Virus record (IMG/VR): IMGVR_UViG_2802429268_000001
Direction: 5' to 3' (one strand)
Origin: an uncultured virus (IMG/VR IMGVR_UViG_2802429268_000001)
Lineage: Duplodnaviria; Heunggongvirae; Uroviricota; Caudoviricetes
DNA length: 64,000 bases
The notes below the pieces were generated by a model that was given only the letters and a program-made list of their open reading frames with translations, was not told where the DNA came from and did no database searches. Position 1 is the stretch's first letter. The number at the start of each line of letters is the position of its first letter. The translations under genes were made by a program, and so were the position numbers. Shown here piece after piece: positions 1 to 64,000 of this stretch.

Positions 1-408
1 ATGATCCTGGCCGATCAGGAACAAGCCCGGTTTGCCCGTCAACATCAAATGGAAAAGTCGGAAGCGATCGAGCGCCGGCTGGATGCGACCGATCAAAAGC
101 TCTCGTCGGTCACCGACCGCTTCAATGAAGCTGCGCCGATCATCTCGGATATCAAGCGGTGGAAGGAACGGTTCATTGGGGCGCAGATGCTCATTGCCGG
201 CGTCTTCGTCGCCATTGGCGGGGGATTGCCCTGCTGTGGAAATGGCTGGCCGTGAAGGTCGGGATGCAGTGACGGCGGCGAGTGAAACAACCCGCCGCCG
301 TTAGAGACACGCCTATTGCCTCAGTGACACGGCTATATTGATTCTATTCACAGTTCTCGAAGCCTTCCAAGCTGAATACGCGGGTTCGATTCCCGCTACC
401 CGCTCCAA
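1..408 (+). repeat. Direct repeat identical to 54834-55241 (prophage right end plus att core)
   Basis: Base-for-base match at offset 54833; diverges after ...CGCTCCAA. Confidence 0.97.
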
Positions 409-461
409 CTTTTTCAATGACTTAGAAGAATGGCGTGTCACTCGTGTCACGGCGTTTCACT
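281..461. promoter_or_regulatory. Putative integrase arm-type sites
   Basis: AGTGAAACA 281, AGAGACACG 303, AGTGACACG 323 left of core; inverted CGTGTCACT 434, CGTGTCACG 443, CGTTTCACT 453 right of core. Confidence 0.7.
361..407 (+). other. att core (3' half of tRNA-Gly TCC), attP-like junction
   Basis: AGCCTTCCAAGCTGAATACGCGGGTTCGATTCCCGCTACCCGCTCCA; no tRNA 5' half upstream; phage DNA on both sides. Confidence 0.9.
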
Positions 462-1599
462 TCCGCTTTTCAGCCCGAGCCTTGGCAATCTGCCGGCTCT
501 TCTCCAGACCATCGCCCCGGCTATAGCGGCGAGTGGTCTTCGTCGTGCTGTGCGTCGCCAGATTGCTGGCGTCTTCCAATGAGCCGGTAGCCTCGACCGT
601 CTCCGTCACAGCACCCGCCCGCGCATCCATCGACCAGACATTCGACGGGACGCCGGCCGCATCGCGCACCTTCCGGAATTTCTCGGTGTAGCGATTCTCC
701 CAATATGGTTTCCCATAGTCCTCATCGATAACCACAGGTCCGATATCCGGTATTCGGTAGGCTTTTAGCGCCTCCTGCACCAACGGCATGACCTTCAAGT
801 CCCGAGACACCTCGGCACCTGTCTTGCTCGTCTTGAGCGTCAGGATCATATCCTTCGATATGTTCTGCCCCGTGAGTCCGCGCCAGCGGAAAGCGCCACC
901 TTCGGGCGGCGGGGCCCACTCCCCAATCACGTCAATGCGTCTCAGGGCTGATTCGAACTTCAGCGCCTCGACAAACCCGATCGACGGGCATTTCAGTTCG
1001 ATGCTTTTCTGCACGATTGCTAGGCACTGGTCATAGGTCATGACGACCGTGCGCGCCGTCGGCTGCTCAAACCGCATGTCGGACAGGATTTCACGCGCCT
1101 GTGCGCAGCCGCTGAGGCGTTCGCCGGCTCCGTAGGAGATGATCAGCCGCAACAGCTTGATCGCGCCTGACGCCCTCCTGTGGCCTTTCTTGCGCCATTT
1201 CCCGAACCAGTCCTTGAAGTCGGACGCCCGAAGCGCGTCTATGCGCCGGGTGCCGACGTTTTTCTCGAGCACGCGCAAGCTGGGTTCATAGTCCCTGATG
1301 CGTGTCGAGTGCTTCACAGAATGAAGCGAGCTCGTCGGATCGTGGCGGTAGCAGTCTATCAGGGCTTTGATGGTGCCGTCGTATTTCGGCGGGGCGTCGA
1401 GATTGCGCAGATCGTCGCGCAACTGATCTGTGAGACGCCGGCACTCCGCGGCGATGGCCTCATCGGCAAGGCCATCAGCAAGACGAATTGTCGTCAGATA
1501 GTCGGGCGCTCCCTTTATCGCCCGCTTCGGATTCCAGTAGTGAACGGTTTTCCCGTCCTTGTTCAGCCGGTACTGGTAACCCGGCCTGTCAGTCCTCAT
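457..1599 (-). CDS. int: Tyrosine recombinase/integrase
   Basis: Adjacent to att; LRRIDV, MDARAG, H-S-T...RRY catalytic-like motifs; start taken at MRTDRPG. Confidence 0.9.
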   Translation of the reverse strand: MRTDRPGYQYRLNKDGKTVHYWNPKRAIKGAPDYLTTIRLADGLADEAIAAECRRLTDQLRDDLRNLDAPPKYDGTIKALIDCYRHDPTSSLHSVKHSTRIRDYEPSLRVLEKNVGTRRIDALRASDFKDWFGKWRKKGHRRASGAIKLLRLIISYGAGERLSGCAQAREILSDMRFEQPTARTVVMTYDQCLAIVQKSIELKCPSIGFVEALKFESALRRIDVIGEWAPPPEGGAFRWRGLTGQNISKDMILTLKTSKTGAEVSRDLKVMPLVQEALKAYRIPDIGPVVIDEDYGKPYWENRYTEKFRKVRDAAGVPSNVWSMDARAGAVTETVEATGSLEDASNLATHSTTKTTRRYSRGDGLEKSRQIAKARAEKRK

Positions 1600-1807
1600 C
1601 CCAATTTTCCTTTCCATCTGGGGCGAGATTGCCCGATGGTAGGATGCCTCCCTGTTGCTGGGATGTGTCAACAGGTTCAGCCGGCGCAGCATTGGGGATT
1701 GCGGTAATAACGAGCGAGCGAAGATCGATCTGCACGATTGCGCCCGAGCTCTTGGCCGCCTTGAAGATGCGTTCCATGTCTGACTGGCGGAAATTGGCTC
1801 TGCTCAT
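1589..1807 (-). CDS. Putative excisionase
   Basis: Small basic ORF (MSRANFRQSDMERIFKAAK) overlapping the int start. Confidence 0.55.
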   Translation of the reverse strand: MSRANFRQSDMERIFKAAKSSGAIVQIDLRSLVITAIPNAAPAEPVDTSQQQGGILPSGNLAPDGKENWDED

Positions 1808-2076
1808 CACCACAAATCCTCGCTGAATAACCTCGGCGCATCGTCCTTGGCGCCGATCTGGCCGGCCCGGTGCGCGATGTAGAAAGCCTCGACGCGGTTG
1901 ACGAATTTCCCCTCGCTCGTGAGGAATCCTTGATTGGCCGGCGGGACCGTTGTCGGGTCGATACCCATCTCGCAATCCATGCTGTGCAAGATGGTGTGGT
2001 GGCGTGCTGGCGGCGGCAGGGATATGACCGAGCCGTGAAAGATGGCGGCCGCAACGATGGTGACGCGGTCGGTCAT
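1807..2076 (-). CDS. Conserved phage protein
   Basis: RHH...QGFLTSEGKFVNRVEA...LFSEDLW; coupled to neighbours. Confidence 0.75.
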   Translation of the reverse strand: MTDRVTIVAAAIFHGSVISLPPPARHHTILHSMDCEMGIDPTTVPPANQGFLTSEGKFVNRVEAFYIAHRAGQIGAKDDAPRLFSEDLW

Positions 2077-2444
2077 TCGCTCGCTCCTGGTGGGCTTGGG
2101 AGAGGCTGCACCTCGTGAACTGGGATGCTGGCGGCTTTGGCTCGGCGGATCATGTCTGCAGTTCCGTTGCCGCCTGGGAATGCGACAACCAGCGCCGGAC
2201 GATGCCCGAGCATTGCCTGATTGCGCTTTGGTCCGGCTGCTTTCCCGTATTTTGCCCACTGAGCCGGGACCGGCCAGCAAGGGACATTCCGCAGCTTCGC
2301 CCAAACCCCACTCAAGCGATCGGCACCGCGCGAATTGCCGTGGATGACAGCCTCGATCGGATGTTCTGCGTGCAGATCATCTAGGACGCGCTTGATCGTT
2401 TCATAGTCGCAATAGTCTCGGCCGCCGCAAACAAGGACTCTCAT
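2073..2444 (-). CDS. SLOG/YspA-like (DUF2493) protein
   Basis: MRVLVCGGRDY...HGNSRGAD...AGPKRNQAM...AFPGGNGTADM. Confidence 0.85.
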   Translation of the reverse strand: MRVLVCGGRDYCDYETIKRVLDDLHAEHPIEAVIHGNSRGADRLSGVWAKLRNVPCWPVPAQWAKYGKAAGPKRNQAMLGHRPALVVAFPGGNGTADMIRRAKAASIPVHEVQPLPSPPGASE

Positions 2445-2761
2445 TTCGCACCTCGTCTGATTTCTTCGCGGCGCTCTATCCACGTCTCGTCATCTTCCGG
2501 TGACCCTCGGAACTCAAACGGATATTCCCCGTTCCAACCTTCGCCGCTCGCCATGAAGCCCGAGAGGTAGCCGGCGTTCCAGGCGCGCTCCCGTTCTGCC
2601 AAAACGGCTTGCCCCACGGCCAGCAGCATTTCCATATGGCTCATCGGCCGTGGCAGGTGTCCGACTGCATCAAACGAAGCGGCTTGAATGTCGGCCGGAA
2701 GGTTGCGGAAAGCAACGGTCGTTGGGGAGGCGGTGCAGTGGATGTCCGATGAGGATGTCAT
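2441..2761 (-). CDS. Hypothetical phage protein
   Basis: RBS and ATGA overlap. Confidence 0.65.
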   Translation of the reverse strand: MTSSSDIHCTASPTTVAFRNLPADIQAASFDAVGHLPRPMSHMEMLLAVGQAVLAERERAWNAGYLSGFMASGEGWNGEYPFEFRGSPEDDETWIERREEIRRGAK

Positions 2762-2770
2762 GGGCGCTCC

Positions 2771-2956
2771 TCAAAGAAAATACAGGGCGACCGCGCAGGC
2801 GATTACGCCAGCCACGAAGCCTTGGAGGCGGAAGCCCATAGCCGCATAGAACAAAATCGAACGGCGCCGGTCTTCGTCCCATTTTTCAACGTCGGCGTGC
2901 CACTCTTCGAGAGTGATCTCGCGCCATTGACCTTCGATGTTAACGCGTTCAATCAT
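2771..2956 (-). CDS. Small membrane protein
   Basis: C-terminal hydrophobic helix; RBS. Confidence 0.55.
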   Translation of the reverse strand: MIERVNIEGQWREITLEEWHADVEKWDEDRRRSILFYAAMGFRLQGFVAGVIACAVALYFL

Positions 2957-3010
2957 GCGTTATCCTTTCCTGTCTTTCGTCGGCGGAAGTGGAGGCGGTG
3001 CGGGTGAGGG

Positions 3011-3193
3011 TCATGGCTTCATGCCACCGCCGCTTCTATGATCTGGAACTGGTCGCCCGAAGTCGCCAGCAGCAATGATGCGGAAGTACAGCAACCTCTC
3101 TTCATCGGAGAGTTCACCGCGCTGCCAGAATTCATGGAAGAACCGGCAGATGGCTTCGCCGTCTTCTTTTGTGAGTTCGAACTTTTCGGTCAT
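3011..3193 (-). CDS. Hypothetical phage protein
   Basis: AAGGAG RBS, ATGA overlap. Confidence 0.6.
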   Translation of the reverse strand: MTEKFELTKEDGEAICRFFHEFWQRGELSDEERLLYFRIIAAGDFGRPVPDHRSGGGMKP

Positions 3194-3369
3194 GGCTGCT
3201 CCTTGGATGCTTTTCGGCGCTCGATCTCAAGGCTCATGCTATAAGCCCACATCGCGAATCCATACCTGATGCCGCTGTCCGGAGGGCCGAAGGGGTATTG
3301 CCGAAAGGCCAGATCGGTCTTCCAAATGCGCAGAGCGATCCACAAAAGCACGTCGGCTATTAGGGTCAT
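3190..3369 (-). CDS. Hypothetical protein (59 aa, MTLIADVLLWIALR...), not in ORF track
   Basis: ATGA overlaps at both ends. Confidence 0.55.
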   Translation of the reverse strand: MTLIADVLLWIALRIWKTDLAFRQYPFGPPDSGIRYGFAMWAYSMSLEIERRKASKEQP

Positions 3370-4490
3370 GACTGCTGATCCTTGGCTGCGAGGGCCATGT
3401 CAACTAGCTGGTTCCACGCGCCCACGAGGATGCGAGCGTGCTGCGGCGAGTTCGGGCTATTGCCGGTGTGCGCAAGGACTGTCCCGGTTCCTTCCAGATA
3501 GACGCCGTGGATGGCCGTCTCATCTGCTTCTGTAGCGAAATGCTCTCGCGTGATGCGCAGCGTGTCTCGGAAATCCTCGACGTGCTTTTCGTCGGCCTGA
3601 TACAGGGACGTTCCCCATTCCACTCGGCCAACAGCGAGAAGCCGCTCGATAATGTCGTCTGGAAGGCGCGCATCCCGGCTTTCTCCCACCGGAGAGGGAG
3701 GGGCGGAGCGATATAGGGCGACATGCTCTCGGCCGGTTGGCTTTCCCCACATGGTCAACGCCAGTTCCGGGTCGTGTTTCGCGGCGGCAAGGTTAGTCTC
3801 TGTCGTCCAAGCCACCGGATCGCTTTCCACCGTAACCGGAGAGGGAGAGGCGGAGAGGGCGGCTCCTGCCTCACATTCGCAGTCACCATCTGAGGCGATT
3901 TTCGCCTTTAGCCATTCGTTATCGAAGCGCAGTTTCATGCGTCCCGCGCGATCCGCCATTATGACGCTTGCGATCGATTTAGGCATATGGTCGAAATGTG
4001 CTTCGCGCCCAAGAATAGCCTTGCATGCTTCGCGGGCCAGTTTCATCACGTCGTCTGGGAATTCACCGTTGTCCGTAACCGGCTCTGCGGGAGGGGTGGA
4101 GGACGCGAGTTCGAACGCCGCCCGAATGATGTAATGGTCCCGGTTCTCGTAGTTCCAGAGGCATGGGGCTTGGTCATCGTTCCAATGCTTCAGAGCAAGC
4201 CGCACAACCTTCTTGCGCGTCTCCGGGTCTTCCCACGCAACCGGCTCCGCCTTCCTCTCGATCGCAGACCGGATACGCGCGTCGAAATCGGATTGGGCTG
4301 CGGAGCGGGCTTCGACCTCAGAACCACATTCGCCTTCTGTGGCGATGGAATTCTCAAGACGCCAAAACCAGCGGCCGTTTGCTTCATGATGGGTCCATAC
4401 GGCATACGCGCCGATGATAGTTACCGCACGGCTTAGGTTTATGCTCCATGGCGGGGTGTGCCATTCAAGCGGCTTTATCTCAATGCTCAT
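3366..4490 (-). CDS. Mosaic hypothetical early protein
   Basis: 374 aa; repeated EPVAW/DPVAW segments typical of phage early mosaic proteins. Confidence 0.75.
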   Translation of the reverse strand: MSIEIKPLEWHTPPWSINLSRAVTIIGAYAVWTHHEANGRWFWRLENSIATEGECGSEVEARSAAQSDFDARIRSAIERKAEPVAWEDPETRKKVVRLALKHWNDDQAPCLWNYENRDHYIIRAAFELASSTPPAEPVTDNGEFPDDVMKLAREACKAILGREAHFDHMPKSIASVIMADRAGRMKLRFDNEWLKAKIASDGDCECEAGAALSASPSPVTVESDPVAWTTETNLAAAKHDPELALTMWGKPTGREHVALYRSAPPSPVGESRDARLPDDIIERLLAVGRVEWGTSLYQADEKHVEDFRDTLRITREHFATEADETAIHGVYLEGTGTVLAHTGNSPNSPQHARILVGAWNQLVDMALAAKDQQS

Positions 4491-4528
4491 GGTCTTGCCT
4501 CCTGCGCTGTTCGCGCCAAATACGGTTG

Positions 4529-4744
4529 ATGGTTCAGCGAATTTCCAAAGGCGACCGCGTCAAAATCTCCGGCAAGGTCTCGCGCGTCTGGCCCAACGGC
4601 CTCGTCAGCCTGTATCCGGATGGCCTCGATTACCCGATAACCGTCAGACCCGAGGACATCGACGAAGTCCTCCCGAAAGAGAGACCGCCCAAGGAAAAGC
4701 CGGTCGGGGGAAGGCGGAAGCCGATTTATGACGAGCAGGATTAG
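4529..4744 (+). CDS. Small antisense-oriented protein (KOW/SH3-like start)
   Basis: ISKGDRVKISGKVSRVWP; protein-like composition; overlaps minus ORF 4487-4747. Confidence 0.5.
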   Translation: MVQRISKGDRVKISGKVSRVWPNGLVSLYPDGLDYPITVRPEDIDEVLPKERPPKEKPVGGRRKPIYDEQD

Positions 4745-4917
4745 CATTGGTCGGCCTCCTTGTTCTTCATCAGCGCGTTGCGGCTCGTGACCATCGTGTA
4801 TCCATCCGCGAACCGAACGAGACAGCTATTCATGACCTTGGCTCGGATGAGGACTTCGCAGGGCTGGCCTTTGCGGCCTTGTCGATTCCAGCGGTAGATG
4901 TAGGGGAGAGCGACCAT
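4741..4917 (-). CDS. Small phage protein
   Basis: RKGQPCEVLIRAKVMNSCLVRFADGYTMVTSRNAL; GGAGG RBS. Confidence 0.7.
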   Translation of the reverse strand: MVALPYIYRWNRQGRKGQPCEVLIRAKVMNSCLVRFADGYTMVTSRNALMKNKEADQC

Positions 4918-5174
4918 CACGCTTCCTCCGCGAGTTTGCGGATGGCGTCTGCAGCCATGATGTGCACCGAGTACGCAACACCTCGCGCTGTCTTCTCCGC
5001 GTCCGTCATTTGTTCCGGGTCGGCGTTCCAAATCTCCGCAACTTTCTCGTCGTGATATCGCGCCGCTTCCTGAAGCGCGGTACGGCGGGAGGTGGAAAGC
5101 TCGGAACCGAGGCGTTCGATCTCGGCGTCTTTCTCTTCGAGCGTCACCATAAGTTTTGCGCTGAAGGTCATCAC
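4917..5174 (-). CDS. Hypothetical protein
   Basis: Coupled ORF in the early operon. Confidence 0.6.
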   Translation of the reverse strand: MMTFSAKLMVTLEEKDAEIERLGSELSTSRRTALQEAARYHDEKVAEIWNADPEQMTDAEKTARGVAYSVHIMAADAIRKLAEEA

Positions 5175-5386
5175 TCATCTCCTTTGAGCGCTGCGCGGGC
5201 TCGGCGGAAATCCTGCATGTACGCATCAGACAGCGCCAAGGCGTCGATCTTGTAAGCGGGCTGCTGGACAAGCGACGCAATCGCCGATTTCGGAGCCGTG
5301 TATTCGTTCCAGAACGCCGGGTGCTCGACCATCTGCCGCAACGTCTCTTTCCCCTCGTGCGACATGGAGAGATGGGTGGGGGTCAT
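5171..5386 (-). CDS. Hypothetical protein
   Basis: ATGA overlap with HNH gene. Confidence 0.6.
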   Translation of the reverse strand: MTPTHLSMSHEGKETLRQMVEHPAFWNEYTAPKSAIASLVQQPAYKIDALALSDAYMQDFRRARAALKGDE

Positions 5387-5778
5387 GGGCGTCTCCCGTT
5401 GATGACTTCGCCGGTGCGCGTGTCGATCACGTCGCCATTCATCCGGCGCTTGAACCGCTTGCTGAACCCGCTGGCCTTCGCCTTGTTGTCGAGCCCGAGG
5501 TGTTTCTTGCGGGTGCGATTGCACTTGGCCCGGACTTTCGCCTCGGTCGCCGTCTTGCGCTTGTGCGGCTCATGCAGGACCGCTTGCAGATTGCCTTCGG
5601 TATTGGTCCCGCCAAGCCAGAGCGGGGTTACATGGTCGTATTCGATCTTGTCGCCGGGGCGGAATTCCTTGCCGGTGAGAGCGCAACGGTTATCCTGGCG
5701 CTCGCGGATGCGGTCCTTGACGCGCGCGGGCGGCATGGCGTCGTCGGTCTTGCCGATCCACTCCGGGACGCTCCTCAT
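5383..5778 (-). CDS. HNH endonuclease
   Basis: EYDHVTPLWLGGTNTEGNLQAVLHEPHKRKT. Confidence 0.85.
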   Translation of the reverse strand: MRSVPEWIGKTDDAMPPARVKDRIRERQDNRCALTGKEFRPGDKIEYDHVTPLWLGGTNTEGNLQAVLHEPHKRKTATEAKVRAKCNRTRKKHLGLDNKAKASGFSKRFKRRMNGDVIDTRTGEVINGRRP

Positions 5779-6524
5779 GCTACCTCCGGCCACTGGCGGA
5801 TTAGGAGATCGGCCGGGATCGGCTCCTTGCGCGTCATCTGCTTCATGAAGAACGCACGGCCTAGCGCTGCGCTCTGGTCGCGCAGATAGCGGAAGTTATC
5901 CGGATCGGTGCGCCGGGCCTTGTGCGGTCCCTGATCGGTCTCGCCGCCCGTGATGATCCAATCGGGCGCGTACTTGTCGAGCACGATGCGGCCGAGGAGT
6001 GGTTCGAAGCTACCGAACGTGAATAGCGGCTCGCGTGTCTCTTTGACCTCCCAGAGCTTCATCCGGTCTCGGTCGTATTCTTCCTGATTGGCTATGGTCG
6101 CGCCGATGGCGGCGTTGCGCGGCAGAAGACGGCAACCGCGCTCCGGGTCCGTCATCTTCCTGACATTGCCGATGCGCTTCGTCAGCAACAGCCAAATGAG
6201 GTTCGGCGTTGCCTCGATCAGGTTCATGAGGTCGTGGCGCCACATCTCGTCAACTTCGTTATCGAAGACGTCGGCGAGCGATGCGCAGAAGACGTAGGGG
6301 CGGCTCCCGGCTTCCTTGGCAGCCTTGTCCCATGCGTAGGGCTTGCGCCAGTTGGCTTTGCCTGTGCGCTGCCTGTCCTCGCCTGCTCCCCACTGGACGC
6401 GACCGTATCGGTTCGCCATGAGGTTTTCGGCGTAGCAACCATCACATGCCGGCGAAACCTTAGTGCAACCAATCCACGGATTGAAGGTGTGATCGGTCCA
6501 TTCGATCTTGCTGTTCTCAGCCAT
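5775..6524 (-). CDS. Phage Gp37/Gp68 (DUF5131) protein
   Basis: IEWTDHTFNPWIGCTKVSPACDGCYA; LLTKR; WIITGGE. Confidence 0.92.
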   Translation of the reverse strand: MAENSKIEWTDHTFNPWIGCTKVSPACDGCYAENLMANRYGRVQWGAGEDRQRTGKANWRKPYAWDKAAKEAGSRPYVFCASLADVFDNEVDEMWRHDLMNLIEATPNLIWLLLTKRIGNVRKMTDPERGCRLLPRNAAIGATIANQEEYDRDRMKLWEVKETREPLFTFGSFEPLLGRIVLDKYAPDWIITGGETDQGPHKARRTDPDNFRYLRDQSAALGRAFFMKQMTRKEPIPADLLIRQWPEVA

Positions 6525-6525
6525 C

Positions 6526-7629
6526 TCAGCCCCCGATTTCTTCGACAGAGCAATCCAGCAGGTCGGACGCGATGAACTTCCGCGCCTGCTCGACCGAGCG
6601 TTTGCCGGTCATGACTGCGTGCATGCTGATCTTGATGGTCGACAGCTTCGGCCAGTGCTCCTCGGCGATGACGTCGCGGTAGTTCACGAGCATGTCGTCG
6701 ATCGTTTCCATCTTGGCGGAATCATCGAGTTCCTTGTCCGCGACCGTCTTTGTTGCCTTCCGGGCGAAGTCCATCAGGTGTTGCCGCAACTCTGCGGAAA
6801 GGGGGGAGGACGACGGCTCCGAGGTGGTCTGGCCGCCGTCCTCTTGCGATGCGGAGGGGGAGTCCGCGTCGGCCGGCGTGGAGGCTTCGCCGGTATCGGG
6901 TTCCAAAATCTCGCCCGTCAGCGCGTCCGAGGTCTCGCGGGCTACGTGTGCCGGGTCGAAGCCTTCTTGCGCGTCCTGGGGCTGCTGTGTGGCTTCCTGA
7001 GCCGCCCGCAAGCGCTGCATGACGCTCGGCTGTTGCGGGGTGACGTCCTTCGCGTTGTCGGGCCCGCGGAACTCTTCGGCCTCGTCCCGATCATAGACCC
7101 CGAGGAGCACTTCCGGGCAGTGGCGCCGAGCCCAATTGCGGGCGCTGTAGTAGCCGAGTTGCTGTTGCGGGTCCGTCTTCCAGAGTGGTGAATTTTTCGT
7201 GGTGATGTTGCCGGCCCGAGGGGAGGTGTAGACGCAATCCTCGCCATCGAGCGTGCCCGTGACGGTGCAGGTGAGATCATCGCCTTCGCCAGCGAACTGG
7301 TACTTGAGCCGCCCCTTGATGCCGGAACGCGAATTGATGACGGCCGCGATCAACTGTGCTTCGTAGGCCAGAACGTCCTTAACTTTGTAGGACTTCTGCG
7401 CGACGGAAAACGGATCAAATCCCCACTTCAACGCTTGCATGGTGATCGCTGCGCAGTCGGGCGCGTTGCCCCGGAGATAGCTGGGGATGCTTGCGTTGGA
7501 CAACGCCATGAACCGGGCGAACTCTACAATGTCGTTTAGGGTCTGGGGGGTGACGGCAAAGCCACCATCGCTGCTGGTAAGCGAAACCTGTTCGCCGAGC
7601 CTCGGCTGCTGAGTTGCGATCTGGTTCAT
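6526..7629 (-). CDS. recT: RecT-family single-strand annealing protein
   Basis: LAYEAQLIAAV...NSPLWKTDPQQQLGY...WARRHCPEVLLGVY. Confidence 0.9.
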   Translation of the reverse strand: MNQIATQQPRLGEQVSLTSSDGGFAVTPQTLNDIVEFARFMALSNASIPSYLRGNAPDCAAITMQALKWGFDPFSVAQKSYKVKDVLAYEAQLIAAVINSRSGIKGRLKYQFAGEGDDLTCTVTGTLDGEDCVYTSPRAGNITTKNSPLWKTDPQQQLGYYSARNWARRHCPEVLLGVYDRDEAEEFRGPDNAKDVTPQQPSVMQRLRAAQEATQQPQDAQEGFDPAHVARETSDALTGEILEPDTGEASTPADADSPSASQEDGGQTTSEPSSSPLSAELRQHLMDFARKATKTVADKELDDSAKMETIDDMLVNYRDVIAEEHWPKLSTIKISMHAVMTGKRSVEQARKFIASDLLDCSVEEIGG

Positions 7630-7631
7630 GA

Positions 7632-8645
7632 TTAAGCGGCCTCCGCCTGCAGTTCGATGTTGATCCGGGTCTTGGCCCAAGAGGGCATTTCCACCCATCC
7701 GAATTCCCGGTCGAAGCCGTCGTATCCGGGCCAGTGATTTACCTTCAGGCAGCGCTCGACGATGGCGATTGCCTTGCGTGCCTGGCGCTCGCCGAGGTCG
7801 ATGTCCTCGTCCTTCAACTGCAGGACCCGGACGTCGTAGGGCGGAGCCTTCTCGACAAAGACGAAGGTGAACGAGGTGAAGGCATCCGGCCCGAGCACGT
7901 CGCGGACGATCATCCGGAGAAGCCCTGCCTGGACGTGATAGCCGTGCGAATAGATCGCCTTGGACAGGCTTTCGTCATCGACCGACGCCGCAGTCTTCAG
8001 GTCAACGAAATCGCCGCTGTCGTTCGGGACGACGTCGGGGCGGCCCTTCAGCCAGATGTTGCCGTGCTTGCAGAAGATCGACCGCTCGATTCGACCATTG
8101 AGAATGCCGAGCCGGATTGGTTCCTTCGTCGCTAGAGCGGCAGCGATGTTCTGGATATGCCCGAGCTCGTTTTCGGTGATGACCGATCGACCGGCCCCGC
8201 GCTGTTTCTCAAGCCAGCCCTTGCACCAGTTCGAATTGCCGTTCCAAGGCTTCTCATTGCCCTTCTCGTCCGGATACGTCGCCGGACGGAGCGAATAGCG
8301 CTCCTTGAAGCCCTCTTCGCCCAAGAGCAGCATGTGAGCCGCTTTGCCAAACTCGAGAGAGGATTTTTCCTCGCGGTCGAAGGGCGTCGGATTGTATGGC
8401 GAATAGGCCCAATATTCGGACGGCCGGCGCAGGACGGCACGCAAGCCAGAGCTCGAGATCGAGAAGCTCGGGAACAGGCTTGTATCGCCGTGGTAGGCCT
8501 CGATCGGTACGCCGGCATAGACGCCGCGAAGATCGATCTGGCCGCCCTGGTACTGGCGCTCCTGCTTGAAGCCGTTCACCAGCTTGGACGCAATGCCGCC
8601 GATCGACTGGAAGCCGTCGCGGTCGATATCAACATGGTTGCTCAT
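7632..8645 (-). CDS. RecE/exonuclease VIII-like PD-(D/E)XK nuclease (DUF3799)
   Basis: ISSSGL, FGKAAH, KGRPD, DLKT, YHVQA; next to recT. Confidence 0.88.
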   Translation of the reverse strand: MSNHVDIDRDGFQSIGGIASKLVNGFKQERQYQGGQIDLRGVYAGVPIEAYHGDTSLFPSFSISSSGLRAVLRRPSEYWAYSPYNPTPFDREEKSSLEFGKAAHMLLLGEEGFKERYSLRPATYPDEKGNEKPWNGNSNWCKGWLEKQRGAGRSVITENELGHIQNIAAALATKEPIRLGILNGRIERSIFCKHGNIWLKGRPDVVPNDSGDFVDLKTAASVDDESLSKAIYSHGYHVQAGLLRMIVRDVLGPDAFTSFTFVFVEKAPPYDVRVLQLKDEDIDLGERQARKAIAIVERCLKVNHWPGYDGFDREFGWVEMPSWAKTRINIELQAEAA

Positions 8646-8660
8646 GACTTCCTCTCGGGA

Positions 8661-8885
8661 TTATTCGGCGGCTTGCTTGGCGGGGGCTGCGACTGTCTCG
8701 CGGCGAACGAGATCGAACCCCATCTTTTCCGCCAACTCGCCGAGCTTCTCTTCGGCGTCACGCGCCCCGAAGCCGGACGGGGCCGGGTCGTATTCCTGCT
8801 GTGCGTATGCGAGCAGGAGCGACTCCTCGAGGTAGCGGCAGGCCAGAAAGGCCCGGTAGAATTCCATGCTGTCCTTGATCACCAT
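8661..8885 (-). CDS. Hypothetical protein
   Basis: RBS; operon context. Confidence 0.6.
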   Translation of the reverse strand: MVIKDSMEFYRAFLACRYLEESLLLAYAQQEYDPAPSGFGARDAEEKLGELAEKMGFDLVRRETVAAPAKQAAE

Positions 8886-9214
8886 GGCAGTTGATCCTCC
8901 CATTCGCGTTCGCGCTTCGCCTCGGCGGCGTCTTCCGCAGCCGCAGCGTCCTTGTCGGCGGCGTCTTCCAGAAGCGAGGACTTGAAGCCGTCGCTCTCCG
9001 AAATCGCGTCATCCAGCCAGCCGGGAATGACGATCTCGACCTTGTCTCGGAAGGTGCGGATGTTCTCGACCTCGACCGATCGCGGCTCTTCCGGCTGCGT
9101 AAGGGTCGCGGCGCGATAGCGCGAAACCGAGTAGGTGACATCAAGGTCAAGCTCGATATCGAGGCCGGAGACCGAGACCAGGAGCGGCTTGCGGGTGTGG
9201 TATTTCGTGGTCAT
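8879..9214 (-). CDS. Hypothetical phage protein
   Basis: ATGA overlap; acidic protein. Confidence 0.65.
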   Translation of the reverse strand: MTTKYHTRKPLLVSVSGLDIELDLDVTYSVSRYRAATLTQPEEPRSVEVENIRTFRDKVEIVIPGWLDDAISESDGFKSSLLEDAADKDAAAAEDAAEAKREREWEDQLPW

Positions 9215-9420
9215 TGCATCGGTTCCCATGTTGAGCATTCGCCGACCCGGTCCATTTCCGAGGCGCGAATGTCGGCGGTCATGGCATTGACCCATGAGGG
9301 GTCTCCAGCTTCCGGGCGAGGCGCTTTGGCGATCGTGACAGGATGGGCGCAGCAGACCCATTCGCAGTCCTTGATGTCGCGATAGGCGTTGTGCTTGCAG
9401 GTGCGGCAGTCGCTCATCAC
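9211..9420 (-). CDS. Cys-rich small protein
   Basis: CRTCKH...CCAH...C. Confidence 0.6.
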   Translation of the reverse strand: MMSDCRTCKHNAYRDIKDCEWVCCAHPVTIAKAPRPEAGDPSWVNAMTADIRASEMDRVGECSTWEPMQ

Positions 9421-9674
9421 CCAGCCCTCCGGTTGAATTCGTCGATTGCTTCCCGATGGTCGAGACGAGCGCCGCGGACAATCAGATCCGCGAAGTCGGA
9501 ATACCGACGGAACTCCTCGACAGTTGCGCCCGGGAAAGACGATGCTTCCTCGTGGGCGGCGTCTTCATCGGTGAACTCGGCGGCGTCGTCGCGCTCGCTG
9601 GTGAAAAACCCCTCGTCGGTCAGGACGCAGCCTTTCGCGTTCTCGACGCGGTAGCGGGTGACCATCGTGCCCAT
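9417..9674 (-). CDS. Hypothetical phage protein
   Basis: RBS GAGG; operon context. Confidence 0.65.
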   Translation of the reverse strand: MGTMVTRYRVENAKGCVLTDEGFFTSERDDAAEFTDEDAAHEEASSFPGATVEEFRRYSDFADLIVRGARLDHREAIDEFNRRAG

Positions 9675-9739
9675 CGTCGTTTCCTCGGTTGAGATCAGTT
9701 TCGATATCCGCCGCAGTGAAGGGCGGATGCCGAAGCGGA

Positions 9740-10033
9740 TCAGGCGGCGGAGCGGAGCCGCTCGCGGGCGGCGCGGTCTTCGATGTCGATCTCACGAGCG
9801 CGAAGGAGGTACTGTTCGCAAAAGTCGCGGTCTTCGTCGGTTAAGGCCGCTGCAAAGAATGTCGGTTTCGACATGAAGGACGGGTCGCGGATGATCGCGA
9901 TCATGTCGTCCGTGTAGTCGTTGTTCCAGAATTCGTGATCCGTGATTGCCGGGCGGGCTACCTCAGCCATGTGGCGAGCCTTACGGAACGCTTCGCTGTG
10001 GGTGAGCGTGTATTTGACCTTTGCCTTTTCCAT
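9740..10033 (-). CDS. First gene of the leftward (PL) operon, hypothetical
   Basis: GGAG RBS downstream of the PL promoter. Confidence 0.65.
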   Translation of the reverse strand: MEKAKVKYTLTHSEAFRKARHMAEVARPAITDHEFWNNDYTDDMIAIIRDPSFMSKPTFFAAALTDEDRDFCEQYLLRAREIDIEDRAARERLRSAA

Positions 10034-10074
10034 CTCTCGTCTCCCATCCGGCCGTTGCCGTTGTTGATGAGAAG

Positions 10075-10147
10075 AGACTATACGCAAGAAACGTAAAGCG
10101 CAAGCAGAATTACGAACAGTGCGTAAAATTCTTGCGTATCGTGCGTA
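10075..10147 (-). promoter_or_regulatory. PL promoter with repressor operators
   Basis: TTGCGC-N17-TAGTCT on minus strand; TACG-N7-CGTA at 10081 and 10111, variant at 10133. Confidence 0.75.
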
Positions 10148-10155
10148 CGTGTGCC

Positions 10156-10192
10156 AAAAGAAAAGCCCCGGCGGGACGATCCGACCGGGGCT
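10156..10192 (-). terminator. Rho-independent terminator
   Basis: AGCCCCGG...CCGGGGCT hairpin then TTTCTTTT on minus strand. Confidence 0.75.
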
Positions 10193-10709
10193 GATGGCTT
10201 CCATGTGCTACCGATTGCTTAGCAAAACTGCTCACGAAATGCAATCGGATTGGTCGCTGTCAGGCGCTGAAAATCGCAAAATCTTGGGTCTGCTCGGAGG
10301 TTCCCGCCAAGATGATGTGTTCGGAGGCGCAAGGGCAGCGGTCTTTCCCGGGGTTCCTCCCGCGCCGCCGATCGATCCGGCTAAGAAATCCCTCGCGGTA
10401 TCGGCGCCAGGCTCACCGAGCGGAATCGAACGGGGTTGATGGCCCGCCGGGGAAACGCGCTTGCACCGCGCCGGGAAAACTGAAGCAGCTTATACCGTCG
10501 CCCGAAGAAAAGGGACGATGCTCGTACCGGACAAGAAAGGCGCCTGACCAGCGCGAGAAAAAGACACCCGGTGTTAGACCCAGTTAGCGGCTGGGATACC
10601 AAACCGAGCTTCAGGAGAGGTTCATTCCACGGATGCTTTGGTGTCGGCAGGACCGGCACAGGGTCGGATGTCTCGTGTGTTAGAGACCATCCTAATGCCT
10701 TGGTTATGC

Positions 10710-11126
10710 CTACCGGCACAGAGCCTTGCGCATCTTCACCCGATCAACGCGGAATTTCTGGTACTCCGCATCCATCATCTGCGAACATGCGATCATCACC
10801 TCGTCGCGGCTCGCGTCGGAAGATTGGAGTTCCGTATCCTTGGCCGCCTCGGATCTGGCCTTGGCGTTGAGCTCGTCGGCCTGAATGGTCGCATCGGTCG
10901 ACGAGACCCCGAAATCCTCAAGCAGACCCTCGACGTGGACGATGCTGCTTTGAGCCAGATCATCGCCGATGTAGGGCGAGCACACCCAGGCAAAGCCCTG
11001 ATGCCTGTAGATCGACGCAAACGCCACGTCGAAGTGTTCCTTGGCCTGATCGAAGTCAGGCTTGCATTCTTCTGCAGCGGCCGGCGTCGCCATTGCCAAA
11101 ATGATCATCGTCAAGTATCTGCGCAT
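10710..11126 (-). CDS. Secreted protein with signal peptide and Cys pairs (immunity-region moron)
   Basis: MRRYLTMIILAMATPAAA signal; GGAGG RBS. Confidence 0.75.
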   Translation of the reverse strand: MRRYLTMIILAMATPAAAEECKPDFDQAKEHFDVAFASIYRHQGFAWVCSPYIGDDLAQSSIVHVEGLLEDFGVSSTDATIQADELNAKARSEAAKDTELQSSDASRDEVMIACSQMMDAEYQKFRVDRVKMRKALCR

Positions 11127-11499
11127 TGCCAAATCCCCTCCTGTGCAACGCTTCATTGAGCCGGATGGTACGCCACCATCTGACCGCGCGAAATTCACGC
11201 TAGATTACAGGTTTTTACGATAAGTGAAGGCGCGCCAATTTTGGACACAATCCGGCTTGGTCGGCTATCTTTCGTCAACCAGACCACAAAACACCCCATG
11301 ATTTTTAGGGGGCGTCCTATACCTGGACTAGTCCGCAATTTCACAAAACTGTCACAGACGACGGCTTGACGCTCGGCTGGCGAAAGAAATGTGACAGCGT
11401 TTATGACAATCCACAGGGGGCACGACTGAAAAAAATCCACTCGCTAAAATACAACCTTCGGATAACGTGAGGTGGTATTTCGACTGCTGGGGAGAACAC

Positions 11500-11871
11500 A
11501 TGTTTTCAGATATTGGGGTTGCCCTTCCGCCTATCCCGCCGGGCAATGTGCTGTCCGGCCGATTCCGCGTTCATGCGGTCGTTGGCGACGCGATGGAACC
11601 GACATTTCGAGGGGGCAGGGACTATGCATTGCTTGCGCCTGTATCGGACTATCGAGGGGAGGGCGTTTATCTTCTGGACGTCGGCGGGGGGCAGGAACTC
11701 TTCCGCGTCAGCAACGCATTTGACGGACAAGGCGGGCTCATGCTGTCGCAGGAGAACCGCCGCGGCTCTGTCCATCACTTGAGCAGAGAGAGATTTGATG
11801 CTCTGGTCACTGCGATCGTGATCGCCGATATTCGGACACGAGACGAGCGCTTCCTGAGAGAGCCGGGCTGA
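11500..11871 (+). CDS. Stand-alone S24-like domain protein, catalytic residues absent
   Basis: VVGDAMEPT...EGVYLLD...ELFRV. Confidence 0.75.
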   Translation: MFSDIGVALPPIPPGNVLSGRFRVHAVVGDAMEPTFRGGRDYALLAPVSDYRGEGVYLLDVGGGQELFRVSNAFDGQGGLMLSQENRRGSVHHLSRERFDALVTAIVIADIRTRDERFLREPG

Positions 11872-11881
11872 TCCCCGGCTT

Positions 11882-12688
11882 TCACTTCCGGGCGATGTGC
11901 CCGCAGATCCTGCCGATGATGGTCAGACGATCAAGCTCGACGGTTACCGTCTCAAGATTGGGATTGTCCGAAATAATCTTCACCTGGACCGGATCGCTGA
12001 ACATGACGCGCTGTAGCCGCTTGATCTGCGGCTCCGAAAGCCCATCGCTGATCGCATAGACCGTGTCGGAGACGAAGCGGTTCTGCGACAGATCGACGAT
12101 CACCCGATCACCAGGCATGTAGGTCGGGAACATCGAATCGCCGATGACTTCCATGACGATCGTCTGGTTAGGCGAAGCCTTGGCCTCGCTACGCAGATAG
12201 TCCTGCGGGATCACCCATTCAGCAACAACGCGATGGCCTGAGACGTTTTCCTTGCCGACCGGCAGGTTGATGACTTCGCCGACCGCGCCTTCGCCGGCGC
12301 CGAGTTTCACGTCGATCTCTGGCAGGGCGCCAGTGATTTGCGGGCTCCAATGTTCCCGCGAATAGACGTCGTCTTCGCCGCTGCTTTCCCCCTCTGCTGC
12401 GTCCGGATCGAAGCTCGAAATCAAATTACCGCTGGGTGTCGGCCGGGAGAGCGCCCATACCTCACGGGCTTCAATGGGCGGGGTTCCCCTCCCTACGACG
12501 GCCTTTGCTAGCTTCTCGGCGACATCTGGGTCCAGATAGGTCTTCTTGTAATCGGTCTGGCTCTCATAGCGCTGAATGCTCGAGGCCGCCGCATAGCCCA
12601 TCTTCTTGGCGAGCGCAGTCATCGACAGGCCCGAGCGCTCGCGAAGCTCACGGAATTTCTCGGTCACTGGGATTGGCGGTTTTTGCAT
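11882..12688 (-). CDS. CI-like repressor (HTH plus S24 peptidase)
   Basis: RELRERSGLSMTALAKKMG HTH; KLGAG cleavage site; GDSM and IKRL catalytic motifs. Confidence 0.93.
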   Translation of the reverse strand: MQKPPIPVTEKFRELRERSGLSMTALAKKMGYAAASSIQRYESQTDYKKTYLDPDVAEKLAKAVVGRGTPPIEAREVWALSRPTPSGNLISSFDPDAAEGESSGEDDVYSREHWSPQITGALPEIDVKLGAGEGAVGEVINLPVGKENVSGHRVVAEWVIPQDYLRSEAKASPNQTIVMEVIGDSMFPTYMPGDRVIVDLSQNRFVSDTVYAISDGLSEPQIKRLQRVMFSDPVQVKIISDNPNLETVTVELDRLTIIGRICGHIARK

Positions 12689-12713
12689 CGAATCGTCATA
12701 CGTGAGTCTCATT

Positions 12714-12760
12714 TACGTTTTCCACGTTGACATATTTACGCAAAGAACGTACAAGTGCGT
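12714..12760 (+). promoter_or_regulatory. PR promoter / OR operators
   Basis: TTGACA at 12727; TACG-N7-CGTA at 12737 and variant at 12714 between divergent cI and cro. Confidence 0.75.
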
Positions 12761-12786
12761 AAATAGAACGGAATGAGGCAAACACC

Positions 12787-13020
12787 GTGACCGACATTTC
12801 CCCTGCGGAGAAGATCATCGAAGCGCTGGGCGGCCTGTCCAAGACGGCCCGTCTACTGTCCACCGACGACAAGGACTTCGCCATCTCGACGGTCCAGGGC
12901 TGGAAGGAACGGAAGCGCATCCCGCAGGACTACTGGGAGCGCCTGATTGCGGTCGGGAAGGTGGCCGGCGTTGAGATCACGGCAGACATGCTCCTTGGTC
13001 TCGCCGAGGTGTCGGCATGA
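12787..13020 (+). CDS. Cro-like HTH regulator
   Basis: IIEALGGLSKTARLL...STVQGWKERKRIP; divergent from cI. Confidence 0.85.
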   Translation: MTDISPAEKIIEALGGLSKTARLLSTDDKDFAISTVQGWKERKRIPQDYWERLIAVGKVAGVEITADMLLGLAEVSA

Positions 13021-13025
13021 CCGGC

Positions 13026-13292
13026 TCATCCCTCCAGCCCCTGCAGGTCTTCGCAGAACTGCCTTGCAACCTCCTTCGGCATTCGAAGTCGGACGACCAG
13101 TGTGCCCTTTGGAATGCCGTCGCCATTGATGGATACGGCGGCGAAGGAGACGTGAACGACGCCGCGGCGCTCGTGCATTTCGGTGACGAGGTCGGCGTAG
13201 AGGGTCGGGGCTCCTCGATCGAAGAGGAACACCCATTCCCCATCCAGGTCTTGGGCCTTTCCGACGGTTCCACCGATTGCAGCTTTGGTCAT
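13026..13292 (-). CDS. Antisense-oriented hypothetical protein
   Basis: Protein-like (APTLYADLV...VVRLRMP), GAAGG RBS; overlaps plus ORF 13017-13331. Confidence 0.6.
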   Translation of the reverse strand: MTKAAIGGTVGKAQDLDGEWVFLFDRGAPTLYADLVTEMHERRGVVHVSFAAVSINGDGIPKGTLVVRLRMPKEVARQFCEDLQGLEG

Positions 13293-13327
13293 TTCAGCAC
13301 CTTCGAAAACAGTGGGGAGACACGGCA

Positions 13328-13405
13328 ATGATGCACGCCATCGGGATTGTCTTGATCGCGCTCGCGGTCGCTTTGGTCCTCCACGACATCTACCTCAAGG
13401 ATTGA
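13328..13405 (+). CDS. 25-aa hydrophobic peptide
   Basis: MMHAIGIVLIALAVALVLHDIYLKD; GGAG RBS. Confidence 0.45.
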   Translation: MMHAIGIVLIALAVALVLHDIYLKD

Positions 13406-13410
13406 TCGCC

Positions 13411-13548
13411 ATGACCTTCAGATATCGCCTTCTGGCTTCCGGTCGATATGAGGTCTTGCGCGCCGACGGCTTCATTATGGGCGTCTTCGGGACTCGCGAT
13501 CAGGCTGAGACCTACTGCGACCAGAAGAACGCGGAGGCCGCTCGGTGA
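13411..13548 (+). CDS. Small hypothetical protein
   Basis: AAGGA RBS; coupled. Confidence 0.55.
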   Translation: MTFRYRLLASGRYEVLRADGFIMGVFGTRDQAETYCDQKNAEAAR

Positions 13549-13811
13549 TGGACACGTATCTCTACACGTCAACCAGCCCGTACGAAGTCGGCAAGCACGC
13601 GATGGCTGTTGCCTCGATCGGCGCGACCGGTTCGCTTCTGATCCTCTCGGCCGTCGGTATCGTTCTGATCGTTTCCTGGGGCGTCTCTCGTGTCCGCCAG
13701 AAGGCGAACGAGGAAACTAAGACCCCGGACTATGCCGGTGTTCGCGAGGCCGTCTATCGGGCCTCTGAGCAAGAGCGCGCCCGCGTCGAAGAAGCGGCGC
13801 GTCAGCAATGA
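13545..13811 (+). CDS. Membrane protein
   Basis: One TM helix; GGAGG RBS. Confidence 0.6.
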   Translation: MMDTYLYTSTSPYEVGKHAMAVASIGATGSLLILSAVGIVLIVSWGVSRVRQKANEETKTPDYAGVREAVYRASEQERARVEEAARQQ

Positions 13812-13976
13812 GTATTTTTATTTATTCGCATGCTTCGGCGTAGGCGCCTTGCCTGTCTCGCAAACTGCTTTGCGCCCCGCCGTTGTCGTTCCTGAGTAAG
13901 CGTTCAGGAGGTTCTGAGTAACGCCTTTCATAACCGCCTCCTGTTCACAAAAAGAAGACTATCAGGAGAACGGAAC

Positions 13977-14426
13977 ATGGTTCGGAAAATCTCAGACCGA
14001 ATTTTGGCAATGGGAATCAACAAGGGAAGTTCGAAAGCGATGTTTGGAGTAGACGCATTCGGCCCAGAAGAGGCGGCGGAGTTCGCCCGTAGAATGCTCA
14101 AGAAAGAGAGCAGCGGCAACGGCGATCAGATGAACGCCTATGAACGTGTCGCCGCCCGTTGCGGGATGACGGCCCGCCAACTTCGCCGGTTCCTTTCCGG
14201 CGAGATCAAGGAACCCGCATGGGGGTTCATTCACGGCATCCGTATCGGATGGTTCGGCCTCTGGGAAGAAGAGGTCCGCAAGATGCAGCACGAAATGGAC
14301 ATATACCGGAAGAGGTTCGCCAGTGATCGTTTTCAGGATCTTAAAGCTCAAATCGAGGCTTTGGCTGCTGAAGCTCAAGCTCTCTCTGATGAGCTTCAAA
14401 CACGCAAAAAGGACATCTCTCAATGA
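13977..14426 (+). CDS. HTH regulator (CII-like position)
   Basis: ERVAARCGMTARQLRRFLSGE. Confidence 0.65.
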   Translation: MVRKISDRILAMGINKGSSKAMFGVDAFGPEEAAEFARRMLKKESSGNGDQMNAYERVAARCGMTARQLRRFLSGEIKEPAWGFIHGIRIGWFGLWEEEVRKMQHEMDIYRKRFASDRFQDLKAQIEALAAEAQALSDELQTRKKDISQ

Positions 14427-14968
14427 CGGCTATGATCGGCGATAACAGCAAGGCAGAGCGCGAACGCCGCGTTCTCTTCGCCTACTACCACAAGAAAGAC
14501 CGCGACATTGCGGCGAAGATAAAGGCGCTCGGCGAGGAGAAGAAGTCGAACCGCCAGAACGCCAAGGCAAGCGGCTTCCCCGCGCAGAAGCTCGACCACT
14601 ACCTGAAAGCCTTCCAAGCCGAAGACCATCAGAAGCCGGTCGATAAGCTGAAGTCCGAGCGAGAAAATCTCGAGTGGCTCGGCTACATCCCGGCGACCAG
14701 CGGCGGCGACCTTCTCTCCCAAATGGACCGCGTCGACGGCGAACAGATGATCCGCGCCAAGGGCTTCCATGCAGGCCTGACCGGCCTTGACCGAGTTTCC
14801 GGCTACGACGCCGGCTCCGTCGACGACAAGCTGTGGCTGGATTCCTACGACGCCGGCAAAGCCGAATACGAGTCCGACATTCCCGACATCCTGGCGCGCA
14901 TCAATGCCGCCGCATCGAAGGAAGAGCCGCCGGCGGATGGCTCCGATCCTTTCGAAGACGCCGCATGA
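14423..14968 (+). CDS. GapR/DUF2312-like DNA-binding protein (distant)
   Basis: MIGDNS start; IKALGEEKK...AKASGF pattern. Confidence 0.5.
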   Translation: MTAMIGDNSKAERERRVLFAYYHKKDRDIAAKIKALGEEKKSNRQNAKASGFPAQKLDHYLKAFQAEDHQKPVDKLKSERENLEWLGYIPATSGGDLLSQMDRVDGEQMIRAKGFHAGLTGLDRVSGYDAGSVDDKLWLDSYDAGKAEYESDIPDILARINAAASKEEPPADGSDPFEDAA

Positions 14969-15084
14969 GTTTCTAGGCGGCCGGCTCCCCTCCCAGGCGT
15001 GGCCGCAACACCTGTCGGGGCGCGAATGCCCCGGCCTTTCTCTCCCCGGCCTGCCGCCATGACAGCTTTGCGGCGAGGCTACCT

Positions 15085-15121
15085 GCCCCGAGGAGCGCGA
15101 ATGCTTCTCGGGGGCTTTCTC
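15085..15121 (+). terminator. Rho-independent terminator
   Basis: CCCCGAGGAG...CTTCTCGGGG hairpin then CTTTCT. Confidence 0.55.
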
Positions 15122-15132
15122 AAGAGGTTCAC

Positions 15133-15447
15133 ATGATCTGCGTCACATGCCCGACCTGCGGCGGTCACCTCGGAGAATTACCGGAACCTGACAAGGTGCG
15201 CGGCTGCCTAACTCCGGCGGAAATCCGCGTCTTCGACAAGCTTCTCGCCTCGGGCCCGGAAGGTATCGCCAAGGTGGATCTTTCTATCCATCTGTTCGGC
15301 GATCTCGGCACCGCCGAATCGAAGATGAACCGGACGGCAAAACTCGTTTCTCGCATCCGCCAGAAGCTCGACCGCTACGGCTACCACATCCAGCGCAACC
15401 CGCCACTGAAGCACGGCGTCTATCGCCTGATCCCGGAGGCTGCGTGA
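15133..15447 (+). CDS. Zn-ribbon plus winged-helix (OmpR-type C-domain) regulator
   Basis: CPTCG; LTPAEIRVF...VSRIRQKL...GVYRL. Confidence 0.7.
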   Translation: MICVTCPTCGGHLGELPEPDKVRGCLTPAEIRVFDKLLASGPEGIAKVDLSIHLFGDLGTAESKMNRTAKLVSRIRQKLDRYGYHIQRNPPLKHGVYRLIPEAA

Positions 15448-16091
15448 TGCTCAAGCAAACCCCCTCATGGAACGACATCAGCCATAGAAAAGCGATGTAC
15501 ATGTGGGCCGGCGGTGCCTCGCAATCGGAGATCGCCAACGCCCTGGGGATGACGACATGCCAAGTCGCCGGGCGGATGAACCGCAACAGGGACGACTTCC
15601 CCAAGCGGAACCCGGAAGCAACCAAGACCGACGGTAAGCCAATCGCTCCCCGCAAGAACTCGGTCTGGACGGAAGCCCGGCTATCGACCGCCGCCAATCT
15701 CTGGAAAGCCGGATGGACCGAGGAAGAAGTCGCGGATGCTCTCGACGTGTCCAAGGCGGCGTTCGTCCAGGTGAAGAAGCGCTACAAGCCGATGTTCTCC
15801 GTCGATCGGTCCAAGCAATACCGACCGCGCAAGCCCCGCCTCGATATCCCCGACAATCTCGACGAACTGTTCGAACAATCCGAGGGGAAGGCAGCTGCTG
15901 ACGGGCGTCGGTTTATTCTGGCTGGGGTGGAACCCGTCGCCTTTGTCGATTTGCGGCTCAACCAGTGCCGTTTCCCGGTCTCGAGCCCCGATAGCCCCAA
16001 CGGCCCCACGATGCCTTGCTGCGGCGCCCCACGGGCCGAAGGCAGGCCGTATTGCGCAGCCCATGCCGCTGTCAGCCGGAGGACCGCATGA
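15444..16091 (+). CDS. GcrA-like regulator
   Basis: W-x-GG-SQSEIA HTH; C-terminal QCRFP...CGAP...PYCAAH. Confidence 0.8.
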   Translation: MMLKQTPSWNDISHRKAMYMWAGGASQSEIANALGMTTCQVAGRMNRNRDDFPKRNPEATKTDGKPIAPRKNSVWTEARLSTAANLWKAGWTEEEVADALDVSKAAFVQVKKRYKPMFSVDRSKQYRPRKPRLDIPDNLDELFEQSEGKAAADGRRFILAGVEPVAFVDLRLNQCRFPVSSPDSPNGPTMPCCGAPRAEGRPYCAAHAAVSRRTA

Positions 16092-16699
16092 AGATCCTCT
16101 CCTTCGACACGAGCAAAACCGCCGGCTGGGCCTTCTACGACACGAGCAAGCACGTCTCGTCGATCGAGTGCGACGTGCTCGAGTTCCCGGCCAAGGCATC
16201 GATCGAATATTGCGCCGATCAGATGGGGCTCAAGGTGACGGCGCTGATCAAGCGATTCCGTCCCGATTTCGTCATCATGGAAACGGCCTTGAAGATGAGC
16301 CCCGGCGGTACGCTGGCGACGGTCGTCTCCTGCATGCTTCATGGGGCGGTGCTCTCCACCGTGGCGAATTTCGGGATTCCGTGGGGCACGATCTCCTCGG
16401 CGACCTGGCGCGTGATGTTTTACGGCAAAGGGTTCAAACCGCCGCACAAGGTCATCAAGCTCGCCAAGCCTGACAAAAAGGGCCGGATGGAGAAGATCGA
16501 ATACCTCTGGAAAGAGGCGATCGTCACGCAATGCGAGCGCGAAGGCATCACCCTGCCAACGAAGAAGACGATTGCGCACAACGCCGGCGAGGCCGCCGCA
16601 ATCGCCATCTGCTGGCGCGGTGCTCAGATTCACGCCGGCCGCTACCGGCCCGCATTCCAGAACATGCTTCAGCAGAGACACGAAAGGGCGGCCGCATGA
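16088..16699 (+). CDS. RuvC-like Holliday junction resolvase
   Basis: ILSFDTSKTAGWA; VIME; HNAGEAAAI. Confidence 0.75.
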   Translation: MKILSFDTSKTAGWAFYDTSKHVSSIECDVLEFPAKASIEYCADQMGLKVTALIKRFRPDFVIMETALKMSPGGTLATVVSCMLHGAVLSTVANFGIPWGTISSATWRVMFYGKGFKPPHKVIKLAKPDKKGRMEKIEYLWKEAIVTQCEREGITLPTKKTIAHNAGEAAAIAICWRGAQIHAGRYRPAFQNMLQQRHERAAA

Positions 16700-16824
16700 C
16701 CATTCCCCACTCTCTCCGCTGCCCAGATTGCAAGCGTGACCTGACCGCCGCCGAGGTGATCGAGCGCTGGTGCGAGGAATGCCGCAAGCCTACCAAGACG
16801 GAAGACAAGAGGAGGGCGGCATGA
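16696..16824 (+). CDS. Small Zn-finger protein
   Basis: CPDC...CEEC; ATGA overlaps. Confidence 0.55.
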   Translation: MTIPHSLRCPDCKRDLTAAEVIERWCEECRKPTKTEDKRRAA

Positions 16825-18218
16825 TGGACGCTTACAGCCAATTCCTCGAACGCAAGCGCCTCGTCGACCCTGAAACCGGCATCGCCTCCGAAGTGTCCTT
16901 GCCGGACGTCCTCAAGCCGCACCAGCGCGACATCGTGCGTTGGTCACTCCGCCGCGGGCGCGCCGCCATCTTTGCGGGCACGGGACTAGGCAAGACGCTG
17001 ATGGAGCTCACATGGTCGAGCCGGGTGTCTGACCACACCCGCAAGGCCGTCCTGATCTTCGCGCCGCTCGCCGTTGCCGAGCAGCACATTTCCGAAGCTG
17101 AGAAGTTCGGCATGGCTGCCAATCTCGTTTCCTTCCATCCCGAGGAAGGATGGGGCGTCAACGTCTCGAACTACCAGAAGATGGATCATTTCGACCTGTC
17201 GGCATTCGGCGGCGTGGTTCTGGATGAAAGCTCCATTCTCAAGAGCACGGACGGGAAGTACCGCACGCGGCTGATCGAGGAATGCGCGAAGGTGCCGTTC
17301 CGCCTGGCAGCGACGGCGACGCCGGCCCCGAACGACTTTATGGAGCTCGGCAACCACGCCGAGTTTCTCGGCGTCATGTCCTACACCGACATGCTCGCAA
17401 CGTTCTTCACCCACGACGGCGGCGACACTCAGAAATGGCGCCTGAAAGGCCACGCTGAAACAGAGTTCTGGAAGTGGATGGCGTCCTGGGCCGTCATGCT
17501 CCGCAAGCCATCGGATCTCGGCTACGACAACGCCGGCTATGACCTGCCACCGCTCAACTATTCGTCTCACACCGTCCAGGTCGACTATGCCCCGAGCATG
17601 GATACGGGGCTGTTGTTCCCGATTGAGGCGCGGACGCTGCAAGAGCGAATTTCGGCCCGCCGCGATAGCGTCGAGGGACGTGTCGAGCTCGCGGCAAAGA
17701 TCACGCCGACCGATCGTCCGTTCGTGTGGTGGTGCAACCTCAATTCGGAGGCGGACGGTCTTGCCAAGGCCATCCCCGGCGCAGTCAACCTGTCCGGCTC
17801 CGACAAAGATGATGACAAGCGCCGAAAGCTGGTCGACTTCTCGCAAGGGCGCATCCGCGTTCTGATCACAAAGCCATCAATCGCCGGGTTCGGAATGAAT
17901 TGGCAGCATTGCGCCGATACCGGGTTCGTCGGGCTCAATGACAGCTTCGAGCAGGTCTATCAGGCAATCCGCCGCTTCTGGCGCTTCGGCCAGACAAAGC
18001 CGGTCAACGTGCATTTCATCGCCTCCGAGATGGAAGGCGCCACGGTTGCCAATATTCGCCGCAAGGAAGCCGACGCAGAGCGAATGGCCGCCGCGATGGT
18101 TCTCCACATGGCGGACCTGTCGAGCGCGATTGTACGGGGTTCTGTGCGTGATCGGCCCGACTACAACCCGCAAGTTCCAATGACAATTCCAGCATGGGTA
18201 GGGGAGTGCGCTGCATGA
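16821..18218 (+). CDS. SNF2-like DExx helicase
   Basis: GTGLGKT, LDESS, TATPAPN, QAIRRFWRFGQ. Confidence 0.9.
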   Translation: MMDAYSQFLERKRLVDPETGIASEVSLPDVLKPHQRDIVRWSLRRGRAAIFAGTGLGKTLMELTWSSRVSDHTRKAVLIFAPLAVAEQHISEAEKFGMAANLVSFHPEEGWGVNVSNYQKMDHFDLSAFGGVVLDESSILKSTDGKYRTRLIEECAKVPFRLAATATPAPNDFMELGNHAEFLGVMSYTDMLATFFTHDGGDTQKWRLKGHAETEFWKWMASWAVMLRKPSDLGYDNAGYDLPPLNYSSHTVQVDYAPSMDTGLLFPIEARTLQERISARRDSVEGRVELAAKITPTDRPFVWWCNLNSEADGLAKAIPGAVNLSGSDKDDDKRRKLVDFSQGRIRVLITKPSIAGFGMNWQHCADTGFVGLNDSFEQVYQAIRRFWRFGQTKPVNVHFIASEMEGATVANIRRKEADAERMAAAMVLHMADLSSAIVRGSVRDRPDYNPQVPMTIPAWVGECAA

Positions 18219-19210
18219 CAGTGAACGCCGTCGATCAAGTCGTGACCGATCGTTATGCGATCTACCAGGGCGACGCCTGCGAGCTCATCCGCGCCGTTCC
18301 TGGAGACAGTGTGCACTTCGGCATTCACTCCCCGCCGTTCGAGGGACTGTACAAGTTCTCTAACTATGATCGTGACATCAGCAACAACGACGGGCCGGCA
18401 TTCTGGGAGCATTACGCCTTCCTGATCTCCGAGCTCTTTCGCGTCACCCGTCCGGGCCGCATTCATTCCGTTCATTGCATGCAGCTTCCCACGAGCAAGA
18501 CGCGGCACGGCTTCATCGGCATGCGCGACTTCCGTGGCGAAATCGTCCGGGCCTACGAGGACGCTGGCTGGATCTTCCATTCCGAGGTCTGCATCTGGAA
18601 AGACCCGGTGATTGCGCAGCAGCGCACCAAGTCAATCCGGCTTTTGCATAAGCAGATCACCAAGGACAGCACGATTAGCGGCATGGGACTTGCTGACTAC
18701 ATCGTCAGCTTCCGCAAGCCGGGCGACAACGAAAACCCGGTCTCCGGCATGTTCGATCGCTGGTCTGGCGACGAGAGCCTCGACATCAGCCGAGAGGCAT
18801 ACGATCGCCACCGGAAGCAGACCGAGGCAGAGGGCCGCAAGGCATGGCCGTTCGAGCAATGGCGATCGATCCTCGTTTGGCAGCGTTATGCCTCGCCCGT
18901 CTGGACGGACATCAACCAGACGAACACCCTGCAATATCGCGCCGGCCGCGACGAGAAGGACGAGCAGCATATTTCCCCGCTGCAACTGGACGTGATCGAG
19001 CGTTGCCTTGATCTGTGGTCGGCACCCGGTGAAACCGTCCTGACGCCGTTCCTTGGCATCGGCAGCGAGGTTTACAGCGCGGTCAAACTCGGCCGCAAGG
19101 GTATCGGGTTCGAGCTCAAGCCGTCCTATTTCCGCCAAGCGGTCAAGAACATCGCCGAGCTCGACAAGGCGGCGACCGACAGCCTCTTTTCAATGGCTGG
19201 TGTGGCATGA
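18215..19210 (+). CDS. DNA N4/N6 methyltransferase (beta class)
   Basis: HSPPF and TPFLGIGSE motifs. Confidence 0.9.
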   Translation: MTVNAVDQVVTDRYAIYQGDACELIRAVPGDSVHFGIHSPPFEGLYKFSNYDRDISNNDGPAFWEHYAFLISELFRVTRPGRIHSVHCMQLPTSKTRHGFIGMRDFRGEIVRAYEDAGWIFHSEVCIWKDPVIAQQRTKSIRLLHKQITKDSTISGMGLADYIVSFRKPGDNENPVSGMFDRWSGDESLDISREAYDRHRKQTEAEGRKAWPFEQWRSILVWQRYASPVWTDINQTNTLQYRAGRDEKDEQHISPLQLDVIERCLDLWSAPGETVLTPFLGIGSEVYSAVKLGRKGIGFELKPSYFRQAVKNIAELDKAATDSLFSMAGVA

Positions 19211-20685
19211 ACGCCCACGCGAGAGACCTATCCACCGAGGAAAGGGCGATGCACTCGGGCACACAGCGCGAGTTGCCCGCCAATCTTGACGCAGAGTGCG
19301 CGCTGATCGGCGCGGTACTCGTCAACAATGCCGCATTTGACGTACTGCCCTCTGGATTCGAAGCCCGACACTTCTTCGAGCGACTTCACGTCGAAATCTG
19401 GGAAGCGATCTGCGAGATGCGCAAAGCGGGCCGGATCGCGAATCCGGTCACCGTCAAGATGCTCGTCCCCGAGGGCCAGGTCGGGACGATGACCGTGGCG
19501 CAATACCTGGCGCATCTGGCATCCAATGCGGTCAACGTCGTAAGCGCTCCCGATTACGCGCGAGCGATCATGGACTGCGCCGCCCGGCGCGCCTGCATCA
19601 CGCTTGGCGAGAAGCTGGAGGATGCAGCCTTCTCCAGAGACATCGAGATCATGGATCAGGTCGACGCGCTCCGGGTGCGGTTCGATGAAGTCGTGAGGGC
19701 TCTCAATGGCGAGCAGCGGGCAAAGACGCTGGCCGATGCAGCGAAGCGGGCTTTGGCTTCAACCGCAGACGCCTACCAGGGCAAAGGCGTGGCCGGCGTC
19801 GACTACGGCCTGTCATGGCTGATGAACATGATCGGGCCATTCCTTCCGGGCCAATTGATCATCGTGGGCGGTGCGACCAAGCAGGGCAAGTCGACCCTTA
19901 TCGAACAGATCATTGCCGGCGCCGCCATCAACGGCCATGCGGCATGGGTGAATTCCGGCGAGATGAAGGACGAGGAACTGGCGCATCGGGCGCTGTCCCG
20001 GCTCACCGATATCCAGGCATGGCGGCAGATCCGCGGCAAGGTCTCCGATCAGGAATATGAAAAGCTGGATCAGGCCCGCCGCAATGCCGAGACGTGGCAA
20101 GACCGGGTTTATATCCGCGACGACTCTATGACGCTCCGGCAGATCAAGCGCGAGATTGCCGACTTCTCCAAGCGTCACCCCGGCGGCATGGCCGTAGTTG
20201 ACCATATCGGCCTCGTGGAGCGCGAAGCGGGCCAGACACGCATGAGTGACGCGGAATTCGCGCCGCTCGTCACGCGGTCTCTGAAGATGGCTGCAGGGGA
20301 ATGCAATCTGCCGATTGTCGCGGCGGCCCAACTCAAGAAAAACACCTTCGAGATCACCGACCGCAACATCAGCCGCAAGACCTATCTGGCCGCGATCAGC
20401 CGCCGGCCGAAATACGGCGACATCTTCGGCTCCTGCGAGAAGGACGCCAACCAGGTGATCATTCCCTTCCGGGCCGAAACCATCCTGACCGAGCTCGAGC
20501 CGGCCGAACAATCCGATCTGCATCCAATCTGGGAAGAGGTCATGTCGACGGTGAAGGACAAGGCGGAAATCGTGCTTGCGCTCTCCCGCCATACGAGATG
20601 GCCGCAACGCCGCGAAGTAGGGTGGGATGGACCGCGGACGATGTTCACCGACCTGCAGCAGACCGCGCAGACGAGGATGCTCTGA
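19207..20685 (+). CDS. DnaB-like replicative helicase
   Basis: DnaB N-domain (NLDAECALIG), Walker A GATKQGKS, VVDHIGL, EKDAN. Confidence 0.88.
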   Translation: MNAHARDLSTEERAMHSGTQRELPANLDAECALIGAVLVNNAAFDVLPSGFEARHFFERLHVEIWEAICEMRKAGRIANPVTVKMLVPEGQVGTMTVAQYLAHLASNAVNVVSAPDYARAIMDCAARRACITLGEKLEDAAFSRDIEIMDQVDALRVRFDEVVRALNGEQRAKTLADAAKRALASTADAYQGKGVAGVDYGLSWLMNMIGPFLPGQLIIVGGATKQGKSTLIEQIIAGAAINGHAAWVNSGEMKDEELAHRALSRLTDIQAWRQIRGKVSDQEYEKLDQARRNAETWQDRVYIRDDSMTLRQIKREIADFSKRHPGGMAVVDHIGLVEREAGQTRMSDAEFAPLVTRSLKMAAGECNLPIVAAAQLKKNTFEITDRNISRKTYLAAISRRPKYGDIFGSCEKDANQVIIPFRAETILTELEPAEQSDLHPIWEEVMSTVKDKAEIVLALSRHTRWPQRREVGWDGPRTMFTDLQQTAQTRML

Positions 20686-20990
20686 TGAACCTCGCCGAAG
20701 CAAGAGGCGTCCTAACAGCCAAAGGATGGAAGGGCGAATACCGCCTCGTCTGGAAGGCCAAGCACGAGCCTGTCCGGTTTCTCCGCAACGACGGGAAGCC
20801 GGGACCGATCATGTATTTCACGTCCGAGGTCGAAGCCGAACTCGTGGCGTGGCGGCGCAAGAGCCAACTCGAGCAGCCCGTCATGGTTCGCAGTGGCGAC
20901 AAGCTGGCGGCGCACAAGGCCGAAGCCGAGCGGGTCTTCAAGCAGAAAGGCAGCGCATCCCCGAAACCAAAGCAAAGGAGGTCCGCATGA
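20685..20990 (+). CDS. Hypothetical protein
   Basis: Coupled ORF. Confidence 0.65.
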   Translation: MNLAEARGVLTAKGWKGEYRLVWKAKHEPVRFLRNDGKPGPIMYFTSEVEAELVAWRRKSQLEQPVMVRSGDKLAAHKAEAERVFKQKGSASPKPKQRRSA

Positions 20991-21301
20991 CGTGCAATTT
21001 CTACGTCGGGCAGAAGGTTGTCCTTGCCGAACCCTATGGTGCCGACGCCATTATCAGAGCCACGATAAACGGTGATGTTCTCCCTTCTCCGGAAGTCGTT
21101 TATACGATCCGCCGTATTCGGCCGCCGTTTGAGGGCATCGTTTTCATCCTGCTCAACGAATTGGTCAACCACACCACGCCTGGGACGGACGACGAGGCAT
21201 CTTTCAACGCCGCCCGCTTCCGCCCCGTCGTCGATCGCAAGACCGACATCAGCGTTTTCACCGACATGCTGACCGAGCAGAAAGCGAAGGTGGACGCATG
21301 A
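20987..21301 (+). CDS. Hypothetical phage protein
   Basis: FYVGQKVV...KTDISVF; GGAGG RBS. Confidence 0.7.
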   Translation: MTCNFYVGQKVVLAEPYGADAIIRATINGDVLPSPEVVYTIRRIRPPFEGIVFILLNELVNHTTPGTDDEASFNAARFRPVVDRKTDISVFTDMLTEQKAKVDA

Positions 21302-21882
21302 ACCTGCATGTTCCATCCCCTGCCGAGATCACCGCCCGTCGGGCAAGACTGATGGGCTCCGGCCGGGTCGTCAACCTTGCTGTCAAGCCGAAGGAGCAGC
21401 AGCCGAAACGGCCAGACAGCCCCGCAGACGCGCATGTGAAGGCGTACCGGGAATTCATGGCCAAAGTGGCCGAATGCCCATCAGCGTCCTCGTATGTGCG
21501 AATGCGATGCAAGATGTCTGATCTGCCGCACGCCAAAATCGTAGACCCAAAGATCAGGGCGTACCCTGTAGTCGTCGCGAGGCGTCAGCTAATCAGGGAG
21601 GTGAAGGCGCGATACCCGCAGATGAGTTCGGTTCGGATCGGCTGGCTGTTCGGCGGCCTTCACCATTCCGCCGTGCTCGACGCCTTTAAGGGAGAAGCCC
21701 CGAGGTGGCAGGGCATCCCCGCAGATAAGGTCGAAGAGATCAAAAGGCTGCGATCGAAGGGGCTCACCTACCCGCAGATCGCAGAAGCAGCGGGGGTGAA
21801 TAGGACGACGGTTCAAAAGTATCTGAACCCTGGACTCCGCGAGCGCGAGAACTTGCGCCGGAGGGAGAGGGCGAAGCGATGA
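21298..21882 (+). CDS. DnaA C-terminal-like HTH plus second HTH protein
   Basis: VVARR...SSVRIGWLFGGLHHSAVL; GLTYPQIAEAAGV. Confidence 0.7.
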   Translation: MNLHVPSPAEITARRARLMGSGRVVNLAVKPKEQQPKRPDSPADAHVKAYREFMAKVAECPSASSYVRMRCKMSDLPHAKIVDPKIRAYPVVVARRQLIREVKARYPQMSSVRIGWLFGGLHHSAVLDAFKGEAPRWQGIPADKVEEIKRLRSKGLTYPQIAEAAGVNRTTVQKYLNPGLRERENLRRRERAKR

Positions 21883-22091
21883 CCGTCACCTTTGAATTCC
21901 CGACCAGTGCGGCCGACAAGGATCGTCTGATAGCCAAGCACAAGCGCAAGGGCCTGCAATGGGTATCGTCGGCCTATGTCGACGGCCGGATGCGGATGAA
22001 GTTCAAGCGGGCCAAGCATTTAGAGAAGCCGAAGGTCATCCCTTATGCGGGCTATGCCAACAACGGCGGACGGGGAGAGTGGGAGCGATGA
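21879..22091 (+). CDS. Hypothetical protein
   Basis: ATGA overlaps. Confidence 0.6.
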   Translation: MTVTFEFPTSAADKDRLIAKHKRKGLQWVSSAYVDGRMRMKFKRAKHLEKPKVIPYAGYANNGGRGEWER

Positions 22092-22315
22092 CCGGCGACC
22101 ACGAACCCATCGCGATCGGCGACGAGGTGCGGATGAGAGACGGTCGCACCGTCGAGGTCAAGAGCTTCGATCGCGCGACCGGGCTCTATGCAGTCACCGG
22201 CCACCCGGTCTTGATCCTTCTCTATCGCCACCAGTTCACTCCGCTCAAATGGGAAAACGACGTGATCGGGGTGACTGGCATCGGCGTATGTGCCGCAGGA
22301 GGAGCAGGGCAGTGA
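22088..22315 (+). CDS. Hypothetical protein
   Basis: ATGA overlaps. Confidence 0.55.
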   Translation: MTGDHEPIAIGDEVRMRDGRTVEVKSFDRATGLYAVTGHPVLILLYRHQFTPLKWENDVIGVTGIGVCAAGGAGQ

Positions 22316-22731
22316 TCGACCCGCGTGTCAAAGCCCTTTGCGAGGAAGTCGGCATCGAGTGCATCGAGAGCACGGCCTATCCCCGCATCGGGCAGACGCG
22401 CGCGACCAACACCATTCGCCGGATTATCGAGCGATACGGCGAAGAGCATGCCCGCCTCGTGCTGACCACCTTGGCGGAGACGGAAAACAACAAGGCTGCA
22501 GTCGACGAGGTAGGGCTATGGATGGCCTCGGACATGGTGCGGGTATTCCATGCCGAGATAGAGCAGGACGCCTCTCTGTGGCTATCCCTGTGGGACAGGA
22601 TGCCGATCGGATATCTGCAGTACCTCGCCCAGGGGCTGCGCGGGACAGTAAAGCAACGTGACGCCCTATCAGGCATGGTTTATGAACGGCTCCGTCGTGT
22701 CTATGGCGAGCCACAAATCGGAGAGCTTTGA
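22312..22731 (+). CDS. Hypothetical phage protein
   Basis: GTG start, GGAG RBS. Confidence 0.7.
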   Translation: MIDPRVKALCEEVGIECIESTAYPRIGQTRATNTIRRIIERYGEEHARLVLTTLAETENNKAAVDEVGLWMASDMVRVFHAEIEQDASLWLSLWDRMPIGYLQYLAQGLRGTVKQRDALSGMVYERLRRVYGEPQIGEL

Positions 22732-23360
22732 TGACGCCAGAGGAAATCGAAGAGCTTTTCATAAGAGGCGCGGAGATCGACCGGCGCTTGCCCGACACCG
22801 CCCGCCCGGCACGCCTCAAGGCCCAGGCCATGCCCTATGTCCATGACTTCGACGACATGCTCGGATGGGGAACAGACCGTCTCATCGAAGAACGGCAAGC
22901 CTTCTGGGATGCTAGATCGACGAGGATGCAGACCAAGGACGTGGCGATTTGGGAAGAGTGTATGAACCTGATCGTCCTCGTCAGCAGGGAACGCGACCGG
23001 CGATGCCTCTGGGCCTGGTCGCGATCGAAGGCCGGCGGAATGCCTTTCAATCGCTGGTGCAAGGATATAGAACACATCCATCGGAACTACGGGAATGAGT
23101 GCCGGCGGCGTGCATCGACGGAAATAACGGCCCATCTTCTTCGTAACGCATTGATCGATATACACAATTCAGAAAACAGCGCCTTGCAAGACACCCCGGA
23201 AATCGGCGATAAAAGTGCCAACATCGGAGAGACGCGCACCTACTCATGGATGGCGCCGGACGCCTTCACCAGAGAGATGCAGCCAGAGGCGCAAGACTTC
23301 ACTTGGGCCAATCTCCAGAACGAACGCCGCCGCCAGCGCCAAGCGAGGAAGGCGGCATAG
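22731..23360 (+). CDS. Putative late-gene regulator (Q-like position)
   Basis: Last early gene before the late region; function inferred from position only. Confidence 0.5.
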   Translation: MTPEEIEELFIRGAEIDRRLPDTARPARLKAQAMPYVHDFDDMLGWGTDRLIEERQAFWDARSTRMQTKDVAIWEECMNLIVLVSRERDRRCLWAWSRSKAGGMPFNRWCKDIEHIHRNYGNECRRRASTEITAHLLRNALIDIHNSENSALQDTPEIGDKSANIGETRTYSWMAPDAFTREMQPEAQDFTWANLQNERRRQRQARKAA

Positions 23361-23365
23361 AGATC

Positions 23366-23470
23366 GGGGCCTTTGGCAAGCAGCCAGCAGCGGGGTTGAT
23401 CGCCCGACTTTGATCCTCTTTACAGGGGTCATGAGCGAAAAGGCGCGGGCAGAACGCGCGGGTTCCACCA
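23366..23470 (+). ncRNA. tRNA-like RNA with Ala-type acceptor stem and tmRNA-like T-loop
   Basis: GGGGCCT pairs with GGGTTCC-A-CCA (G3:U70, A73); T-arm GCGCG-GGCAGAA-CGCGC; no canonical anticodon arm. Confidence 0.7.
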
Positions 23471-23542
23471 ATTCGCCACATAGGTGGCAGCAAAGGCGTG
23501 TGGTCCACCAGCCCTCCGAACGTGTGGACATCTGGCCCGGCA

Positions 23543-23595
23543 TTTACGCCTGATGAAGCCGAAAGGCAGAAACGGACTTAGGTTCGTCGCGTGGA
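23543..23595 (+). ncRNA. Type I hammerhead ribozyme
   Basis: TTTACGC-CTGATGA-aGCCgaaaGGCa-GAAA-CGGACttagGTTCG-TC-GCGTGGA. Confidence 0.85.
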
Positions 23596-23743
23596 GTAGC
23601 CCCAGCCGGGGAATAACTGGCTACCTAGGGAGGGCGCCAATTCGCGGCAATGCCTCACCGAGATCGGGAAGCGAGTGCCATAAGGGCCTATCACAGCCGG
23701 TTTCCGGCGTGGTGACGGATCATGCCCCGGCTTCCTGAACCCA

Positions 23744-23817
23744 TACCGGTTAGCTTAGTGGTAAAGCGTCGGTCTCCAAAACCGATTACGTGGGTTCGAT
23801 TCCCGCACCGGGTGCCA
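23744..23817 (+). tRNA. Phage tRNA-Trp(CCA)
   Basis: D-arm GCTTAGTGGTAAAGC, anticodon arm TCGGT-CTCCAAA-ACCGA, T-arm GTGGG-TTCGATT-CCCGC, 3' CCA; acceptor stem imperfect. Confidence 0.85.
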
Positions 23818-24009
23818 ACAAGACCCGCTCCGCCTCTCACAGAAGCGCACCGTTGCGGGTTACTCATCAGGACCGCGGCGGAGTGATGGCAAGTAGCCGA
23901 AGCGGCAGATAGCGGACGCCGGAACTGCGCCGGAAGAAGCAAACACCGCACCTCAGAGGGTATCGGTCCCGTAGGCGAATATACCGGACTGCCCGTCCTG
24001 ACAATCACA

Positions 24010-24043
24010 GCCCGTCTCTGTTCGCAGGGGCGGGTTTTCGTTT
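24010..24043 (+). terminator. Rho-independent terminator
   Basis: GCCCGTCTCTG-ttcg-CAGGGGCGGGT then TTTCGTTT. Confidence 0.75.
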
Positions 24044-24072
24044 GAGTGCATCAGTCACGAGGTGGGATCTTT

Positions 24073-24855
24073 ATGCTTCTGCTTGGTGACTGCCTCGACG
24101 TTATACGAGGCATGGATGACGGCTGCATAGACCTGACTGTCACGTCTCCGCCCTACGACAATCTGCGCACCTATAACGGCACGCTGAACGATTGGACGCC
24201 TGAGAAGTGGAAGGCGATCATTGCTGAACTGTACCGCGTCACCAAAGAGGGAGGCGTGGTTGTCTGGGTGGTTGGAGACGCCACGGTCAAGGGAAGCGAG
24301 ACTGGCACCAGCTTTCGTCAGGCGCTCCACGCGACGGAATGCGGGTTCCGGCTGCATGACACGATGATTTATGAGAAGCAGAACCCGGTTCCTTATCATC
24401 ATAACCGTTATCAGCCATGCTTCGAATATATGTTTGTATGGAGCAAGGGAAAGCCAGAATCGTTTAACCCCATCATGGTCCCTTCAAAAGGCCTTGTGGG
24501 CGGCTCAAAGCAGAGGCTAGCCGATGGGAGAAGCGTTGCATTTAATTCAGGCGGGGCGGTTCATCCGCACAAGTACCGAACAAGTATTTGGACTTATTCG
24601 GTAGGGAGCGACAGATCTGGACATCCTGCGGTATTCCCAGAATGCCTTGCGCGCGACCACATTCTAAGCTGGTCGAACGAGGGCGATACGGTCTTCGATC
24701 CGTTCCTTGGATCGGGAACGACCGGGAAGATGGCTCTGGTCCACGGTCGGAAGTTCATCGGCATCGAGCGAGATCCGATCTACTTCGAGATAGCGAAGAA
24801 GCGTATTGCCTCATGCCCAAGCCTCAATGGCGTCCCGGCTGGTTCGGACCAATGA
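24073..24855 (+). CDS. DNA N4/N6 methyltransferase
   Basis: VTSPPY, HPAVFP, DPFLGSGTT. Confidence 0.92.
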   Translation: MLLLGDCLDVIRGMDDGCIDLTVTSPPYDNLRTYNGTLNDWTPEKWKAIIAELYRVTKEGGVVVWVVGDATVKGSETGTSFRQALHATECGFRLHDTMIYEKQNPVPYHHNRYQPCFEYMFVWSKGKPESFNPIMVPSKGLVGGSKQRLADGRSVAFNSGGAVHPHKYRTSIWTYSVGSDRSGHPAVFPECLARDHILSWSNEGDTVFDPFLGSGTTGKMALVHGRKFIGIERDPIYFEIAKKRIASCPSLNGVPAGSDQ

Positions 24856-25016
24856 CCGGCAAGCCGAAGCCAGGGAAATAGTTTTCGCAGGAGCGGACAT
24901 CTCACCCGAGTCAACCGACACTTGGCACAAGGCCTTCACTCGTGGCTGTAGAAGCCAGCGCGCCGCTCCGGGGTGGCATTCCCTTCATGAACGCGCTGAA
25001 GTGGGCAAGTCGGGAT

Positions 25017-25235
25017 TCAACGCTTCTTCTCTGCCTTTTCAAGCTTCTCGTCCATCTTGGCCAAGCGGTCGCGCAACAGGGTCTGGTCTGCTCGAGCAAT
25101 CGCGAGGTCGTTCTGATGCGCCTCTTTCCTGGCATCTGCGAGAAGCCGGCGCTGTTCACGGTAACGCTCGGCAGCCTCCTCGTTCGAGGCAGTCCAAGCG
25201 CGGACCTTCGCACGAAGCTTTGAGATAAACGACAT
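25017..25235 (-). CDS. Antisense coiled-coil small protein (moron)
   Basis: GGGGG RBS; coiled-coil composition. Confidence 0.6.
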   Translation of the reverse strand: MSFISKLRAKVRAWTASNEEAAERYREQRRLLADARKEAHQNDLAIARADQTLLRDRLAKMDEKLEKAEKKR

Positions 25236-25260
25236 GATGACCCCCTTCGAAGGTTAACTG

Positions 25261-25731
25261 ATGCCCGTCCTAAAGAACGCGCGGCACGAGAAGTTCGCCC
25301 AGGCGCTCGCCAAAGGCAAGACGGCGACGGATGCATATGCGGCCGCCGGGTACAAGGGCGATCGAACCGCCGCATCGCGGTTGTCAACAAATGTCAACAT
25401 CAGTCGACGTGTTGAAGAGATACAGGGCAGGGTGGCCGAGAGGGCCGAATGGACGGCCGCTGACAGGCTTTTAGCCCTCAAGACGATATTCGATGCCGCC
25501 GCAGAGAAAGACGCGCGTGTGGCCATCTCTGCCATTGCTGAAGCGAACAAGATGCAAGGCAGCTACGCGCCGGCCAAACGCGAGATCACGGGCGCCAACG
25601 GCGGCCCGATCTCAACAGTCGATCTGACCAACGTGAGTGCTGATGACCTCGAACGCCTCGAAGCTCTCTTTGGTCCGCTTGCCGGTGGACCCGGCGGCGA
25701 TGATGAGGGCGATACGAGCGGAGAAGGCTAG
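25261..25731 (+). CDS. Terminase small subunit
   Basis: LKNARHEKFAQALAKG...AGY; EITGANGGPI. Confidence 0.9.
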   Translation: MPVLKNARHEKFAQALAKGKTATDAYAAAGYKGDRTAASRLSTNVNISRRVEEIQGRVAERAEWTAADRLLALKTIFDAAAEKDARVAISAIAEANKMQGSYAPAKREITGANGGPISTVDLTNVSADDLERLEALFGPLAGGPGGDDEGDTSGEG

Positions 25732-27184
25732 GCGAGCCGCTGAATCCGAACGCGAGCGTATTGCCAAGGATGCAGAGCGTATCCGGGCGCGGTGCCAGTC
25801 GCTTGCGGGGTTCGTCCGCGAAGCCTGGCATGTGCTCGAGCCGACGCAGAAGCTGGTATGGAACTGGCATCTGGACGCGCTTTGCGCTCACCTCGAGGCG
25901 ATAACCGACGGCCGGATCAATCGGCTGCTGGCAAACGTTCCGCCAGGCTCGTCTAAGTCGGTCATCGTCTCGGTCATGTGGCAGGCATGGGAGTGGGGGC
26001 CGAAGGGTCTTGCTTCCCTCCGCTACCTGACGACGGCGTTCAACGATGGCCCGGTCAAGCGCGATACCCGCAAGTGTCGCGACCTCATCCTGTCGGAGTG
26101 GTATCGCTCGCTCTGGCCGGAAGTGAAGCTGAACCGGACGGGCGAGACATCCTTCGCCAACACATCGACAGGGACGCGGGAAGGCGTTCCCTTCGGCTCC
26201 CTGACGTCACAGCGCGGCGATCGGCTGATCATCGACGACCCGCATTCGACTGAGACCGCAGAGAGCCCGGCAGAGCGCACGGCGACGACCCGCAAGTTTC
26301 GCGAGGGTGCTCAGAACCGCCTGAACGATCAGGAAGCATCCGCCATCGTGGTCATCATGCAGCGCCTGCATGAGGAAGACGTGTCGGGTGTGATCAAGAA
26401 ACTCGGCATGGACTATGTCCACCTGATGCTTCCGATGGAATTCGAGCCGGAGCGCAAGTGCGTTACCTGCATCGGCTTCGAAGATCCGCGGACATATGAC
26501 GGCGAGCTTCTGGACCCTGTCAGATTCCCGCCCGACGTTGTCGCCAACCTAAAGCGCGACATGGGCTCCTATGCATTCGCCGGCCAGTATCAACAGCGGC
26601 CCGTGCCCCGTGAAGGCGGCATGTTCAAGCGCGAATGGTTCGCCGGCAAGATCATCAGCCAGGCGCCGGCCGGAACGCGATGGGTCAGGCATTGGGACTT
26701 AGCCGCGACAAAGAAGGTCACCGCAGCGCGCACCGCCGGCGTGAAGCTCGGTCGCGCGCCTGATGGCTCGTTCATCGTCGGCCACGTCGTCAAGACCCAG
26801 GACGAGGGCAATAAGGTCAGGATGCTGATCAAGGCCACAGCGGAAGTGGATGGCAAGAGCGTCGATATCAGCCTCCCGCAGGATCCAGGACAGGCCGGCA
26901 AGGTGCAGGCGAAAGACATGGTCGCAATGTTGGCGGGCTGGAAGGTGACCGCCGAACCGGAAACGGGCGACAAGATCACGCGAGCCGAACCGTTCTCGAG
27001 CCAGTGCGAGGCGGGAAACGTCTATCTCGTCGCGGGTGAGTGGAATGAGGACTACCTCGACGAGCTCTGCATGTTCCCGGGCGGCTCGTTCAAAGACCAG
27101 GTCGACGGCTCGTCCGGCGCCTTCGGGAAGCTGATAAACGCACCGCGGAGCGGGCACGAAGTCGAGATAACGGGGCTTTACTGA
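25700..27184 (+). CDS. Terminase large subunit
   Basis: NVPPGSSKS, IIDDPH, YQQRP, WDLA, KDQVD. Confidence 0.95.
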   Translation: MMRAIRAEKARRAAESERERIAKDAERIRARCQSLAGFVREAWHVLEPTQKLVWNWHLDALCAHLEAITDGRINRLLANVPPGSSKSVIVSVMWQAWEWGPKGLASLRYLTTAFNDGPVKRDTRKCRDLILSEWYRSLWPEVKLNRTGETSFANTSTGTREGVPFGSLTSQRGDRLIIDDPHSTETAESPAERTATTRKFREGAQNRLNDQEASAIVVIMQRLHEEDVSGVIKKLGMDYVHLMLPMEFEPERKCVTCIGFEDPRTYDGELLDPVRFPPDVVANLKRDMGSYAFAGQYQQRPVPREGGMFKREWFAGKIISQAPAGTRWVRHWDLAATKKVTAARTAGVKLGRAPDGSFIVGHVVKTQDEGNKVRMLIKATAEVDGKSVDISLPQDPGQAGKVQAKDMVAMLAGWKVTAEPETGDKITRAEPFSSQCEAGNVYLVAGEWNEDYLDELCMFPGGSFKDQVDGSSGAFGKLINAPRSGHEVEITGLY

Positions 27185-28623
27185 TGACCGATACCGAATT
27201 CGACATCACCGCGAAGCATCCGAGCTACGACGCCTATATCGACCAGTGGCGGATGATGCGCGATGCGGTCGACGGCGAAGACTGCGTGAAGGCGCGCGAC
27301 ACGGTCGGGCATCAAAAGTATCTGCCGATGAAGTCCGCGATGCGGGCGATGTCCGACCAGCAGGCGAAGGAAGCCGCATACAAGGCATACAAGGACCGGG
27401 CGGAGTTTCCGGAGATCGTTTCACCCACGGTGCGCGGCTGCCTCGGGCTCATCCATTCGAAGCCGTCGGTTTATGAACTGCCGTCCAGCCTGAAGCCGCT
27501 CTTGGAGAAGGCCACCAAAGAGGGTTTGACGCTTGAGGGGCTGCACCAGCGCATCACCGCAGAATTGCTGCGTGTGGGGCGCTATGGGCTGCTGGCGGGT
27601 GTTGCGGAAGACGGTGCATTCCACATCGCCGGCTACACCACGGAAACCGTCATCAATTGGGACGTCGACGAGACGGGAAAGCTCTACTTCCTCGTCCTCG
27701 ACGAATCCTCCCAGGTCCGCAACCCGGTAACGAACAAATGGGACGGCCGCGAGCAATATCGTGAATGCCTCGTCGATACCGAGCGCGGCGTGTTCCTGTC
27801 GCGCGAATGGGTCGCGAAGGTCGTCGACGGCAAGAAGGAATGGCTCATAGGCGAGTGGGTCTCCGCCACGATCAAGGGCAAGGACGCCCTGCCGATCCTG
27901 CCGTTCACCTTCATCGACACGATGGACCTGACGACAGAGCCGGACGACATCCCTCTCTATGGCCTGGCAAAGCTCGCCTTCCGGGCCTACCGGCTTGACG
28001 CGGACTACGTCACCGCCTTGCACATGACCTCGGAGCCGACGCCTTGGGTGTCTGGCGTCAATAAGGATGCTGCGCCGATCACGATCGGAGCTTCGAAGCT
28101 TTGGGTGCTTGAGCCGGAAGGGGCTGAGTGCGGCTTTCTCGAATTCAACGGCCCTGGCATCGCGGAGCAGGAAAAAGCGATCAAAAACACGCTCGAGCGG
28201 GCCATTATCTTCGGAGCTCAGCTTTTCGCGGACAATAAGCGGGCGGCGGAATCGGGCGAGGCATTGGAACTCCGCCTTGGCACGCAGACGTCGACGCTCA
28301 CCATGATCGCCAAGGCATCGGCCGCCGGTCTCGAGCAGACACTGCGCCAGATCGCAGTGTGGAATAGCGAAGATCCTAAACAGGTCACTGTCAAGCCCAA
28401 CCTCGACTTCATCGATCGGCAACTGACGCCGCAGGAGATCATGGCGCTTGTCTCCGGCTGGCAGTCGGGCGGCTACTCGCGCCTGACGCTTTACGAGAAC
28501 CTGCAGCGCGGCGGTGTCGCCAACCCGGAACGCACATTCGAAGACGAAAGCGAACTGATTGCCGGCGATCCGGTGCTTGCCGGTATGACGTCGGGTGAGG
28601 GCGACAATGGCAACGGCGAATGA
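27184..28623 (+). CDS. Portal protein (DUF4055-like)
   Basis: Follows terL; YLP...AYKDRAEF; ESGEALELR. Confidence 0.88.
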   Translation: MTDTEFDITAKHPSYDAYIDQWRMMRDAVDGEDCVKARDTVGHQKYLPMKSAMRAMSDQQAKEAAYKAYKDRAEFPEIVSPTVRGCLGLIHSKPSVYELPSSLKPLLEKATKEGLTLEGLHQRITAELLRVGRYGLLAGVAEDGAFHIAGYTTETVINWDVDETGKLYFLVLDESSQVRNPVTNKWDGREQYRECLVDTERGVFLSREWVAKVVDGKKEWLIGEWVSATIKGKDALPILPFTFIDTMDLTTEPDDIPLYGLAKLAFRAYRLDADYVTALHMTSEPTPWVSGVNKDAAPITIGASKLWVLEPEGAECGFLEFNGPGIAEQEKAIKNTLERAIIFGAQLFADNKRAAESGEALELRLGTQTSTLTMIAKASAAGLEQTLRQIAVWNSEDPKQVTVKPNLDFIDRQLTPQEIMALVSGWQSGGYSRLTLYENLQRGGVANPERTFEDESELIAGDPVLAGMTSGEGDNGNGE

Positions 28624-29677
28624 GGAAGCCTTAGACGCCTCGGTGCGTCACCAGATCGGCATCCTGCGGTATTCCTCGTCGGTCGTCCGCAAGGTCGTCT
28701 CGCTGCTGAATAAGGTCGACGACCGGCTCGTCAATGAAATCGCCAGGCGCGGGGTAGGGGATCAGGGTTTTACCCAGCGCCGCCTGGAACTGCTGTTGGA
28801 CTCGGTGCGCGCCATCATAGCCGAAGCCTATGGCAAGGCCACCACGGCGCTGAATGACGAACTGAAAGACCTGTCGACCTACGAGCGCGACTTTCAATTG
28901 AACATGCTCGGTCGATCTATCCCGGTTCGCTTCGACTTCATCAAGCCGACCAGCGCACAGCTTTATGCAGCGGTGACGGCCCGCCCATTCAACGGCCTGC
29001 TGCTGCGGGACTGGTACAAGGATCTTGAGGCCGGCGCCTACCGCCGCCTTCGGGACTCAATCCGCATGGGCTATGTCGAAGGCCGGACGACGGATCAGAT
29101 CGTCAGGGACATTCGCGGCACCAGGGCGCAGCGATACAAGGACGGCATTCTCGAAATCTCCCGCAGGGGAGCCGAGGCCACCGTCCGCACGGCGATCAAC
29201 CACACCGCCACCGTTGCCCGCAACGAGACGTACAAGGCGAACAGCGACGTCATCAAAGGCGTCGTCTGGGTGGCGACTCTCGATCATCGTACGACTGCGG
29301 TCTGTCGCGGTCGTGACGGCAAGGTCTATCCGCTCGACAGCGGACCCCGGCCGCCGGCGCATATCAACTGCCGCTCCTCGACGGCCCCTGTGCTGAAGTC
29401 GTGGAAGGAAATGGGCATCAACCTCAAGGAAGCGCCGGAAGGCACGAGAGCGTCAATGGACGGTCAAGTCCCGGCGTCGATGACCTATTCGGATTGGCTG
29501 AGAAAGCAGCCGAAAGAGGTACAGGACGACATTCTCGGGGTTGCCAAGGCGAAACTGTTCCGCAGCGGCGGCTTGACCCTCGACAGGTTTGTTGACGCCA
29601 AAGGCCACGAGTATACATTAGCGGAACTCGCCAAGCGCGAGAGCGAGGCTTTTGCAAAGGCTGGCATTGACCGATAA
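28607..29677 (+). CDS. Minor head protein (Mu gpF/SPP1 gp7-like)
   Basis: WVATLDHRTTAVCRGRDG...PPAHINCRS. Confidence 0.9.
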   Translation: MATANEEALDASVRHQIGILRYSSSVVRKVVSLLNKVDDRLVNEIARRGVGDQGFTQRRLELLLDSVRAIIAEAYGKATTALNDELKDLSTYERDFQLNMLGRSIPVRFDFIKPTSAQLYAAVTARPFNGLLLRDWYKDLEAGAYRRLRDSIRMGYVEGRTTDQIVRDIRGTRAQRYKDGILEISRRGAEATVRTAINHTATVARNETYKANSDVIKGVVWVATLDHRTTAVCRGRDGKVYPLDSGPRPPAHINCRSSTAPVLKSWKEMGINLKEAPEGTRASMDGQVPASMTYSDWLRKQPKEVQDDILGVAKAKLFRSGGLTLDRFVDAKGHEYTLAELAKRESEAFAKAGIDR

Positions 29678-29936
29678 ACCGCAACGCTTCCGAGTGATTC
29701 CAGGCGGCCCCGCTGGCGACGGCGAGGCAAAGCCCAAGGCATATCGCGCAAGGAAGCGTGGCGAGCCGGAAGTTCTGACCTGCAGCGTCTGCGAACAGGA
29801 CACGGGCATCGCAACGGCGCTCACCTTCGAAATGAAACAGGGCCGGATGATCCGCGACGGGCAACCGTTCGGCGGGTCGAAGGTCATCTACTGCGGGTTC
29901 TGCTTGGCCCGCGGGAAGCTGACGAGGTTGGTGTGA
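29667..29936 (+). CDS. Zn-finger protein
   Basis: CSVC...CGFC. Confidence 0.65.
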   Translation: MTDKPQRFRVIPGGPAGDGEAKPKAYRARKRGEPEVLTCSVCEQDTGIATALTFEMKQGRMIRDGQPFGGSKVIYCGFCLARGKLTRLV

Positions 29937-30142
29937 GCGAGTGGCGATTGATCCACGAGAGCGACGACTGGCCGGATTGGCAAGACGTGGGCAAGCGCGT
30001 CGAAGTCGAATTGGAAGACGGGCGCACAGTCACAGGTCTGCTCAACGCTGACACGGCCGGAAGCGATAACCCGATATTTGAAATCGAAACCGCTGACGGG
30101 GCGTTCCCGTTCGGCTACCCGGTTCGCTGGCGCGTCATCTAA
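29933..30142 (+). CDS. Hypothetical protein
   Basis: GTGA overlap. Confidence 0.6.
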   Translation: MSEWRLIHESDDWPDWQDVGKRVEVELEDGRTVTGLLNADTAGSDNPIFEIETADGAFPFGYPVRWRVI

Positions 30143-30158
30143 ACCTCAAGGAACATCG

Positions 30159-30761
30159 TTGCTCACAGTTGCATGCGTCCTTCGCTCTGGCGGAGTGTAT
30201 GACGCTGAGGATGTCTTGCGCCTTGAAGCCGGCGTGAGCGCGCATCTTGGCATCCCGCATCGCTTCGTCTGCCTGACCGACATGCATGTGCTCTGCGACA
30301 TGGTCCCGCTCGAGGAAGGCTGGCCCGGCTGGTGGTCGAAGATGGAACTGTTCCGCGCAGATATCGCTGGCGATCTGCTCTACTTCGATCTCGACACGAT
30401 CATCACCGGCGACCTGTCGGACATGGCATCGATCGGCCGCCTCGCCATCATGCGGGACGTCTACCGGCCGGACGGGCTGCAATCCTCGGTCATGTTCATT
30501 CCGGAAGCCGTGCGGAAACAGGTCTGGGAAGTCTTCACAGAGGATCCGGCGCATTACATGGCGCAATACTCCTGCGGAGGCGATCAAGCGTTCCTCGAGC
30601 TTCTGTGGCTCGGGAAAGCGGCCATTTGGCAGGATGTTCTTCCGGGGCAAGTTCAATCCTACAAGGCGGCCCACATGGCCGAACGCGGCGTTCCCGACAA
30701 CTGCCGAGCGGTGATCTTTCACGGTCGGCCGAAACCAAGAGACATCGGATGGAAACTGTAG
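30159..30761 (+). CDS. Glycosyltransferase (GT-A/GT8-like)
   Basis: FVCLTD, GWWSKMELF, YFDLD (DxD), GDQAF, IFHGRPKP. Confidence 0.85.
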   Translation: MLTVACVLRSGGVYDAEDVLRLEAGVSAHLGIPHRFVCLTDMHVLCDMVPLEEGWPGWWSKMELFRADIAGDLLYFDLDTIITGDLSDMASIGRLAIMRDVYRPDGLQSSVMFIPEAVRKQVWEVFTEDPAHYMAQYSCGGDQAFLELLWLGKAAIWQDVLPGQVQSYKAAHMAERGVPDNCRAVIFHGRPKPRDIGWKL

Positions 30762-30910
30762 TGCGCTTCAAGGTGCTCAAAGCCCGTATACCGGTCGTCC
30801 CGCGCTTCTGGTGGCATGTCGCAGGCCGTCGTCTTTTCGACAGGTCGGTTTCGCCGCGCATCAAAGCTATGTGGAAACTCGGCGCATACAATACCGAGGT
30901 GGCGCGATGA
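30761..30910 (+). CDS. Small basic protein
   Basis: Coupled between GT and FkbM genes. Confidence 0.45.
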   Translation: MRFKVLKARIPVVPRFWWHVAGRRLFDRSVSPRIKAMWKLGAYNTEVAR

Positions 30911-31548
30911 GTGTTCTGCCTTTGCCCACCGGCTACCGGCTGGAGCGCGGCTTGCTCTGGCCTGCCGATGACCGGGACTGCGCGGCCGTCGTGTTCGACA
31001 CCGTGCCCGACATGGACCATGCGCTCAAGCACTGCCGGAAGTTCGATCTCGCAGTGCAGGCCGGCGGCAACATGGGCGTCTGGGCTCTGTCGCTTGCCCA
31101 GGATTTTAAGCGGGTAGTGACGTTTGAACCGGATCCGGTCAACTTCCGGGCGCTCGTCCACAACACCTCGACGGCAAAGAACATCCTGGCGCTGCCCTGC
31201 GCTCTCGGTTCGAAGGGCGGCACATGGTGCGATCTGGAGCGGGAAGCGGGCAATGCCGGCGCCCATCAGGTCAAACTCGGCGATGTCGCCCCGGTCGTCA
31301 CGCTCGACGATCTGAACCTGCCGGCGCTGGATCTGCTCTATCTCGATATCGAGGGCTTCGAGATGATGGCCTTGATGGGCGGTCTCTCCACCATCGTCAA
31401 GTTCAAGCCGGTCATTGCGATCGAGGACAAGGGCCTCTCCGAGCGCTACGGCTACAAGCAGAACCAGGCGGAGAAGTTCCTTGCCTCGCACGGCTATGAG
31501 GTCGTGGCGCGGCCGCACCGCGACGTGGTGATGGTATGCGGGCGGTAG
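30907..31548 (+). CDS. FkbM-family methyltransferase
   Basis: QAGGNMGVW, FEPD, LDIEGFE, KPVIAIE. Confidence 0.88.
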   Translation: MSVLPLPTGYRLERGLLWPADDRDCAAVVFDTVPDMDHALKHCRKFDLAVQAGGNMGVWALSLAQDFKRVVTFEPDPVNFRALVHNTSTAKNILALPCALGSKGGTWCDLEREAGNAGAHQVKLGDVAPVVTLDDLNLPALDLLYLDIEGFEMMALMGGLSTIVKFKPVIAIEDKGLSERYGYKQNQAEKFLASHGYEVVARPHRDVVMVCGR

Positions 31549-32069
31549 TCATCGGCGGCGGGGCGCCCGTCTGGGACGAGCTCGAGCAAGCGGAATCGCT
31601 CTGTGACTTCGATCTGCTGATCGCGATCAACGATGCTGGGGCGAAATATCCCGGCATTGTCGACTATTGGGTGACCCTGCATCCGGAGAAACTTGGAATA
31701 TGGGCCAAGCAGCGCCAGGAAAACGGCTTCGCACCGGCGAGGCACCATGTCGCTCATGAAGACAACACGCATGCCGCGCGGCGTAATGCGTTCCCGCTTT
31801 CCTTCATGGTTCCGTATACCTGGCCCGGATCGTCGGGCCTTTTCGCTGTGGAAGTGGCGATCAAGAAGCTGGGTTGCGAAAAGATAGTCCTTTGCGGCGT
31901 GCCGATGACGGCGACCCCGCATTTCTTCGACAACGTGAACTGGGATGCGGTCGCGGGCTTCTGGGATGCCTGGCCGATCGCCTATCCACATATCAAGGAC
32001 AAGGTCCGTTCGATGAGTGGACGCACCAAGGAATTGCTCGGGGCTCCGTCCCGCGCATGGCTCGAATAG
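31536..32069 (+). CDS. Maf/DUF115-like (sialyltransferase-like) protein
   Basis: AVVIGGG, IAINDA, GSSGLFAV, IVLCGVPM. Confidence 0.65.
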   Translation: MRAVVIGGGAPVWDELEQAESLCDFDLLIAINDAGAKYPGIVDYWVTLHPEKLGIWAKQRQENGFAPARHHVAHEDNTHAARRNAFPLSFMVPYTWPGSSGLFAVEVAIKKLGCEKIVLCGVPMTATPHFFDNVNWDAVAGFWDAWPIAYPHIKDKVRSMSGRTKELLGAPSRAWLE

Positions 32070-32099
32070 AGCGCAAACTACCGAACCCCGACCCCAACC

Positions 32100-32125
32100 G
32101 GCTCGTCAGTGACGGGCCTTTTTTT
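32100..32125 (+). terminator. Terminator-like hairpin with AGT loop
   Basis: GGCTCGTC-AGT-GACGGGCC then T7. Confidence 0.7.
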
Positions 32126-32139
32126 ATGGAGCAAGGCCA

Positions 32140-32901
32140 GTGGCCATCAAAGCAATCGTACAAGACCTCGACAGTGTCGAAGAACAGTTCCGCGGCCTTT
32201 ATGCCGAGAAGGACGGCGTGTTCGTCCTGCAGATCGGCGGCCTGCAAGAGCATCCGGACGCCAAGGCGCTGAAGGGCGCACTGGACCGAGTCCGCGGCGA
32301 GAAGCGCGAATTGACCGAGAAGCTGACGGCTGTCGAATCCCGCCTGACCGGTCTGCCGGACGATTTCGACGGTTCCGCCTACGAGACCCTGAAGCAGGCG
32401 GCGGAAGGGAAGGGCGGCGCCCCGACCGAGGAGCAAATCCAACAGATCCGCGACAAGGTCCGCCAGACCCTCGAGACCAAGTACAACGGCGAAATCCAGA
32501 CCCGCGACGAGCGCAACGCCAAACTCAACGCCGCCTTGCAGCGGATGACGATCGACGACGGCCTTTCCCGCGCCATGGACGAGGCATCGATCGACCCGCG
32601 GCACAAGGCGAAGCTGCTGCCCTACCTGAAGTCCGCCGGCAAGATCCAGGTCGAAGAAGACGGAGACGTCTTCAAAGCCTCAGTCGAAACCGATCTCGGC
32701 CCCGTGTCGCTGTCTCGCTTCGTCACTGACTGGGCGGGCTCGGATGACGGCAAAATCTACGTCGCCAAGTCCACCGGCCCGAACCCTCCGGGCGGCAAGG
32801 GCAACCTCGGCGGCAAGACGATGAAGCGCGCCGACTTCAACGCCCTCGACCACAAGGCACAGCGCGAAACCGTGTCGGGCGGTACCCAGATCGTCGACTG
32901 A
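32140..32901 (+). CDS. Head scaffolding protein
   Basis: Coiled coil, Gly-rich C-terminus, directly before capsid gene. Confidence 0.85.
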   Translation: MAIKAIVQDLDSVEEQFRGLYAEKDGVFVLQIGGLQEHPDAKALKGALDRVRGEKRELTEKLTAVESRLTGLPDDFDGSAYETLKQAAEGKGGAPTEEQIQQIRDKVRQTLETKYNGEIQTRDERNAKLNAALQRMTIDDGLSRAMDEASIDPRHKAKLLPYLKSAGKIQVEEDGDVFKASVETDLGPVSLSRFVTDWAGSDDGKIYVAKSTGPNPPGGKGNLGGKTMKRADFNALDHKAQRETVSGGTQIVD

Positions 32902-32996
32902 CAACTCCCCGCGGGCGTCCAGTGGTCGCCCGTTCCCCCAAGGCCAGTGGCCTCTTTCAGCCTCAAACCATCAATTGAAACCGAAAGGAGCCCACT

Positions 32997-34142
32997 GTGG
33001 CCAATACGCTTACCAACCTGATTCCGGACCTCTACGAGGCTCTGGATGTCGTTTCCCGCGAACTGACCGGCTTCATCCCGGCGGTTTCCCGCAACTCCTC
33101 GATCGAGCGCGCGGCTCTCAACGAGACCGTTCGTATCCCGGTCACCCCGTCCGCGTCGTCCGCCGACAACACCGCTGGCGTCAACGCCCCGGATACCGGC
33201 GACCAGACGATCGATAACGTCTCCGTGTCGATCACGAAGTCCAAGCACGTTGCGGTGCGCTGGAACGGCGAAGAGACTAAGGGCCTGCAGAACGCCGGCA
33301 CCTTCTCCAGCATCCAGGCGCAGCGCTTCTACCAGGGCATGCGCACGCTGGTGAACGAGATCGAAACCGATCTCTGGACGGAAGCCTATCAGAGCTCGTC
33401 CCGCGCCTACGGTACGGCCGGCACGACTCCGTTCGGCACCGCCGCCGACATGTCCGACTTCGCGGGCGTCATGCGCATCCTCGAAGAGAACGGCGCCCCG
33501 AAGACCGACCTGCAGCTTGTCCTCGGTCATGCTGCGGTTGCCAACCTCCGCGGCAAGCAGTCCGGCCTCTTCAAGGTCAACGAAGCCGGTTCCGCCGACA
33601 TGCTCCGCAACGGCATGACCGACCGCGTCATGGGCATGGCTCTCCGCCATTCCGACGCTGTTAGCCTGCACACCAAGGGCACGGGCGCAAGCTACCTGCT
33701 CAACGATGCGTCCTCGGCAGTCGGCGACACCACGATCGCAGCTGACGGCGGCTCCGGCACGATCCTGGCCGGCGACATCGTGACCTTCGCGGGCACGACC
33801 GACAAGTACGTGGTCAACACGGCCCTGTCGTCCGGCTCCTTCGTCATCGGCAAGCCCGGTCTTGTCGCTGCCGAAACCGACAACGACGCGATCACTGTTG
33901 GCAACAACTACACCGCCAACGTCGCCTTCGACCGCTCGGCTATCGTCCTTGCCACCCGCGCTCCGGCTATGCCGAACGGCGGTGACATGGCCGATGACGC
34001 GATGATGCTTGTCGACGACCGTACCGGTCTCGCCTTCGAAATCGCCGTCTATCGCCAGTTCCTGCAGGTCGTCTACCACGTCCGCCTGGCTTGGGGCTTC
34101 AAGGTCATCAAGGAAGCGCACGTCGCTACCCTGCTCGGCTAA
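32997..34142 (+). CDS. Major capsid protein (P22 gp5-like)
   Basis: MANTLTNLIPDLYEALDVVSRELTGFIP; position. Confidence 0.9.
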   Translation: MANTLTNLIPDLYEALDVVSRELTGFIPAVSRNSSIERAALNETVRIPVTPSASSADNTAGVNAPDTGDQTIDNVSVSITKSKHVAVRWNGEETKGLQNAGTFSSIQAQRFYQGMRTLVNEIETDLWTEAYQSSSRAYGTAGTTPFGTAADMSDFAGVMRILEENGAPKTDLQLVLGHAAVANLRGKQSGLFKVNEAGSADMLRNGMTDRVMGMALRHSDAVSLHTKGTGASYLLNDASSAVGDTTIAADGGSGTILAGDIVTFAGTTDKYVVNTALSSGSFVIGKPGLVAAETDNDAITVGNNYTANVAFDRSAIVLATRAPAMPNGGDMADDAMMLVDDRTGLAFEIAVYRQFLQVVYHVRLAWGFKVIKEAHVATLLG

Positions 34143-34199
34143 CCATGAGACGGGGGCGGCGCAATCCGCCCCTTCTCCCAACCATGAAGGAATCCAGAC

Positions 34200-34466
34200 A
34201 TGAGCAACCAGATCCCGACAGTGAAGATTGCCGACCCCCGCAAGCCGGGCGACTACGCGATCATCAATGAAAGCGACTTCGATCCGGCCGTCCACAAGCG
34301 GTGGGGTGAAGCGAAGGCAGAGGCAAGCACCGCAGAAATCCCAGCCGACTGGCAGGAGATGAAGTGGTTTGCGCTCCGCTCTCTGGCCGCCAACTTCTCC
34401 AACAAACCGCCGGCGAACAAGGCCGAGGCCGAAGCCATCATCAAGGCGGAACTGGCGCGCCGCTGA
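34200..34466 (+). CDS. Head-associated small protein
   Basis: INESDFDPAVH; after capsid gene. Confidence 0.7.
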   Translation: MSNQIPTVKIADPRKPGDYAIINESDFDPAVHKRWGEAKAEASTAEIPADWQEMKWFALRSLAANFSNKPPANKAEAEAIIKAELARR

Positions 34467-34478
34467 TAGGGGTATCCC

Positions 34479-34988
34479 ATGGCCATTGACGTTACAGCCG
34501 GCTCCGCAACCGCCGTTGCCTATGGCTCTGCTGCTGAAGCCGCCACCTATTTCACGGCCCGCGGCATTTCCACATGGACGGGCACAGAAGGCGATAAAGA
34601 GGAAGCCCTCATCCGAGGCTGCGATTACCTTGAACGCCTCTATGCGGGCCGCTGGGTGGGCGTGAAGACGTCTTCGACACAGGCGCTCGCCTGGCCTCGG
34701 GCCTATGTCAACGATCTCGATGGCTATCCGATAGCATCGGACGCGATCCCGACCGCGATCAAACGCGCCAACTTCGAAGCGGCGTTGCTGATCCTGACCG
34801 GAACCGACCTCGAGCCCGTGCTCACCCGCGGCAATGCCATCAAACGCAAGAAGGTGAAGGCCGGACCTGCCGAAGTCGAGACCGAATATGACGGCGGCGC
34901 ACCGACGCGCTCGACGGTCACCTCGATCGATGGGCTGCTGACCGGCTTCATCACCAACAGCAACGGCATCGACCTTCTGAGGGCCTGA
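34479..34988 (+). CDS. Head-tail adaptor (DnaT-like annotation family)
   Basis: QALAWPR, IP..IK.A..EAA, KKVKAG. Confidence 0.85.
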   Translation: MAIDVTAGSATAVAYGSAAEAATYFTARGISTWTGTEGDKEEALIRGCDYLERLYAGRWVGVKTSSTQALAWPRAYVNDLDGYPIASDAIPTAIKRANFEAALLILTGTDLEPVLTRGNAIKRKKVKAGPAEVETEYDGGAPTRSTVTSIDGLLTGFITNSNGIDLLRA

Positions 34989-34990
34989 CA

Positions 34991-35176
34991 ATGTGGTGGA
35001 TCGTCCCGGCGGCTCTCTCGTTCGGGGCGTTCTTCATCGCTTTCAGCCTTTGCGACGGGGAGCCGATGCGGAGCGAATGGGGATCGCTGCTGATCGGCTT
35101 TGCCAACTTCATGCTGTTCGCGTTCGCGACACTCGTCTCGCTGGTCGCCTGGCTGGTCTACTTCATCGTGAATTGA
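34991..35176 (+). CDS. Small membrane protein
   Basis: Two TM helices. Confidence 0.55.
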   Translation: MWWIVPAALSFGAFFIAFSLCDGEPMRSEWGSLLIGFANFMLFAFATLVSLVAWLVYFIVN

Positions 35177-35187
35177 TCGGAGATCGC

Positions 35188-35574
35188 ATGGACCGCGTCA
35201 TCTGGTGTGACAAGGGCTGGCAGCCGATGTACTTCGGCTTCTGCCCCAGCGAGAAGGCGTGGAAGAAGGAAGTCAAGCGTCTGGGCCATATAGACGCTGA
35301 GTACCCCACCAATGCTGGAACGTGCACGGTCTTTCACGAGACCAAGGGCTGGGGGGAATGCATCCTCGTCACCATTGCCGACGGCGCCGAGAGCGAGCGG
35401 AATATGCTCGAAATCGTCGGGCTTCTCGTCCACGAGGCAACCCACGTCTGGCAGTACATCCTGAAGCACATGGGCGAAAAGAGCCCTAGCGCCGAATTCG
35501 AAGCCTATTCGATGCAGGCCATATCGATGGCGTTGGTCCAAGCATTCGATAAGACGAGGGGGTTGCCGAAATGA
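35188..35574 (+). CDS. HExxH-motif phage protein
   Basis: LVHEATH...EFEAY. Confidence 0.7.
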   Translation: MDRVIWCDKGWQPMYFGFCPSEKAWKKEVKRLGHIDAEYPTNAGTCTVFHETKGWGECILVTIADGAESERNMLEIVGLLVHEATHVWQYILKHMGEKSPSAEFEAYSMQAISMALVQAFDKTRGLPK

Positions 35575-35960
35575 CCACCACCGTCGCCGCAATAGCCGAG
35601 GAAGTCTTCGACGCGGTCGCCGAAGAGCTTTCGGACGTCATCCTGTCCTGCACCGTCACCCACAAGACGCAGGGCGCCTATGACGCCACCACGGGCGCTT
35701 ATAGCGAGACGACGAGCACCTACACTGGGCGGGCGCTGATCTGCACCGGCGCGACCGTGGAAGGCGTAGGCGGGGCCAAGATCACCGACATCTTCCCCGG
35801 CTATGTCGCGGGGCCGGCGGACGTCGTGATGATCCTCGAGGGGCTGACCGGCGACCCAAAGGAGAACGACACGATCGCGGCCGGCGGTGTCACGCGCACG
35901 ATCAAGGCTGTCGGCGATGTCGTCGGGGCCGGTTCGTTCTTCATCGTGATCGCCGCATGA
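35571..35960 (+). CDS. Head closure/neck protein
   Basis: GAYDATTG motif; position. Confidence 0.7.
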   Translation: MTTTVAAIAEEVFDAVAEELSDVILSCTVTHKTQGAYDATTGAYSETTSTYTGRALICTGATVEGVGGAKITDIFPGYVAGPADVVMILEGLTGDPKENDTIAAGGVTRTIKAVGDVVGAGSFFIVIAA

Positions 35961-36145
35961 GCGAGCCCGTCCCGATGATGCTCACGACCGAGGAAGGCGA
36001 GGAACTGCCGATCGTCTGCCTACTCGATGACGATGGCGATGAAACGGACGACCTCGATGACGCGGCTTTCGCTGTCTGCCAGACGGGAGACGGGCGGCTG
36101 CTCGCTTTCGAAATCACCTCTTGCGAAGAAATGACGGTCCACTGA
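35957..36145 (+). CDS. Acidic small protein
   Basis: Coupled ORF. Confidence 0.6.
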   Translation: MSEPVPMMLTTEEGEELPIVCLLDDDGDETDDLDDAAFAVCQTGDGRLLAFEITSCEEMTVH

Positions 36146-36537
36146 TGGCGCAGAAGGCTATGGACTTCGCCTTGAGCCTCCAGGCGCTCGGTGAGGAACT
36201 GACCGACGACGCCGTTCAGCAGGTCGTGCAGAAGGTCGCGCTGCAGGCGTTGCGCGGCGTCGTGATGAAGAGCCCGGTCGACACTGGACGCTTCCGCGGC
36301 AACTGGACGGTCTCGGTCGACGCCAAAGACACATCGATCACGGATGCGACCGACAAGGGCGGGGGAGAGACCATCGCCAAGGGTGCGGCGCTGATTGCCG
36401 CCCTGCCGCCTTATCGCACCGTCTGGATATCCAACAATCTGCCCTATGCGCGCCGCCTGGAAACGGGCTGGTCGAAGCAGGCGCCTGCCGGCGTCGTCGC
36501 CCTGACCATTGCTGAAATCGAGAGCCAATTCAGATGA
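36145..36537 (+). CDS. HK97 gp10-like tail completion protein
   Basis: SPVDTGRFRGNW; NNLPYARRLE.G.SKQAPAG. Confidence 0.88.
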   Translation: MAQKAMDFALSLQALGEELTDDAVQQVVQKVALQALRGVVMKSPVDTGRFRGNWTVSVDAKDTSITDATDKGGGETIAKGAALIAALPPYRTVWISNNLPYARRLETGWSKQAPAGVVALTIAEIESQFR

Positions 36538-36950
36538 CCTTGGAAACGGAACGCTCCGCGATCGAATCCCGCTTCGCGACGCAATGGGCGGCCTCTGCCT
36601 ACTCGGCTCTCAAGGTCGGCTACGACGGGCAGAAGTTCGAATTCGTCGCCAACACCACGTCGGTTCGGATGCGGATCGCCGACGGCGCCGCAGAGCAGAT
36701 CAGCTTCGGCAGCCCAGGCACCAATCTCATTCGGAACGTCGGCGTGATCCTCTTCCAGATCGCCACGCCTGGCGGGGTAGGGACCGCGACACTCCGCCCG
36801 ATCGAAGAGACGATCATGGGGTTCTTCCGCAACGTCACCTTCGGCGGCGTCAGGTGTCGCGTCCCCTACGTCATCGGAAGGGAAGACGAACCGCCCTTCC
36901 TGCTCTCGACCATTGCCTGCCCCTTCGAGCGTGACGAGTACAACGGCTAA
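36534..36950 (+). CDS. Tail terminator protein
   Basis: Position before tail tube gene; G.I.FQI.TP.G.G. Confidence 0.75.
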   Translation: MTLETERSAIESRFATQWAASAYSALKVGYDGQKFEFVANTTSVRMRIADGAAEQISFGSPGTNLIRNVGVILFQIATPGGVGTATLRPIEETIMGFFRNVTFGGVRCRVPYVIGREDEPPFLLSTIACPFERDEYNG

Positions 36951-36994
36951 CAGCACTGCCCGGTTGACGGGCTTCTTCTTGAAAGGAACCCTCA

Positions 36995-37936
36995 ATGACC
37001 ATTGCAGATACCTCGGGCACCCGCCTTGCCTTCGTCACGGAGTCGACGGAAGGCACGACTCCTTCCTCCCCCACCTTCCAGGTTCTCCGCTTCACCGGCG
37101 AATCCCTCGTCGGCGAAAAGCAGACGGTCTCGTCGAACGAAATCCGCTCCGACGGCAACGTGCCGGACGTCACCAAAGTCGGCAAGATGGTCTCGGGCGG
37201 CTTTGACTTCGAGCTGACCTATGCCACCCTCGACAGTCTGCTCGAAAGTGCGCTGCTCGGCACCTGGTCTTCGAACGTCCTGAAGAACGGCCGCGACCGG
37301 CACGCCTTCACCTTCGAAAAGACCTTCGAGACCGGCGCGACCGACGTCTTCCGCCGCTATGCCGGCTGCCTCATCAACACCACGACGCTGAATTTCCAGG
37401 CGAAGCAGATCGTCACCGGCAACATGTCCCTGATTGGCCGGTCCTATTCGGCGGCTGCCGCGGCACTCTCCGGCGCCACCTATACCGCCGCCAACACCAA
37501 GGCGGTGATGAACTGCTCTTCCGACTTCGCCTCGCTGACGATCGGTTCCGTCTCCCCGGCGCTGCAGGTCCGCTCCATCCGCCTCAACCTCAACAACAAC
37601 CTGCGGGCTCAGGACAAGATAGGTTCCGATGATCTGGCCGGCGTCGGCCTCGGTCAGCACGTCGTCACCGGCTCGATCGAGGCATACCTCGAGAACAAGG
37701 CGGTCCTCGACCTGCTCGACAACCACACGAGTTCGTCGCTGTCCTTCACGGTCGGCTCGGTCTCGGGTGAGAAGTACACGATCAACCTGCCGAAGCTCTA
37801 CATGACCGCAGGCGACGCGCAGACCCCCGGCAACAACCAGGACGTCATGGTCAACATGGACTTCCAAGCGATCTATGACACCTCGGGCTCGCCGGCCAAC
37901 AACGCCAGCATCATCATCACGCGGGCCGTCTCCTAA
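36995..37936 (+). CDS. Major tail tube protein
   Basis: LAFVTESTEGTTP, SNEIRSD, FTFEK. Confidence 0.88.
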   Translation: MTIADTSGTRLAFVTESTEGTTPSSPTFQVLRFTGESLVGEKQTVSSNEIRSDGNVPDVTKVGKMVSGGFDFELTYATLDSLLESALLGTWSSNVLKNGRDRHAFTFEKTFETGATDVFRRYAGCLINTTTLNFQAKQIVTGNMSLIGRSYSAAAAALSGATYTAANTKAVMNCSSDFASLTIGSVSPALQVRSIRLNLNNNLRAQDKIGSDDLAGVGLGQHVVTGSIEAYLENKAVLDLLDNHTSSSLSFTVGSVSGEKYTINLPKLYMTAGDAQTPGNNQDVMVNMDFQAIYDTSGSPANNASIIITRAVS

Positions 37937-38112
37937 TGGCAGTCGTCCGCGTCATCCCCTCGCAGGACTTCGATGGCTACCCGGACGGCATCAAGAAGGT
38001 GTCGTTCCAGGCGGGCGTCGAAGCCTCCGTTCCCGAGCATTACGCCAAGCTCCTGACCGACAAGGGCATGGCTACCCGCAAGAAATCCAAAGCCACCCCC
38101 GACAACGAATAG
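37936..38112 (+). CDS. Small protein (58 aa), not in ORF track
   Basis: TAATG overlap; MAVVRVIPSQDFDGYPDG. Confidence 0.6.
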   Translation: MAVVRVIPSQDFDGYPDGIKKVSFQAGVEASVPEHYAKLLTDKGMATRKKSKATPDNE

Positions 38113-38181
38113 TGTGCACGCTAGGCCGTGGCGGGTGTCGGGCTCGCCACGGCCACCCCTCCCGACAGAAGGAATCCCGAT

Positions 38182-38604
38182 ATGCAGATTGACGGCTTTG
38201 TTCCCGCCGACAAGACGATTGCGCTCGAAGAGGGCGTGACGTTCGTCTATGACACGCCCTACGGCAACGTGACGATCATTTCCAAGATTGCCGGCGACGA
38301 TAACGAGGACTTCACGCAAGCCTTCGTCAAGCTCTCCCAGCGCCATGACCGCGAGCGCAAGCTCGGTCAGGTCGACGCGGTGAAGCAGTTCTCCGACATC
38401 ATCCGCCTCTATGGAACGACGGTTGTCCTGAAATGGTCGACGACGGCGAAGTCTGCAGGCAAGCCGATCGAGTCCACCGTCGACAACTTCGTGGCGATGA
38501 TGGAAACCCCGGCCTTCCGGCGCGTCTTCGCGCTGTTTCAGGAGGATTGCGGCGACCTCGCCAACTTCCGCGCCAAACAGGAAGAGGACGCCGCAAAAAA
38601 CTGA
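38182..38604 (+). CDS. Tail assembly chaperone (gpG-like)
   Basis: Ends ...AKN at a slippery site. Confidence 0.85.
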   Translation: MQIDGFVPADKTIALEEGVTFVYDTPYGNVTIISKIAGDDNEDFTQAFVKLSQRHDRERKLGQVDAVKQFSDIIRLYGTTVVLKWSTTAKSAGKPIESTVDNFVAMMETPAFRRVFALFQEDCGDLANFRAKQEEDAAKN

Positions 38605-38936
38605 TCGAGGCCCTGCTCTGGAATCTGGAGTGGGGCGAACATCTCGAATTTCTCCAGGATAGACGAGATGCCGGTAAATCGGCTCCAGCGCTCGACAGGC
38701 GCGTTTTGCCGGATCAGGGCAACGCATTCTTCTGGAAAGCCTTCCAGACGCTCAGCAAGGCCCGCAGGCCGGCTTTTGACGGTGTCTCCGATATCCTGAT
38801 TGCCGACATTCTCGCCTATGCCGATCTGGTCGGGGTCCGTGACCTCGATCTTCGGGGGCAACTCTGCCGGATCGTCGTCGCGATGGACGAGGCGGCTCTC
38901 GAATGGGCTCGCGCCCGCAAACCACAACCGAAATAA
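38595..38936 (+). CDS. Tail assembly chaperone -1 frameshift extension (gpGT-like)
   Basis: A AAA AAC heptamer at 38595-38601; open -1 frame up to the tape measure gene. Confidence 0.85.
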   Translation, partial: KKLIEALLWNLEWGEHLEFLQDRRDAGKSAPALDRRVLPDQGNAFFWKAFQTLSKARRPAFDGVSDILIADILAYADLVGVRDLDLRGQLCRIVVAMDEAALEWARARKPQPK

Positions 38937-38948
38937 GGGTCTGACGCT

Positions 38949-41765
38949 ATGGAAAGAGGAGTTTCGATATTCATCGATCCGTCCGGCGCGCAGACCGGCG
39001 GCCGCGTCGTCAAGCGGGAACTGAAGGAGATCGGCGACGCGGCGATCGGCGCGCAGAAGATGACCGATCAACTGACGCGCGCCCAGCAGGAAATGGCCAA
39101 GTCGGCCCAGGCATCGGCGCAGGCTCTCACCCAGCAACAGGACGCGCTTCGGGCCAAGTTCAACCCGACCTTCGCCGTGCTCCAGCGCTACAAGCAGGTG
39201 CAGGACGAGATCCGCATGGCGCATCGTGTCGGGGCACTGTCTGCCAATGAGATGGCGAACGCGCTGTCTCGCGAGCGGCAGGCGGCGCTTGCCAATGTCG
39301 CAGCGCTCAAGTCGCACACCGTCGCCATCCATGCGAACAATGCGGCAATGCGCATGGCTTCCTTCCAGCGCACGAACCTGATCTTCCAGTTGAACGATAT
39401 CGCGGTTTCGCTCGCCTCCGGCATGAATCCGCTGATGGTCTTTGCGCAGCAGGGCAGCCAGATCAGCCAGATCTATGCCGGGCAGGGCGGGGTAGCGGCT
39501 GCACTCCGCGAGACGGCGGACATGGCCGGTCGCGCTGCATCCCGTTTCGGCCGCTGGGGCGCCGTGCTTGCGCCTGTCGCTCTCGGGCTTGGTCATATCA
39601 AGAGCGAGGCTGAAGCCGCTCTACGGTCCTCTGTGACCTGGGGTGAGGTGATGACCGCGACCTTCCAGACGATATGGGAAGGATTGCAGAACACCTTCGG
39701 GCCGGCGGTCTCCACGCTGCTCGACCCGCTGTTCTATGCCTTCGAAAAGCTCTCTTCGGCGGCCGTCGACGTGGGCGAATTGGTGATCAACTCCTTCCGG
39801 GCGGCCTACGAGGACGTCAAGTTCATCTGGAACCAGTTCCCGAACATGATGGGCGCTGCCTTTGTCGGCGCTGTGAACTTTGCCATTCGCGAGCTCAACA
39901 GCTTGATCAAGAGGAACGCCGACGCGGTCGATCAGATCATAGCAGCGTTCAATCGCATCCCCGGCGTGGATATCCCCACCATAGGTGCCTCTGACCAGAC
40001 CATCCCGGAACAGCGCAACCCCTATGCGGAGGAACTGGCGCGCGCCGCACAGCAGCGCAATGCCGATATCGAATCCATCATGACGAGCACGCCCTTGCGC
40101 GACTTCGGCTCTGACGTCGTTGATCGCATCGGAACCAACCGCGCGCAGTCCCGCCTTGCCGATCTGGCTAATATGGACTTTTCGCGGTCCATCCAAGGCG
40201 CTACCGGTCTCAGCCAGGCAGTCGGAGGAATTGCGACGGCAGCACAGCAGGCGCGTTCCACCGTCATCGACGTCAACCAGCAGATGATGGACGCGCGCCG
40301 CGCCACGCTCGCGGGGTTCGAGCAGTCTGGAAACCAGCTTCGTTCCATGAAGTCGGAACTGAAGGACATCCAGGCAACGCTTGCCGCTGCGGCTCAGACG
40401 CCGGTGGCGGACGTGTTCGGACGGGACATCAACGGGGCCTCCAGTGCCATCGAAGCGGCTGCTTCCTCTATACAGAAGGTGTTCAACGCCCTCGATAGCG
40501 GCACCATGACGGCAAGGACGGCGCACGAAAGCCTTGAACTGATCCGGCAAAGCCTTCACCAGCTTGGCGGCAACACCGCGTCCGTCGACGCTTTCATCAA
40601 CGCCCTGATCAACGGCAACATGCGCGCCCGCGATCTGGAGTCGGCGGTCAAGTCGCTCTCCAACTCCATTCAGAACATCCCGGACAAGCTGATCCGCATC
40701 GGCATCCAGCAATACACCGTTCCTTCGGCCAACGGCGGTACGGCCAATGTCAATGTCATCGGCGGCAACGCCGATTTCTCCTATTCGCAGTATCAGGTCG
40801 GCGGCGGCAAGACCGTCGGCGTGTCGGCCGGCAACGGCTCCTATGGCGGCCAGAGCGGCTATTACTACGACTCGCCCTACGACATGCAGACGCTCCAGCA
40901 GATGGGCCGTCTCAGCGGCACCCGCGCGGCCGGCGGTCCGGTATCGGCGGGCGGCACCTATCTCGTCGGCGAAAATGGCCCGGAGCTGCTCACCATGTCC
41001 GGGGCCGGGAACGTCACCGACACGAACTCGACGGCGGCGATCCTCTCCGGCGGCCGTGACACGCTCTCGCTGATCGAGGACCATCTCTACAACGTCGTCC
41101 AGGAGCTCCGCATCCACACGAACTATTGGGAGACGGCGGAAAGCGAATTCTCCGAAATGGTCGCTTGCCTCAAGTCGCTCAAGTCGGCTGTCTCCAGCGG
41201 TGGCGGATCCTATTCGGGCGGTTCGTCCTATTCTCGTGGATCGTCACGGGGTTCCTATGGCGGTTCGTCCGGTTCGTCGGGCGGACAAAGCCATCTCGAC
41301 CCGTATTCGCCCTACTATTTCAATGCTGCGCGCAATTTCGCCGGCACGGGCGGGGGCCGGTACGATCCGGTCGCGGATGCGATGCTCAACGGCAATGTCG
41401 GCGCCCTTGCTGGCGTTGGCCAGGGGCCCGGGTATTTCGGCGGCGCCTATCTCAGCAGCATCAATATCGGGGGCGCCGGTTCCTCTCCGACCTTGCTCGA
41501 TCGCCTCAAGCGGCAAGTCGGCTTCGCCAACAACGGCCAGATCATGCCGGGCGAAGACCAGAAGGTCGAGTTCTTCAAGCGCAACAAGGAACGGGTGATC
41601 ATCGTCGATGACAACCGGGTGTCGGATCAGCGCGGCGCGCAGCCGGCGAAGAGCGACCGGCCGATCCAAATCATCAATAACTTCAATGGCGGCAACATCG
41701 GCGACGCCAGATCCCGCCAAGCGATGGAAGACCAGTTCCGCCGCGCCGTGCAGCAGGTGAAGTAA
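38949..41765 (+). CDS. Tape measure protein
   Basis: 938 aa Ala-rich; QLNDIAVSLASGMNP..QQGSQI; RAAGGPV..YLVGENGPE. Confidence 0.93.
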   Translation: MERGVSIFIDPSGAQTGGRVVKRELKEIGDAAIGAQKMTDQLTRAQQEMAKSAQASAQALTQQQDALRAKFNPTFAVLQRYKQVQDEIRMAHRVGALSANEMANALSRERQAALANVAALKSHTVAIHANNAAMRMASFQRTNLIFQLNDIAVSLASGMNPLMVFAQQGSQISQIYAGQGGVAAALRETADMAGRAASRFGRWGAVLAPVALGLGHIKSEAEAALRSSVTWGEVMTATFQTIWEGLQNTFGPAVSTLLDPLFYAFEKLSSAAVDVGELVINSFRAAYEDVKFIWNQFPNMMGAAFVGAVNFAIRELNSLIKRNADAVDQIIAAFNRIPGVDIPTIGASDQTIPEQRNPYAEELARAAQQRNADIESIMTSTPLRDFGSDVVDRIGTNRAQSRLADLANMDFSRSIQGATGLSQAVGGIATAAQQARSTVIDVNQQMMDARRATLAGFEQSGNQLRSMKSELKDIQATLAAAAQTPVADVFGRDINGASSAIEAAASSIQKVFNALDSGTMTARTAHESLELIRQSLHQLGGNTASVDAFINALINGNMRARDLESAVKSLSNSIQNIPDKLIRIGIQQYTVPSANGGTANVNVIGGNADFSYSQYQVGGGKTVGVSAGNGSYGGQSGYYYDSPYDMQTLQQMGRLSGTRAAGGPVSAGGTYLVGENGPELLTMSGAGNVTDTNSTAAILSGGRDTLSLIEDHLYNVVQELRIHTNYWETAESEFSEMVACLKSLKSAVSSGGGSYSGGSSYSRGSSRGSYGGSSGSSGGQSHLDPYSPYYFNAARNFAGTGGGRYDPVADAMLNGNVGALAGVGQGPGYFGGAYLSSINIGGAGSSPTLLDRLKRQVGFANNGQIMPGEDQKVEFFKRNKERVIIVDDNRVSDQRGAQPAKSDRPIQIINNFNGGNIGDARSRQAMEDQFRRAVQQVK

Positions 41766-41768
41766 GCT

Positions 41769-42401
41769 ATGGTCGATCATTCCACCGCGATCCTCTCCGA
41801 CAATCTGGCGGTCGGCTACACCTCGGGGCCGGAGTTCCTGACGGCGATCACGTCGGTTTCAGGCGGCTATGAACGTCGGAACGCGCGCAGGGCCAACCCC
41901 CGCTGGCGTTTTGACTTCTCCATTGCCGAGCTCAACGACGATGAAATCCGCGACATGCTCGACTTCTACATGGGCCGCCGCGGGCCGCTCTATTCGTGGC
42001 TCTTGAAAGACCCGTGGAATTTCGAGCTCGTCGACGAAACGGCGCTGATCGGCGGGACGGTGCTTGTCGCGGCCGGCGGCGAAACCACGGCCCAGGTCAT
42101 CAAGCGCTATGACATCGGGGGGAACCCCTTTACCCGCACGATCAAGTACATCGCCTCGGGCACGCTCAAGGTCTATGTCGACGGCGTTCTTGATGGTAGC
42201 GCAACCCATACAGACGGACTCGTCACGCTCTCCGCTCCGCTCACCGCGGGACAGGTGGTGACGATCGGCACGGCTGCATCACCGACCGAATATTATTTCC
42301 CCGTCCGCTTCCGGAACGACTTCGCCGGCCTGCAGATGTCCTCGCAATCGGCCAATTACGGTTCCATCCAGAGCTTTGACGCACAAGAGGTGCTGGAATG
42401 A
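41769..42401 (+). CDS. Distal tail protein (DUF2460, GTA-like)
   Basis: GPEFLT..SGGYERRN; F..RRG; PVRF. Confidence 0.85.
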   Translation: MVDHSTAILSDNLAVGYTSGPEFLTAITSVSGGYERRNARRANPRWRFDFSIAELNDDEIRDMLDFYMGRRGPLYSWLLKDPWNFELVDETALIGGTVLVAAGGETTAQVIKRYDIGGNPFTRTIKYIASGTLKVYVDGVLDGSATHTDGLVTLSAPLTAGQVVTIGTAASPTEYYFPVRFRNDFAGLQMSSQSANYGSIQSFDAQEVLE

Positions 42402-43315
42402 GGAACGCCTCGGCCGCCCTCAAGAGCGCCGCTGCATCAACCGTGACGACGCTTGGCTGGCTGTGCCGGATCACGACCATCGACGGCGCGAATGTCTACC
42501 TGAACAATTTCGGCAAGAACGTCACCGTCGGCGGGAATGTCTACCTCGGCAATCCAGGCTTTGACATTGGCAATATCCGGGTGACGGACGGCCGCGACCC
42601 GCCCTCGGTCGAATTGATCCTGCCAATCGACGACACGACGCCCATTCTCTTCGACGCCGCCGCACGGCGCAAGCTCGACCAGGCCCGCATCCGGCTTTAC
42701 ATCATAGATCATTCCTCCCTGGAAAACGTCGAGATTGGCTTTCAATGGTATGTCGGCGCCGTCGATGCGCTGGACAGCCGACGGGCGACCTTGGACGTCA
42801 GAGCGGCAGAGCGCGCCCAACGCGAATTGATGCTGAAGTCGTTCAAGCCGGGCTGCCAATGGGATCTAGGGGAAACGGGCTGCGGCGTCGACGTCGCCGG
42901 CTCATGGCAGGACTCTGTCACCGTCGCGACCTATACCGACGCCTTCACCTTCACGATTTCCGGTGCGCGCGGCGCGGCGGTCGATGACTTCTTCGCCAAT
43001 GGCGCAATCAAGTTCACGTCGGGCGAGAATGAGGGCTTTTCCTATGCCGTCCGACGTTGGGTGCAGTCCTCGTCCACGGTGAAGCTCTGGGAGCCTCTGC
43101 GGGCTCCTGTGGCGGCTTCTGATACCGCTCTGATCCATGCAGGGTGTGACAAGTCCGTCGGGGCCAATGGCTGCGAGCGGTTCTCCAACATCGCCCGGCG
43201 CTTCGCCTTCGAGGATCTTCCGACCGGCGATCTGACCTTCAACGTCAAGCAACCGGCGCCCGCGCAGGAATCGAGCGGCGACAACGACAGCTATGTAAGG
43301 TGGGCTCAAGGCTAA
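42398..43315 (+). CDS. Baseplate hub protein (DUF2163)
   Basis: C..LG..CGVD; F..G.I.FTSGEN; GCDK..C.RFSN. Confidence 0.85.
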   Translation: MRNASAALKSAAASTVTTLGWLCRITTIDGANVYLNNFGKNVTVGGNVYLGNPGFDIGNIRVTDGRDPPSVELILPIDDTTPILFDAAARRKLDQARIRLYIIDHSSLENVEIGFQWYVGAVDALDSRRATLDVRAAERAQRELMLKSFKPGCQWDLGETGCGVDVAGSWQDSVTVATYTDAFTFTISGARGAAVDDFFANGAIKFTSGENEGFSYAVRRWVQSSSTVKLWEPLRAPVAASDTALIHAGCDKSVGANGCERFSNIARRFAFEDLPTGDLTFNVKQPAPAQESSGDNDSYVRWAQG

Positions 43316-46300
43316 TGGCGTGGGGGATAGTCGGACAGAGCGGCGTAACGCCATATGGCCCGTTCTATGGCATTGCGACGACCGAACCCGTTGTCACGTC
43401 TTCCGGCGGCACGTCGTCTGGAGAAATCGGCCTGCCGTCTCCGCTGGGCGACAAGATCCCGCAGGGCATCGGCACGTTCCCGGTCTACGGCAAGCTGATC
43501 GTCGACCCCGATCTGCTGGGCGGCGTCACGCAATCCGGCGACACGACCAAGGTCAATCTCGTTCTGGCGTTCTGCGAAACGTCCCTGGGCGGCACGGTGT
43601 CGCTGATCAACCTCAAGGCCAACGACAAGTACATCTATCGCACGGAGACGCCGACCAAGACCTTTCCCGGCACGATCCGCTTCTATGGCGGCGACCAGGC
43701 GGCGCTCGACACGTTGCTCGAGGACAACCTCGATAACCCGACCTATTGGCCGAAACTCGCCTATGCGGTGCTGGAAGGGTTTGATATCGCGCCCTATGGC
43801 AATCAGCTTCCGTCATTCCAGGCAGAGCTTTCGACCGGGGCAAGCTCGAGCGCGCTTTCCAGCGCAGAGGCAACGCTCAATTTCGGCGCGATCCATGATG
43901 GTTCCGGCGGCGATGAAAACGCCATAGACCGGGTCCGCAACCACTTCTACACGTCCGACCTCGATAACTCGACGGGCGACGTCTACATCCTCACCATCGA
44001 TATCCTGACCAATCAGGAGATCAACCGGGCCAAGGTCTCGTGGGCTGGCGGGACGACCGACTACATCGGCTATTGGGTGTCTCTCGACGGCTCGGATTAC
44101 ATCGTCGGCGCCCTGATCGATGACGCGGACAACCTCTATAAACTCGCCCTCATCAACACGGTGACGGGCGTCGTTGATGAAGTCCTGGCCCCGCTCACCA
44201 AGACCGGCACGCCGTTTGAGCCGAATCCGATCCGGGCGCAACTGATCTCGAGCGGAGCGGCGACGAAGTATCTCGTCTATTCGGATGCAATCGGCACGGT
44301 CAGCGACGGCAATTGCCCGCTGATGGTCACAGTAGCCGACATCACCGCCGGCACGCTCACGAACATCGTACACCAGTTCACAAACCCGGTTGCGGCGAGT
44401 GGGTCGGGTGAAATCAGGTCAACATGCCCCGGCCCATCCGTCGATGGCACGGCGATCATGTTTTTCGTTCCGTCCGACGCAGGCGGCGGCGAGGATAACA
44501 ACGTCTGGAAAGCGGTCTTTTCTGAAGCCGGAATCGTCTCCGTTGCCATCGCCCATACCGGCACGGATTGCCGAGACGTCGCCTACGATTGGACCGATGA
44601 CACCATTGTCGTCTACGACGCCACCGGCGCGCTGAAGAAGATCGATAGCCTGGGGTCCACCCTCTACACGGTCGCGACTGGCGTTACCGATCTCCGGATC
44701 AACTATTCGCATTACGAGACGGGCGGCCAGTTCAATTTCAAATGCCGGGACGGGTTCGCGGCCGGCTGCCGGGTCTTCGGCGATGGCGCGGTCTATCTGA
44801 TCGACCTCTCCGACGGCTCCACGTCGTTCATCATCGACGATAGCGACTACATGAGCGGCTACGTCTATTACGACCAGTCGAAGGGCTATCTGACCACGGA
44901 CGCGGTGAACCTGACGTTCTCCGGCATGACGCGCTACACCCTGCCGCTCTCCACGGTTCCCGTCTTCGACCTGCAGACCGTTTACACGAAGCTGGCGGAG
45001 TACCGCGGCAAGTTCTCGTCCTCGGATCTGACCTTCACCAACTTCTCCGGGGGTGAGTGCTACGGCGTCGTCTATGAGAACGACACCACGCTCGACAATG
45101 CCGAGCAGGACGCCAACAACATCTTCGACGTCAAGATCGTCCCCTCCGACGGCAAGCGGAAATACATCAAGGCCAAGCGCGACGGCTCCTTCGCCGTGGA
45201 CGACACCCTTGCATCAACCGATATCGTCGAGCAGGCCGAATTCAACATCCGCAAGACCATGCTCTCGGACGAGCAATCGCTTGTCGGGGCCCGGATCTCC
45301 TACATCGACAAGAACGCCCGGTTCGAAAGGACGGAGCAGGAATACCGCCGGCCGGTCGGCATCTACTCGGTCACCCGCTCCGATCGGGTCGAAGACGTCT
45401 CCACCAACTTCGTCCTGTCGTCCACCCAGGCGATGCAGGCCGTCACGACGAAGGTCTACCGCTCGAATTTCGGGCTTGATCAGTATGCCTTCACGCTGGC
45501 ACCGAGCAATTTCTACAACGAGCCCGCCGATATCGTGCAGTTCGATTTCGAAGGCTTCACCATCGTCGGCCAGATCAACGAGGCGAACCTTTCCGGAGAA
45601 CTGTTCACCCAGGACGTGGTTGTCACCCAATACGTGCAGGCGATCGATGCGGACTTCACCGGCGTCGACCTCAACCTGTCGGACATTACCGACCCGTCAT
45701 GGCTGACGCGGTTTCTGTATCTCGACGCGCCGCTTTTGAGCCTGGGCGATGACCTCGGGGGAACAGCGGTTCGGCAATATGCAATGCTGTCCGGCTATGG
45801 GTATGGCACATTCCAGGGCGCCACACTGTACCGCTCGTACGATGGAAGCTCATACGGGGTGCTGACCTCCCGCTATGGCGTCTCGCCCGTCGTTGGGCGT
45901 CTGGAGGCGATTACGGGTAGCCCTGTGGTTAATCCGGGCACGGACACCGCGTCGAGCCTCACGGTCGCGGTCATCTCGGGCGATACGGCCGACCTCGCCA
46001 GCATTACACAGGCCGAGCTCTACACCGGTCAGAACAAGGCGCTGGTCGGCAAGCCTGGGCGGTGGGTGATCATCTATTTCCAGACTGTTTCCGTCACCGA
46101 CAAGACCGCGACGATTTCCAACATCATCTGGTCGGCTCCGCACTATCAGACGTTCTTGGATGACCTGACGGCCGGGGATTATTTCGTCCTTCTCCAGCCC
46201 GGTCACCATGTCCGGTTCGCGGGCGAGGCCGGGCGGCTCGGCGATAGCGTCTTCTACAAGGCGGCGTCGGATGCCTTCAACATCTCGCAGGTTCCGACCG

Positions 46301-46662
46301 AGTCGCATACCCTCGTCGGGCGGGCGGAAATGCCGTTCCCAGCCACGAACCTCACGGCGTCAATCGTCGGATCAGACATTGCGCTCGGCTGGGATTGGCG
46401 CTCAAGGCTCAACCCGATCGCCATTCTGACCGGGCCGGCCGATACGGTTCATGGAGAATCCAGCCTGTCCTTCGAGATCGACATCATGGACGGCTCGACG
46501 GTGAAGCGCACGCTGACCGCAACGACCAACGAAAAGACCTATCTCGCCGCGGACATCTCTTCGGATTGGGGCTCAATGCCGGCCGATATCACCTTCCGCG
46601 TCTACCAGATCAGCGCGCTCGTCGGGCGCGGCTATGTCGCTGAAGATACCATAACCCTCTAG
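43315..46662 (+). CDS. Large tail tip/central fibre protein (megatron-like)
   Basis: 1115 aa; PYGNQLPSF, EPADIV, C-terminal W.WRSR..FEIDI. Confidence 0.85.
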   Translation: MAWGIVGQSGVTPYGPFYGIATTEPVVTSSGGTSSGEIGLPSPLGDKIPQGIGTFPVYGKLIVDPDLLGGVTQSGDTTKVNLVLAFCETSLGGTVSLINLKANDKYIYRTETPTKTFPGTIRFYGGDQAALDTLLEDNLDNPTYWPKLAYAVLEGFDIAPYGNQLPSFQAELSTGASSSALSSAEATLNFGAIHDGSGGDENAIDRVRNHFYTSDLDNSTGDVYILTIDILTNQEINRAKVSWAGGTTDYIGYWVSLDGSDYIVGALIDDADNLYKLALINTVTGVVDEVLAPLTKTGTPFEPNPIRAQLISSGAATKYLVYSDAIGTVSDGNCPLMVTVADITAGTLTNIVHQFTNPVAASGSGEIRSTCPGPSVDGTAIMFFVPSDAGGGEDNNVWKAVFSEAGIVSVAIAHTGTDCRDVAYDWTDDTIVVYDATGALKKIDSLGSTLYTVATGVTDLRINYSHYETGGQFNFKCRDGFAAGCRVFGDGAVYLIDLSDGSTSFIIDDSDYMSGYVYYDQSKGYLTTDAVNLTFSGMTRYTLPLSTVPVFDLQTVYTKLAEYRGKFSSSDLTFTNFSGGECYGVVYENDTTLDNAEQDANNIFDVKIVPSDGKRKYIKAKRDGSFAVDDTLASTDIVEQAEFNIRKTMLSDEQSLVGARISYIDKNARFERTEQEYRRPVGIYSVTRSDRVEDVSTNFVLSSTQAMQAVTTKVYRSNFGLDQYAFTLAPSNFYNEPADIVQFDFEGFTIVGQINEANLSGELFTQDVVVTQYVQAIDADFTGVDLNLSDITDPSWLTRFLYLDAPLLSLGDDLGGTAVRQYAMLSGYGYGTFQGATLYRSYDGSSYGVLTSRYGVSPVVGRLEAITGSPVVNPGTDTASSLTVAVISGDTADLASITQAELYTGQNKALVGKPGRWVIIYFQTVSVTDKTATISNIIWSAPHYQTFLDDLTAGDYFVLLQPGHHVRFAGEAGRLGDSVFYKAASDAFNISQVPTESHTLVGRAEMPFPATNLTASIVGSDIALGWDWRSRLNPIAILTGPADTVHGESSLSFEIDIMDGSTVKRTLTATTNEKTYLAADISSDWGSMPADITFRVYQISALVGRGYVAEDTITL

Positions 46663-46670
46663 GGGCACCC

Positions 46671-47423
46671 ATGACGAACAACACTGGACGCACCCCGGTT
46701 GCCGCCAACCAGGGGTCAGGGGTCTTTGACGACCTTGAGGACAACCTCGGGCGGCTCGACGCGAAACTGACGGAAGCCCTGACGGTTTCCGTTGACAGCA
46801 CGTCGGAAAGCCTGACGTCGGCACAGATGCAGGCCAATGCCTGCTTCATCCTCAACACCGGTTCCCCGGCTCCTGGCGGCCCGGTAACGCTCACGGTCGC
46901 CGCGGTCGAGATCGGCCGCTTCACCGTCGTCAACAACACCAGCCAGACGGTCACGGTGACCATTTCCGGGCAGGTGGTAACAGCGCCGACCGTCGCCAGC
47001 GGATCGACGCAAACCTTCATCTCGGACGGTGTCAATGTCCGGGCGGCGGTCTCGGCTCCGAGCACGGGAACGGCGTTCGAACTCGTCGTCGCTGCTTCCG
47101 ACGAGACAACGACGCTCACCACCGGCACGGCAAAGGTCACGTTTCGCATGCCGCGGGCGGTCACGCTTACGGCGGTTCGGGCATCGCTCACGACGGCTTC
47201 ATCTTCCGGTGTCGTGACCGTCGACATCAACGAGGGCGGCGTTTCGATCCTCTCCACGGCAATCACCATCGACGCGAACGAGAAGACATCGACCACGGCG
47301 GCGACGCCTCCCGTCATCTCCGACTCCTCACTCGCAGACGACGCAGAAATGACCATCGACATCGACACGGCAGGGACAGGGGCCAAGGGGCTCAAGGTCG
47401 CGCTGATCGGAACAAGGAGCTAA
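46671..47423 (+). CDS. Tail-associated protein
   Basis: Thr-rich beta protein after the tail tip gene. Confidence 0.75.
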   Translation: MTNNTGRTPVAANQGSGVFDDLEDNLGRLDAKLTEALTVSVDSTSESLTSAQMQANACFILNTGSPAPGGPVTLTVAAVEIGRFTVVNNTSQTVTVTISGQVVTAPTVASGSTQTFISDGVNVRAAVSAPSTGTAFELVVAASDETTTLTTGTAKVTFRMPRAVTLTAVRASLTTASSSGVVTVDINEGGVSILSTAITIDANEKTSTTAATPPVISDSSLADDAEMTIDIDTAGTGAKGLKVALIGTRS

Positions 47424-47427
47424 AACA

Positions 47428-47847
47428 TTGGCGGCTTTCAACAAAATCAACGCTTTCGTCGAGAACCTGGCGGAGAAGGTGCACAACCTTGGGGCGGACC
47501 AACTTGTCGTGGCCCTGACGGCGGCGGCAAATGCGCCGGTTGCGACCAACAGCGTCTTGGCCGATCTCACGCAGATCAGCTACACGAACCTGTCATCGCG
47601 CAACGTCACGACCTCGTCGTCGTCACAGACGTCCGGCACTTACAGCCTTGTGCTCGCCGACCTGACGCTGACGGCGTCCGGCGGCTCTGTCGGGCCGTTC
47701 CGGTACATCGCGCTCTACAACGACACGCCGACGTCGCCGGCAGACCCGCTTATCGGCTGGTACGACTATGGCTCCGACCTGACGCTTGCCGACGGCGAAA
47801 GCCTCACCATCGACTTCAGTGCAAGCGGCGCGATCACGATCGCCTAA
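47428..47847 (+). CDS. Virion structural protein
   Basis: GPFRYIALYNDT...PLIGWYDYG. Confidence 0.75.
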   Translation: MAAFNKINAFVENLAEKVHNLGADQLVVALTAAANAPVATNSVLADLTQISYTNLSSRNVTTSSSSQTSGTYSLVLADLTLTASGGSVGPFRYIALYNDTPTSPADPLIGWYDYGSDLTLADGESLTIDFSASGAITIA

Positions 47848-47858
47848 GCGGAGCATTC

Positions 47859-48989
47859 ATGAGCTTCCTCATCAACCCGTTCGTCTATCTGTCGGCCGGC
47901 GCGACGCTGACGGCAGAGGCCGGCACGTTCACCCTGACCGGTGTTAATGCGGGCCTGTTGCGCGCCTTGCGCATGGAGGCGGCTGCCGGCGCCTTCACGC
48001 TGACGGGTAACGACGCGGATATCTCGACCGGCTATCCCGATCTCGTAGCGGAGACCGGGACATTCACCATCACGGGCAATGCCGCTGCGCTCACACGGGC
48101 GCTGCGCATGGAAGCAAGCGCCGGGGCGTTCTCGCTTACCGGCAACGTGGCAGGTCTCAGTAAGACCCTCACCGTCCTTGCAGAGGGCGGGTCGTTCACG
48201 CTGACTGGCGTCGACGCGGCGTTCAAACGGGCGCTCGCCATGGCGGCGGCACAGGGCTCATTCACGCTAACGGGGAACGCGGCGACGCTAACTTATGGCG
48301 CGACAGACCCGAACTTCTCAAGCGTCGTTCTTCTGTGCGGCTTTGACGGTACGGACGGGGCGACCACATCAACGGACGACAGCAACTCCGCCCACACGCT
48401 CACCTTCGTAGGCAACGCGCAACTCGACACGGCGCAGCAGAAGTTCGGCGGGTCCAGTCTGTTGCTTGATGGGACTGGCGATATAGTCACTTGCGCGGCA
48501 AGTACCGACTGGGACTTCGGAAGTTCCCCCTTCACCATCGAAATGTTTGCTCGTTTCAACACGATCACATCCACAAGTAGGTCGGTTCTCGGCAGTTCTG
48601 GATCTAACGCAGCCAGCTTTGTGATGGGCATCAATGCTGGGCTGAGTAATTTCCAATTCGCATTCAGCTCGAATGGGGGATCGTCCTTCAACGAGATCAT
48701 CACATCGTCCGGAGTCACTGCGGCGACCGGCCAGTGGTATCACCTCTGCGTCGATCGCGACGGCTCGAACAAGATCCGACTCTATATCGACGGCGTCATG
48801 CGCGGCAGCCTGACCACAGCCAACGCCATCAACTACGAAAGCACGGCTCTAGCGATCGGTGCGACTGACGGCACCGGGTCTTCAGACATGGATGGCTGGT
48901 TAGACGAGGTCCGCATTACCAAGGGCGTGGCGCGGTATGCATCCGATTCCGGCTTCACGGTTCCGACGTCCGCCTATCCACGGTCATAA
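47859..48989 (+). CDS. LamG/concanavalin-A-domain tail protein with N-terminal repeats
   Basis: Six GxFTLTG repeats; FTIE, WYH, LYIDG, GWLDEVRITKGVARY. Confidence 0.85.
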   Translation: MSFLINPFVYLSAGATLTAEAGTFTLTGVNAGLLRALRMEAAAGAFTLTGNDADISTGYPDLVAETGTFTITGNAAALTRALRMEASAGAFSLTGNVAGLSKTLTVLAEGGSFTLTGVDAAFKRALAMAAAQGSFTLTGNAATLTYGATDPNFSSVVLLCGFDGTDGATTSTDDSNSAHTLTFVGNAQLDTAQQKFGGSSLLLDGTGDIVTCAASTDWDFGSSPFTIEMFARFNTITSTSRSVLGSSGSNAASFVMGINAGLSNFQFAFSSNGGSSFNEIITSSGVTAATGQWYHLCVDRDGSNKIRLYIDGVMRGSLTTANAINYESTALAIGATDGTGSSDMDGWLDEVRITKGVARYASDSGFTVPTSAYPRS

Positions 48990-49005
48990 GAAATGCCGCG
49001 TTGAC

Positions 49006-49161
49006 CTAGTTGTGGGGCAGCACCGAAAAATACGAGAGGTCGAGCGACGAGCCCGAAACGACCAGGGCCGCCAAGCCGGAAACGATTATGGCGGTCAGCA
49101 CTAACCACTCGACACCGGTAATGTCGGCTTTGCGCTTAGGCGGACGATATTCGGTGGGCAT
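49006..49161 (-). CDS. 51-aa Flp-pilin-like membrane peptide, not in ORF track
   Basis: MPTEYRPPKRKADITGVEWLVLTAIIVSGLAALVVSGSSLDLSYFSVLPHN; starts 7 nt after the ICMT-like stop. Confidence 0.55.
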   Translation of the reverse strand: MPTEYRPPKRKADITGVEWLVLTAIIVSGLAALVVSGSSLDLSYFSVLPHN

Positions 49162-49167
49162 CGCTCT

Positions 49168-49845
49168 TTACCCTTCTTCAGCCCTTGCAACGGGCGTCAA
49201 CGGCCTTGGGATCAACATGGGAACGCTGCTGGCGTAGCTGTCGTATTCAGGGAAAGTGCGTCTGAGGACGCGCTCCTCGTTGAACATCCGCCGTAACTGG
49301 AAGGCGAAGTGGGCGGCACCGACCAGCAACGCGGCCAGCGACCAGTTGGCGATCAGGAACCCGACGGCGCTGATTGCCTCCGCAGCATACAGCGGGTGGC
49401 GGACGATTGCATAGGGACCGGTCACGACGAGTTTGCGAGCTGATGCCATTACCGAGAACGAGCGCCCTAGCCAGAACAGACAGTAGATCGACAGTGCCGT
49501 GCCGATGAGGGCCAGGACGGTCGACGCGACGAGCATCCCAGGTCCGGCGGTGCCCCGCGGCAGCACTATGAGGACCATCAGCCCAAACGTCCCCGCGAGC
49601 GCGCTCAGTCGGGGCTCTATCCCCTCCGCGCTCCGCCGCGGCGGCAGTCGAACCACTGTCAGGCCGACGACCAAGCACAAGAACAGCAAACCCAGCAATC
49701 GCGAAGAGAGGACGAGCGGCCAGAATTCTATGCTCTCCCGAAACCGAATGACCGCTACGATCGAGGCGACCTGCTGCAGCGCCAGGTAAAAGAAGACGAG
49801 TGTAAGGAAAGTCTTGCCCAGAAGATCTTCGATCCTGCTGATCAT
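49168..49845 (-). CDS. Isoprenylcysteine carboxyl methyltransferase/PEMT-family membrane methyltransferase
   Basis: LGRSFS..LVVTGPYAIVRHPLY; EERVL..F.EY..Y. Confidence 0.9.
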   Translation of the reverse strand: MISRIEDLLGKTFLTLVFFYLALQQVASIVAVIRFRESIEFWPLVLSSRLLGLLFLCLVVGLTVVRLPPRRSAEGIEPRLSALAGTFGLMVLIVLPRGTAGPGMLVASTVLALIGTALSIYCLFWLGRSFSVMASARKLVVTGPYAIVRHPLYAAEAISAVGFLIANWSLAALLVGAAHFAFQLRRMFNEERVLRRTFPEYDSYASSVPMLIPRPLTPVARAEEG

Positions 49846-50654
49846 GGGTGCGTGTCTCCTGGTTGTTGCTGCGATAACGCGCCCGCAGGAACTCGAAGCT
49901 GCTTGAGTGGATAGGCGAGTTGCTGGTGATAGAGCGGGGGCACCGGATCATCGGTGCCGTAGACCCTCGGCATACGCTCAGGCATGTACAAAGTGCCAGC
50001 GAGGGCATCGATGAAGGGCAGCTGGCCGGCGAAGTTTTTGTCGTAGGCCTGTCGCTCGTTGGCATGGTGCCAGTGATGGAATTGAGGAGAGGCGAGCACC
50101 CATTTGAGAGGGCCGAACCTGATCCGAGTGTTTGAATGGATCAAAAGCGACTGCGCCTGATAAATCAAAGCATAGATCGCGATTGCAGATCCGGAGAAGC
50201 CAAGAGCGTAAACCGGAATCAGGGAGGCAGCCGAGGTCACGATCTGGTCGACCGGATGAACACGATGCGCGGCCAGCCAATCCATCTCCTCGATGCTGTG
50301 GTGGACAGAGTGAAACTTCCACAGGAACGGCACGGAATGGAAGGCGCGGTGCGCTAGGTAAAATCCTATATCGGCAACAAGAGTGACCTCGATCGCCTGC
50401 AACCATATCGGCTGGGCTTGCACCACAGCGAACACGCCTCCCGGAATGACAAACCGGATGGCGATCATGATCGAGCCGACCAGGGCGATGAAACCGAGCT
50501 TGATCAGAATGCTGTTGAAGAAGAGGTAGATCACGTCGTTCAGCCAGTGCTTTCGCAGCACTTTCTGATCAGCGTGAAGCGGGAGAAGCCGCTCGAGCGG
50601 AATGAAGATCATGGCGATTATCAGGATCGCCTTCAGGTCGATGAGCTCTAACAT
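49842..50654 (-). CDS. Sterol desaturase/fatty acid hydroxylase family protein
   Basis: His boxes HRAFH, HSVHH, HSN, HHWHH. Confidence 0.92.
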   Translation of the reverse strand: MLELIDLKAILIIAMIFIPLERLLPLHADQKVLRKHWLNDVIYLFFNSILIKLGFIALVGSIMIAIRFVIPGGVFAVVQAQPIWLQAIEVTLVADIGFYLAHRAFHSVPFLWKFHSVHHSIEEMDWLAAHRVHPVDQIVTSAASLIPVYALGFSGSAIAIYALIYQAQSLLIHSNTRIRFGPLKWVLASPQFHHWHHANERQAYDKNFAGQLPFIDALAGTLYMPERMPRVYGTDDPVPPLYHQQLAYPLKQLRVPAGALSQQQPGDTHP

Positions 50655-51646
50655 GTAACACCCGATGATTGCTTGTTTTGGCTCGGCGCATCGAAAAGCC
50701 GCCAAAAAAAGAAAACGGCAGCAGCAGAGACATACCCGTCCACCGCATAGTGCCAGCCGAAGTAGACCGAGCCGAGCAACGTCAGGGCGGCGAAAGCCCA
50801 TCCCGCGAGCCCGAGCCACCGGTTAATTTGCGTCAGAAAGAGTGCGTTCAGGCTTGCAACTGCCACGTGGATGCTCGGCATTGCTGAGATGCCGGCGAAG
50901 ATGTCCTCCGCGCCGGAAACATAGGCGGCATATAGCCGCTCGGCGACAAAGAAATGGTATCTGGCGTCCGGGTTTTGTTTGAGTGTCAGGACGAGCTCTG
51001 CGAACCGGCCTTCACCGAAAAACTGATCATAGAATATGGGCCCGACGGAGGCAGTTACGGCGGCCAGCAGGGTGCCCAGGACCGCGTAAGTCGCGGCGAA
51101 TGATCGCAGGTATCTTGATCGCAGCCGATCGCTTGGGTGGAAGGCGGCCAAGGCAATGCAGCCGATGAACTCGAGCAGCCAAAGTGGGAAATAGACGATG
51201 AGCATGGGTTGCATCGCGATCGGGGGAATTATGGAGTGCACCAAACGCCACGGATCGCCGAAGTGAATCATGCGGTCAGTCTCTGCGAGAGCGTGATCTG
51301 CGTAGAACGGAACGACGAGCGGGATATGGAACTTCACTGTCCAGAACGCCGCCATGCCGACGCATATAACCGCAGCGATGACAAGCGCTCCGCTTCCTCG
51401 GCGCCTAATGATGCCGGCCACGTGGCTGAGAGGTGCCGTCGGGCGGCTAACAATGGCGGAAGCCAACAGACCGAGGGCGGACAGGACAAGCGCTGCGGGC
51501 AGCACTTGCAGCGCGAATGCGCTCAGGTTCCGCATGTACAGCGCGGGAGCGAAACTGAAGGCCGCGATCACATAGGCTCCGCAAGAGATGCTCAACCACC
51601 GCGACGGTCGCCTTGATGCGGAAGTGCTGATTACAGCTTCGGTCAT
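50648..51646 (-). CDS. PAP2-family (PAP2_3/Aur1-like) membrane phosphotransferase
   Basis: GP, AMPSIH, GWHYAVDG; multiple TM helices. Confidence 0.88.
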   Translation of the reverse strand: MTEAVISTSASRRPSRWLSISCGAYVIAAFSFAPALYMRNLSAFALQVLPAALVLSALGLLASAIVSRPTAPLSHVAGIIRRRGSGALVIAAVICVGMAAFWTVKFHIPLVVPFYADHALAETDRMIHFGDPWRLVHSIIPPIAMQPMLIVYFPLWLLEFIGCIALAAFHPSDRLRSRYLRSFAATYAVLGTLLAAVTASVGPIFYDQFFGEGRFAELVLTLKQNPDARYHFFVAERLYAAYVSGAEDIFAGISAMPSIHVAVASLNALFLTQINRWLGLAGWAFAALTLLGSVYFGWHYAVDGYVSAAAVFFFWRLFDAPSQNKQSSGVTC

Positions 51647-51738
51647 AATAGGTAGCCCCCATATCCCACGCGATTGAACCACTGGTTGCGCCTGACGGCA
51701 ATATCATCCTTTCTGGTTAGTTAATGGGGTCAACACCG

Positions 51739-52959
51739 ATGGCAACTCCTCCGGTTCCGGACGACGTGATCCTGCGCTCGCTTGAGGCGTTGGCGGCCTG
51801 CGGCGGGAACCAGTGCAGGGCCGCCGAGATGATCGGCATCAGCCGGGCCGGGCTACAGGGTCACTTGAAGATGGCCGCACGCCGGGGGTTGGTTGCGCCG
51901 GCCAATGCCGCGCAGGTGATGCCCGGATTTGAGGTCACGCGAGTCCAGACAGGCCCGCGCGGAACCACGATCGAACAGAAGCCGGGGCCGGGAGAAGTCT
52001 TCACCGTCCCGGAAGGCCACAAGATCAAGGGCGTCTCCGCCTTCATCGATCCGGACGGCCGAGTCCGCGGGCAATGGGTGAAGACGCGGGAAGGGGAGCC
52101 GGATCCGGAGCGCACCGCCGAAATCATCAAGGCCGCATTCGAAAACTTCGAACCGAAGGCTCCGATCGTGCTTCCGCCGCGGGACAGCGATACCGAAAGG
52201 CTGACGGCCTACATCTTCTGCGACTGGCATGTCGGGCTGTTCGCCTGGGGTCGGGAGACGGGCGGGGCCGATTGGGATCTGACCATCGCTCGAGAGACGC
52301 TTTCCGCCGCGGTGCGTGAGATTGTCGAGACGTCGCCGCCAAGTGCTCAGGCGGTCATTCTCGGCCTTGGCGACCTTCTCCATGCTGATAACGGCCGGAA
52401 CATGACGGAGCGATCCGGCAACGTTCTGGACGTCGACACCCGCTATTCCAAGTGCCTCGAAACCGTCTGCGACCTGATGGCCGAATCCTCGGAACTGATC
52501 GCGGCGAAACACAAGCACGTCGAAGCTGTCTTCAAGCCAGGCAATCACGACGAGAACAGCACCGTGGGCATCCGCCAGGCGCTCCGCATGTACTGGCGGG
52601 ATAATGAGCGGGTTTCCGTCGACACCAGCCCGGACGCTTTCTACTGGCGCCGCTTCGGCGTCAACCTGATCGGCGGGACGCATGGAGACAAGGCGAAGCC
52701 CCCAGACCTTCCGATGATCATGGCGAACCGGCGGAAAGAAGACTGGAGCGCCACGGCGACCCGACACATCCACACCGGTCATATTCATCACGATACGGAG
52801 CGCGAGATCGGCGGCGTGCATGTCTATTCGCACCGGGCTCCGGTCGCACAGGACGCCTACCACGCCTGGCACGGCTATCTCTCCGGCCGATCGATGAAGA
52901 GCTACACCTATCACGTCGAGAAGGGCGCCAGAGGCCATTCCGAAGTCGAAATCTCATGA
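51739..52959 (+). CDS. HTH plus calcineurin-like metallophosphoesterase
   Basis: DWH, GDLLH, GNHD, HGD, GHIHH. Confidence 0.85.
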   Translation: MATPPVPDDVILRSLEALAACGGNQCRAAEMIGISRAGLQGHLKMAARRGLVAPANAAQVMPGFEVTRVQTGPRGTTIEQKPGPGEVFTVPEGHKIKGVSAFIDPDGRVRGQWVKTREGEPDPERTAEIIKAAFENFEPKAPIVLPPRDSDTERLTAYIFCDWHVGLFAWGRETGGADWDLTIARETLSAAVREIVETSPPSAQAVILGLGDLLHADNGRNMTERSGNVLDVDTRYSKCLETVCDLMAESSELIAAKHKHVEAVFKPGNHDENSTVGIRQALRMYWRDNERVSVDTSPDAFYWRRFGVNLIGGTHGDKAKPPDLPMIMANRRKEDWSATATRHIHTGHIHHDTEREIGGVHVYSHRAPVAQDAYHAWHGYLSGRSMKSYTYHVEKGARGHSEVEIS

Positions 52960-52966
52960 GGCAACC

Positions 52967-53116
52967 ATGGCGCGCTTCCACATCAGGGTCACGAAAAACG
53001 AAGACGGCAGCATCAAGCGCGAATTGATGCGGGAAGAATACAAGATCGCGGACGTGTCGAAGGCCGAGATCATCGACATGCTGATGCAGTTTTCGAGCTC
53101 GCTCCGGTACGACTGA
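52967..53116 (+). CDS. Small hypothetical protein
   Basis: GAGG RBS; 49 aa. Confidence 0.55.
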   Translation: MARFHIRVTKNEDGSIKRELMREEYKIADVSKAEIIDMLMQFSSSLRYD

Positions 53117-53176
53117 CCCCGCGTTATACCCTTTCCGCAGATTCGTTATAACCGGCATCTCCCCATAGGAACCCCC

Positions 53177-53410
53177 ATGAAACTGATCGCCGATTGGCGG
53201 GCGGTGCTGCGCTATGCGTGGTCGTTCCGGCTGAACATCCTTGCCGCCCTGCTTTCCGGGCTCGAGGTCTGGTTCACGTTTATCAACCCCGAAAGCCTGC
53301 CGATCCCGCACGGCACGTTCGCCGCCTTGGCGTGCGTGACGACCATCCTCGCGAACATCGCCCGCTTCGTGGCGCAAACGTCCATCTCAGGAGGAAAGCC
53401 CGATGAGTAG
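53177..53410 (+). CDS. Holin
   Basis: Two TM helices; LIADWR..AWS..ARFVAQ; precedes lysozyme. Confidence 0.8.
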   Translation: MKLIADWRAVLRYAWSFRLNILAALLSGLEVWFTFINPESLPIPHGTFAALACVTTILANIARFVAQTSISGGKPDE

Positions 53411-53870
53411 GCTTAAGAAGGCCGGCAAGATGACGGCGATCGGTGCGGCCGCAATCGCCCTCGTCGGCGCATGGGAAGGGCTGCGCACAGTGGCCTATCG
53501 CGATGTTGTCGGGATTCCCACCGTCTGCTTCGGCGAGACCCGCGGCGTAAAGATGGGCGATCGGTATTCGGTCGACGAATGCAAGGTGATGCTCGGTGAC
53601 GCGCTCGTTGAGTTTGAAGCCGGTATGCGCGCTTGCCTGAAGAACCCCGACGGCCTGCCTGACAAGGTCTATGTGTCGTTCCTGTCCGCCTCCTACAACA
53701 TCGGGACGCGGGCGTTCTGCGGCTCGTCAATGGCTCGCAAGGCGAATGCCGGCGATCTCCGCGGTGCGTGCGATTCCCTGGCGCTCTGGAATAAGGCCGG
53801 CGGCCGCGTCGTCAAGGGCCTCACCAATCGCCGCGCCGAAGAGCGCCGGCTTTGCCTTGAGGGGCTGTGA
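53403..53870 (+). CDS. Endolysin (GH24 lysozyme, SAR-like N-terminus)
   Basis: EG.R..AY.D..G.PT.C.G; YNIG; GLTNRR. Confidence 0.93.
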   Translation: MSRLKKAGKMTAIGAAAIALVGAWEGLRTVAYRDVVGIPTVCFGETRGVKMGDRYSVDECKVMLGDALVEFEAGMRACLKNPDGLPDKVYVSFLSASYNIGTRAFCGSSMARKANAGDLRGACDSLALWNKAGGRVVKGLTNRRAEERRLCLEGL

Positions 53871-54226
53871 TGCTCGGTCGCTTCTTGGACTGGGTTTATA
53901 TCGCCGTCGGCGCGCTCGCAGCCTTTGCACTCTTCAGCCTGTACGACGGCATGGTCGACGATCCTCTCGTGAGACGTGAAGCGCTCCGGGGGTACGTCCT
54001 CAAATCGGAACGCGATGCAATCGCCTCTCAGCTTGCCGAGGAACGACGTCGAGCGCTCGCTGCGGCACAGACAGCCGAAGAGTTCAAACGGCGATACACG
54101 GCCCTCTCTGAGCGGAACAAGGCCAACAGCGAAAAAGCGGAGCAGGACATTGAAAGCGACAACCGCACTGACGACGGCGCTCCTCGGGTTACTTCTGGGG
54201 ATCTCGACTGGCTGTCAAAGCACTAA
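53867..54226 (+). CDS. i-spanin (Rz-like)
   Basis: N-terminal TM plus coiled coil after lysozyme. Confidence 0.75.
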   Translation: MMLGRFLDWVYIAVGALAAFALFSLYDGMVDDPLVRREALRGYVLKSERDAIASQLAEERRRALAAAQTAEEFKRRYTALSERNKANSEKAEQDIESDNRTDDGAPRVTSGDLDWLSKH

Positions 54227-54461
54227 CCAGCGCCTCCAGCAAGCCGCCATCCAGCAAGGACAGGCGAGGGCGACGGTGATCCTGCCCGACCTTCCGCAAG
54301 CCTGCCGCGATGCAACCGGCGTCGTGAACCCGAAAGAGGGCGAGAAATGGCGCGGCGTCCAGCTTCGATGGCAGGTGGTCCGTGAGAACGAGAACGAGAT
54401 CAAGACTGCATGCGCTGAATTCTACGACCAACTCCGGCAACGCCTGGCGAAAGGGGAATGA
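54150..54461 (+). CDS. o-spanin (Rz1-like) lipoprotein
   Basis: Overlaps Rz; lipobox ISTG-C; Pro/Cys pattern. Confidence 0.7.
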   Translation: MKATTALTTALLGLLLGISTGCQSTNQRLQQAAIQQGQARATVILPDLPQACRDATGVVNPKEGEKWRGVQLRWQVVRENENEIKTACAEFYDQLRQRLAKGE

Positions 54462-54462
54462 C

Positions 54463-54780
54463 ATGCTGAAGGGCATCATCTTGGGCGCGCTGTCTCTGAT
54501 CGCGCTGGCGTTCATCCTCTTTTGCTTCTGGGTCCAGCCCGCCGTGGCGCAAGTAGACCCCAGCACATGTGCACCGCGCCGCGAGTTGATCGATTCGCTA
54601 AAGGCCACCTACGGAGAAACCGAATCCTGGGTCGGCAAGGACGCCAAGGACAAGGCCGCTGTCTTCCTGCTGATGACGGGCAAGAACGGATCTTGGACCT
54701 TGCTCAAGGTCATGCCCGACGTCGCCTGCGTGATTGCAGCCGGATCCGAATCCACCAACCTGTTTGGAACGCCGGTATGA
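54463..54780 (+). CDS. Secreted/membrane phage protein
   Basis: Signal-like N-terminus; CAPR..YGE..GSWT..AC. Confidence 0.7.
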   Translation: MLKGIILGALSLIALAFILFCFWVQPAVAQVDPSTCAPRRELIDSLKATYGETESWVGKDAKDKAAVFLLMTGKNGSWTLLKVMPDVACVIAAGSESTNLFGTPV

Positions 54781-55105
54781 CGACCGAAAGCGAAACCCAG
54801 CGCAGCCTCGGCCGCCTCGAGGGCAAGCTCGACATGATCCTGGCCGATCAGGAACAAGCCCGGTTTGCCCGTCAACATCAAATGGAAAAGTCGGAAGCGA
54901 TCGAGCGCCGGCTGGATGCGACCGATCAAAAGCTCTCGTCGGTCACCGACCGCTTCAATGAAGCTGCGCCGATCATCTCGGATATCAAGCGGTGGAAGGA
55001 ACGGTTCATTGGGGCGCAGATGCTCATTGCCGGCGTCTTCGTCGCCATTGGCGGGGGATTGCCCTGCTGTGGAAATGGCTGGCCGTGAAGGTCGGGATGC
55101 AGTGA
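54777..55105 (+). CDS. Coiled-coil membrane protein (DUF1515-like), apparent frameshift at G5 run
   Basis: LGRLEGKLD; adding one G at 55053-55057 restores a TM tail IALLWKWLAVKVGMQ; the same partial copy is at 1-272. Confidence 0.65.
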
Positions 55106-55193
55106 CGGCGGCGAGTGAAACAACCCGCCGCCGTTAGAGACACGCCTATTGCCTCAGTGACACGGCTATATTGATTCTATTCACAGTTCTCGA

Positions 55194-55240
55194 AGCCTTC
55201 CAAGCTGAATACGCGGGTTCGATTCCCGCTACCCGCTCCA
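55194..55240 (+). other. attR core (tRNA-Gly 3' half)
   Basis: Identical to 361-407; host tuf leader follows. Confidence 0.92.
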
Positions 55241-55505
55241 AACCTCCATTGCACCGTTCCGCAGTCTTTATATGAGACTTTAGGGAATTGCCGCATATGC
55301 CTGATTGTGTTGACTTTCATGGCTTTGGGCGATCTATGGGCCGGCGTTTGGCGAATCTTCGTGACAAACTTACGAAGTGGGGTCAGGCTGTACCGTCAAG
55401 CGGACGCAATTAAGTCTTGCGCAAAGGCCGCGAAACCCTTAAACGGCTCGACAAACCGGCCCAGCCGGCTGATCCATCGTATTTTTGACCACAGGAAGCG
55501 TACCC

Positions 55506-56681
<1,176 letters not shown>

Positions 56682-56705
56682 TTTCGGCCACAACCGGATT
56701 TCGAG

Positions 56706-56733
56706 ACCCCGCGGGCGACTGCGGGGTTTTTCT
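56706..56733 (+). terminator. tuf terminator
   Basis: ACCCCGCGG-gcga-CTGCGGGGT then TTTTCT. Confidence 0.8.
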
Positions 56734-56917
56734 ATGTGCGGTCGACAGCGTCGGGCATCTGTCAAGTCGGACAGCGCTGTGTGATGTCTGCAACAGTGTG
56801 AACAGGGTTCTGCCCGTCGCCGCCAAGTATCTAAGGTCTTTGCCGCCAGGCTGTGCTATTCTCCGATCCCGATGAATGTCCGCGTGGCACGGTTACGGCC
56901 GAGGATCGGAATCCCCA

Positions 56918-57579
56918 ATGAGAAGACGTATCGCGGCGCGGTTCACCGCTGCCGGCATCGCTCTGATTTGCGTGGGCCCTTTCGCGCCGGCATTGGCGGG
57001 TGAAAGCGGCCCGCTTGTCTGGGCCCCCTCCAGGACCGGCTCCAATGCCTATAGGCTCCGGTTCGGCCTCCGCTCACCGGGCCTATGGGAGACTGCGGGC
57101 GGCGCCGAGATGTCGATGAAGGCGGCTCCCTCCGGCAAGATCGTCCCGCCGGAGGCGCCGGTTCGCCTCTGGGGCACGGTCTCGCGCAGGAGCGTCCCGC
57201 GGGCGGCCCAACGCTCTTCTCGGATCAGTATGGCGTTCGATCCGGTGACCGGCGCCGGCAATATCGGTGCAGGTTCCGCAAGGACGTGGATCCTTACCCC
57301 GATGCTCGATGTGGAGGTCCAGCGGAACATCGCCGTTCAGTGCAATGTCTATGAAAAGCACTGCGATCGCCCCAGGTTGACGCAATCCGCGAGGCTCGCC
57401 TCCACCGCAGCGAGGACCTCGATTGCGGTGCAGAGCAGGCTATCGGGTGAAGGCTTCAGCGGTCTCGACCGCATTCGCGTCGAAAAGGGGTCGGCAATCT
57501 CGAACTCGGCGCCGCTGTCGTCGACCCGTTGCTGGCACCGCGTAGTCTGTTCACCCTGCGCTACAGTTGGAAGTGGTAA
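56918..57579 (+). CDS. Exported hypothetical protein, apparent frameshift at G4 run 57487-57490
   Basis: Signal peptide; one added G gives an outer-membrane-like C-terminus ...LRYSWKW. Confidence 0.55.
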
Positions 57580-57656
57580 GCTGCGAGCATGCATCTTGCA
57601 TCTTGCGCAACGAGGTGAAGCAACTAACCTGTTTGTGTCTTTTCAAGGGGGGCGTC

Positions 57657-58556
57657 ATGAAAAAGCGTATTCTGTTCACCGGCGGCGCCGGCAAGGCCGG
57701 GCGGCATGCGGTGCCCTATCTCGTCGAGGCGGGCTATGAAGTGCACAATGTCGATCTCGTGCCGCTCGACAGTCCCGGCGTCACCAATCTGATCGCCGAC
57801 ATCACCGACGGCGGCCAGATGTTCAACGCGCTTTCCATGCATCGCGATTTTCCCGATCTCGATCCGGGGCGGGGGCCGCAAGGCTTCGACGCCGTCGTTC
57901 ACTTCGCCGCCGTTCCGCGAATTCTCATCAAGCCGGACAATGAGACCTTCCGGGTCAATGTAATGGGAACCTATAATGTGATCGAAGCGGCGGTGAAGCT
58001 CGGGATCCGCAAGATCATCATTGCCTCCAGCGAAACAACCTACGGCGTTTGCTTCGCCGAGGGCCACCGGGACTTCCATCACTTTCCGCTCGAGGAGGAC
58101 TACGACGTCAATCCAATGGATTCCTACGGGCTTTCCAAGGTGGTGAACGAGCAGACGGCACGGGCTTTCGCGGAGCGTTCCGGATTCGATATCTATGCCT
58201 TGCGCATCGGTAATGTGATCGAGCCGCACGAATACGAGCACTTCCCGCACTATTTCGCGCATCCGGACATCCGCAAGCGGATTGCATGGAGTTATATTGA
58301 CGCGCGCGATCTTGGCCAGATCGTCAAGCTCTGCATCGAAAAAGACGGGCTCGGCTTTGCAATCTTTAACGCCGCGAATGACACCGTCTCTGCCGATACG
58401 CCGTCTCGCGAGCTTGCCAAGCGCTTCTACCCGAATGTTCCGTTCAAGCGGGAGATCGGCGAGTTCGAGGGACTTCTTTCGAATCGTAAGATTCGCGAGG
58501 TGCTCGGCTTTGAGGAACAGCATGACTGGCGAAAATACGTGCGCGTCGACCGCTGA
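57657..58556 (+). CDS. NAD-dependent epimerase/dehydratase
   Basis: TGGAGKAG; YGLSK. Confidence 0.92.
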   Translation: MKKRILFTGGAGKAGRHAVPYLVEAGYEVHNVDLVPLDSPGVTNLIADITDGGQMFNALSMHRDFPDLDPGRGPQGFDAVVHFAAVPRILIKPDNETFRVNVMGTYNVIEAAVKLGIRKIIIASSETTYGVCFAEGHRDFHHFPLEEDYDVNPMDSYGLSKVVNEQTARAFAERSGFDIYALRIGNVIEPHEYEHFPHYFAHPDIRKRIAWSYIDARDLGQIVKLCIEKDGLGFAIFNAANDTVSADTPSRELAKRFYPNVPFKREIGEFEGLLSNRKIREVLGFEEQHDWRKYVRVDR

Positions 58557-58758
58557 GCTGGTTCATTCAAGTCGCAAGGAAAGGCGCGGTGCCGGCGGGG
58601 CGCGAGCACCCTCGCGAGAGAGAGGCGGGGAGCGGCGCGGAAATTTTCCCGGATTTTTCCGCTTTTGTTGCAAATGCGCTTGAAAGCGCCCGTCAAACTG
58701 AATATGAAGCCGCTGACTTGAGGCGCTTCCCGCGGTATTTGGATGGCGCCACGATCAT

Positions 58759-58834
<76 letters not shown>

Positions 58835-58930
58835 TTTCTTTCAAGCACTTGGCATAGACAAGCCGCGGAAACGGGCTCTCCAGCGCAATCTGGACAACGG
58901 ATTTGGACAACGGGGGCGGCACCGGTCTCC

Positions 58931-59242
58931 TCAAGGCCGTTCCTCCGGGCTCGTTCCCGGACCCGTCGAAGCGGAACCCGCGTCGGTGCGGGCGGCGGTT
59001 GCGTTTCGCTCGGACTTCCTGAACCTGCGTGCCGCCAGGTGCTCCCACCGTGCCCGCGCCTGCTCCTTCCCGGACGGCAGCGCCAGAATCCAGGCCCAGA
59101 CGTCGCCACCCAGCCACCTCAGATCACCGCCGGGCAGCCGAAGGGCGCCGGGGAAGCGACCGTCGCCTTCGTAGCGCCAGAGGGTTGTGCGCGAAAGCCC
59201 GGTGATGAGCTCCACCTCCCTGCGCCTGAGCAGTCGCATCAT
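58931..59242 (-). CDS. AlpA-family regulator/excisionase
   Basis: RLLRRREVELITGLSRTTLWR...FP...RW. Confidence 0.8.
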   Translation of the reverse strand: MMRLLRRREVELITGLSRTTLWRYEGDGRFPGALRLPGGDLRWLGGDVWAWILALPSGKEQARARWEHLAARRFRKSERNATAARTDAGSASTGPGTSPEERP

Positions 59243-59986
59243 CTCGTCCCATCCCATGGGTTGCCTCCAAAGCGCAAGCTGTAGCGTTCGCGTTCCGGCA
59301 TCGGGAACGCGGCACTCAGTCGAATGATTTGACGGTTGAGGTGATCCTAGCACTAAAATTCCACGACGTAAAGCCTATCTGGATTTGTGTTCTACCGAAG
59401 CGCCGAATGAAGTCGAATGGGCGACCATAATTGTTGACATAAGGAAAAATCGTTCCGAAACGAATCCAGTGGCCCTGCGGCTCTGCGAATGCGGGCGGAC
59501 CGACGCCGATCACGGCAATAAAAGTTGACATTGGCCGCGCATGATCGTAATGCTTACAGAGTGAGCATAATGTTTTGATTTAGGGACTCGTTGTTTGCGA
59601 CGGGTGGACGTCGCTGTTTGGGCGCGAATCCTTCAGGGATTCGAGTACGCCATGGACGTCGGCGGCGACGGGAGGCGGTCTCGGCGTGACGGCGCCGGAT
59701 CCGGCGGACGGGGCGCCGAGACGTCCCAATCCTGAGGAGGTATCCGGAGAACGCGGAGCGACACGGCAATCGAAAGGACAGGATGTCGTCGAGATGATGC
59801 GCGCCCGTCGGCGCGAGCAGGATTCCTCTGACCAACCCGAGGTCATTCCGACCCCGCGGTTGCGACGCCGGGGCTCCCGCTTCGGCCGCCTCCGATACAT
59901 CGGCAGGAACTCCGCCCTTGCGGGGAATGAACGTGAACTCGCGACGGTGCGAGACGTGAGCAGGAAAGCGCTTGAACTTTCATTGG

Positions 59987-60271
59987 ATGGACAGCGAGAC
60001 GGTAGAACGCCTTCTCGAAAGCATTCACAGCGCGAACGCGGGGGGGCTGGACCAAGCCGTCATCGCGGAAGCCCCCTTGCTGGAGTGCTATAGGACCGCT
60101 GTGGGGCACGCATTCGCCCTGACTGGCATCGTGCAGGGGCATCCCCGCATCGATGACGGACGCAGGGTCGTCACCAGCCAGCTTTTCTACTTGGATCCGA
60201 ACCTGGGCATCGCCCGGACGATGAACCGGTGGTATCGCCTCGGCGCCCGCGACAGAAGCTGGGGGCAATGA
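59987..60271 (+). CDS. DUF6634-like protein
   Basis: AP.L..Y..LTG.V.GHP..DG..VTS..ART.NRWYRLG. Confidence 0.7.
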   Translation: MDSETVERLLESIHSANAGGLDQAVIAEAPLLECYRTAVGHAFALTGIVQGHPRIDDGRRVVTSQLFYLDPNLGIARTMNRWYRLGARDRSWGQ

Positions 60272-60272
60272 G

Positions 60273-62129
60273 ATGAGGTTCGAGATTGATCGCGCGCTCG
60301 CCCGAAAGCAATCCGGGGATCCCGGCATATTCCTCGCGTCCTGCACTCTCGTGCGCGCACTGCGGGCCGCCGGGCTGTTCCGGTCTGGTGCCACCGGATT
60401 TGTCATCTTCGTGGTCCCAAGGGGCTACCGCACGCAGGAATACGAAGCGGCAGCATTGAGCCTCCTGGGACCCGAGCGTGGTGATTGGCTGGACCAGCAG
60501 GTCAAAGTTCAGTTTGCCAATCCACCCAGGAAGAAGGGCGTCCCCCAAAAGCGCGTGTCCGTATTCGACCTCACGGGGCTGGAGGTGCTGATCGCCAGGG
60601 ACATCGGCGAGCTCCCGAAAGACGTGCGCTTTGCAGCCACGGCGGTTATGCTGGTGGAGCGGCCAACGCCGGGACACATCAATGCCGTACGCCGGCTCTC
60701 GGGGCGGACGCCATTCTCCCGGGAGGTGGCAACTCTACTGGCAGAAAAGCCGCAGAACGCCCTTCTCGCCGCGGTTCTTCAGCCGAACATGGCTGAAGGC
60801 AGGATTGGCGAAGTCAACGATTTGAATCGCTGCGAAACCGGCGCGCCAAGCCTCTTCGAATTGCCGGGGTATGAGGAACTGAAGCCGTGGGCGAGAAGGC
60901 TCTCGTCTGACCTCGCCCGCTGGCGGAGCGGCGAGCTGCCCTGGAGACTTGTCAATCGGGGCGCCCTCATATCCGGCCCTCCCGGGACCGGCAAGTCCCT
61001 CTTCGCGTCGGCGCTGGCCAACGCGCTTGGTGTGAAGCTGATCTCGACCACGATAGGGAGCTGGCAGTCAGAAGGCCATCTCGATGACACGCTCGCGGCG
61101 ATGAGGAAGAGCTTCAGCGATGCCGATGACGGGGAGGGCTCGGTCCTGTTCATTGATGAATTCGATAGTATCGGAAGGAGATCCGCTCGTCCCACTCACC
61201 GCAATGACCACTATTGGCAGGTCGTCCTCAACGATTTTCTCTACCTGTTGAGCAACCTGGGCGATGGCGTGGTGGTGATCGGGGCCACAAATCTTCCCGA
61301 GTGGATCGATCCAGCTATCTTGCGCGCCGGGCGCCTCGAAAATCAGTTCGAGCTAGCTCTCCCAGACCACAAGTCGCGGGCCGGGATCTTAAAGCATCAT
61401 GCTGGTGATGCCATATCGCTCGATTCCCTGTCCGATATCGCCGAGAACTTGGACGGCGCCTCGGGGGCTGACCTCGAGAAGCTGGTGCGCGATGCACGCG
61501 AGGCTGCGCGAAGCGAGGATCGAGAGCTGGAACTACGGGATCTCATCAACCGCCTCCCGGAGAAAATGCGATACACGGCGGAACAGCAGCTCAGGCTTGC
61601 GGTCCACGAAGCCGGACATGCCCTGGTCTCGCTCGCGCTGGGATATGCAACGAGCGTGACCATCGAGATCAAGGACAGCTTTGATCCGACTGCAACAGAG
61701 TTTCTTGGGGGGCTGGCATCATACACCCTGGTTCCGGATCACTTTCCAACGGAAACGAGTCTGCGCAATCGCATCGCAGTGAGCTACGCCGGGATGGCGG
61801 CTGAGGCAGCGGTGTACGGCGATCGGTCAGTCGGCTCGGGTGGCACGGTTGGCAGCGATGTCGAACGGGCGACCTCAATTGCCCGGCGGATGGTTGGAAG
61901 CTTTGGGCTCGGCAAGACGCCAATTTTTCTCGGCACTCCTAAAGACCTCGGAAACGGGCCGCTGCCCGAACGGCTGGAAGCGGAAGTGGCGCAAATGCTG
62001 TCGGAGGAGTGGGAGCGGGTGCTCGCGATGCTCACGGAGGGGCAGAAACGCATCCTTGACCTGGCGGCCGAAGTCGTCACCAATCGTTCGGTGAGGATCG
62101 AGCGCGATGGAATAGCGGAGGCCGCCTAG
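60273..62129 (+). CDS. Soluble FtsH-like AAA+ ATPase with M41 peptidase domain
   Basis: GPPGTGKS, FIDEFD, ATN..DPAILRAGRL, HEAGH; no TM helices. Confidence 0.88.
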   Translation: MRFEIDRALARKQSGDPGIFLASCTLVRALRAAGLFRSGATGFVIFVVPRGYRTQEYEAAALSLLGPERGDWLDQQVKVQFANPPRKKGVPQKRVSVFDLTGLEVLIARDIGELPKDVRFAATAVMLVERPTPGHINAVRRLSGRTPFSREVATLLAEKPQNALLAAVLQPNMAEGRIGEVNDLNRCETGAPSLFELPGYEELKPWARRLSSDLARWRSGELPWRLVNRGALISGPPGTGKSLFASALANALGVKLISTTIGSWQSEGHLDDTLAAMRKSFSDADDGEGSVLFIDEFDSIGRRSARPTHRNDHYWQVVLNDFLYLLSNLGDGVVVIGATNLPEWIDPAILRAGRLENQFELALPDHKSRAGILKHHAGDAISLDSLSDIAENLDGASGADLEKLVRDAREAARSEDRELELRDLINRLPEKMRYTAEQQLRLAVHEAGHALVSLALGYATSVTIEIKDSFDPTATEFLGGLASYTLVPDHFPTETSLRNRIAVSYAGMAAEAAVYGDRSVGSGGTVGSDVERATSIARRMVGSFGLGKTPIFLGTPKDLGNGPLPERLEAEVAQMLSEEWERVLAMLTEGQKRILDLAAEVVTNRSVRIERDGIAEAA

Positions 62130-63053
62130 CGGCATCCGGGCGATGCCATCCGTTCGCTAGCGGCACCGCCATTGCAGCGGCAGGGCATTCAGCCGGCCGC
62201 TGGTGGAGGGCGTATGCACACTCGTTGCTGAGATAGTGAACGGTTGGCGGCTGCTGCGAAATCGGAGTCAGGCATGTCACACGGCGGAAAGGACGATGCA
62301 GGCAAGGCCGGCGACGCCGGCCGGATCGGCGAAGAGGCAGACCACGACGAAACGCTCGGCGAAGCTTTGTCAAGAGAGGGATTCGAGCCGGCCAAAGTCG
62401 GTCGCAAAGTCATGTCGCAAGGGAGACGCAGAGAGCCTTTGAAGAAGGGGCCTCCCAAAGGCTCCAGCAGGTAGACGTTTCCGGAATGTGACCGATATGC
62501 GCGCTCCTTCTCCCCCCCCGACTTCCACTACCGAAGCTTGATCCATCGGCAGTCTTCCTTCCTCGAGGCACGTGCGGCTCTATTAACCGCATACCGTCAT
62601 CCCGTCCGCCAGGGTGGGCGCATGGGCTGCGCCATCGGCGAACCCGCCGCCGAGCGCAGGCTCCGGCACTGATTGTTCAAGACCCGGAAATACTGGCCGG
62701 CGCGATTTCGAAACGTGGGATCGGATCATTGTGCTGCTGGATGCTCAGGTGCGAGGGATAGCAGAAGCGCTCCCATCGCCGCCCGTGGATATGAAATGCG
62801 TTTGGGGGTTGCCTCGATGCGATCGTCTATGCCCTGGGGCGGCGCTTGCGTCCTCGATGGCTTGGCGAAGGCGGATGGGATCAGGTTTCGGCAATATGGG
62901 TGGGCAACGGGATTGCGTAGGGCGTCTCGTAAAATAATAAGTAATCAATCTTCGATGCGATGAAGAGCTTGGCCTATCATAGGGTCCTGTGACCTGCGCT
63001 CTCCGCCGTAGAAGGCAACTGGACGGCCTATCTTTCGTATTCTAGGAGCTGTT

Positions 63054-63287
63054 ATGGACGCGCAAGCACTCATCGAATTCAGGAAGAACATCGACTTCAT
63101 GGAGATCATGTTTCGGATGTCATGCGCTTCGACGCGCTTGGCGTTTGGGGCGGGCCTTGAGCAGCTTTCAGTTCTCAACCACGGCAATAACGATGCCGAC
63201 GTTGAGGAAGGCCGCCGACGCTTGCGCGCCGCCATTACCTCACAACTCGCCGAATTCGAGAAGCTATTGGAGCTCGTGGGCGAGTAG
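63054..63287 (+). CDS. Hypothetical protein
   Basis: AGGAG RBS. Confidence 0.55.
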   Translation: MDAQALIEFRKNIDFMEIMFRMSCASTRLAFGAGLEQLSVLNHGNNDADVEEGRRRLRAAITSQLAEFEKLLELVGE

Positions 63288-63384
63288 TCCTGGTCTTCGG
63301 TTTCACGTCTCTTGTTCGCCGATCCCGCCCGCTCTACGCTCGCCCGCACGCGCCGGATTCGGCAGACGAGGGCAGGGGCAATTT

Positions 63385-64000
63385 GTGAAGGGCATTTTCG
63401 ACACCAAACGCGATTCTGGGTACGACGACGAGATCGCGTTTCGGTACCATTTTCCTAAACGTTACCGCCCGATCGCCGAGACACTGGTTGGCGACCGGGT
63501 CATCTATCGCGAGCCCCGTCGTAATGGCGGAAGACAGGCGTATGTCGCGACGGCTAAGGTAGTGCAGGTGAACGACGATCCCCTCCGACTGGGGTTCGCA
63601 TACGCTGCTATGGCCGAATACCAGGAGTTCGATGAACCCGTGCCATTCTTCCAGGGCGGCCGCTATTGGGAAACGGCACTGCTAGTGGTCGCAGATCCCA
63701 GCCGTGTCGGGGCCTTTCTTCAGGGAAAGTCCATTCGCACAATTCCGGAAAGCGACTTCGCAGCGATCGTCCGCGCCGGGCTGTCCGAGACACTGGCGGC
63801 CGACAACGCCATTAGGCTCGAACTTGACCCTCGACACGTCGACGGCCCCACGCAGGAACTTCTCGACCTCCCGCTCGTGGACCAGGAGCGCCGCATCGAG
63901 CAGATCCTGACGAATCGCAAGATCCGAGAAGCAAGCTTTCGGCGAAAGGTCTGCGATGCCTACGATAGCCGCTGTGCAATCACTGGACTGCGGATCGTCA
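63385..64000 (+). CDS. HNH restriction-endonuclease-like protein (runs off the window)
   Basis: Open frame from GTG: YDD..RYHFP..Y.EPRR N-domain; R..SFRRKV..AYDSRCAITG. Confidence 0.8.
   Translation, partial: MKGIFDTKRDSGYDDEIAFRYHFPKRYRPIAETLVGDRVIYREPRRNGGRQAYVATAKVVQVNDDPLRLGFAYAAMAEYQEFDEPVPFFQGGRYWETALLVVADPSRVGAFLQGKSIRTIPESDFAAIVRAGLSETLAADNAIRLELDPRHVDGPTQELLDLPLVDQERRIEQILTNRKIREASFRRKVCDAYDSRCAITGLRIV

Follow-up and report, generated by a model that had tools for sequence, protein, structure and literature searches.

The gap at 23361-24045 of the window (the whole 64,000-nt stretch analysed here, IMG/VR record IMGVR_UViG_2802429268_000001 of an uncultured member of the Caudoviricetes) is a non-coding RNA island heading the packaging (late) genes of an alphaproteobacterial prophage. 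Its chief content is apparently an uncatalogued RNA, widely shared amongst phages, in which a hammerhead ribozyme sits between two interlocked halves. On balance, we lean towards viewing the core of this late-gene island as a trans-acting, two-piece RNA that is matured by the ribozyme.

A sequence-only reading of the window had described the gap as lacking any credible coding sequence, packed with RNA elements and closed by a strong terminator. The four longest open reading frames overlapping the gap matched neither Pfam (0/4) nor PHROG (0/4), in keeping with the first point. The cassette indeed ends in an intrinsic terminator at 24009-24043 (a 12-bp stem at 24009-24036, then a U run; fold z -3.3), which, like all features described here, lies on the + strand, and which directly precedes a DNA methylase gene (24046-24855) and the terminase genes. 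The RNA elements stood for the most part: a hammerhead, a tRNA-Trp, the terminator and further structured RNA, the last comprising a conserved double pseudoknot (23495-23638) and, beyond the tRNA, a conserved hairpin (23824-23860); a proposed 'tRNA mimic' did not. The region is probably transcribed, being covered by RNA-seq contigs from four runs of one study. A contig with a depth of 29-47 starts at 22580-22742 in three of the four runs, preceded by a contig with a depth of 3.8-7.5, and contigs extend into the late genes, through the terminator; such contigs are blind to transcript ends, strand and local level, may include DNA, and span the cut site at 23588/23589. It is plausible that the island is transcribed as one non-coding unit and then matured by self-cleavage together with tRNA enzymes.

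The conserved RNA at 23495-23638 is ~105 nt long when the ribozyme that interrupts it is not counted. It is made of two homologous units of ~50 nt, each an NCGYKG segment followed by a hairpin and a tail, and forms a domain-swapped double pseudoknot, compact and pseudo-two-fold overall, in which each hairpin loop is base-paired to its partner unit's tail. Unit 1 (23495-23543 in alignment A2) runs from GCGUGUG (23496-23502) into hairpin H1 (23503-08/23524-29), with the 5' strand of pseudoknot PK1 in its loop (23511-17), and then into a tail of AUCUGG (23530-35) followed by the PK2 5' strand CCCGGC (23536-41). Unit 2 (23589-23638) runs from GCGUGGA (23589-95) into hairpin H3 (23596-601/23619-24), whose loop, CCCAGCCGGGGAAUAACU, holds the PK2 3' strand (23605-10), and then through CCUAG and the PK1 3' strand (23629-35) to GCCA.

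This fold is strongly marked by covariation, assessed in 61 form-A sequences (form B having its units swapped) against 500 shuffles. H1 and H3 are 99.2% and 98.9% paired, each with double changes in five of its six pairs; PK1 (7 bp) is 85.3% paired with 6/6 pairs covarying; PK2 (6 bp) is 100% paired, with one pair covarying and three invariant; and a lone tertiary pair, G23500:C23617, occurs as GC in 46 sequences and UA in 15, with zero exceptions. Paired cells amounted to 86.0%, against 65.9% in shuffles, and the covariation score was 0.415, against 0.121, with 0/500 shuffles reaching either observed value and with scores of <=0.093 when the partners were slid. Mutual information independently placed pairs of H3, H1, PK1 and the hammerhead at the top of its ranking. 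The likeness between unit 1 and unit 2 has a mean z of 2.4 and exceeds z>2 vs shuffles in 38/61 sequences. Two further pairings were rejected: a closing helix, P0, as drawn for the window is only 32% paired at those columns and unconserved (some family members are carried on a long closing stem), and CUGG/CCAG (23532-35 with 23601-04) is incompatible with PK2, its single variable pair being GC in 48, AU in 2, GU in 2 and other in 9, six of these nine A.A.

The hammerhead is a type I ribozyme occupying the linker between the units (23544-23594), and its presence, already proposed from the letters, is confirmed by a complete core and by three helices kept by covariation. All 13 core bases tested (C3, U4, G5, A6, N7, G8, A9, G12, A13, A14, A15.1, U16.1 and H17, as defined in the part of Perreault 2011, PMC3088659, that was consulted) are present: CUGAUGA at 23550-56, GAA at 23569-71, A15.1 at 23572, U16.1 at 23587 and C17 at 23588. 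Stem I is formed by 23544-49/23589-94, stem II by 23557-68 and stem III by 23572-77/23582-87. Across A2, in which the variable stem ends are poorly aligned by MAFFT, proximal stem I is 98.6% paired and the inner stem III helix 94.6%, stem II has double changes in three of four pairs, pair 1.1/2.1 is CG in 23, GC in 21, AU in 4 and UG in 1, and A15.1-U16.1 is kept in 48/48. The hammerhead of Mycobacterium phage Gaia has the U3/A8 covariation that has been reported in natural hammerheads (Perreault 2011). The ribozyme and its host RNA share sequence: the 3' strand of stem I (23589-94) doubles as the conserved segment that opens unit 2, and the 5' strand of this stem could pair with either NCGY segment, as seen in the covariation of columns 23, 98 and 151.

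In its 13 core bases, three helices, GUC cut site and prophage setting the window ribozyme is like the type I prophage hammerheads (RF00163; PMC3088659), from which it differs in lying within the linker of a different conserved RNA, in lacking an Rfam match and in having A.A at 10.1/11.1 (A23557.A23568) in place of the standard core-adjacent pair, a kind of mispair for which candidates have been rejected (Perreault 2011). Across the family, 10.1/11.1 is GC in 18, AA in 17, UU in 7, GU in 2 and CA in 2, and never A-U, and the window hammerhead aligns column by column with the 18 members that have the canonical G-C. The Rfam hammerhead models gave no match at E<=10 in either 901 nt or 71 nt of the window, where the gathering score was not reached; the hammerhead of one relative (L022) scores 28.7 bits against 34. 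Judged by its sequence, the window hammerhead probably cuts itself after C23588 in vivo, and this predicted site coincides exactly with the boundary at 23588/23589 drawn by the sequence-only reading.

That reading had placed on either side of the cut two released small RNAs, 23471-23588 and 23589-23743, as members of a kit of independent RNAs (with the tRNA mimic, the tRNA-Trp and others) freed from one precursor for translation support or counter-defence. The site of the cut was right; the parts list and logic were wrong in the main point. The two segments are not separate RNAs because the cut lies inside one conserved RNA, as halves of a single fold joined by the 7-bp and 6-bp pseudoknots. 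There remain in favour of such a kit the cleavage site and the tRNA, both of which are real, the possibility that a phage-borne tRNA-Trp could back up translation, and the NCCA ends of three window modules (23467-70, 23636-39 and 23814-17, read from the sequence). The modules are, however, not co-conserved, an outcome that the sequence-only reading had itself named as refuting its proposal: only query 148-278 (the double-pseudoknot RNA) and query 381-458 (the tRNA) have matches in phages, and relatives combine the double-pseudoknot RNA with modules other than those of the window. The tRNA mimic, too, is unsupported, and we regard the kit as improbable.

The tRNA-Trp (23744-23817) was rightly recognised by the earlier reading, with a cloverleaf and CCA anticodon called by ARAGORN and an Rfam score of 58 bits, where the gathering threshold is 29; it has G73, and its CCA end is encoded. 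Its acceptor stem falls short of seven standard pairs, 1-72 (U.U) and 2-71 (A.G) being non-standard in the Rfam alignment, and it agrees with the host tRNA-Trp at 58759 in 56/77 aligned columns. That host gene was considered as an attachment site and dropped, the longest exact word in common with the first 20 kb being only 12 nt. The hairpin after the tRNA (23824-23860; fold z -2.3) has an invariant CCGCCU..GAAGCGCACCGUUG and, in alignment A3 (5 sequences), 15 pairs, four of them with a compensatory change; it matches the Rfam abiF RNA (RF03085) weakly (22.8 bits, with a gathering threshold of 37; E 0.2), and its four homologous copies in relatives have no abiF match at E<=1. The supposed mimic (module 0, 23366-23470) has a minimum-free-energy multi-hairpin structure closed by 23366-72/23460-66 and an ACCA end; it received no ARAGORN call and no Rfam tRNA-clan match at E<=10, folds with z -0.5 and returned no homologue when searched. 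Between module 0 and unit 1 lies a spacer hairpin, CCAAUUCGCC-ACAUAG-GUGGC-AGCAAAGG (23466-23497; fold z -2.3), of a type found next to RNA modules in the cassettes of related alphaproteobacterial prophages as well (L036, L042, L056, L060 and L051). A second spacer-like stretch with unassigned RNA leads from the conserved RNA to the tRNA (23639-23743; z -0.85), and an unassigned transcribed spacer without homologues occupies 23861-24008 (z -0.93); neither folds better than shuffles. Positions 23633-23675 (query 273-315) are common to three genomes of the same genus (G017, G011 and G002).

The double-pseudoknot RNA itself is far more widely distributed. By blastn, 23508-23638 matches Mycobacterium phage Gaia, within a tRNA cluster, and an Enterobacter podophage; a search with a 19-mer of the H3 loop yielded 55 viral loci, and looser patterns enlarged the set to 74 distinct candidate stretches, four of them mis-sorted or spurious. 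Script labels divide the 74 into 50 of form A with a hammerhead, 15 of form A without one and 9 of form B, of which reading by eye reassigned three of the 50 to form B and found one of the 15 spurious. The sources are both uncultured and cultured phages, Dickeya and Pectobacterium podophages amongst the latter. In three form B copies (L022, L041 and L058) PK1 is kept by three different complementary sequences, and the internal two-fold symmetry would account for the swappable order of the halves. As 15/74 stretches (script count) have no hammerhead motif in the linker, cutting is dispensable for the RNA as such. A pattern search of 401 genomes of the order found only this genome, with one copy; a 14-mer scan of viral contigs returned mostly chance matches inside genes; and 4/120 rows of a genome contig scan passed the filter, three of which were judged real on reading.

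Genomic settings bear on whether the RNA acts in cis, as a leader of the late operon whose fold and ribozyme would set a protected 5' or 3' end of neighbouring messages, or would cause RNA polymerase to pass the terminator at 24009-24043. Precedent exists in the put RNA of phage HK022, which makes RNA polymerase read through terminators. The RNA lies just upstream of a TerS, TerL or HNH gene in five loci (L148, L265, L136, L101 and the window), the Enterobacter podophage copy stops ~30 nt short of the tail tubular A gene, and the passage of RNA-seq contigs through the terminator would also fit. Phage hammerheads have, moreover, been proposed to cut lengthy phage transcripts down to mRNAs that span an operon or a single gene (Perreault 2011, PMC3088659). 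Against a cis leader, many copies have their own terminator right behind them (e.g. L023, L068, L025, L046 and L064), and others lie between tRNAs with no gene near (L027, L030, L054 and L073). Podophages normally transcribe their late genes with a polymerase of their own, so that an effect on the host polymerase is not to be expected there. We consider action in cis unlikely. The position ahead of packaging genes, together with co-oriented tRNAs in the flanks of 15/60 loci, also counts in favour of the trans-acting reading.

As to novelty, Rfam 15 has no match over the double-pseudoknot RNA in the window at E<=10 or in 12 loci (form A, form B and ribozyme-free) at E<=1, leaving the non-hammerhead self-cleaving classes, riboswitches, YrlA and GOLLD/ROOL unmatched, and nothing matched it in the loci of 20 relatives. 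Matches to Tymo_tRNA-like and other Rfam models were set aside as weak or overlapping the tRNA. A literature search returned no description of the RNA. Fremin et al. 2023 (PMC10690425) list a great many phage RNA candidates without names; in the part of the supplements that was searched, six contig identifiers gave 0 matches, and the list may hold an unnamed earlier prediction of this RNA.

A double pseudoknot so conserved could itself be a new ribozyme, whether it cleaves itself or has some other activity. Clusters and permuted versions of self-cleaving ribozymes are known, and here too there are permuted forms and a tie to a hammerhead; such ribozymes have also been found near particular gene classes (Weinberg 2017, PMC5737381, in the part consulted). 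The twister, twister-sister, pistol, hatchet and HDV models are, however, unmatched, and a second cutter beside the hammerhead has no obvious use, making this the most doubtful of the readings. An HDV-like fold was dropped by hand for its unfitting helix order. Apparent resemblances to twister, to an RNase P P4-like element and to a 16S 530-loop mimic were likewise considered and dropped. Improbable as well, if less so, is a ligand-binding RNA, whose pseudo-symmetric fold would bind a small molecule (a nucleotide signal, for example), either singly or as two copies, and so act as a sponge or as a gate on the hammerhead. The c-di-AMP riboswitch fold is likewise pseudo-two-fold, many unpaired bases are invariant (~44 columns of A2 being invariant or nearly so), and the complementarity of the stem I 5' strand to both NCGY segments would allow a switch; against these stand the lack of any Rfam riboswitch match, an inconsistent 5' UTR location, the existence of ribozyme-free copies and neighbouring genes that give no clue to a ligand.

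Amongst known phage RNAs, the orphan RNAs GOLLD, ROOL, skipping-rope and drum share the phage or prophage and tRNA-cluster settings and a complex conserved fold, and skipping-rope and drum are, like many copies here, followed by a terminator (Weinberg et al. 2017, PMC5737381, in the same part); all four differ from the double-pseudoknot RNA in size and sequence. Downstream of one family member (L051) the skipping-rope model matches weakly, at 28.5 bits with a gathering threshold of 36.7. The setting is akin to that of the bacterial Y RNAs (YrlA; Chen et al. 2014, PMC4201824) in one 151-kb phage only, where the double-pseudoknot RNA comes after a gene for TROVE (Ro60-like), a tRNA-like gene and two YrlA matches below threshold; the long closing stem of some family members is a further likeness. 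The double-pseudoknot RNA itself has no T-arm and no YrlA match; no GNCGAA motif was seen by eye in the spacers read. TROVE was found in 2/10 phage records and 0 times in this genome, without a general link to the RNA, and RtcB in 0/5 phage records. The tRNA-like 3' ends of TYMV-type plant viruses are pseudoknotted, and in them, as here, the 3'-terminal strand and a hairpin loop make a 7-bp helix beside a 6-bp hairpin, followed in the window by GCCA. The double-pseudoknot RNA differs in having no anticodon-like arm and NCCA in only 7/61 sequences; an encoded CCA was rejected as a family feature, only 'A-C' after PK1 being common. Two-piece and permuted RNAs are known in the alphaproteobacterial two-piece tmRNA and in permuted hammerhead and twister types, and with these the family shares one fold in two gene orders, its mature form probably being two paired strands. 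It has neither the tRNA-like domain nor the tag frame of the two-piece tmRNA (ARAGORN finds no tmRNA), and its swap, unlike circular permutation, exchanges two homologous units.

The reading that we favour is that of a trans-acting RNA matured by its hammerhead. The inserted ribozyme would cut the linker between the units after C23588, and, as that cut falls inside the linker, the mature RNA is most likely a nicked two-piece complex. Piece 1 would comprise unit 1 and the spent ribozyme, with a 2',3'-cyclic phosphate end, and piece 2 would be unit 2, starting with a 5'-OH, both held together by PK1 and PK2; the tRNA-Trp further downstream would next be released by RNase P and 3' trimming. We infer that the RNA works in trans on a target that very different hosts share, which could be a conserved factor for RNA handling or translation, or else a small ligand.

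More tentatively, and with less than even confidence, we suggest that this is a new functional class of phage RNA, a ~105-nt pseudo-two-fold double pseudoknot placed in the 'tRNA slots' and late-operon heads of phages of Actinobacteria, Enterobacteria and Alphaproteobacteria and matured by a hammerhead into two pieces, with a demanding task on a shared target: the binding of a dimeric RNA-handling or defence protein, tRNA-end mimicry, the binding of a nucleotide signal, or catalysis. The target should be a general one because the RNA is common to lytic and temperate phages of unrelated hosts, and cultured hosts are at hand, e.g. Mycobacterium smegmatis with phage Gaia. If true, this would constitute a new orphan RNA class bearing the marks of sophisticated function, in its near-invariant positions, two interlocked pseudoknots, exceptionless tertiary covariation and two-fold symmetry, and would give some phage hammerheads a concrete job: not the separation of genes, but the nicking of a structured RNA at a fixed place.

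The non-coding gap at 23361-24045 of the window belongs to a three-contig genome of 6.09 Mb and, as it is followed by genes for an N6/N4 DNA methylase (24046-24855) and for both the small (25261-25731) and large (25637-27184) terminase subunits, it stands at the head of the prophage packaging genes. The sequence-only reading had described the gap as free of credible coding sequence and closed by a strong terminator, and both descriptions held: the four longest overlapping ORFs match no Pfam or PHROG family, and a 12-bp hairpin (24009-24036) followed by a U run folds with a z of -3.3. Its placement of a 'Q-position gene' upstream fared less well, as this 210-aa ORF (22728-23360) has no Pfam match, falls in a PHROG family without assigned function and bears no mark of a Q-type regulator.

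Comparison of the gap with phage records by blastn matched two stretches only: the tRNA, and 23508-23638, which recurs in Mycobacterium phage Gaia, directly after tRNA-Ser inside a tRNA cluster, and in Enterobacter phage SDFMU_EhYP, with the capsid block and tail tubular protein A on either side. Three-way alignment gave a near-invariant GGAGU-stem-CCCAGCYGGGGAAUAACUG-stem-ACCUAGG directly 3' of a hammerhead, with compensatory changes in the stem. A 19-mer of this segment retrieved 55 viral contig stretches, and looser patterns brought the total to 74 distinct candidates, labelled by script as form A (unit 1 then unit 2) with a hammerhead (50, of which three were re-judged form B on manual reading), form A with a linker lacking the hammerhead motif (15, one judged spurious) and form B, in which the order of units is swapped (9). 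Five cultured phages carry the RNA, which is annotated in none of their records: Gaia, SDFMU_EhYP, Dickeya phage Setonix and Pectobacterium phages Pappous and Taid. Its loop pattern occurs in one of 401 genomes of the same order, namely this genome, in single copy; the conserved RNA (23495-23638) thus belongs to the phage cargo rather than to the host's own genes. Rfam 15 holds no match to the double pseudoknot, and full-text literature searches found no description of it. An earlier, unnamed prediction may exist among the 10,006 unnamed phage RNA candidates of Fremin 2023 (PMC10690425); six contig ids of the family had no match in the searched part of its supplements.

Within the conserved RNA, unit 1 (23496-23542) comprises GCGUGUG, hairpin H1 with a loop that starts CA and contains a 7-nt strand, and the tail AUCUGG-CCCGGC-A; unit 2 (23589-23639) comprises GCGUGGA, hairpin H3 with the loop CC-A-GCCGGG-GAAUAACU, and the tail CUAG-GGAGGGC-GCCA. 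Base pairing joins the H1 loop to the unit 2 tail (PK1, 23511-17 with 23629-35) and the H3 loop to the unit 1 tail (PK2, 23536-41 with 23605-10). As the units are also mutually alike (mean alignment z 2.4; z>2 against shuffles in 38 of 61 sequences), the whole is read as a pseudo-two-fold, domain-swapped double pseudoknot, a symmetry that accounts for the second gene order. In form B, found in enterobacterial podophages, hammerhead, unit 2, linker hairpin and unit 1 follow in that order, and three copies (L022, L041 and L058) carry differing PK1 sequences, every one complementary by reading. Together with a conserved hairpin at 23824-23860, this RNA bears out the expectation of further structured RNAs in the gap.

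Pairs were counted against a hand-written structure in an alignment of 61 form-A sequences, in which mutual information ranks H3, H1, PK1 and hammerhead pairs at the top. Cells are paired in 86.0% of cases versus 65.9% in shuffles (0/500 reach 86.0%), and the covariation score is 0.415 versus 0.121 in shuffles (0/500), a control that overstates significance because the sequences are related, and at most 0.093 with slid partners, a control free of this kinship weakness. H1 and H3 are paired in 99.2% and 98.9% of cells, each with both-side changes in five of six pairs; PK1 in 85.3%, with such changes in all six; and PK2 in 100%, with both-side changes in one of six pairs and three invariant. The lone tertiary pair G23500:C23617 alternates between GC (46 sequences) and UA (15), and no sequence departs from these two. 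The base before CGY is equal in units 1 and 2 (GG 28, CC 23, UU 4, AA 1, unequal 2, among 59 sequences with both), and, by reading of the alignment, in 12 of 13 ribozyme-free members as well. This base (alignment columns 23 and 151, window 23496 and 23589) is complementary to hammerhead position 2.1, and the hammerhead strand there could pair with either unit. Pair 23534:23603 is GC in 48, AU in 2, GU in 2 and other in 9 (six of the nine A.A by reading), and a helix at this place would clash with PK2. The fold and its conservation can be regarded as established, as can the two gene orders and the constant position of the ribozyme.

All parts of a type I hammerhead can be read directly from the window: stem I (23544-49/23589-94), the CUGAUGA core strand (23550-56), stem II with its GAAA loop (23557-68), the GAA core strand (23569-71), stem III (23572-77/23582-87) and C17 (23588), so that the predicted cut, 23588|23589, coincides with the boundary drawn earlier. 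Rfam finds no hammerhead at E<=10 in this copy, searched within 901 nt or as the 71-nt stretch alone. Its core-adjacent pair 10.1/11.1 is A.A, and candidates with a core-adjacent mispair were rejected in Perreault et al. 2011 (PMC3088659). Across the family this pair is GC in 18, AA in 17, UU in 7, GU in 2, CA in 2 and never A-U; the core is intact in the A.A and U.U members inspected by eye, which argues for selection, not decay. Pair 1.1/2.1 covaries (CG 23, GC 21, AU 4, UG 1), A15.1-U16.1 is retained in 48/48, and the Gaia core strand, UUGAUAA, agrees with the U3/A8 covariation that the same study describes for natural hammerheads. The ribozyme is always located in the linker that joins unit 1 to unit 2 or, in form B, at the 5' end, and by reading the predicted cut always falls directly 5' of the conserved NCGYGGAG of unit 2. 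As hammerhead-free members exist, cutting would appear to be common, not obligatory. The linker of one copy (L342) resembles a decayed hammerhead, and another locus (L067) holds two copies in tandem, both with a hammerhead (minus strand, 367-537 and 195-361).

The tRNA-Trp(cca) at 23744-23817 was confirmed by both ARAGORN and Rfam (58 bits); it encodes G73 and CCA, its top two acceptor pairs are non-standard (U.U and A.G), and it shares 56 of 77 aligned columns with the host tRNA-Trp (58759-58834). The supposed 'tRNA mimic' (23366-23470) found no support: this segment, which ends in ACCA, has a predicted closed multi-hairpin shape folding no better than shuffles (z -0.5), and yielded no homologue, model match or ARAGORN call. 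The hairpin at 23824-23860, 3' of the phage tRNA, is a second conserved module with invariant CCGCCU..GAAGCGCACCGUUG, copied in three same-genus chromosomes (L006 and L004, both ~1500-1545; L002, ~1505-1550, minus strand) and in a related cassette (L042, ~235-280), with compensatory change in 4 of 15 pairs. It has no Rfam match above threshold; it resembles abiF RNA only weakly (22.8 bits versus a gathering score of 37), and the other copies showed no such resemblance in an Rfam search of the relatives' loci. In the three same-genus chromosomes this type of hairpin lies head-to-head with a small ORF starting MSELEENRLL, and the alphaproteobacterial sRNA ar35 is present in one same-genus genome. 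Spacer hairpins of CCAAUUCGCC...GGC..A (or CCAAUUCGCCC-N4-GGGCAACGA) type flank the conserved RNA in the window (23466-23497 and 23636-23680) and in five related alphaproteobacterial prophage cassettes (L036, L042, L056, L060 and L051) with other RNA modules between them; the first four end in a common terminator, CACCAGCCCCGCC..GGUGGGGCUG. Downstream of its double-pseudoknot RNA, L051 contains a weak skipping-rope RNA match on the minus strand (locus positions 133-227; 28.5 bits versus a gathering score of 36.7), and 31-43 nt of window 23633-23675 (..GGCAAUGCCUCA.C.AGAUCGGGAAG..) are also found in same-genus genomes G017, G011 and G002 at 86-90% identity. Since related cassettes hold other modules and the parts recur separately, in differing combinations, the cassette is one of shuffled modules and not the co-conserved kit first proposed.

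Contigs from four RNA-seq runs of a single study cover the gap and span both predicted cut site and terminator; the run table flags the stretch as not shown transcribed, as RNA libraries may contain DNA. Depth, which is one mean per contig and does not resolve ends, strand or local level, is 28.9 for contig 22580-24414 in run X1 (preceding contig 6.6), 42.7 from 22693 in X3 (3.8), 46.8 from 22742 in X4 (7.5) and 49.1 in X2, where a single contig spans all and none precedes it. The contig start at 22580-22742 in three of four runs (depth 29-47 versus 3.8-7.5 before) falls close to where ORF 22728-23360 begins, and a late-region promoter may lie there.

Elsewhere in the family, co-oriented tRNAs lie inside the 300-400-nt flanks of 15 of 60 loci; the conserved RNA sits between tRNAs in L027, L030, L054 and L073, and directly downstream of tRNA-Gly(UCC) in six (L027, L030, L058, L073, L148 and L190). 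In L148 a tRNA-Trp is also upstream. Larger flanks place a small or large terminase or packaging-type HNH gene directly 3' in L148, L265, L136 and L101, as in the window, and an integrase adjoins the RNA in one locus. Links to protein genes stayed weak: TROVE (Ro60-like) genes were found in 2 of 10 tested phage records and are absent from this genome; RtcB was found in none of five records tested. In a 151-kb phage (L440; G437:C1:11800-17300), a TROVE/Ro60-like ORF (883-2466), a tRNA-like gene (2995-3063) whose anticodon loop has 4 nt, and two sub-threshold YrlA matches (3125-3234 and 3261-3401) come before the double-pseudoknot RNA, which stands on a long closing stem. A further weak lead is that PK1, stacked beside H1 and followed by GCCA in the window, is reminiscent of tRNA-like ends with a pseudoknot; only 7 of 61 members encode NCCA.

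In the proposed mechanism, the precursor would be cut after C23588, unit 1 with the ribozyme would remain held to unit 2 by 13 base pairs, and RNase P would free the tRNA at 23743|23744. By reading, many copies have their own terminator directly 3', and because of this and their occurrence in tRNA arrays a trans-acting role is tentatively favoured over that of a leader. Carriers include lytic podophages and a mycobacteriophage as well as large tRNA-array phages and temperate phages of alphaproteobacteria, and given such diversity, the partner of the conserved RNA should be a general one, common to the hosts of all carrier phages.

What the first reader, a model, noticed from the sequence alone, without database searches (positions are those of the whole stretch)
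23543..23595. Type I hammerhead ribozyme in the late-transcript leader
Seen: stem I UUUACGC/GCGUGGA, core CUGAUGA, stem II GCC-GAAA-GGC, GAAA, stem III CGGAC/GUUCG, and a GUC cleavage triplet with the cut predicted after 23588. Stem II is closed by an atypical A.A where G10.1-C11.1 is usual. An upstream GGCGUG (about 23495) can pair with stem I 5' (UACGCC), which could form a switch. Established: hammerheads are known in some prophages, but their role there is unclear.
Basis: partly seen in the sequence, partly recalled or inferred. Interest (0 to 1): 0.78.

Follow-up and report, generated by a model that had tools for sequence, protein, structure and literature searches.

The report
Hammerhead ribozyme inside larger phage RNA
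The predicted self-cutting hammerhead RNA is real and conserved, but it is the middle module of a larger, knotted small RNA that no catalogue lists and that phages of at least seven bacterial phyla carry, often beside their tRNA genes.

Summary
The motif at 23543-23595 (+) is exactly as described. It is the only type I hammerhead-shaped site in the window and in the 6.09-Mb genome, with 0 hits in 300 simulated windows.

Rfam does not detect it. The evidence is comparative. In the first set, 35 of 41 distinct related elements carry a hammerhead at the same place, with 27 different stem II and 24 different stem III sequences and an intact core. The A.A closing pair recurs in 11 of those 35.

The hammerhead is not free-standing. 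It sits in the linker of a roughly 145-nt two-domain RNA (23495-23638) held by two covarying long-range pseudoknots. Some relatives lack the hammerhead. E. coli lambdoid prophages (between Q and the holin gene) and a T7-like phage carry a circularly permuted form. Other copies lie inside phage tRNA arrays.

Rfam 15 and seven literature searches gave no description of the larger RNA.

Cleavage itself is untested.

The parts
23495..23503 (+). Conserved 5' strand of domain A (GGCGUGUGG; family consensus N-CGYGG). It can pair with the 5' arm of the hammerhead (23545-50).
   Evidence: (C and G invariant in 50 sequences)
23503..23529 (+). Hairpin Pa (23503-08 with 23524-29). Its loop carries the 5' strand of pseudoknot PK1 (23511-17, GCCCUCC).
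   Evidence: Pa is 99.7% paired, and 5 of 6 pairs change on both sides. for PK1.
23530..23542 (+). Joiner AUCUGG, then the 5' strand of pseudoknot PK2 (23536-41, CCCGGC), then A23542.
   Evidence: PK2 is 100% paired in 50 sequences, with G-C changed to A-U in 3. One search shows a further compensated form (CCCGAC/GUCGGG) in Microcystis phage Mwe-JY26.
23543..23595 (+). Variant type I hammerhead: stem I 23543-49/23589-95, core 23550-56, stem II 23557-68 (A.A at 10.1/11.1), GAA 23569-71, stem III 23572-87, C17 23588. The predicted cut is between 23588 and 23589.
23596..23624 (+). Hairpin Pb (23596-23601 with 23619-24). Its 17-nt loop CCAGCCGGGGAAUAACU carries the 3' strand of PK2 (23605-10).
   Evidence: 18-mer identical in 57 viral loci. 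Pb is 99.7% paired, and 5 of 6 pairs change on both sides.
23625..23638 (+). Joiner CUAG, then the 3' strand of PK1 (23629-35, GGAGGGC), then GCC.
   Evidence: the element's own loop-tail complementarity is 6-10 bp in 60 of 60 elements.
23744..23817 (+). Phage-borne tRNA-Trp(CCA), 105 nt downstream in the same non-coding stretch.
24009..24036 (+). Terminator-like hairpin with a U tract. It closes the non-coding stretch 10 nt before the DNA methylase gene (24046) that precedes the terminase genes.

Best explanation
Bases 23543-23595 encode a variant type I hammerhead ribozyme that most likely cuts its own transcript between C23588 and G23589.

It is not a free-standing leader element. It fills the linker between the two domains of a roughly 145-nt phage RNA (23495-23638):
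- Domain A is a 5' strand, hairpin Pa and a tail.
- Domain B is a 5' strand, hairpin Pb and a tail.
- The loop of each hairpin pairs with the tail of the other domain (PK1 7 bp, PK2 6 bp).

Cutting therefore nicks the RNA between its domains. Domain A keeps the ribozyme core and would end in a 2',3'-cyclic phosphate. Domain B would start with a 5'-hydroxyl at G23589. The two pieces can stay joined through the 13 pseudoknot pairs.

The conserved 5' strand of domain A has nearly the same sequence as the 3' strand of stem I. It can therefore hold the ribozyme's 5' arm before the true partner is transcribed, and again after the cut. I read this as a timing or product-release device.

The whole unit behaves as a discrete small-RNA gene, made here together with tRNA-Trp upstream of a terminator and the packaging genes. 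What the larger RNA does is not known.

Shown: the sequence features, the covariation of all helices, the optional and permuted forms, and the genomic contexts. Inferred: cleavage itself, the switch, and the role of the nick.
For: Hammerhead:
- It is the only descriptor hit in the window and in the genome, with 0 hits in 300 simulated windows.
- 35 of 41 distinct related elements from the first viral scan have a hammerhead at the same place. They show 27 distinct stem II and 24 distinct stem III sequences. The core is CUGAUGA in 16, CUGACGA in 15 and CUGAAGA in 3. Phage Gaia has UUGAUAA, the U3/A8 change that Perreault et al. describe as natural covariation (PMC3088659, passage read). N17 is C in 32 and A in 3.
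- N1.1/N2.1 covary: GC 22, CG 15, AU 2, UA 1.
- Relatives give sub-threshold Rfam hammerhead hits: L013 RF00163 28.7 bits (cut-off 34), L017 and L044 RF02275 26.5 and 23 bits.

Larger RNA, on 50 elements:
- 92.1% of cells are paired against 71.9% in shuffles.
- The covariation score is 0.465 against 0.132 (0 of 500 shuffles reach it) and 0.056-0.120 for slid partners.
- The pseudoknots were not in the model that made the alignment.
- PK1 own loop-tail runs are 6-10 bp in 60 of 60 elements. In cross-pairings, 25.5% reach 6 bp and 4.4% reach 8 bp.

Optional and permuted forms.

Small-RNA gene behaviour:
- tRNAs lie within the fetched flanks in 9 of 46 loci.
- In M. abscessus prophage prophiGD24-3 the element exactly fills the gap between tRNA-Ser and tRNA-Trp. 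It also lies in the tRNA array of Microcystis phage Mwe-JY26.
- Long flanking closing helices occur in 15 of 50 elements.

Switch.
Against: - No cleavage data exist.
- Rfam's hammerhead models do not score this sequence at all, even on 67 bases at E<=10.
- The 10.1/11.1 position is A.A instead of G-C. Perreault et al. rejected such mispairs by default (PMC3088659, methods passage). From my own recall, G10.1 helps bind a catalytic metal ion.
- The fold energy of the 53-mer is not unusual (z = -1.43).
- 12 of 50 elements of the same order did not match my hammerhead pattern: 11 lack the ribozyme and L202 has an extra base in the core. The larger RNA therefore does not need the cut.
- One relative (L095) has CUGACUA, which would break the C3-G8 pair.
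- Contigs from four RNA libraries run through the site uncut, which fits DNA carry-over or uncleaved RNA and says nothing either way.
- Related sequences are not independent, so the counts overstate the number of evolutionary events.
Confidence: 0.62

Rival explanations
1. It is an mRNA-processing cassette. The main job of the hammerhead would be to cut long phage transcripts, here between the early genes and the methylase/terminase block. The knotted domains on either side of the cut would only protect the new RNA ends from nucleases.
For: - In the E. coli prophage the element lies in the late mRNA leader between Q and the holin gene. In the T7-like Enterobacter phage it lies between the capsid and tail-tube genes.
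- Several relatives sit between replication genes and HNH/terminase-type genes.
- Perreault et al. proposed transcript processing for prophage hammerheads (PMC3088659, passage read).
- Earlier scan notes propose pseudoknot 'caps' next to phage hammerheads. Those notes are unchecked and concern other sequences.
Against: - Forms without a hammerhead keep the whole double pseudoknot and sit between tRNAs, where there is no mRNA to protect (L012, L015, L060, L199).
- The loop sequences are conserved to the base across at least seven phyla, which is more than end protection would need.
- In this window a terminator lies between the element and the next gene.
Confidence: 0.22
2. It is an allosteric, riboswitch-like ribozyme. 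The double-pseudoknot RNA would sense a ligand or a host factor and decide, through the competition between the upstream strand and stem I, whether the hammerhead cuts.
For: - Many strictly conserved unpaired bases (AUCUGG, GGAG, GGGGAAUAACU) are typical of binding pockets.
- The alternative helix is nearly isoenergetic with stem I and is possible in 35 of 38 relatives.
- In several relatives (read: L008, L050, L054) a terminator hairpin and then a ribosome-binding site follow the element directly.
Against: - Forms without a hammerhead and forms inside tRNA arrays have nothing to regulate in cis.
- Downstream genes share no common function.
- No known riboswitch family matches.
- No ligand is indicated by the gene context.
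Confidence: 0.12
3. It is an inactive relic. The hammerhead-shaped insert in this copy would no longer cut, because of the A.A pair, and would serve only as a three-way-junction spacer in a tolerant linker.
For: - A.A at 10.1/11.1 departs from the usual pair, and Rfam models give no score.
- The linker tolerates anything from 1 to 57 nt.
- Some relatives carry core changes expected to be harmful (L095, L202).
Against: - Every catalytic core base is kept here.
- The A.A variant recurs in 11 of 35 relatives with different stem II and III sequences, which indicates selection on a working variant.
- A mere spacer would not keep 11 core bases, H17 and the A15.1-U16.1 pair.
Confidence: 0.12
4. It is a chance resemblance to the hammerhead consensus in GC-rich intergenic DNA.
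For: The fold energy is not exceptional and Rfam does not detect it.
Against: - 0 hits in 300 simulated windows, and it is the single hit in 6.09 Mb.
- It is conserved with compensatory changes in dozens of unrelated phages.
Confidence: 0.01

Closest known systems
Type I hammerhead ribozyme (Rfam RF00163, clan CL00010)
   Same: Three helices around the core C3-A9 / G12-A14, an A15.1-U16.1 pair, C17 as the cleavage-site base, and stems II and III closed by loops with stem I open.
   Different: It has A.A instead of G-C at 10.1/11.1 and gets no score from the Rfam models. Stem I runs straight into a pseudoknotted domain rather than ending or carrying the usual internal loop.
Hammerheads of prophages and phages (Perreault et al. 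2011, PMC3088659; passages read)
   Same: It lies in a prophage intergenic region. The family shows natural core variation, including U3/A8. Its function there is 'unclear', as those authors say.
   Different: Those are described mostly as type II ribozymes flanking genes. That study rejected 10.1/11.1 mispairs by default. The passages I read mention no enclosing double-pseudoknot RNA; I could not see the PDF supplements.
   Same: I found the permuted form independently in E. coli prophages. There it replaces the top of a hairpin that lambda itself has just after tR'.
   Different: The window carries the unpermuted order (A, hammerhead, B) without the clamp hairpin. Whether LPR2 comes from that lambda hairpin could not be checked, because the passages give no coordinates.
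GOLLD and ROOL RNAs (Weinberg et al. 2017, PMC5737381; passage read)
   Same: They are structured RNAs of unknown function that occur in prophages and next to tRNA genes.
   Different: I recall those as several hundred nucleotides long. They are in Rfam and do not match here. This RNA has a core of about 100 nt with two pseudoknots.
Circularly permuted structured RNAs (the three hammerhead types: PMC3088659; twister ribozymes and two-piece tmRNA: recalled)
   Same: The same fold is encoded in two gene orders (A-HH-B and HH-B-A).
   Different: Here the permutation concerns a two-domain RNA that carries a ribozyme as a passenger. A tandem copy that could be the intermediate exists (L053).

Membership tests
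Hammerhead ribozyme, type I | Three-way junction with stems II and III closed by loops and stem I open | tested here: met
   the minimum-energy fold of the 53-mer is this junction; the stems are kept in relatives.
Hammerhead ribozyme, type I | Catalytic core C3 U4 G5 A6 N7 G8 A9 and G12 A13 A14 | tested here: met
   CUGAUGA at 23550-56 and GAA at 23569-71; the core is kept in 35 of 35 hammerhead-bearing relatives, varying only at N7 and in the paired U3/A8 change.
Hammerhead ribozyme, type I | A15.1-U16.1 pair and a non-G base (H17) before the cut | tested here: met
   A23572-U23587 and C23588. A-U in 39 of 39 rows with letters. N17 is C in 32 and A in 3.
Hammerhead ribozyme, type I | Watson-Crick pair (usually G-C) at 10.1/11.1 closing stem II | tested here: not met
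   A23557 faces A23568. Among relatives the position is G-C 19, A.A 11, U.U 3, G.U 1 and A.G 1 of 35.
Hammerhead ribozyme, type I | Score at or above the curated cut-off of an Rfam hammerhead model | tested here: not met
   There is no hammerhead match at gathering or at E<=10, and none at this site. The best relative is L013 at 28.7 bits against a cut-off of 34.
Hammerhead ribozyme, type I | Compensatory changes in the stems among homologues | tested here: met
   (27 distinct stem II and 24 distinct stem III sequences); changes on both sides in 2 of 4 inner stem I pairs, 2 of 3 stem II pairs and 1 of 3 stem III pairs.
Hammerhead ribozyme, type I | Tertiary contact between loop II and stem I that gives fast cleavage | tested here: inconclusive
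   Loop II is a GNRA tetraloop in 14 of 35 (counted). No covarying partner was found. Stem I abuts Pb/PK2, which may take this role.
Hammerhead ribozyme, type I | Site-specific Mg2+-dependent self-cleavage giving 2',3'-cyclic phosphate and 5'-OH ends | not testable with these tools
   Only assembled contigs of RNA libraries were available, and they cannot show RNA ends.
Any Rfam 15 family, for the larger RNA at 23495-23638 | Match of the domains outside the hammerhead to a curated covariance model | tested here: not met
   No family matches the domains in the window or in 10 relatives, including 6 without a hammerhead, at E<=1.

The most novel reading that the evidence does not exclude
The roughly 100-nt double-pseudoknot core would be a new class of functional RNA with ribozyme- or riboswitch-grade conservation. 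It is pseudo-two-fold symmetric: two units of 5' strand, hairpin and tail, each hairpin loop pairing with the other unit's tail. It has spread among phages of Proteobacteria, Actinomycetota, Cyanobacteria, Bacteroidota, Chloroflexota, Gemmatimonadota and Planctomycetota. On this reading it binds a universal host component or small molecule, and it uses a built-in hammerhead, gated by a conserved competing strand, to nick itself at a defined moment.
Probability: 0.35. Interest if true: 0.9.

Novelty: new variant of a known kind. Interest (0 to 1): 0.68.

Why it matters
Hammerheads have been known in prophages since 2011, but their purpose there is still open. Here the ribozyme has a defined structural partner. 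In dozens of unrelated phages it sits at one fixed position of a conserved two-domain RNA, and its 5' arm has two competing partners. That turns 'what are phage hammerheads for?' into a testable question: what does nicking this RNA change?

The enclosing RNA is of interest in its own right:
- An 18-base loop is identical from mycobacteriophages to coliphages.
- Two pseudoknots covary.
- The RNA occurs in natural circularly permuted forms and in forms without the ribozyme.
- It keeps company with tRNA genes.
- It is absent from Rfam 15 and from the papers I could search.

The work also shows that current hammerhead models miss a recurrent natural variant with a purine-purine or U.U pair at 10.1/11.1.

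Cultured phages that carry the element make experiments possible: Mycobacterium phage Gaia, Arthrobacter phages Constance and Karkharias, Enterobacter phage SDFMU_EhYP and Microcystis phage Mwe-JY26.

Tried and rejected
- **Rfam as a test of the hammerhead.** No hit at any setting (RF00163 on the own genome). I treat this as a limit of the models, because relatives score just under the cut-off.
- **RNA evidence.** Four RNA-seq runs of one study hold the stretch, but only as assembled contigs of 1.8-9.1 kb that run through the site in one piece. They show neither cleavage nor transcription. DNA carry-over is possible, and they may be the source of this DNA.
- **A constant protein partner.** 57 neighbouring ORFs of 16 relatives were scanned against PHROGs. 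Most have no family and there is no recurring neighbour. NCBIfam and Pfam give nothing for the 210-aa ORF upstream in the window, so I could not show that it is an antiterminator.
- **Known larger RNAs considered from memory** (HDV-like, twister, pistol, hatchet, tRNA-like structures, SRP Alu domain, Y RNA, several riboswitch classes). None is supported by an Rfam match and the helix topology differs. These comparisons are recall only.
- **A closing helix P1 for the window.** Long flanking helices exist in 15 of 50 relatives, but the window has at most GGC/GCC.
- **Partners for the conserved single strands** (AUCUGG, GGAG, CCA, GAAUAACU). Inspection found no covarying partner.
- **Other copies.** Model R1 finds one copy in the own genome. 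Among 100 relatives there are only two 23-24-bit matches, which look spurious on alignment.
- **Second viral scan with the domain-A 15-mer**. By my count about 18 of 74 distinct regions are real elements. The rest are chance matches in coding DNA.
- **Genome scan**. 8 of 24 hits are real.
- **Circular-RNA origin of the permutation.** There is no support. A single hammerhead per copy cannot release a circle, and tandem duplication (L053) explains the permutation more simply.
- **Literature.** Searches found no description of the larger RNA. Subscription papers and PDF supplements (for example those of PMC3088659) could not be seen.

Full report
**1. The observation**

- Stem I is UUUACGC (23543-49) with GCGUGGA (23589-95).
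- The core CUGAUGA lies at 23550-56.
- Stem II is GCC-GAAA-GGC, flanked by A23557 and A23568.
- GAA lies at 23569-71.
- Stem III is ACGGAC (23572-77) with GUUCGU (23582-87).
- C17 is 23588.

The 53-mer's minimum-energy fold is this three-way junction (-16.0 kcal/mol). The energy is not unusual: z = -1.43, and 19 of 200 shuffles fold as well.

Chance was tested with a descriptor of my own. It finds this site as the only hit on both strands of the window and of the 6,094,027-base genome, provided a mismatch at 10.1/11.1 is allowed. With the mismatch forbidden there is no hit in the window. There were no hits in 300 simulated windows.

- The window has only two tRNA matches at gathering scores.
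- No hammerhead appears among 7 matches at E<=10 on 23300-23900.
- None appears on 23536-23602 alone.
- None of the 5 weak RF00163 places in the genome is at this site.

**2. Surroundings**

The window holds a prophage. On the + strand the genes run as follows:
- helicase, DNA methylase, a DnaB-like helicase and several unknown genes, the last ending at 23360;
- then 685 non-coding bases;
- then a second methylase (24046), small and large terminase subunits (25261, 25637), portal (27184) and a head morphogenesis gene.

The non-coding stretch holds the hammerhead, a tRNA-Trp(CCA) at 23744-23817 and a terminator-like hairpin at 24009-24036. No sigma-70-like promoter was found.

**3. Relatives**

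A blastn search of the non-coding stretch against named phages matched 23508-23638 in Mycobacterium phage Gaia and 23547-23632 in the T7-like Enterobacter phage SDFMU_EhYP. The three-way alignment showed that conservation extends well beyond the hammerhead on both sides. In EhYP the upstream block lies downstream instead.

The 18-mer of the most conserved loop occurs in 57 IMG/VR loci, which give 41 distinct elements.

By my count about 18 of the 74 distinct regions printed are real elements, and some carry variant loops.

In one-genome-per-species contigs, 8 of 24 hits are real. They come from Rhizobiales, Bordetella trematum, Actinomycetota, Anaerolineales, Bacteroidetes, Gemmatimonadales, Marinibaculum and Phycisphaerales.

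Named cultured carriers, confirmed with my model R1, are Arthrobacter phage Constance (121.9 bits), M. abscessus prophage prophiGD24-3 (100.8 bits) and Microcystis phage Mwe-JY26 (82.2 bits). Arthrobacter phage Karkharias matched by blastn only.

The window's genome has one copy. None of 100 relatives has a convincing one. The element therefore travels with phages.

**4. The hammerhead in the family**

Of the 41 distinct elements of the first scan, 35 have a hammerhead at the same place and 6 do not. Among the 35:
- There are 27 distinct stem II and 24 distinct stem III sequences, all forming hairpins.
- The core varies only at N7 (U 16, C 15, A 3), apart from Gaia.
- Gaia has UUGAUAA, the paired U3/A8 change that Perreault et al. 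report as natural covariation (PMC3088659, passage read).
- N17 is C in 32 and A in 3.
- Position 10.1/11.1 is G-C in 19, A.A in 11, U.U in 3, G.U in 1 and A.G in 1.

Perreault et al. state that they rejected hits with a mispair at N10.1-N11.1 unless the context prompted a test. That may explain why the curated models do not cover it.

Relatives with G-C give sub-threshold Rfam hits: L013 RF00163 28.7 bits against a cut-off of 34, and L017 and L044 RF02275 26.5 and 23 bits.

**5. The larger RNA**

I aligned 50 distinct elements of the window's gene order, built a covariance model from the nested helices only (R1), realigned the sequences and counted pairs for the full structure including the two pseudoknots.

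Whole-structure measures:

| Measure | Observed | Control |
|---|---|---|
| Cells forming a standard pair | 92.1% | 71.9% in shuffles |
| Covariation score | 0.465 | 0.132 in shuffles (0 of 500 reach it); 0.056-0.120 with partners slid by 1-3 columns |

Per helix:

| Helix | Cells paired | Pairs changed on both sides |
|---|---|---|
| Pa | 99.7% | 5 of 6 |
| Pb | 99.7% | 5 of 6 |
| PK1 | about 81-85% | 7 of 7 |
| PK2 | 100% | 1 of 6 |
| Stem I (inner) | 94% | 2 of 4 |

PK2 has one G-C to A-U exchange in 3 sequences. A further compensated form, CCCGAC/GUCGGG, occurs in the Microcystis phage.

The alignment is fitted to the nested helices, so those counts lean towards the model. The pseudoknots were not in the model.

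An alignment-free check gives the same answer. The longest complementary run between each element's own Pa loop and its own 3' tail is 6-10 bp in 60 of 60 elements, and at least 8 bp in 42. Loops paired with other elements' tails reach 6 bp in 25.5% and 8 bp in 4.4% of 3,486 pairings.

In window coordinates the parts are:
- 5' strand, 23495-23503
- Pa, 23503-08 with 23524-29
- PK1, 23511-17 with 23629-35
- PK2, 23536-41 with 23605-10
- hammerhead, 23543-95
- Pb, 23596-23601 with 23619-24

The architecture is pseudo-symmetric. There are two units of [N-CGYGG strand][hairpin][tail], and the loop of each hairpin pairs with the tail of the other unit.

**6. Optional and permuted forms**

Twelve of the 50 elements did not match my hammerhead pattern. 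Eleven lack the ribozyme: the linker is 1-4 nt in five of them (L009, L015, L099, L146, L203) and a plain hairpin or other insert in the rest. The twelfth, L202, has an extra base in the core.

Ten further distinct elements have the order hammerhead-B-A, closed by an outer stem.

In E. coli, 14 of 5,426 complete genomes hold at least 80% of this form. In strain CFSAN061763 it lies between the Q antiterminator gene and the lambda-family holin gene. Aligned with lambda, it replaces the apical part of a hairpin that lambda has just after tR'.

L053 carries two complete copies in tandem. That is the simple route to a permuted gene.

I reached the E. coli result before reading that note. The preprint it points to describes LPR2 as a roughly 63-nt Hfq-bound RNA of the late operon near the 6S RNA (bioRxiv 10.1101/2024.10.31.621285, passages read). 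It gives no coordinates in those passages, so that link stays unchecked.

**7. Context across the family**

tRNA genes lie within the fetched flanks of 9 of 46 loci. Specific cases:
- The order tRNA-Gly(UCC), element, tRNA-Lys(CUU) recurs in L012, L015 and L199.
- In prophiGD24-3 the element exactly fills the gap between tRNA-Ser and tRNA-Trp(CCA).
- In Mwe-JY26 it sits inside a 14-tRNA array.
- In the window tRNA-Trp(CCA) follows 105 nt downstream.

Fifteen of 50 elements are enclosed by a long helix formed by their flanks, 11-21 bp in L010, L014, L018, L020 and L064. Helices of that kind are what RNase III cuts (my inference).

Neighbouring proteins show no constant partner.

Together these features mark a discrete small-RNA gene that is excised in different ways, not simply an mRNA leader.

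**8. The switch**

The upstream strand (family N-CGYGG-G) and the 3' strand of stem I (N-CGYGG-AG) are near-copies of each other. The base N is the same in both strands in 54 of 60 elements by my pattern match. Four of the six exceptions are mis-parses on inspection, which leaves L055 and L058.

As a result the upstream strand can pair with the ribozyme's 5' arm about as well as the true partner does. This holds in 35 of 38 hammerhead-bearing rows, with 3-9 contiguous pairs; one of the three failures (L098) is a parsing failure.

For the window:
- Nascent RNA ending at 23560 or at 23588 is predicted to form this alternative helix.
- On 23490-23600 the alternative fold scores -25.2 kcal/mol and the hammerhead fold -24.3 kcal/mol.
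- With the whole element (23490-23645) the nested minimum-energy fold contains all three hammerhead stems.

I favour a timing or product-release role. After the cut, the arm can fall back on the upstream strand within the 5' fragment. That would free the new 5' end of domain B and work against re-ligation.

The identity of N also holds in the five minimal forms without a hammerhead. The switch alone does not explain this. It may be a relic of recent ribozyme loss, or it may reflect the pseudo-symmetry of the fold. I leave it unexplained (note 80).

**9. What is known**

Hammerheads in prophages are established, and their role is called unclear (PMC3088659). For the enclosing RNA:
- I found no Rfam family, in the window or in 10 relatives including 6 without the hammerhead.
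- Seven full-text searches gave no description. These included searches for its conserved words as literal strings.
- The passages I read of Weinberg et al. 2017 (PMC5737381) do not mention it.
- Subscription journals and PDF supplements were not visible to me, so 'undescribed' holds only for what I could search.

**10. RNA data**

Four RNA-seq runs of one study contain the stretch, but only as contigs that cross the site in one piece. This shows nothing about cleavage.

**11. Verdict**

The hammerhead reading is well supported by comparative evidence but fails two formal membership tests: the 10.1/11.1 pair and the Rfam score. I therefore file it as a variant that works like a hammerhead.

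The ribozyme is a module of a widespread, permutable, apparently uncatalogued double-pseudoknot phage RNA whose function is open.

Noticed in passing
window 23496 and 23589; family-wide: The base just before the conserved CGYGG is the same in the upstream strand and in the stem I 3' strand in 58 of 60 elements after correcting 4 mis-parses. All four bases occur. The identity also holds in five minimal forms without a hammerhead. It is not explained.
   Followed up: partly
window 23744-23817 and 58759-58834: There are two tRNA-Trp(CCA) genes. The first lies in the prophage, and its outermost two acceptor pairs are marked as non-standard in the Rfam alignment (58 bits). The second looks standard (68.6 bits) and may mark the prophage attachment site.
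   Followed up: no
window about 23466-23494 and 23636-23672; also L021, L027, L042, L046: A repeated motif, CCAAUUCGCC followed by a short hairpin, flanks the element on both sides in the window and in its closest relatives. It could be a processing site or a protein-binding (boxB-like) site.
   Followed up: no
window 23824-23860: A hairpin right after the tRNA gives a weak match to the abiF RNA family (22.8 bits, cut-off 37, E = 0.13).
   Followed up: no
L025 170-310 and 34-143: Y RNA-like (YrlA, RF02553) matches below the cut-off (45.3 and 22.1 bits, cut-off 69) lie directly upstream of an element without a hammerhead in a 150-kb viral contig.
   Followed up: no
L053 (both copies, minus strand 378-525 and 206-346): Two complete elements stand in tandem, each followed by a terminator-like hairpin. 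This is a plausible intermediate for the circularly permuted form.
   Followed up: partly
L095 1380-1525; L202 184-341: These are hammerhead core variants that should impair activity. L095 has CUGACUA (G8 replaced by U). L202 has CUGAAUGAG, with an extra base after A6.
   Followed up: no
L066 (lambda 44400-45300) and L065 2930-3545: Lambda itself has the long outer hairpin just after tR' but with a different apical part. In some E. coli prophages the apex is replaced by the roughly 190-nt hammerhead-B-A element.
   Followed up: partly
L012, L015, L199: The gene order tRNA-Gly(UCC), element, tRNA-Lys(CUU) recurs in three hammerhead-less copies. In the window and in prophiGD24-3 (L215) a tRNA-Trp(CCA) follows the element.
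   Followed up: no
L010, L014, L018, L020, L064 and others: Flanks of 15 of 50 elements form a closing helix, 11-21 bp in the five named here. That is the kind of double strand RNase III cuts. The window lacks it.
   Followed up: partly
L006 2630-2923 (Gaia gene 147); L214 1461-1571 (Constance gene 68): Annotated 'hypothetical protein' genes overlap the RNA element in two named phages and may be mis-calls.
   Followed up: no
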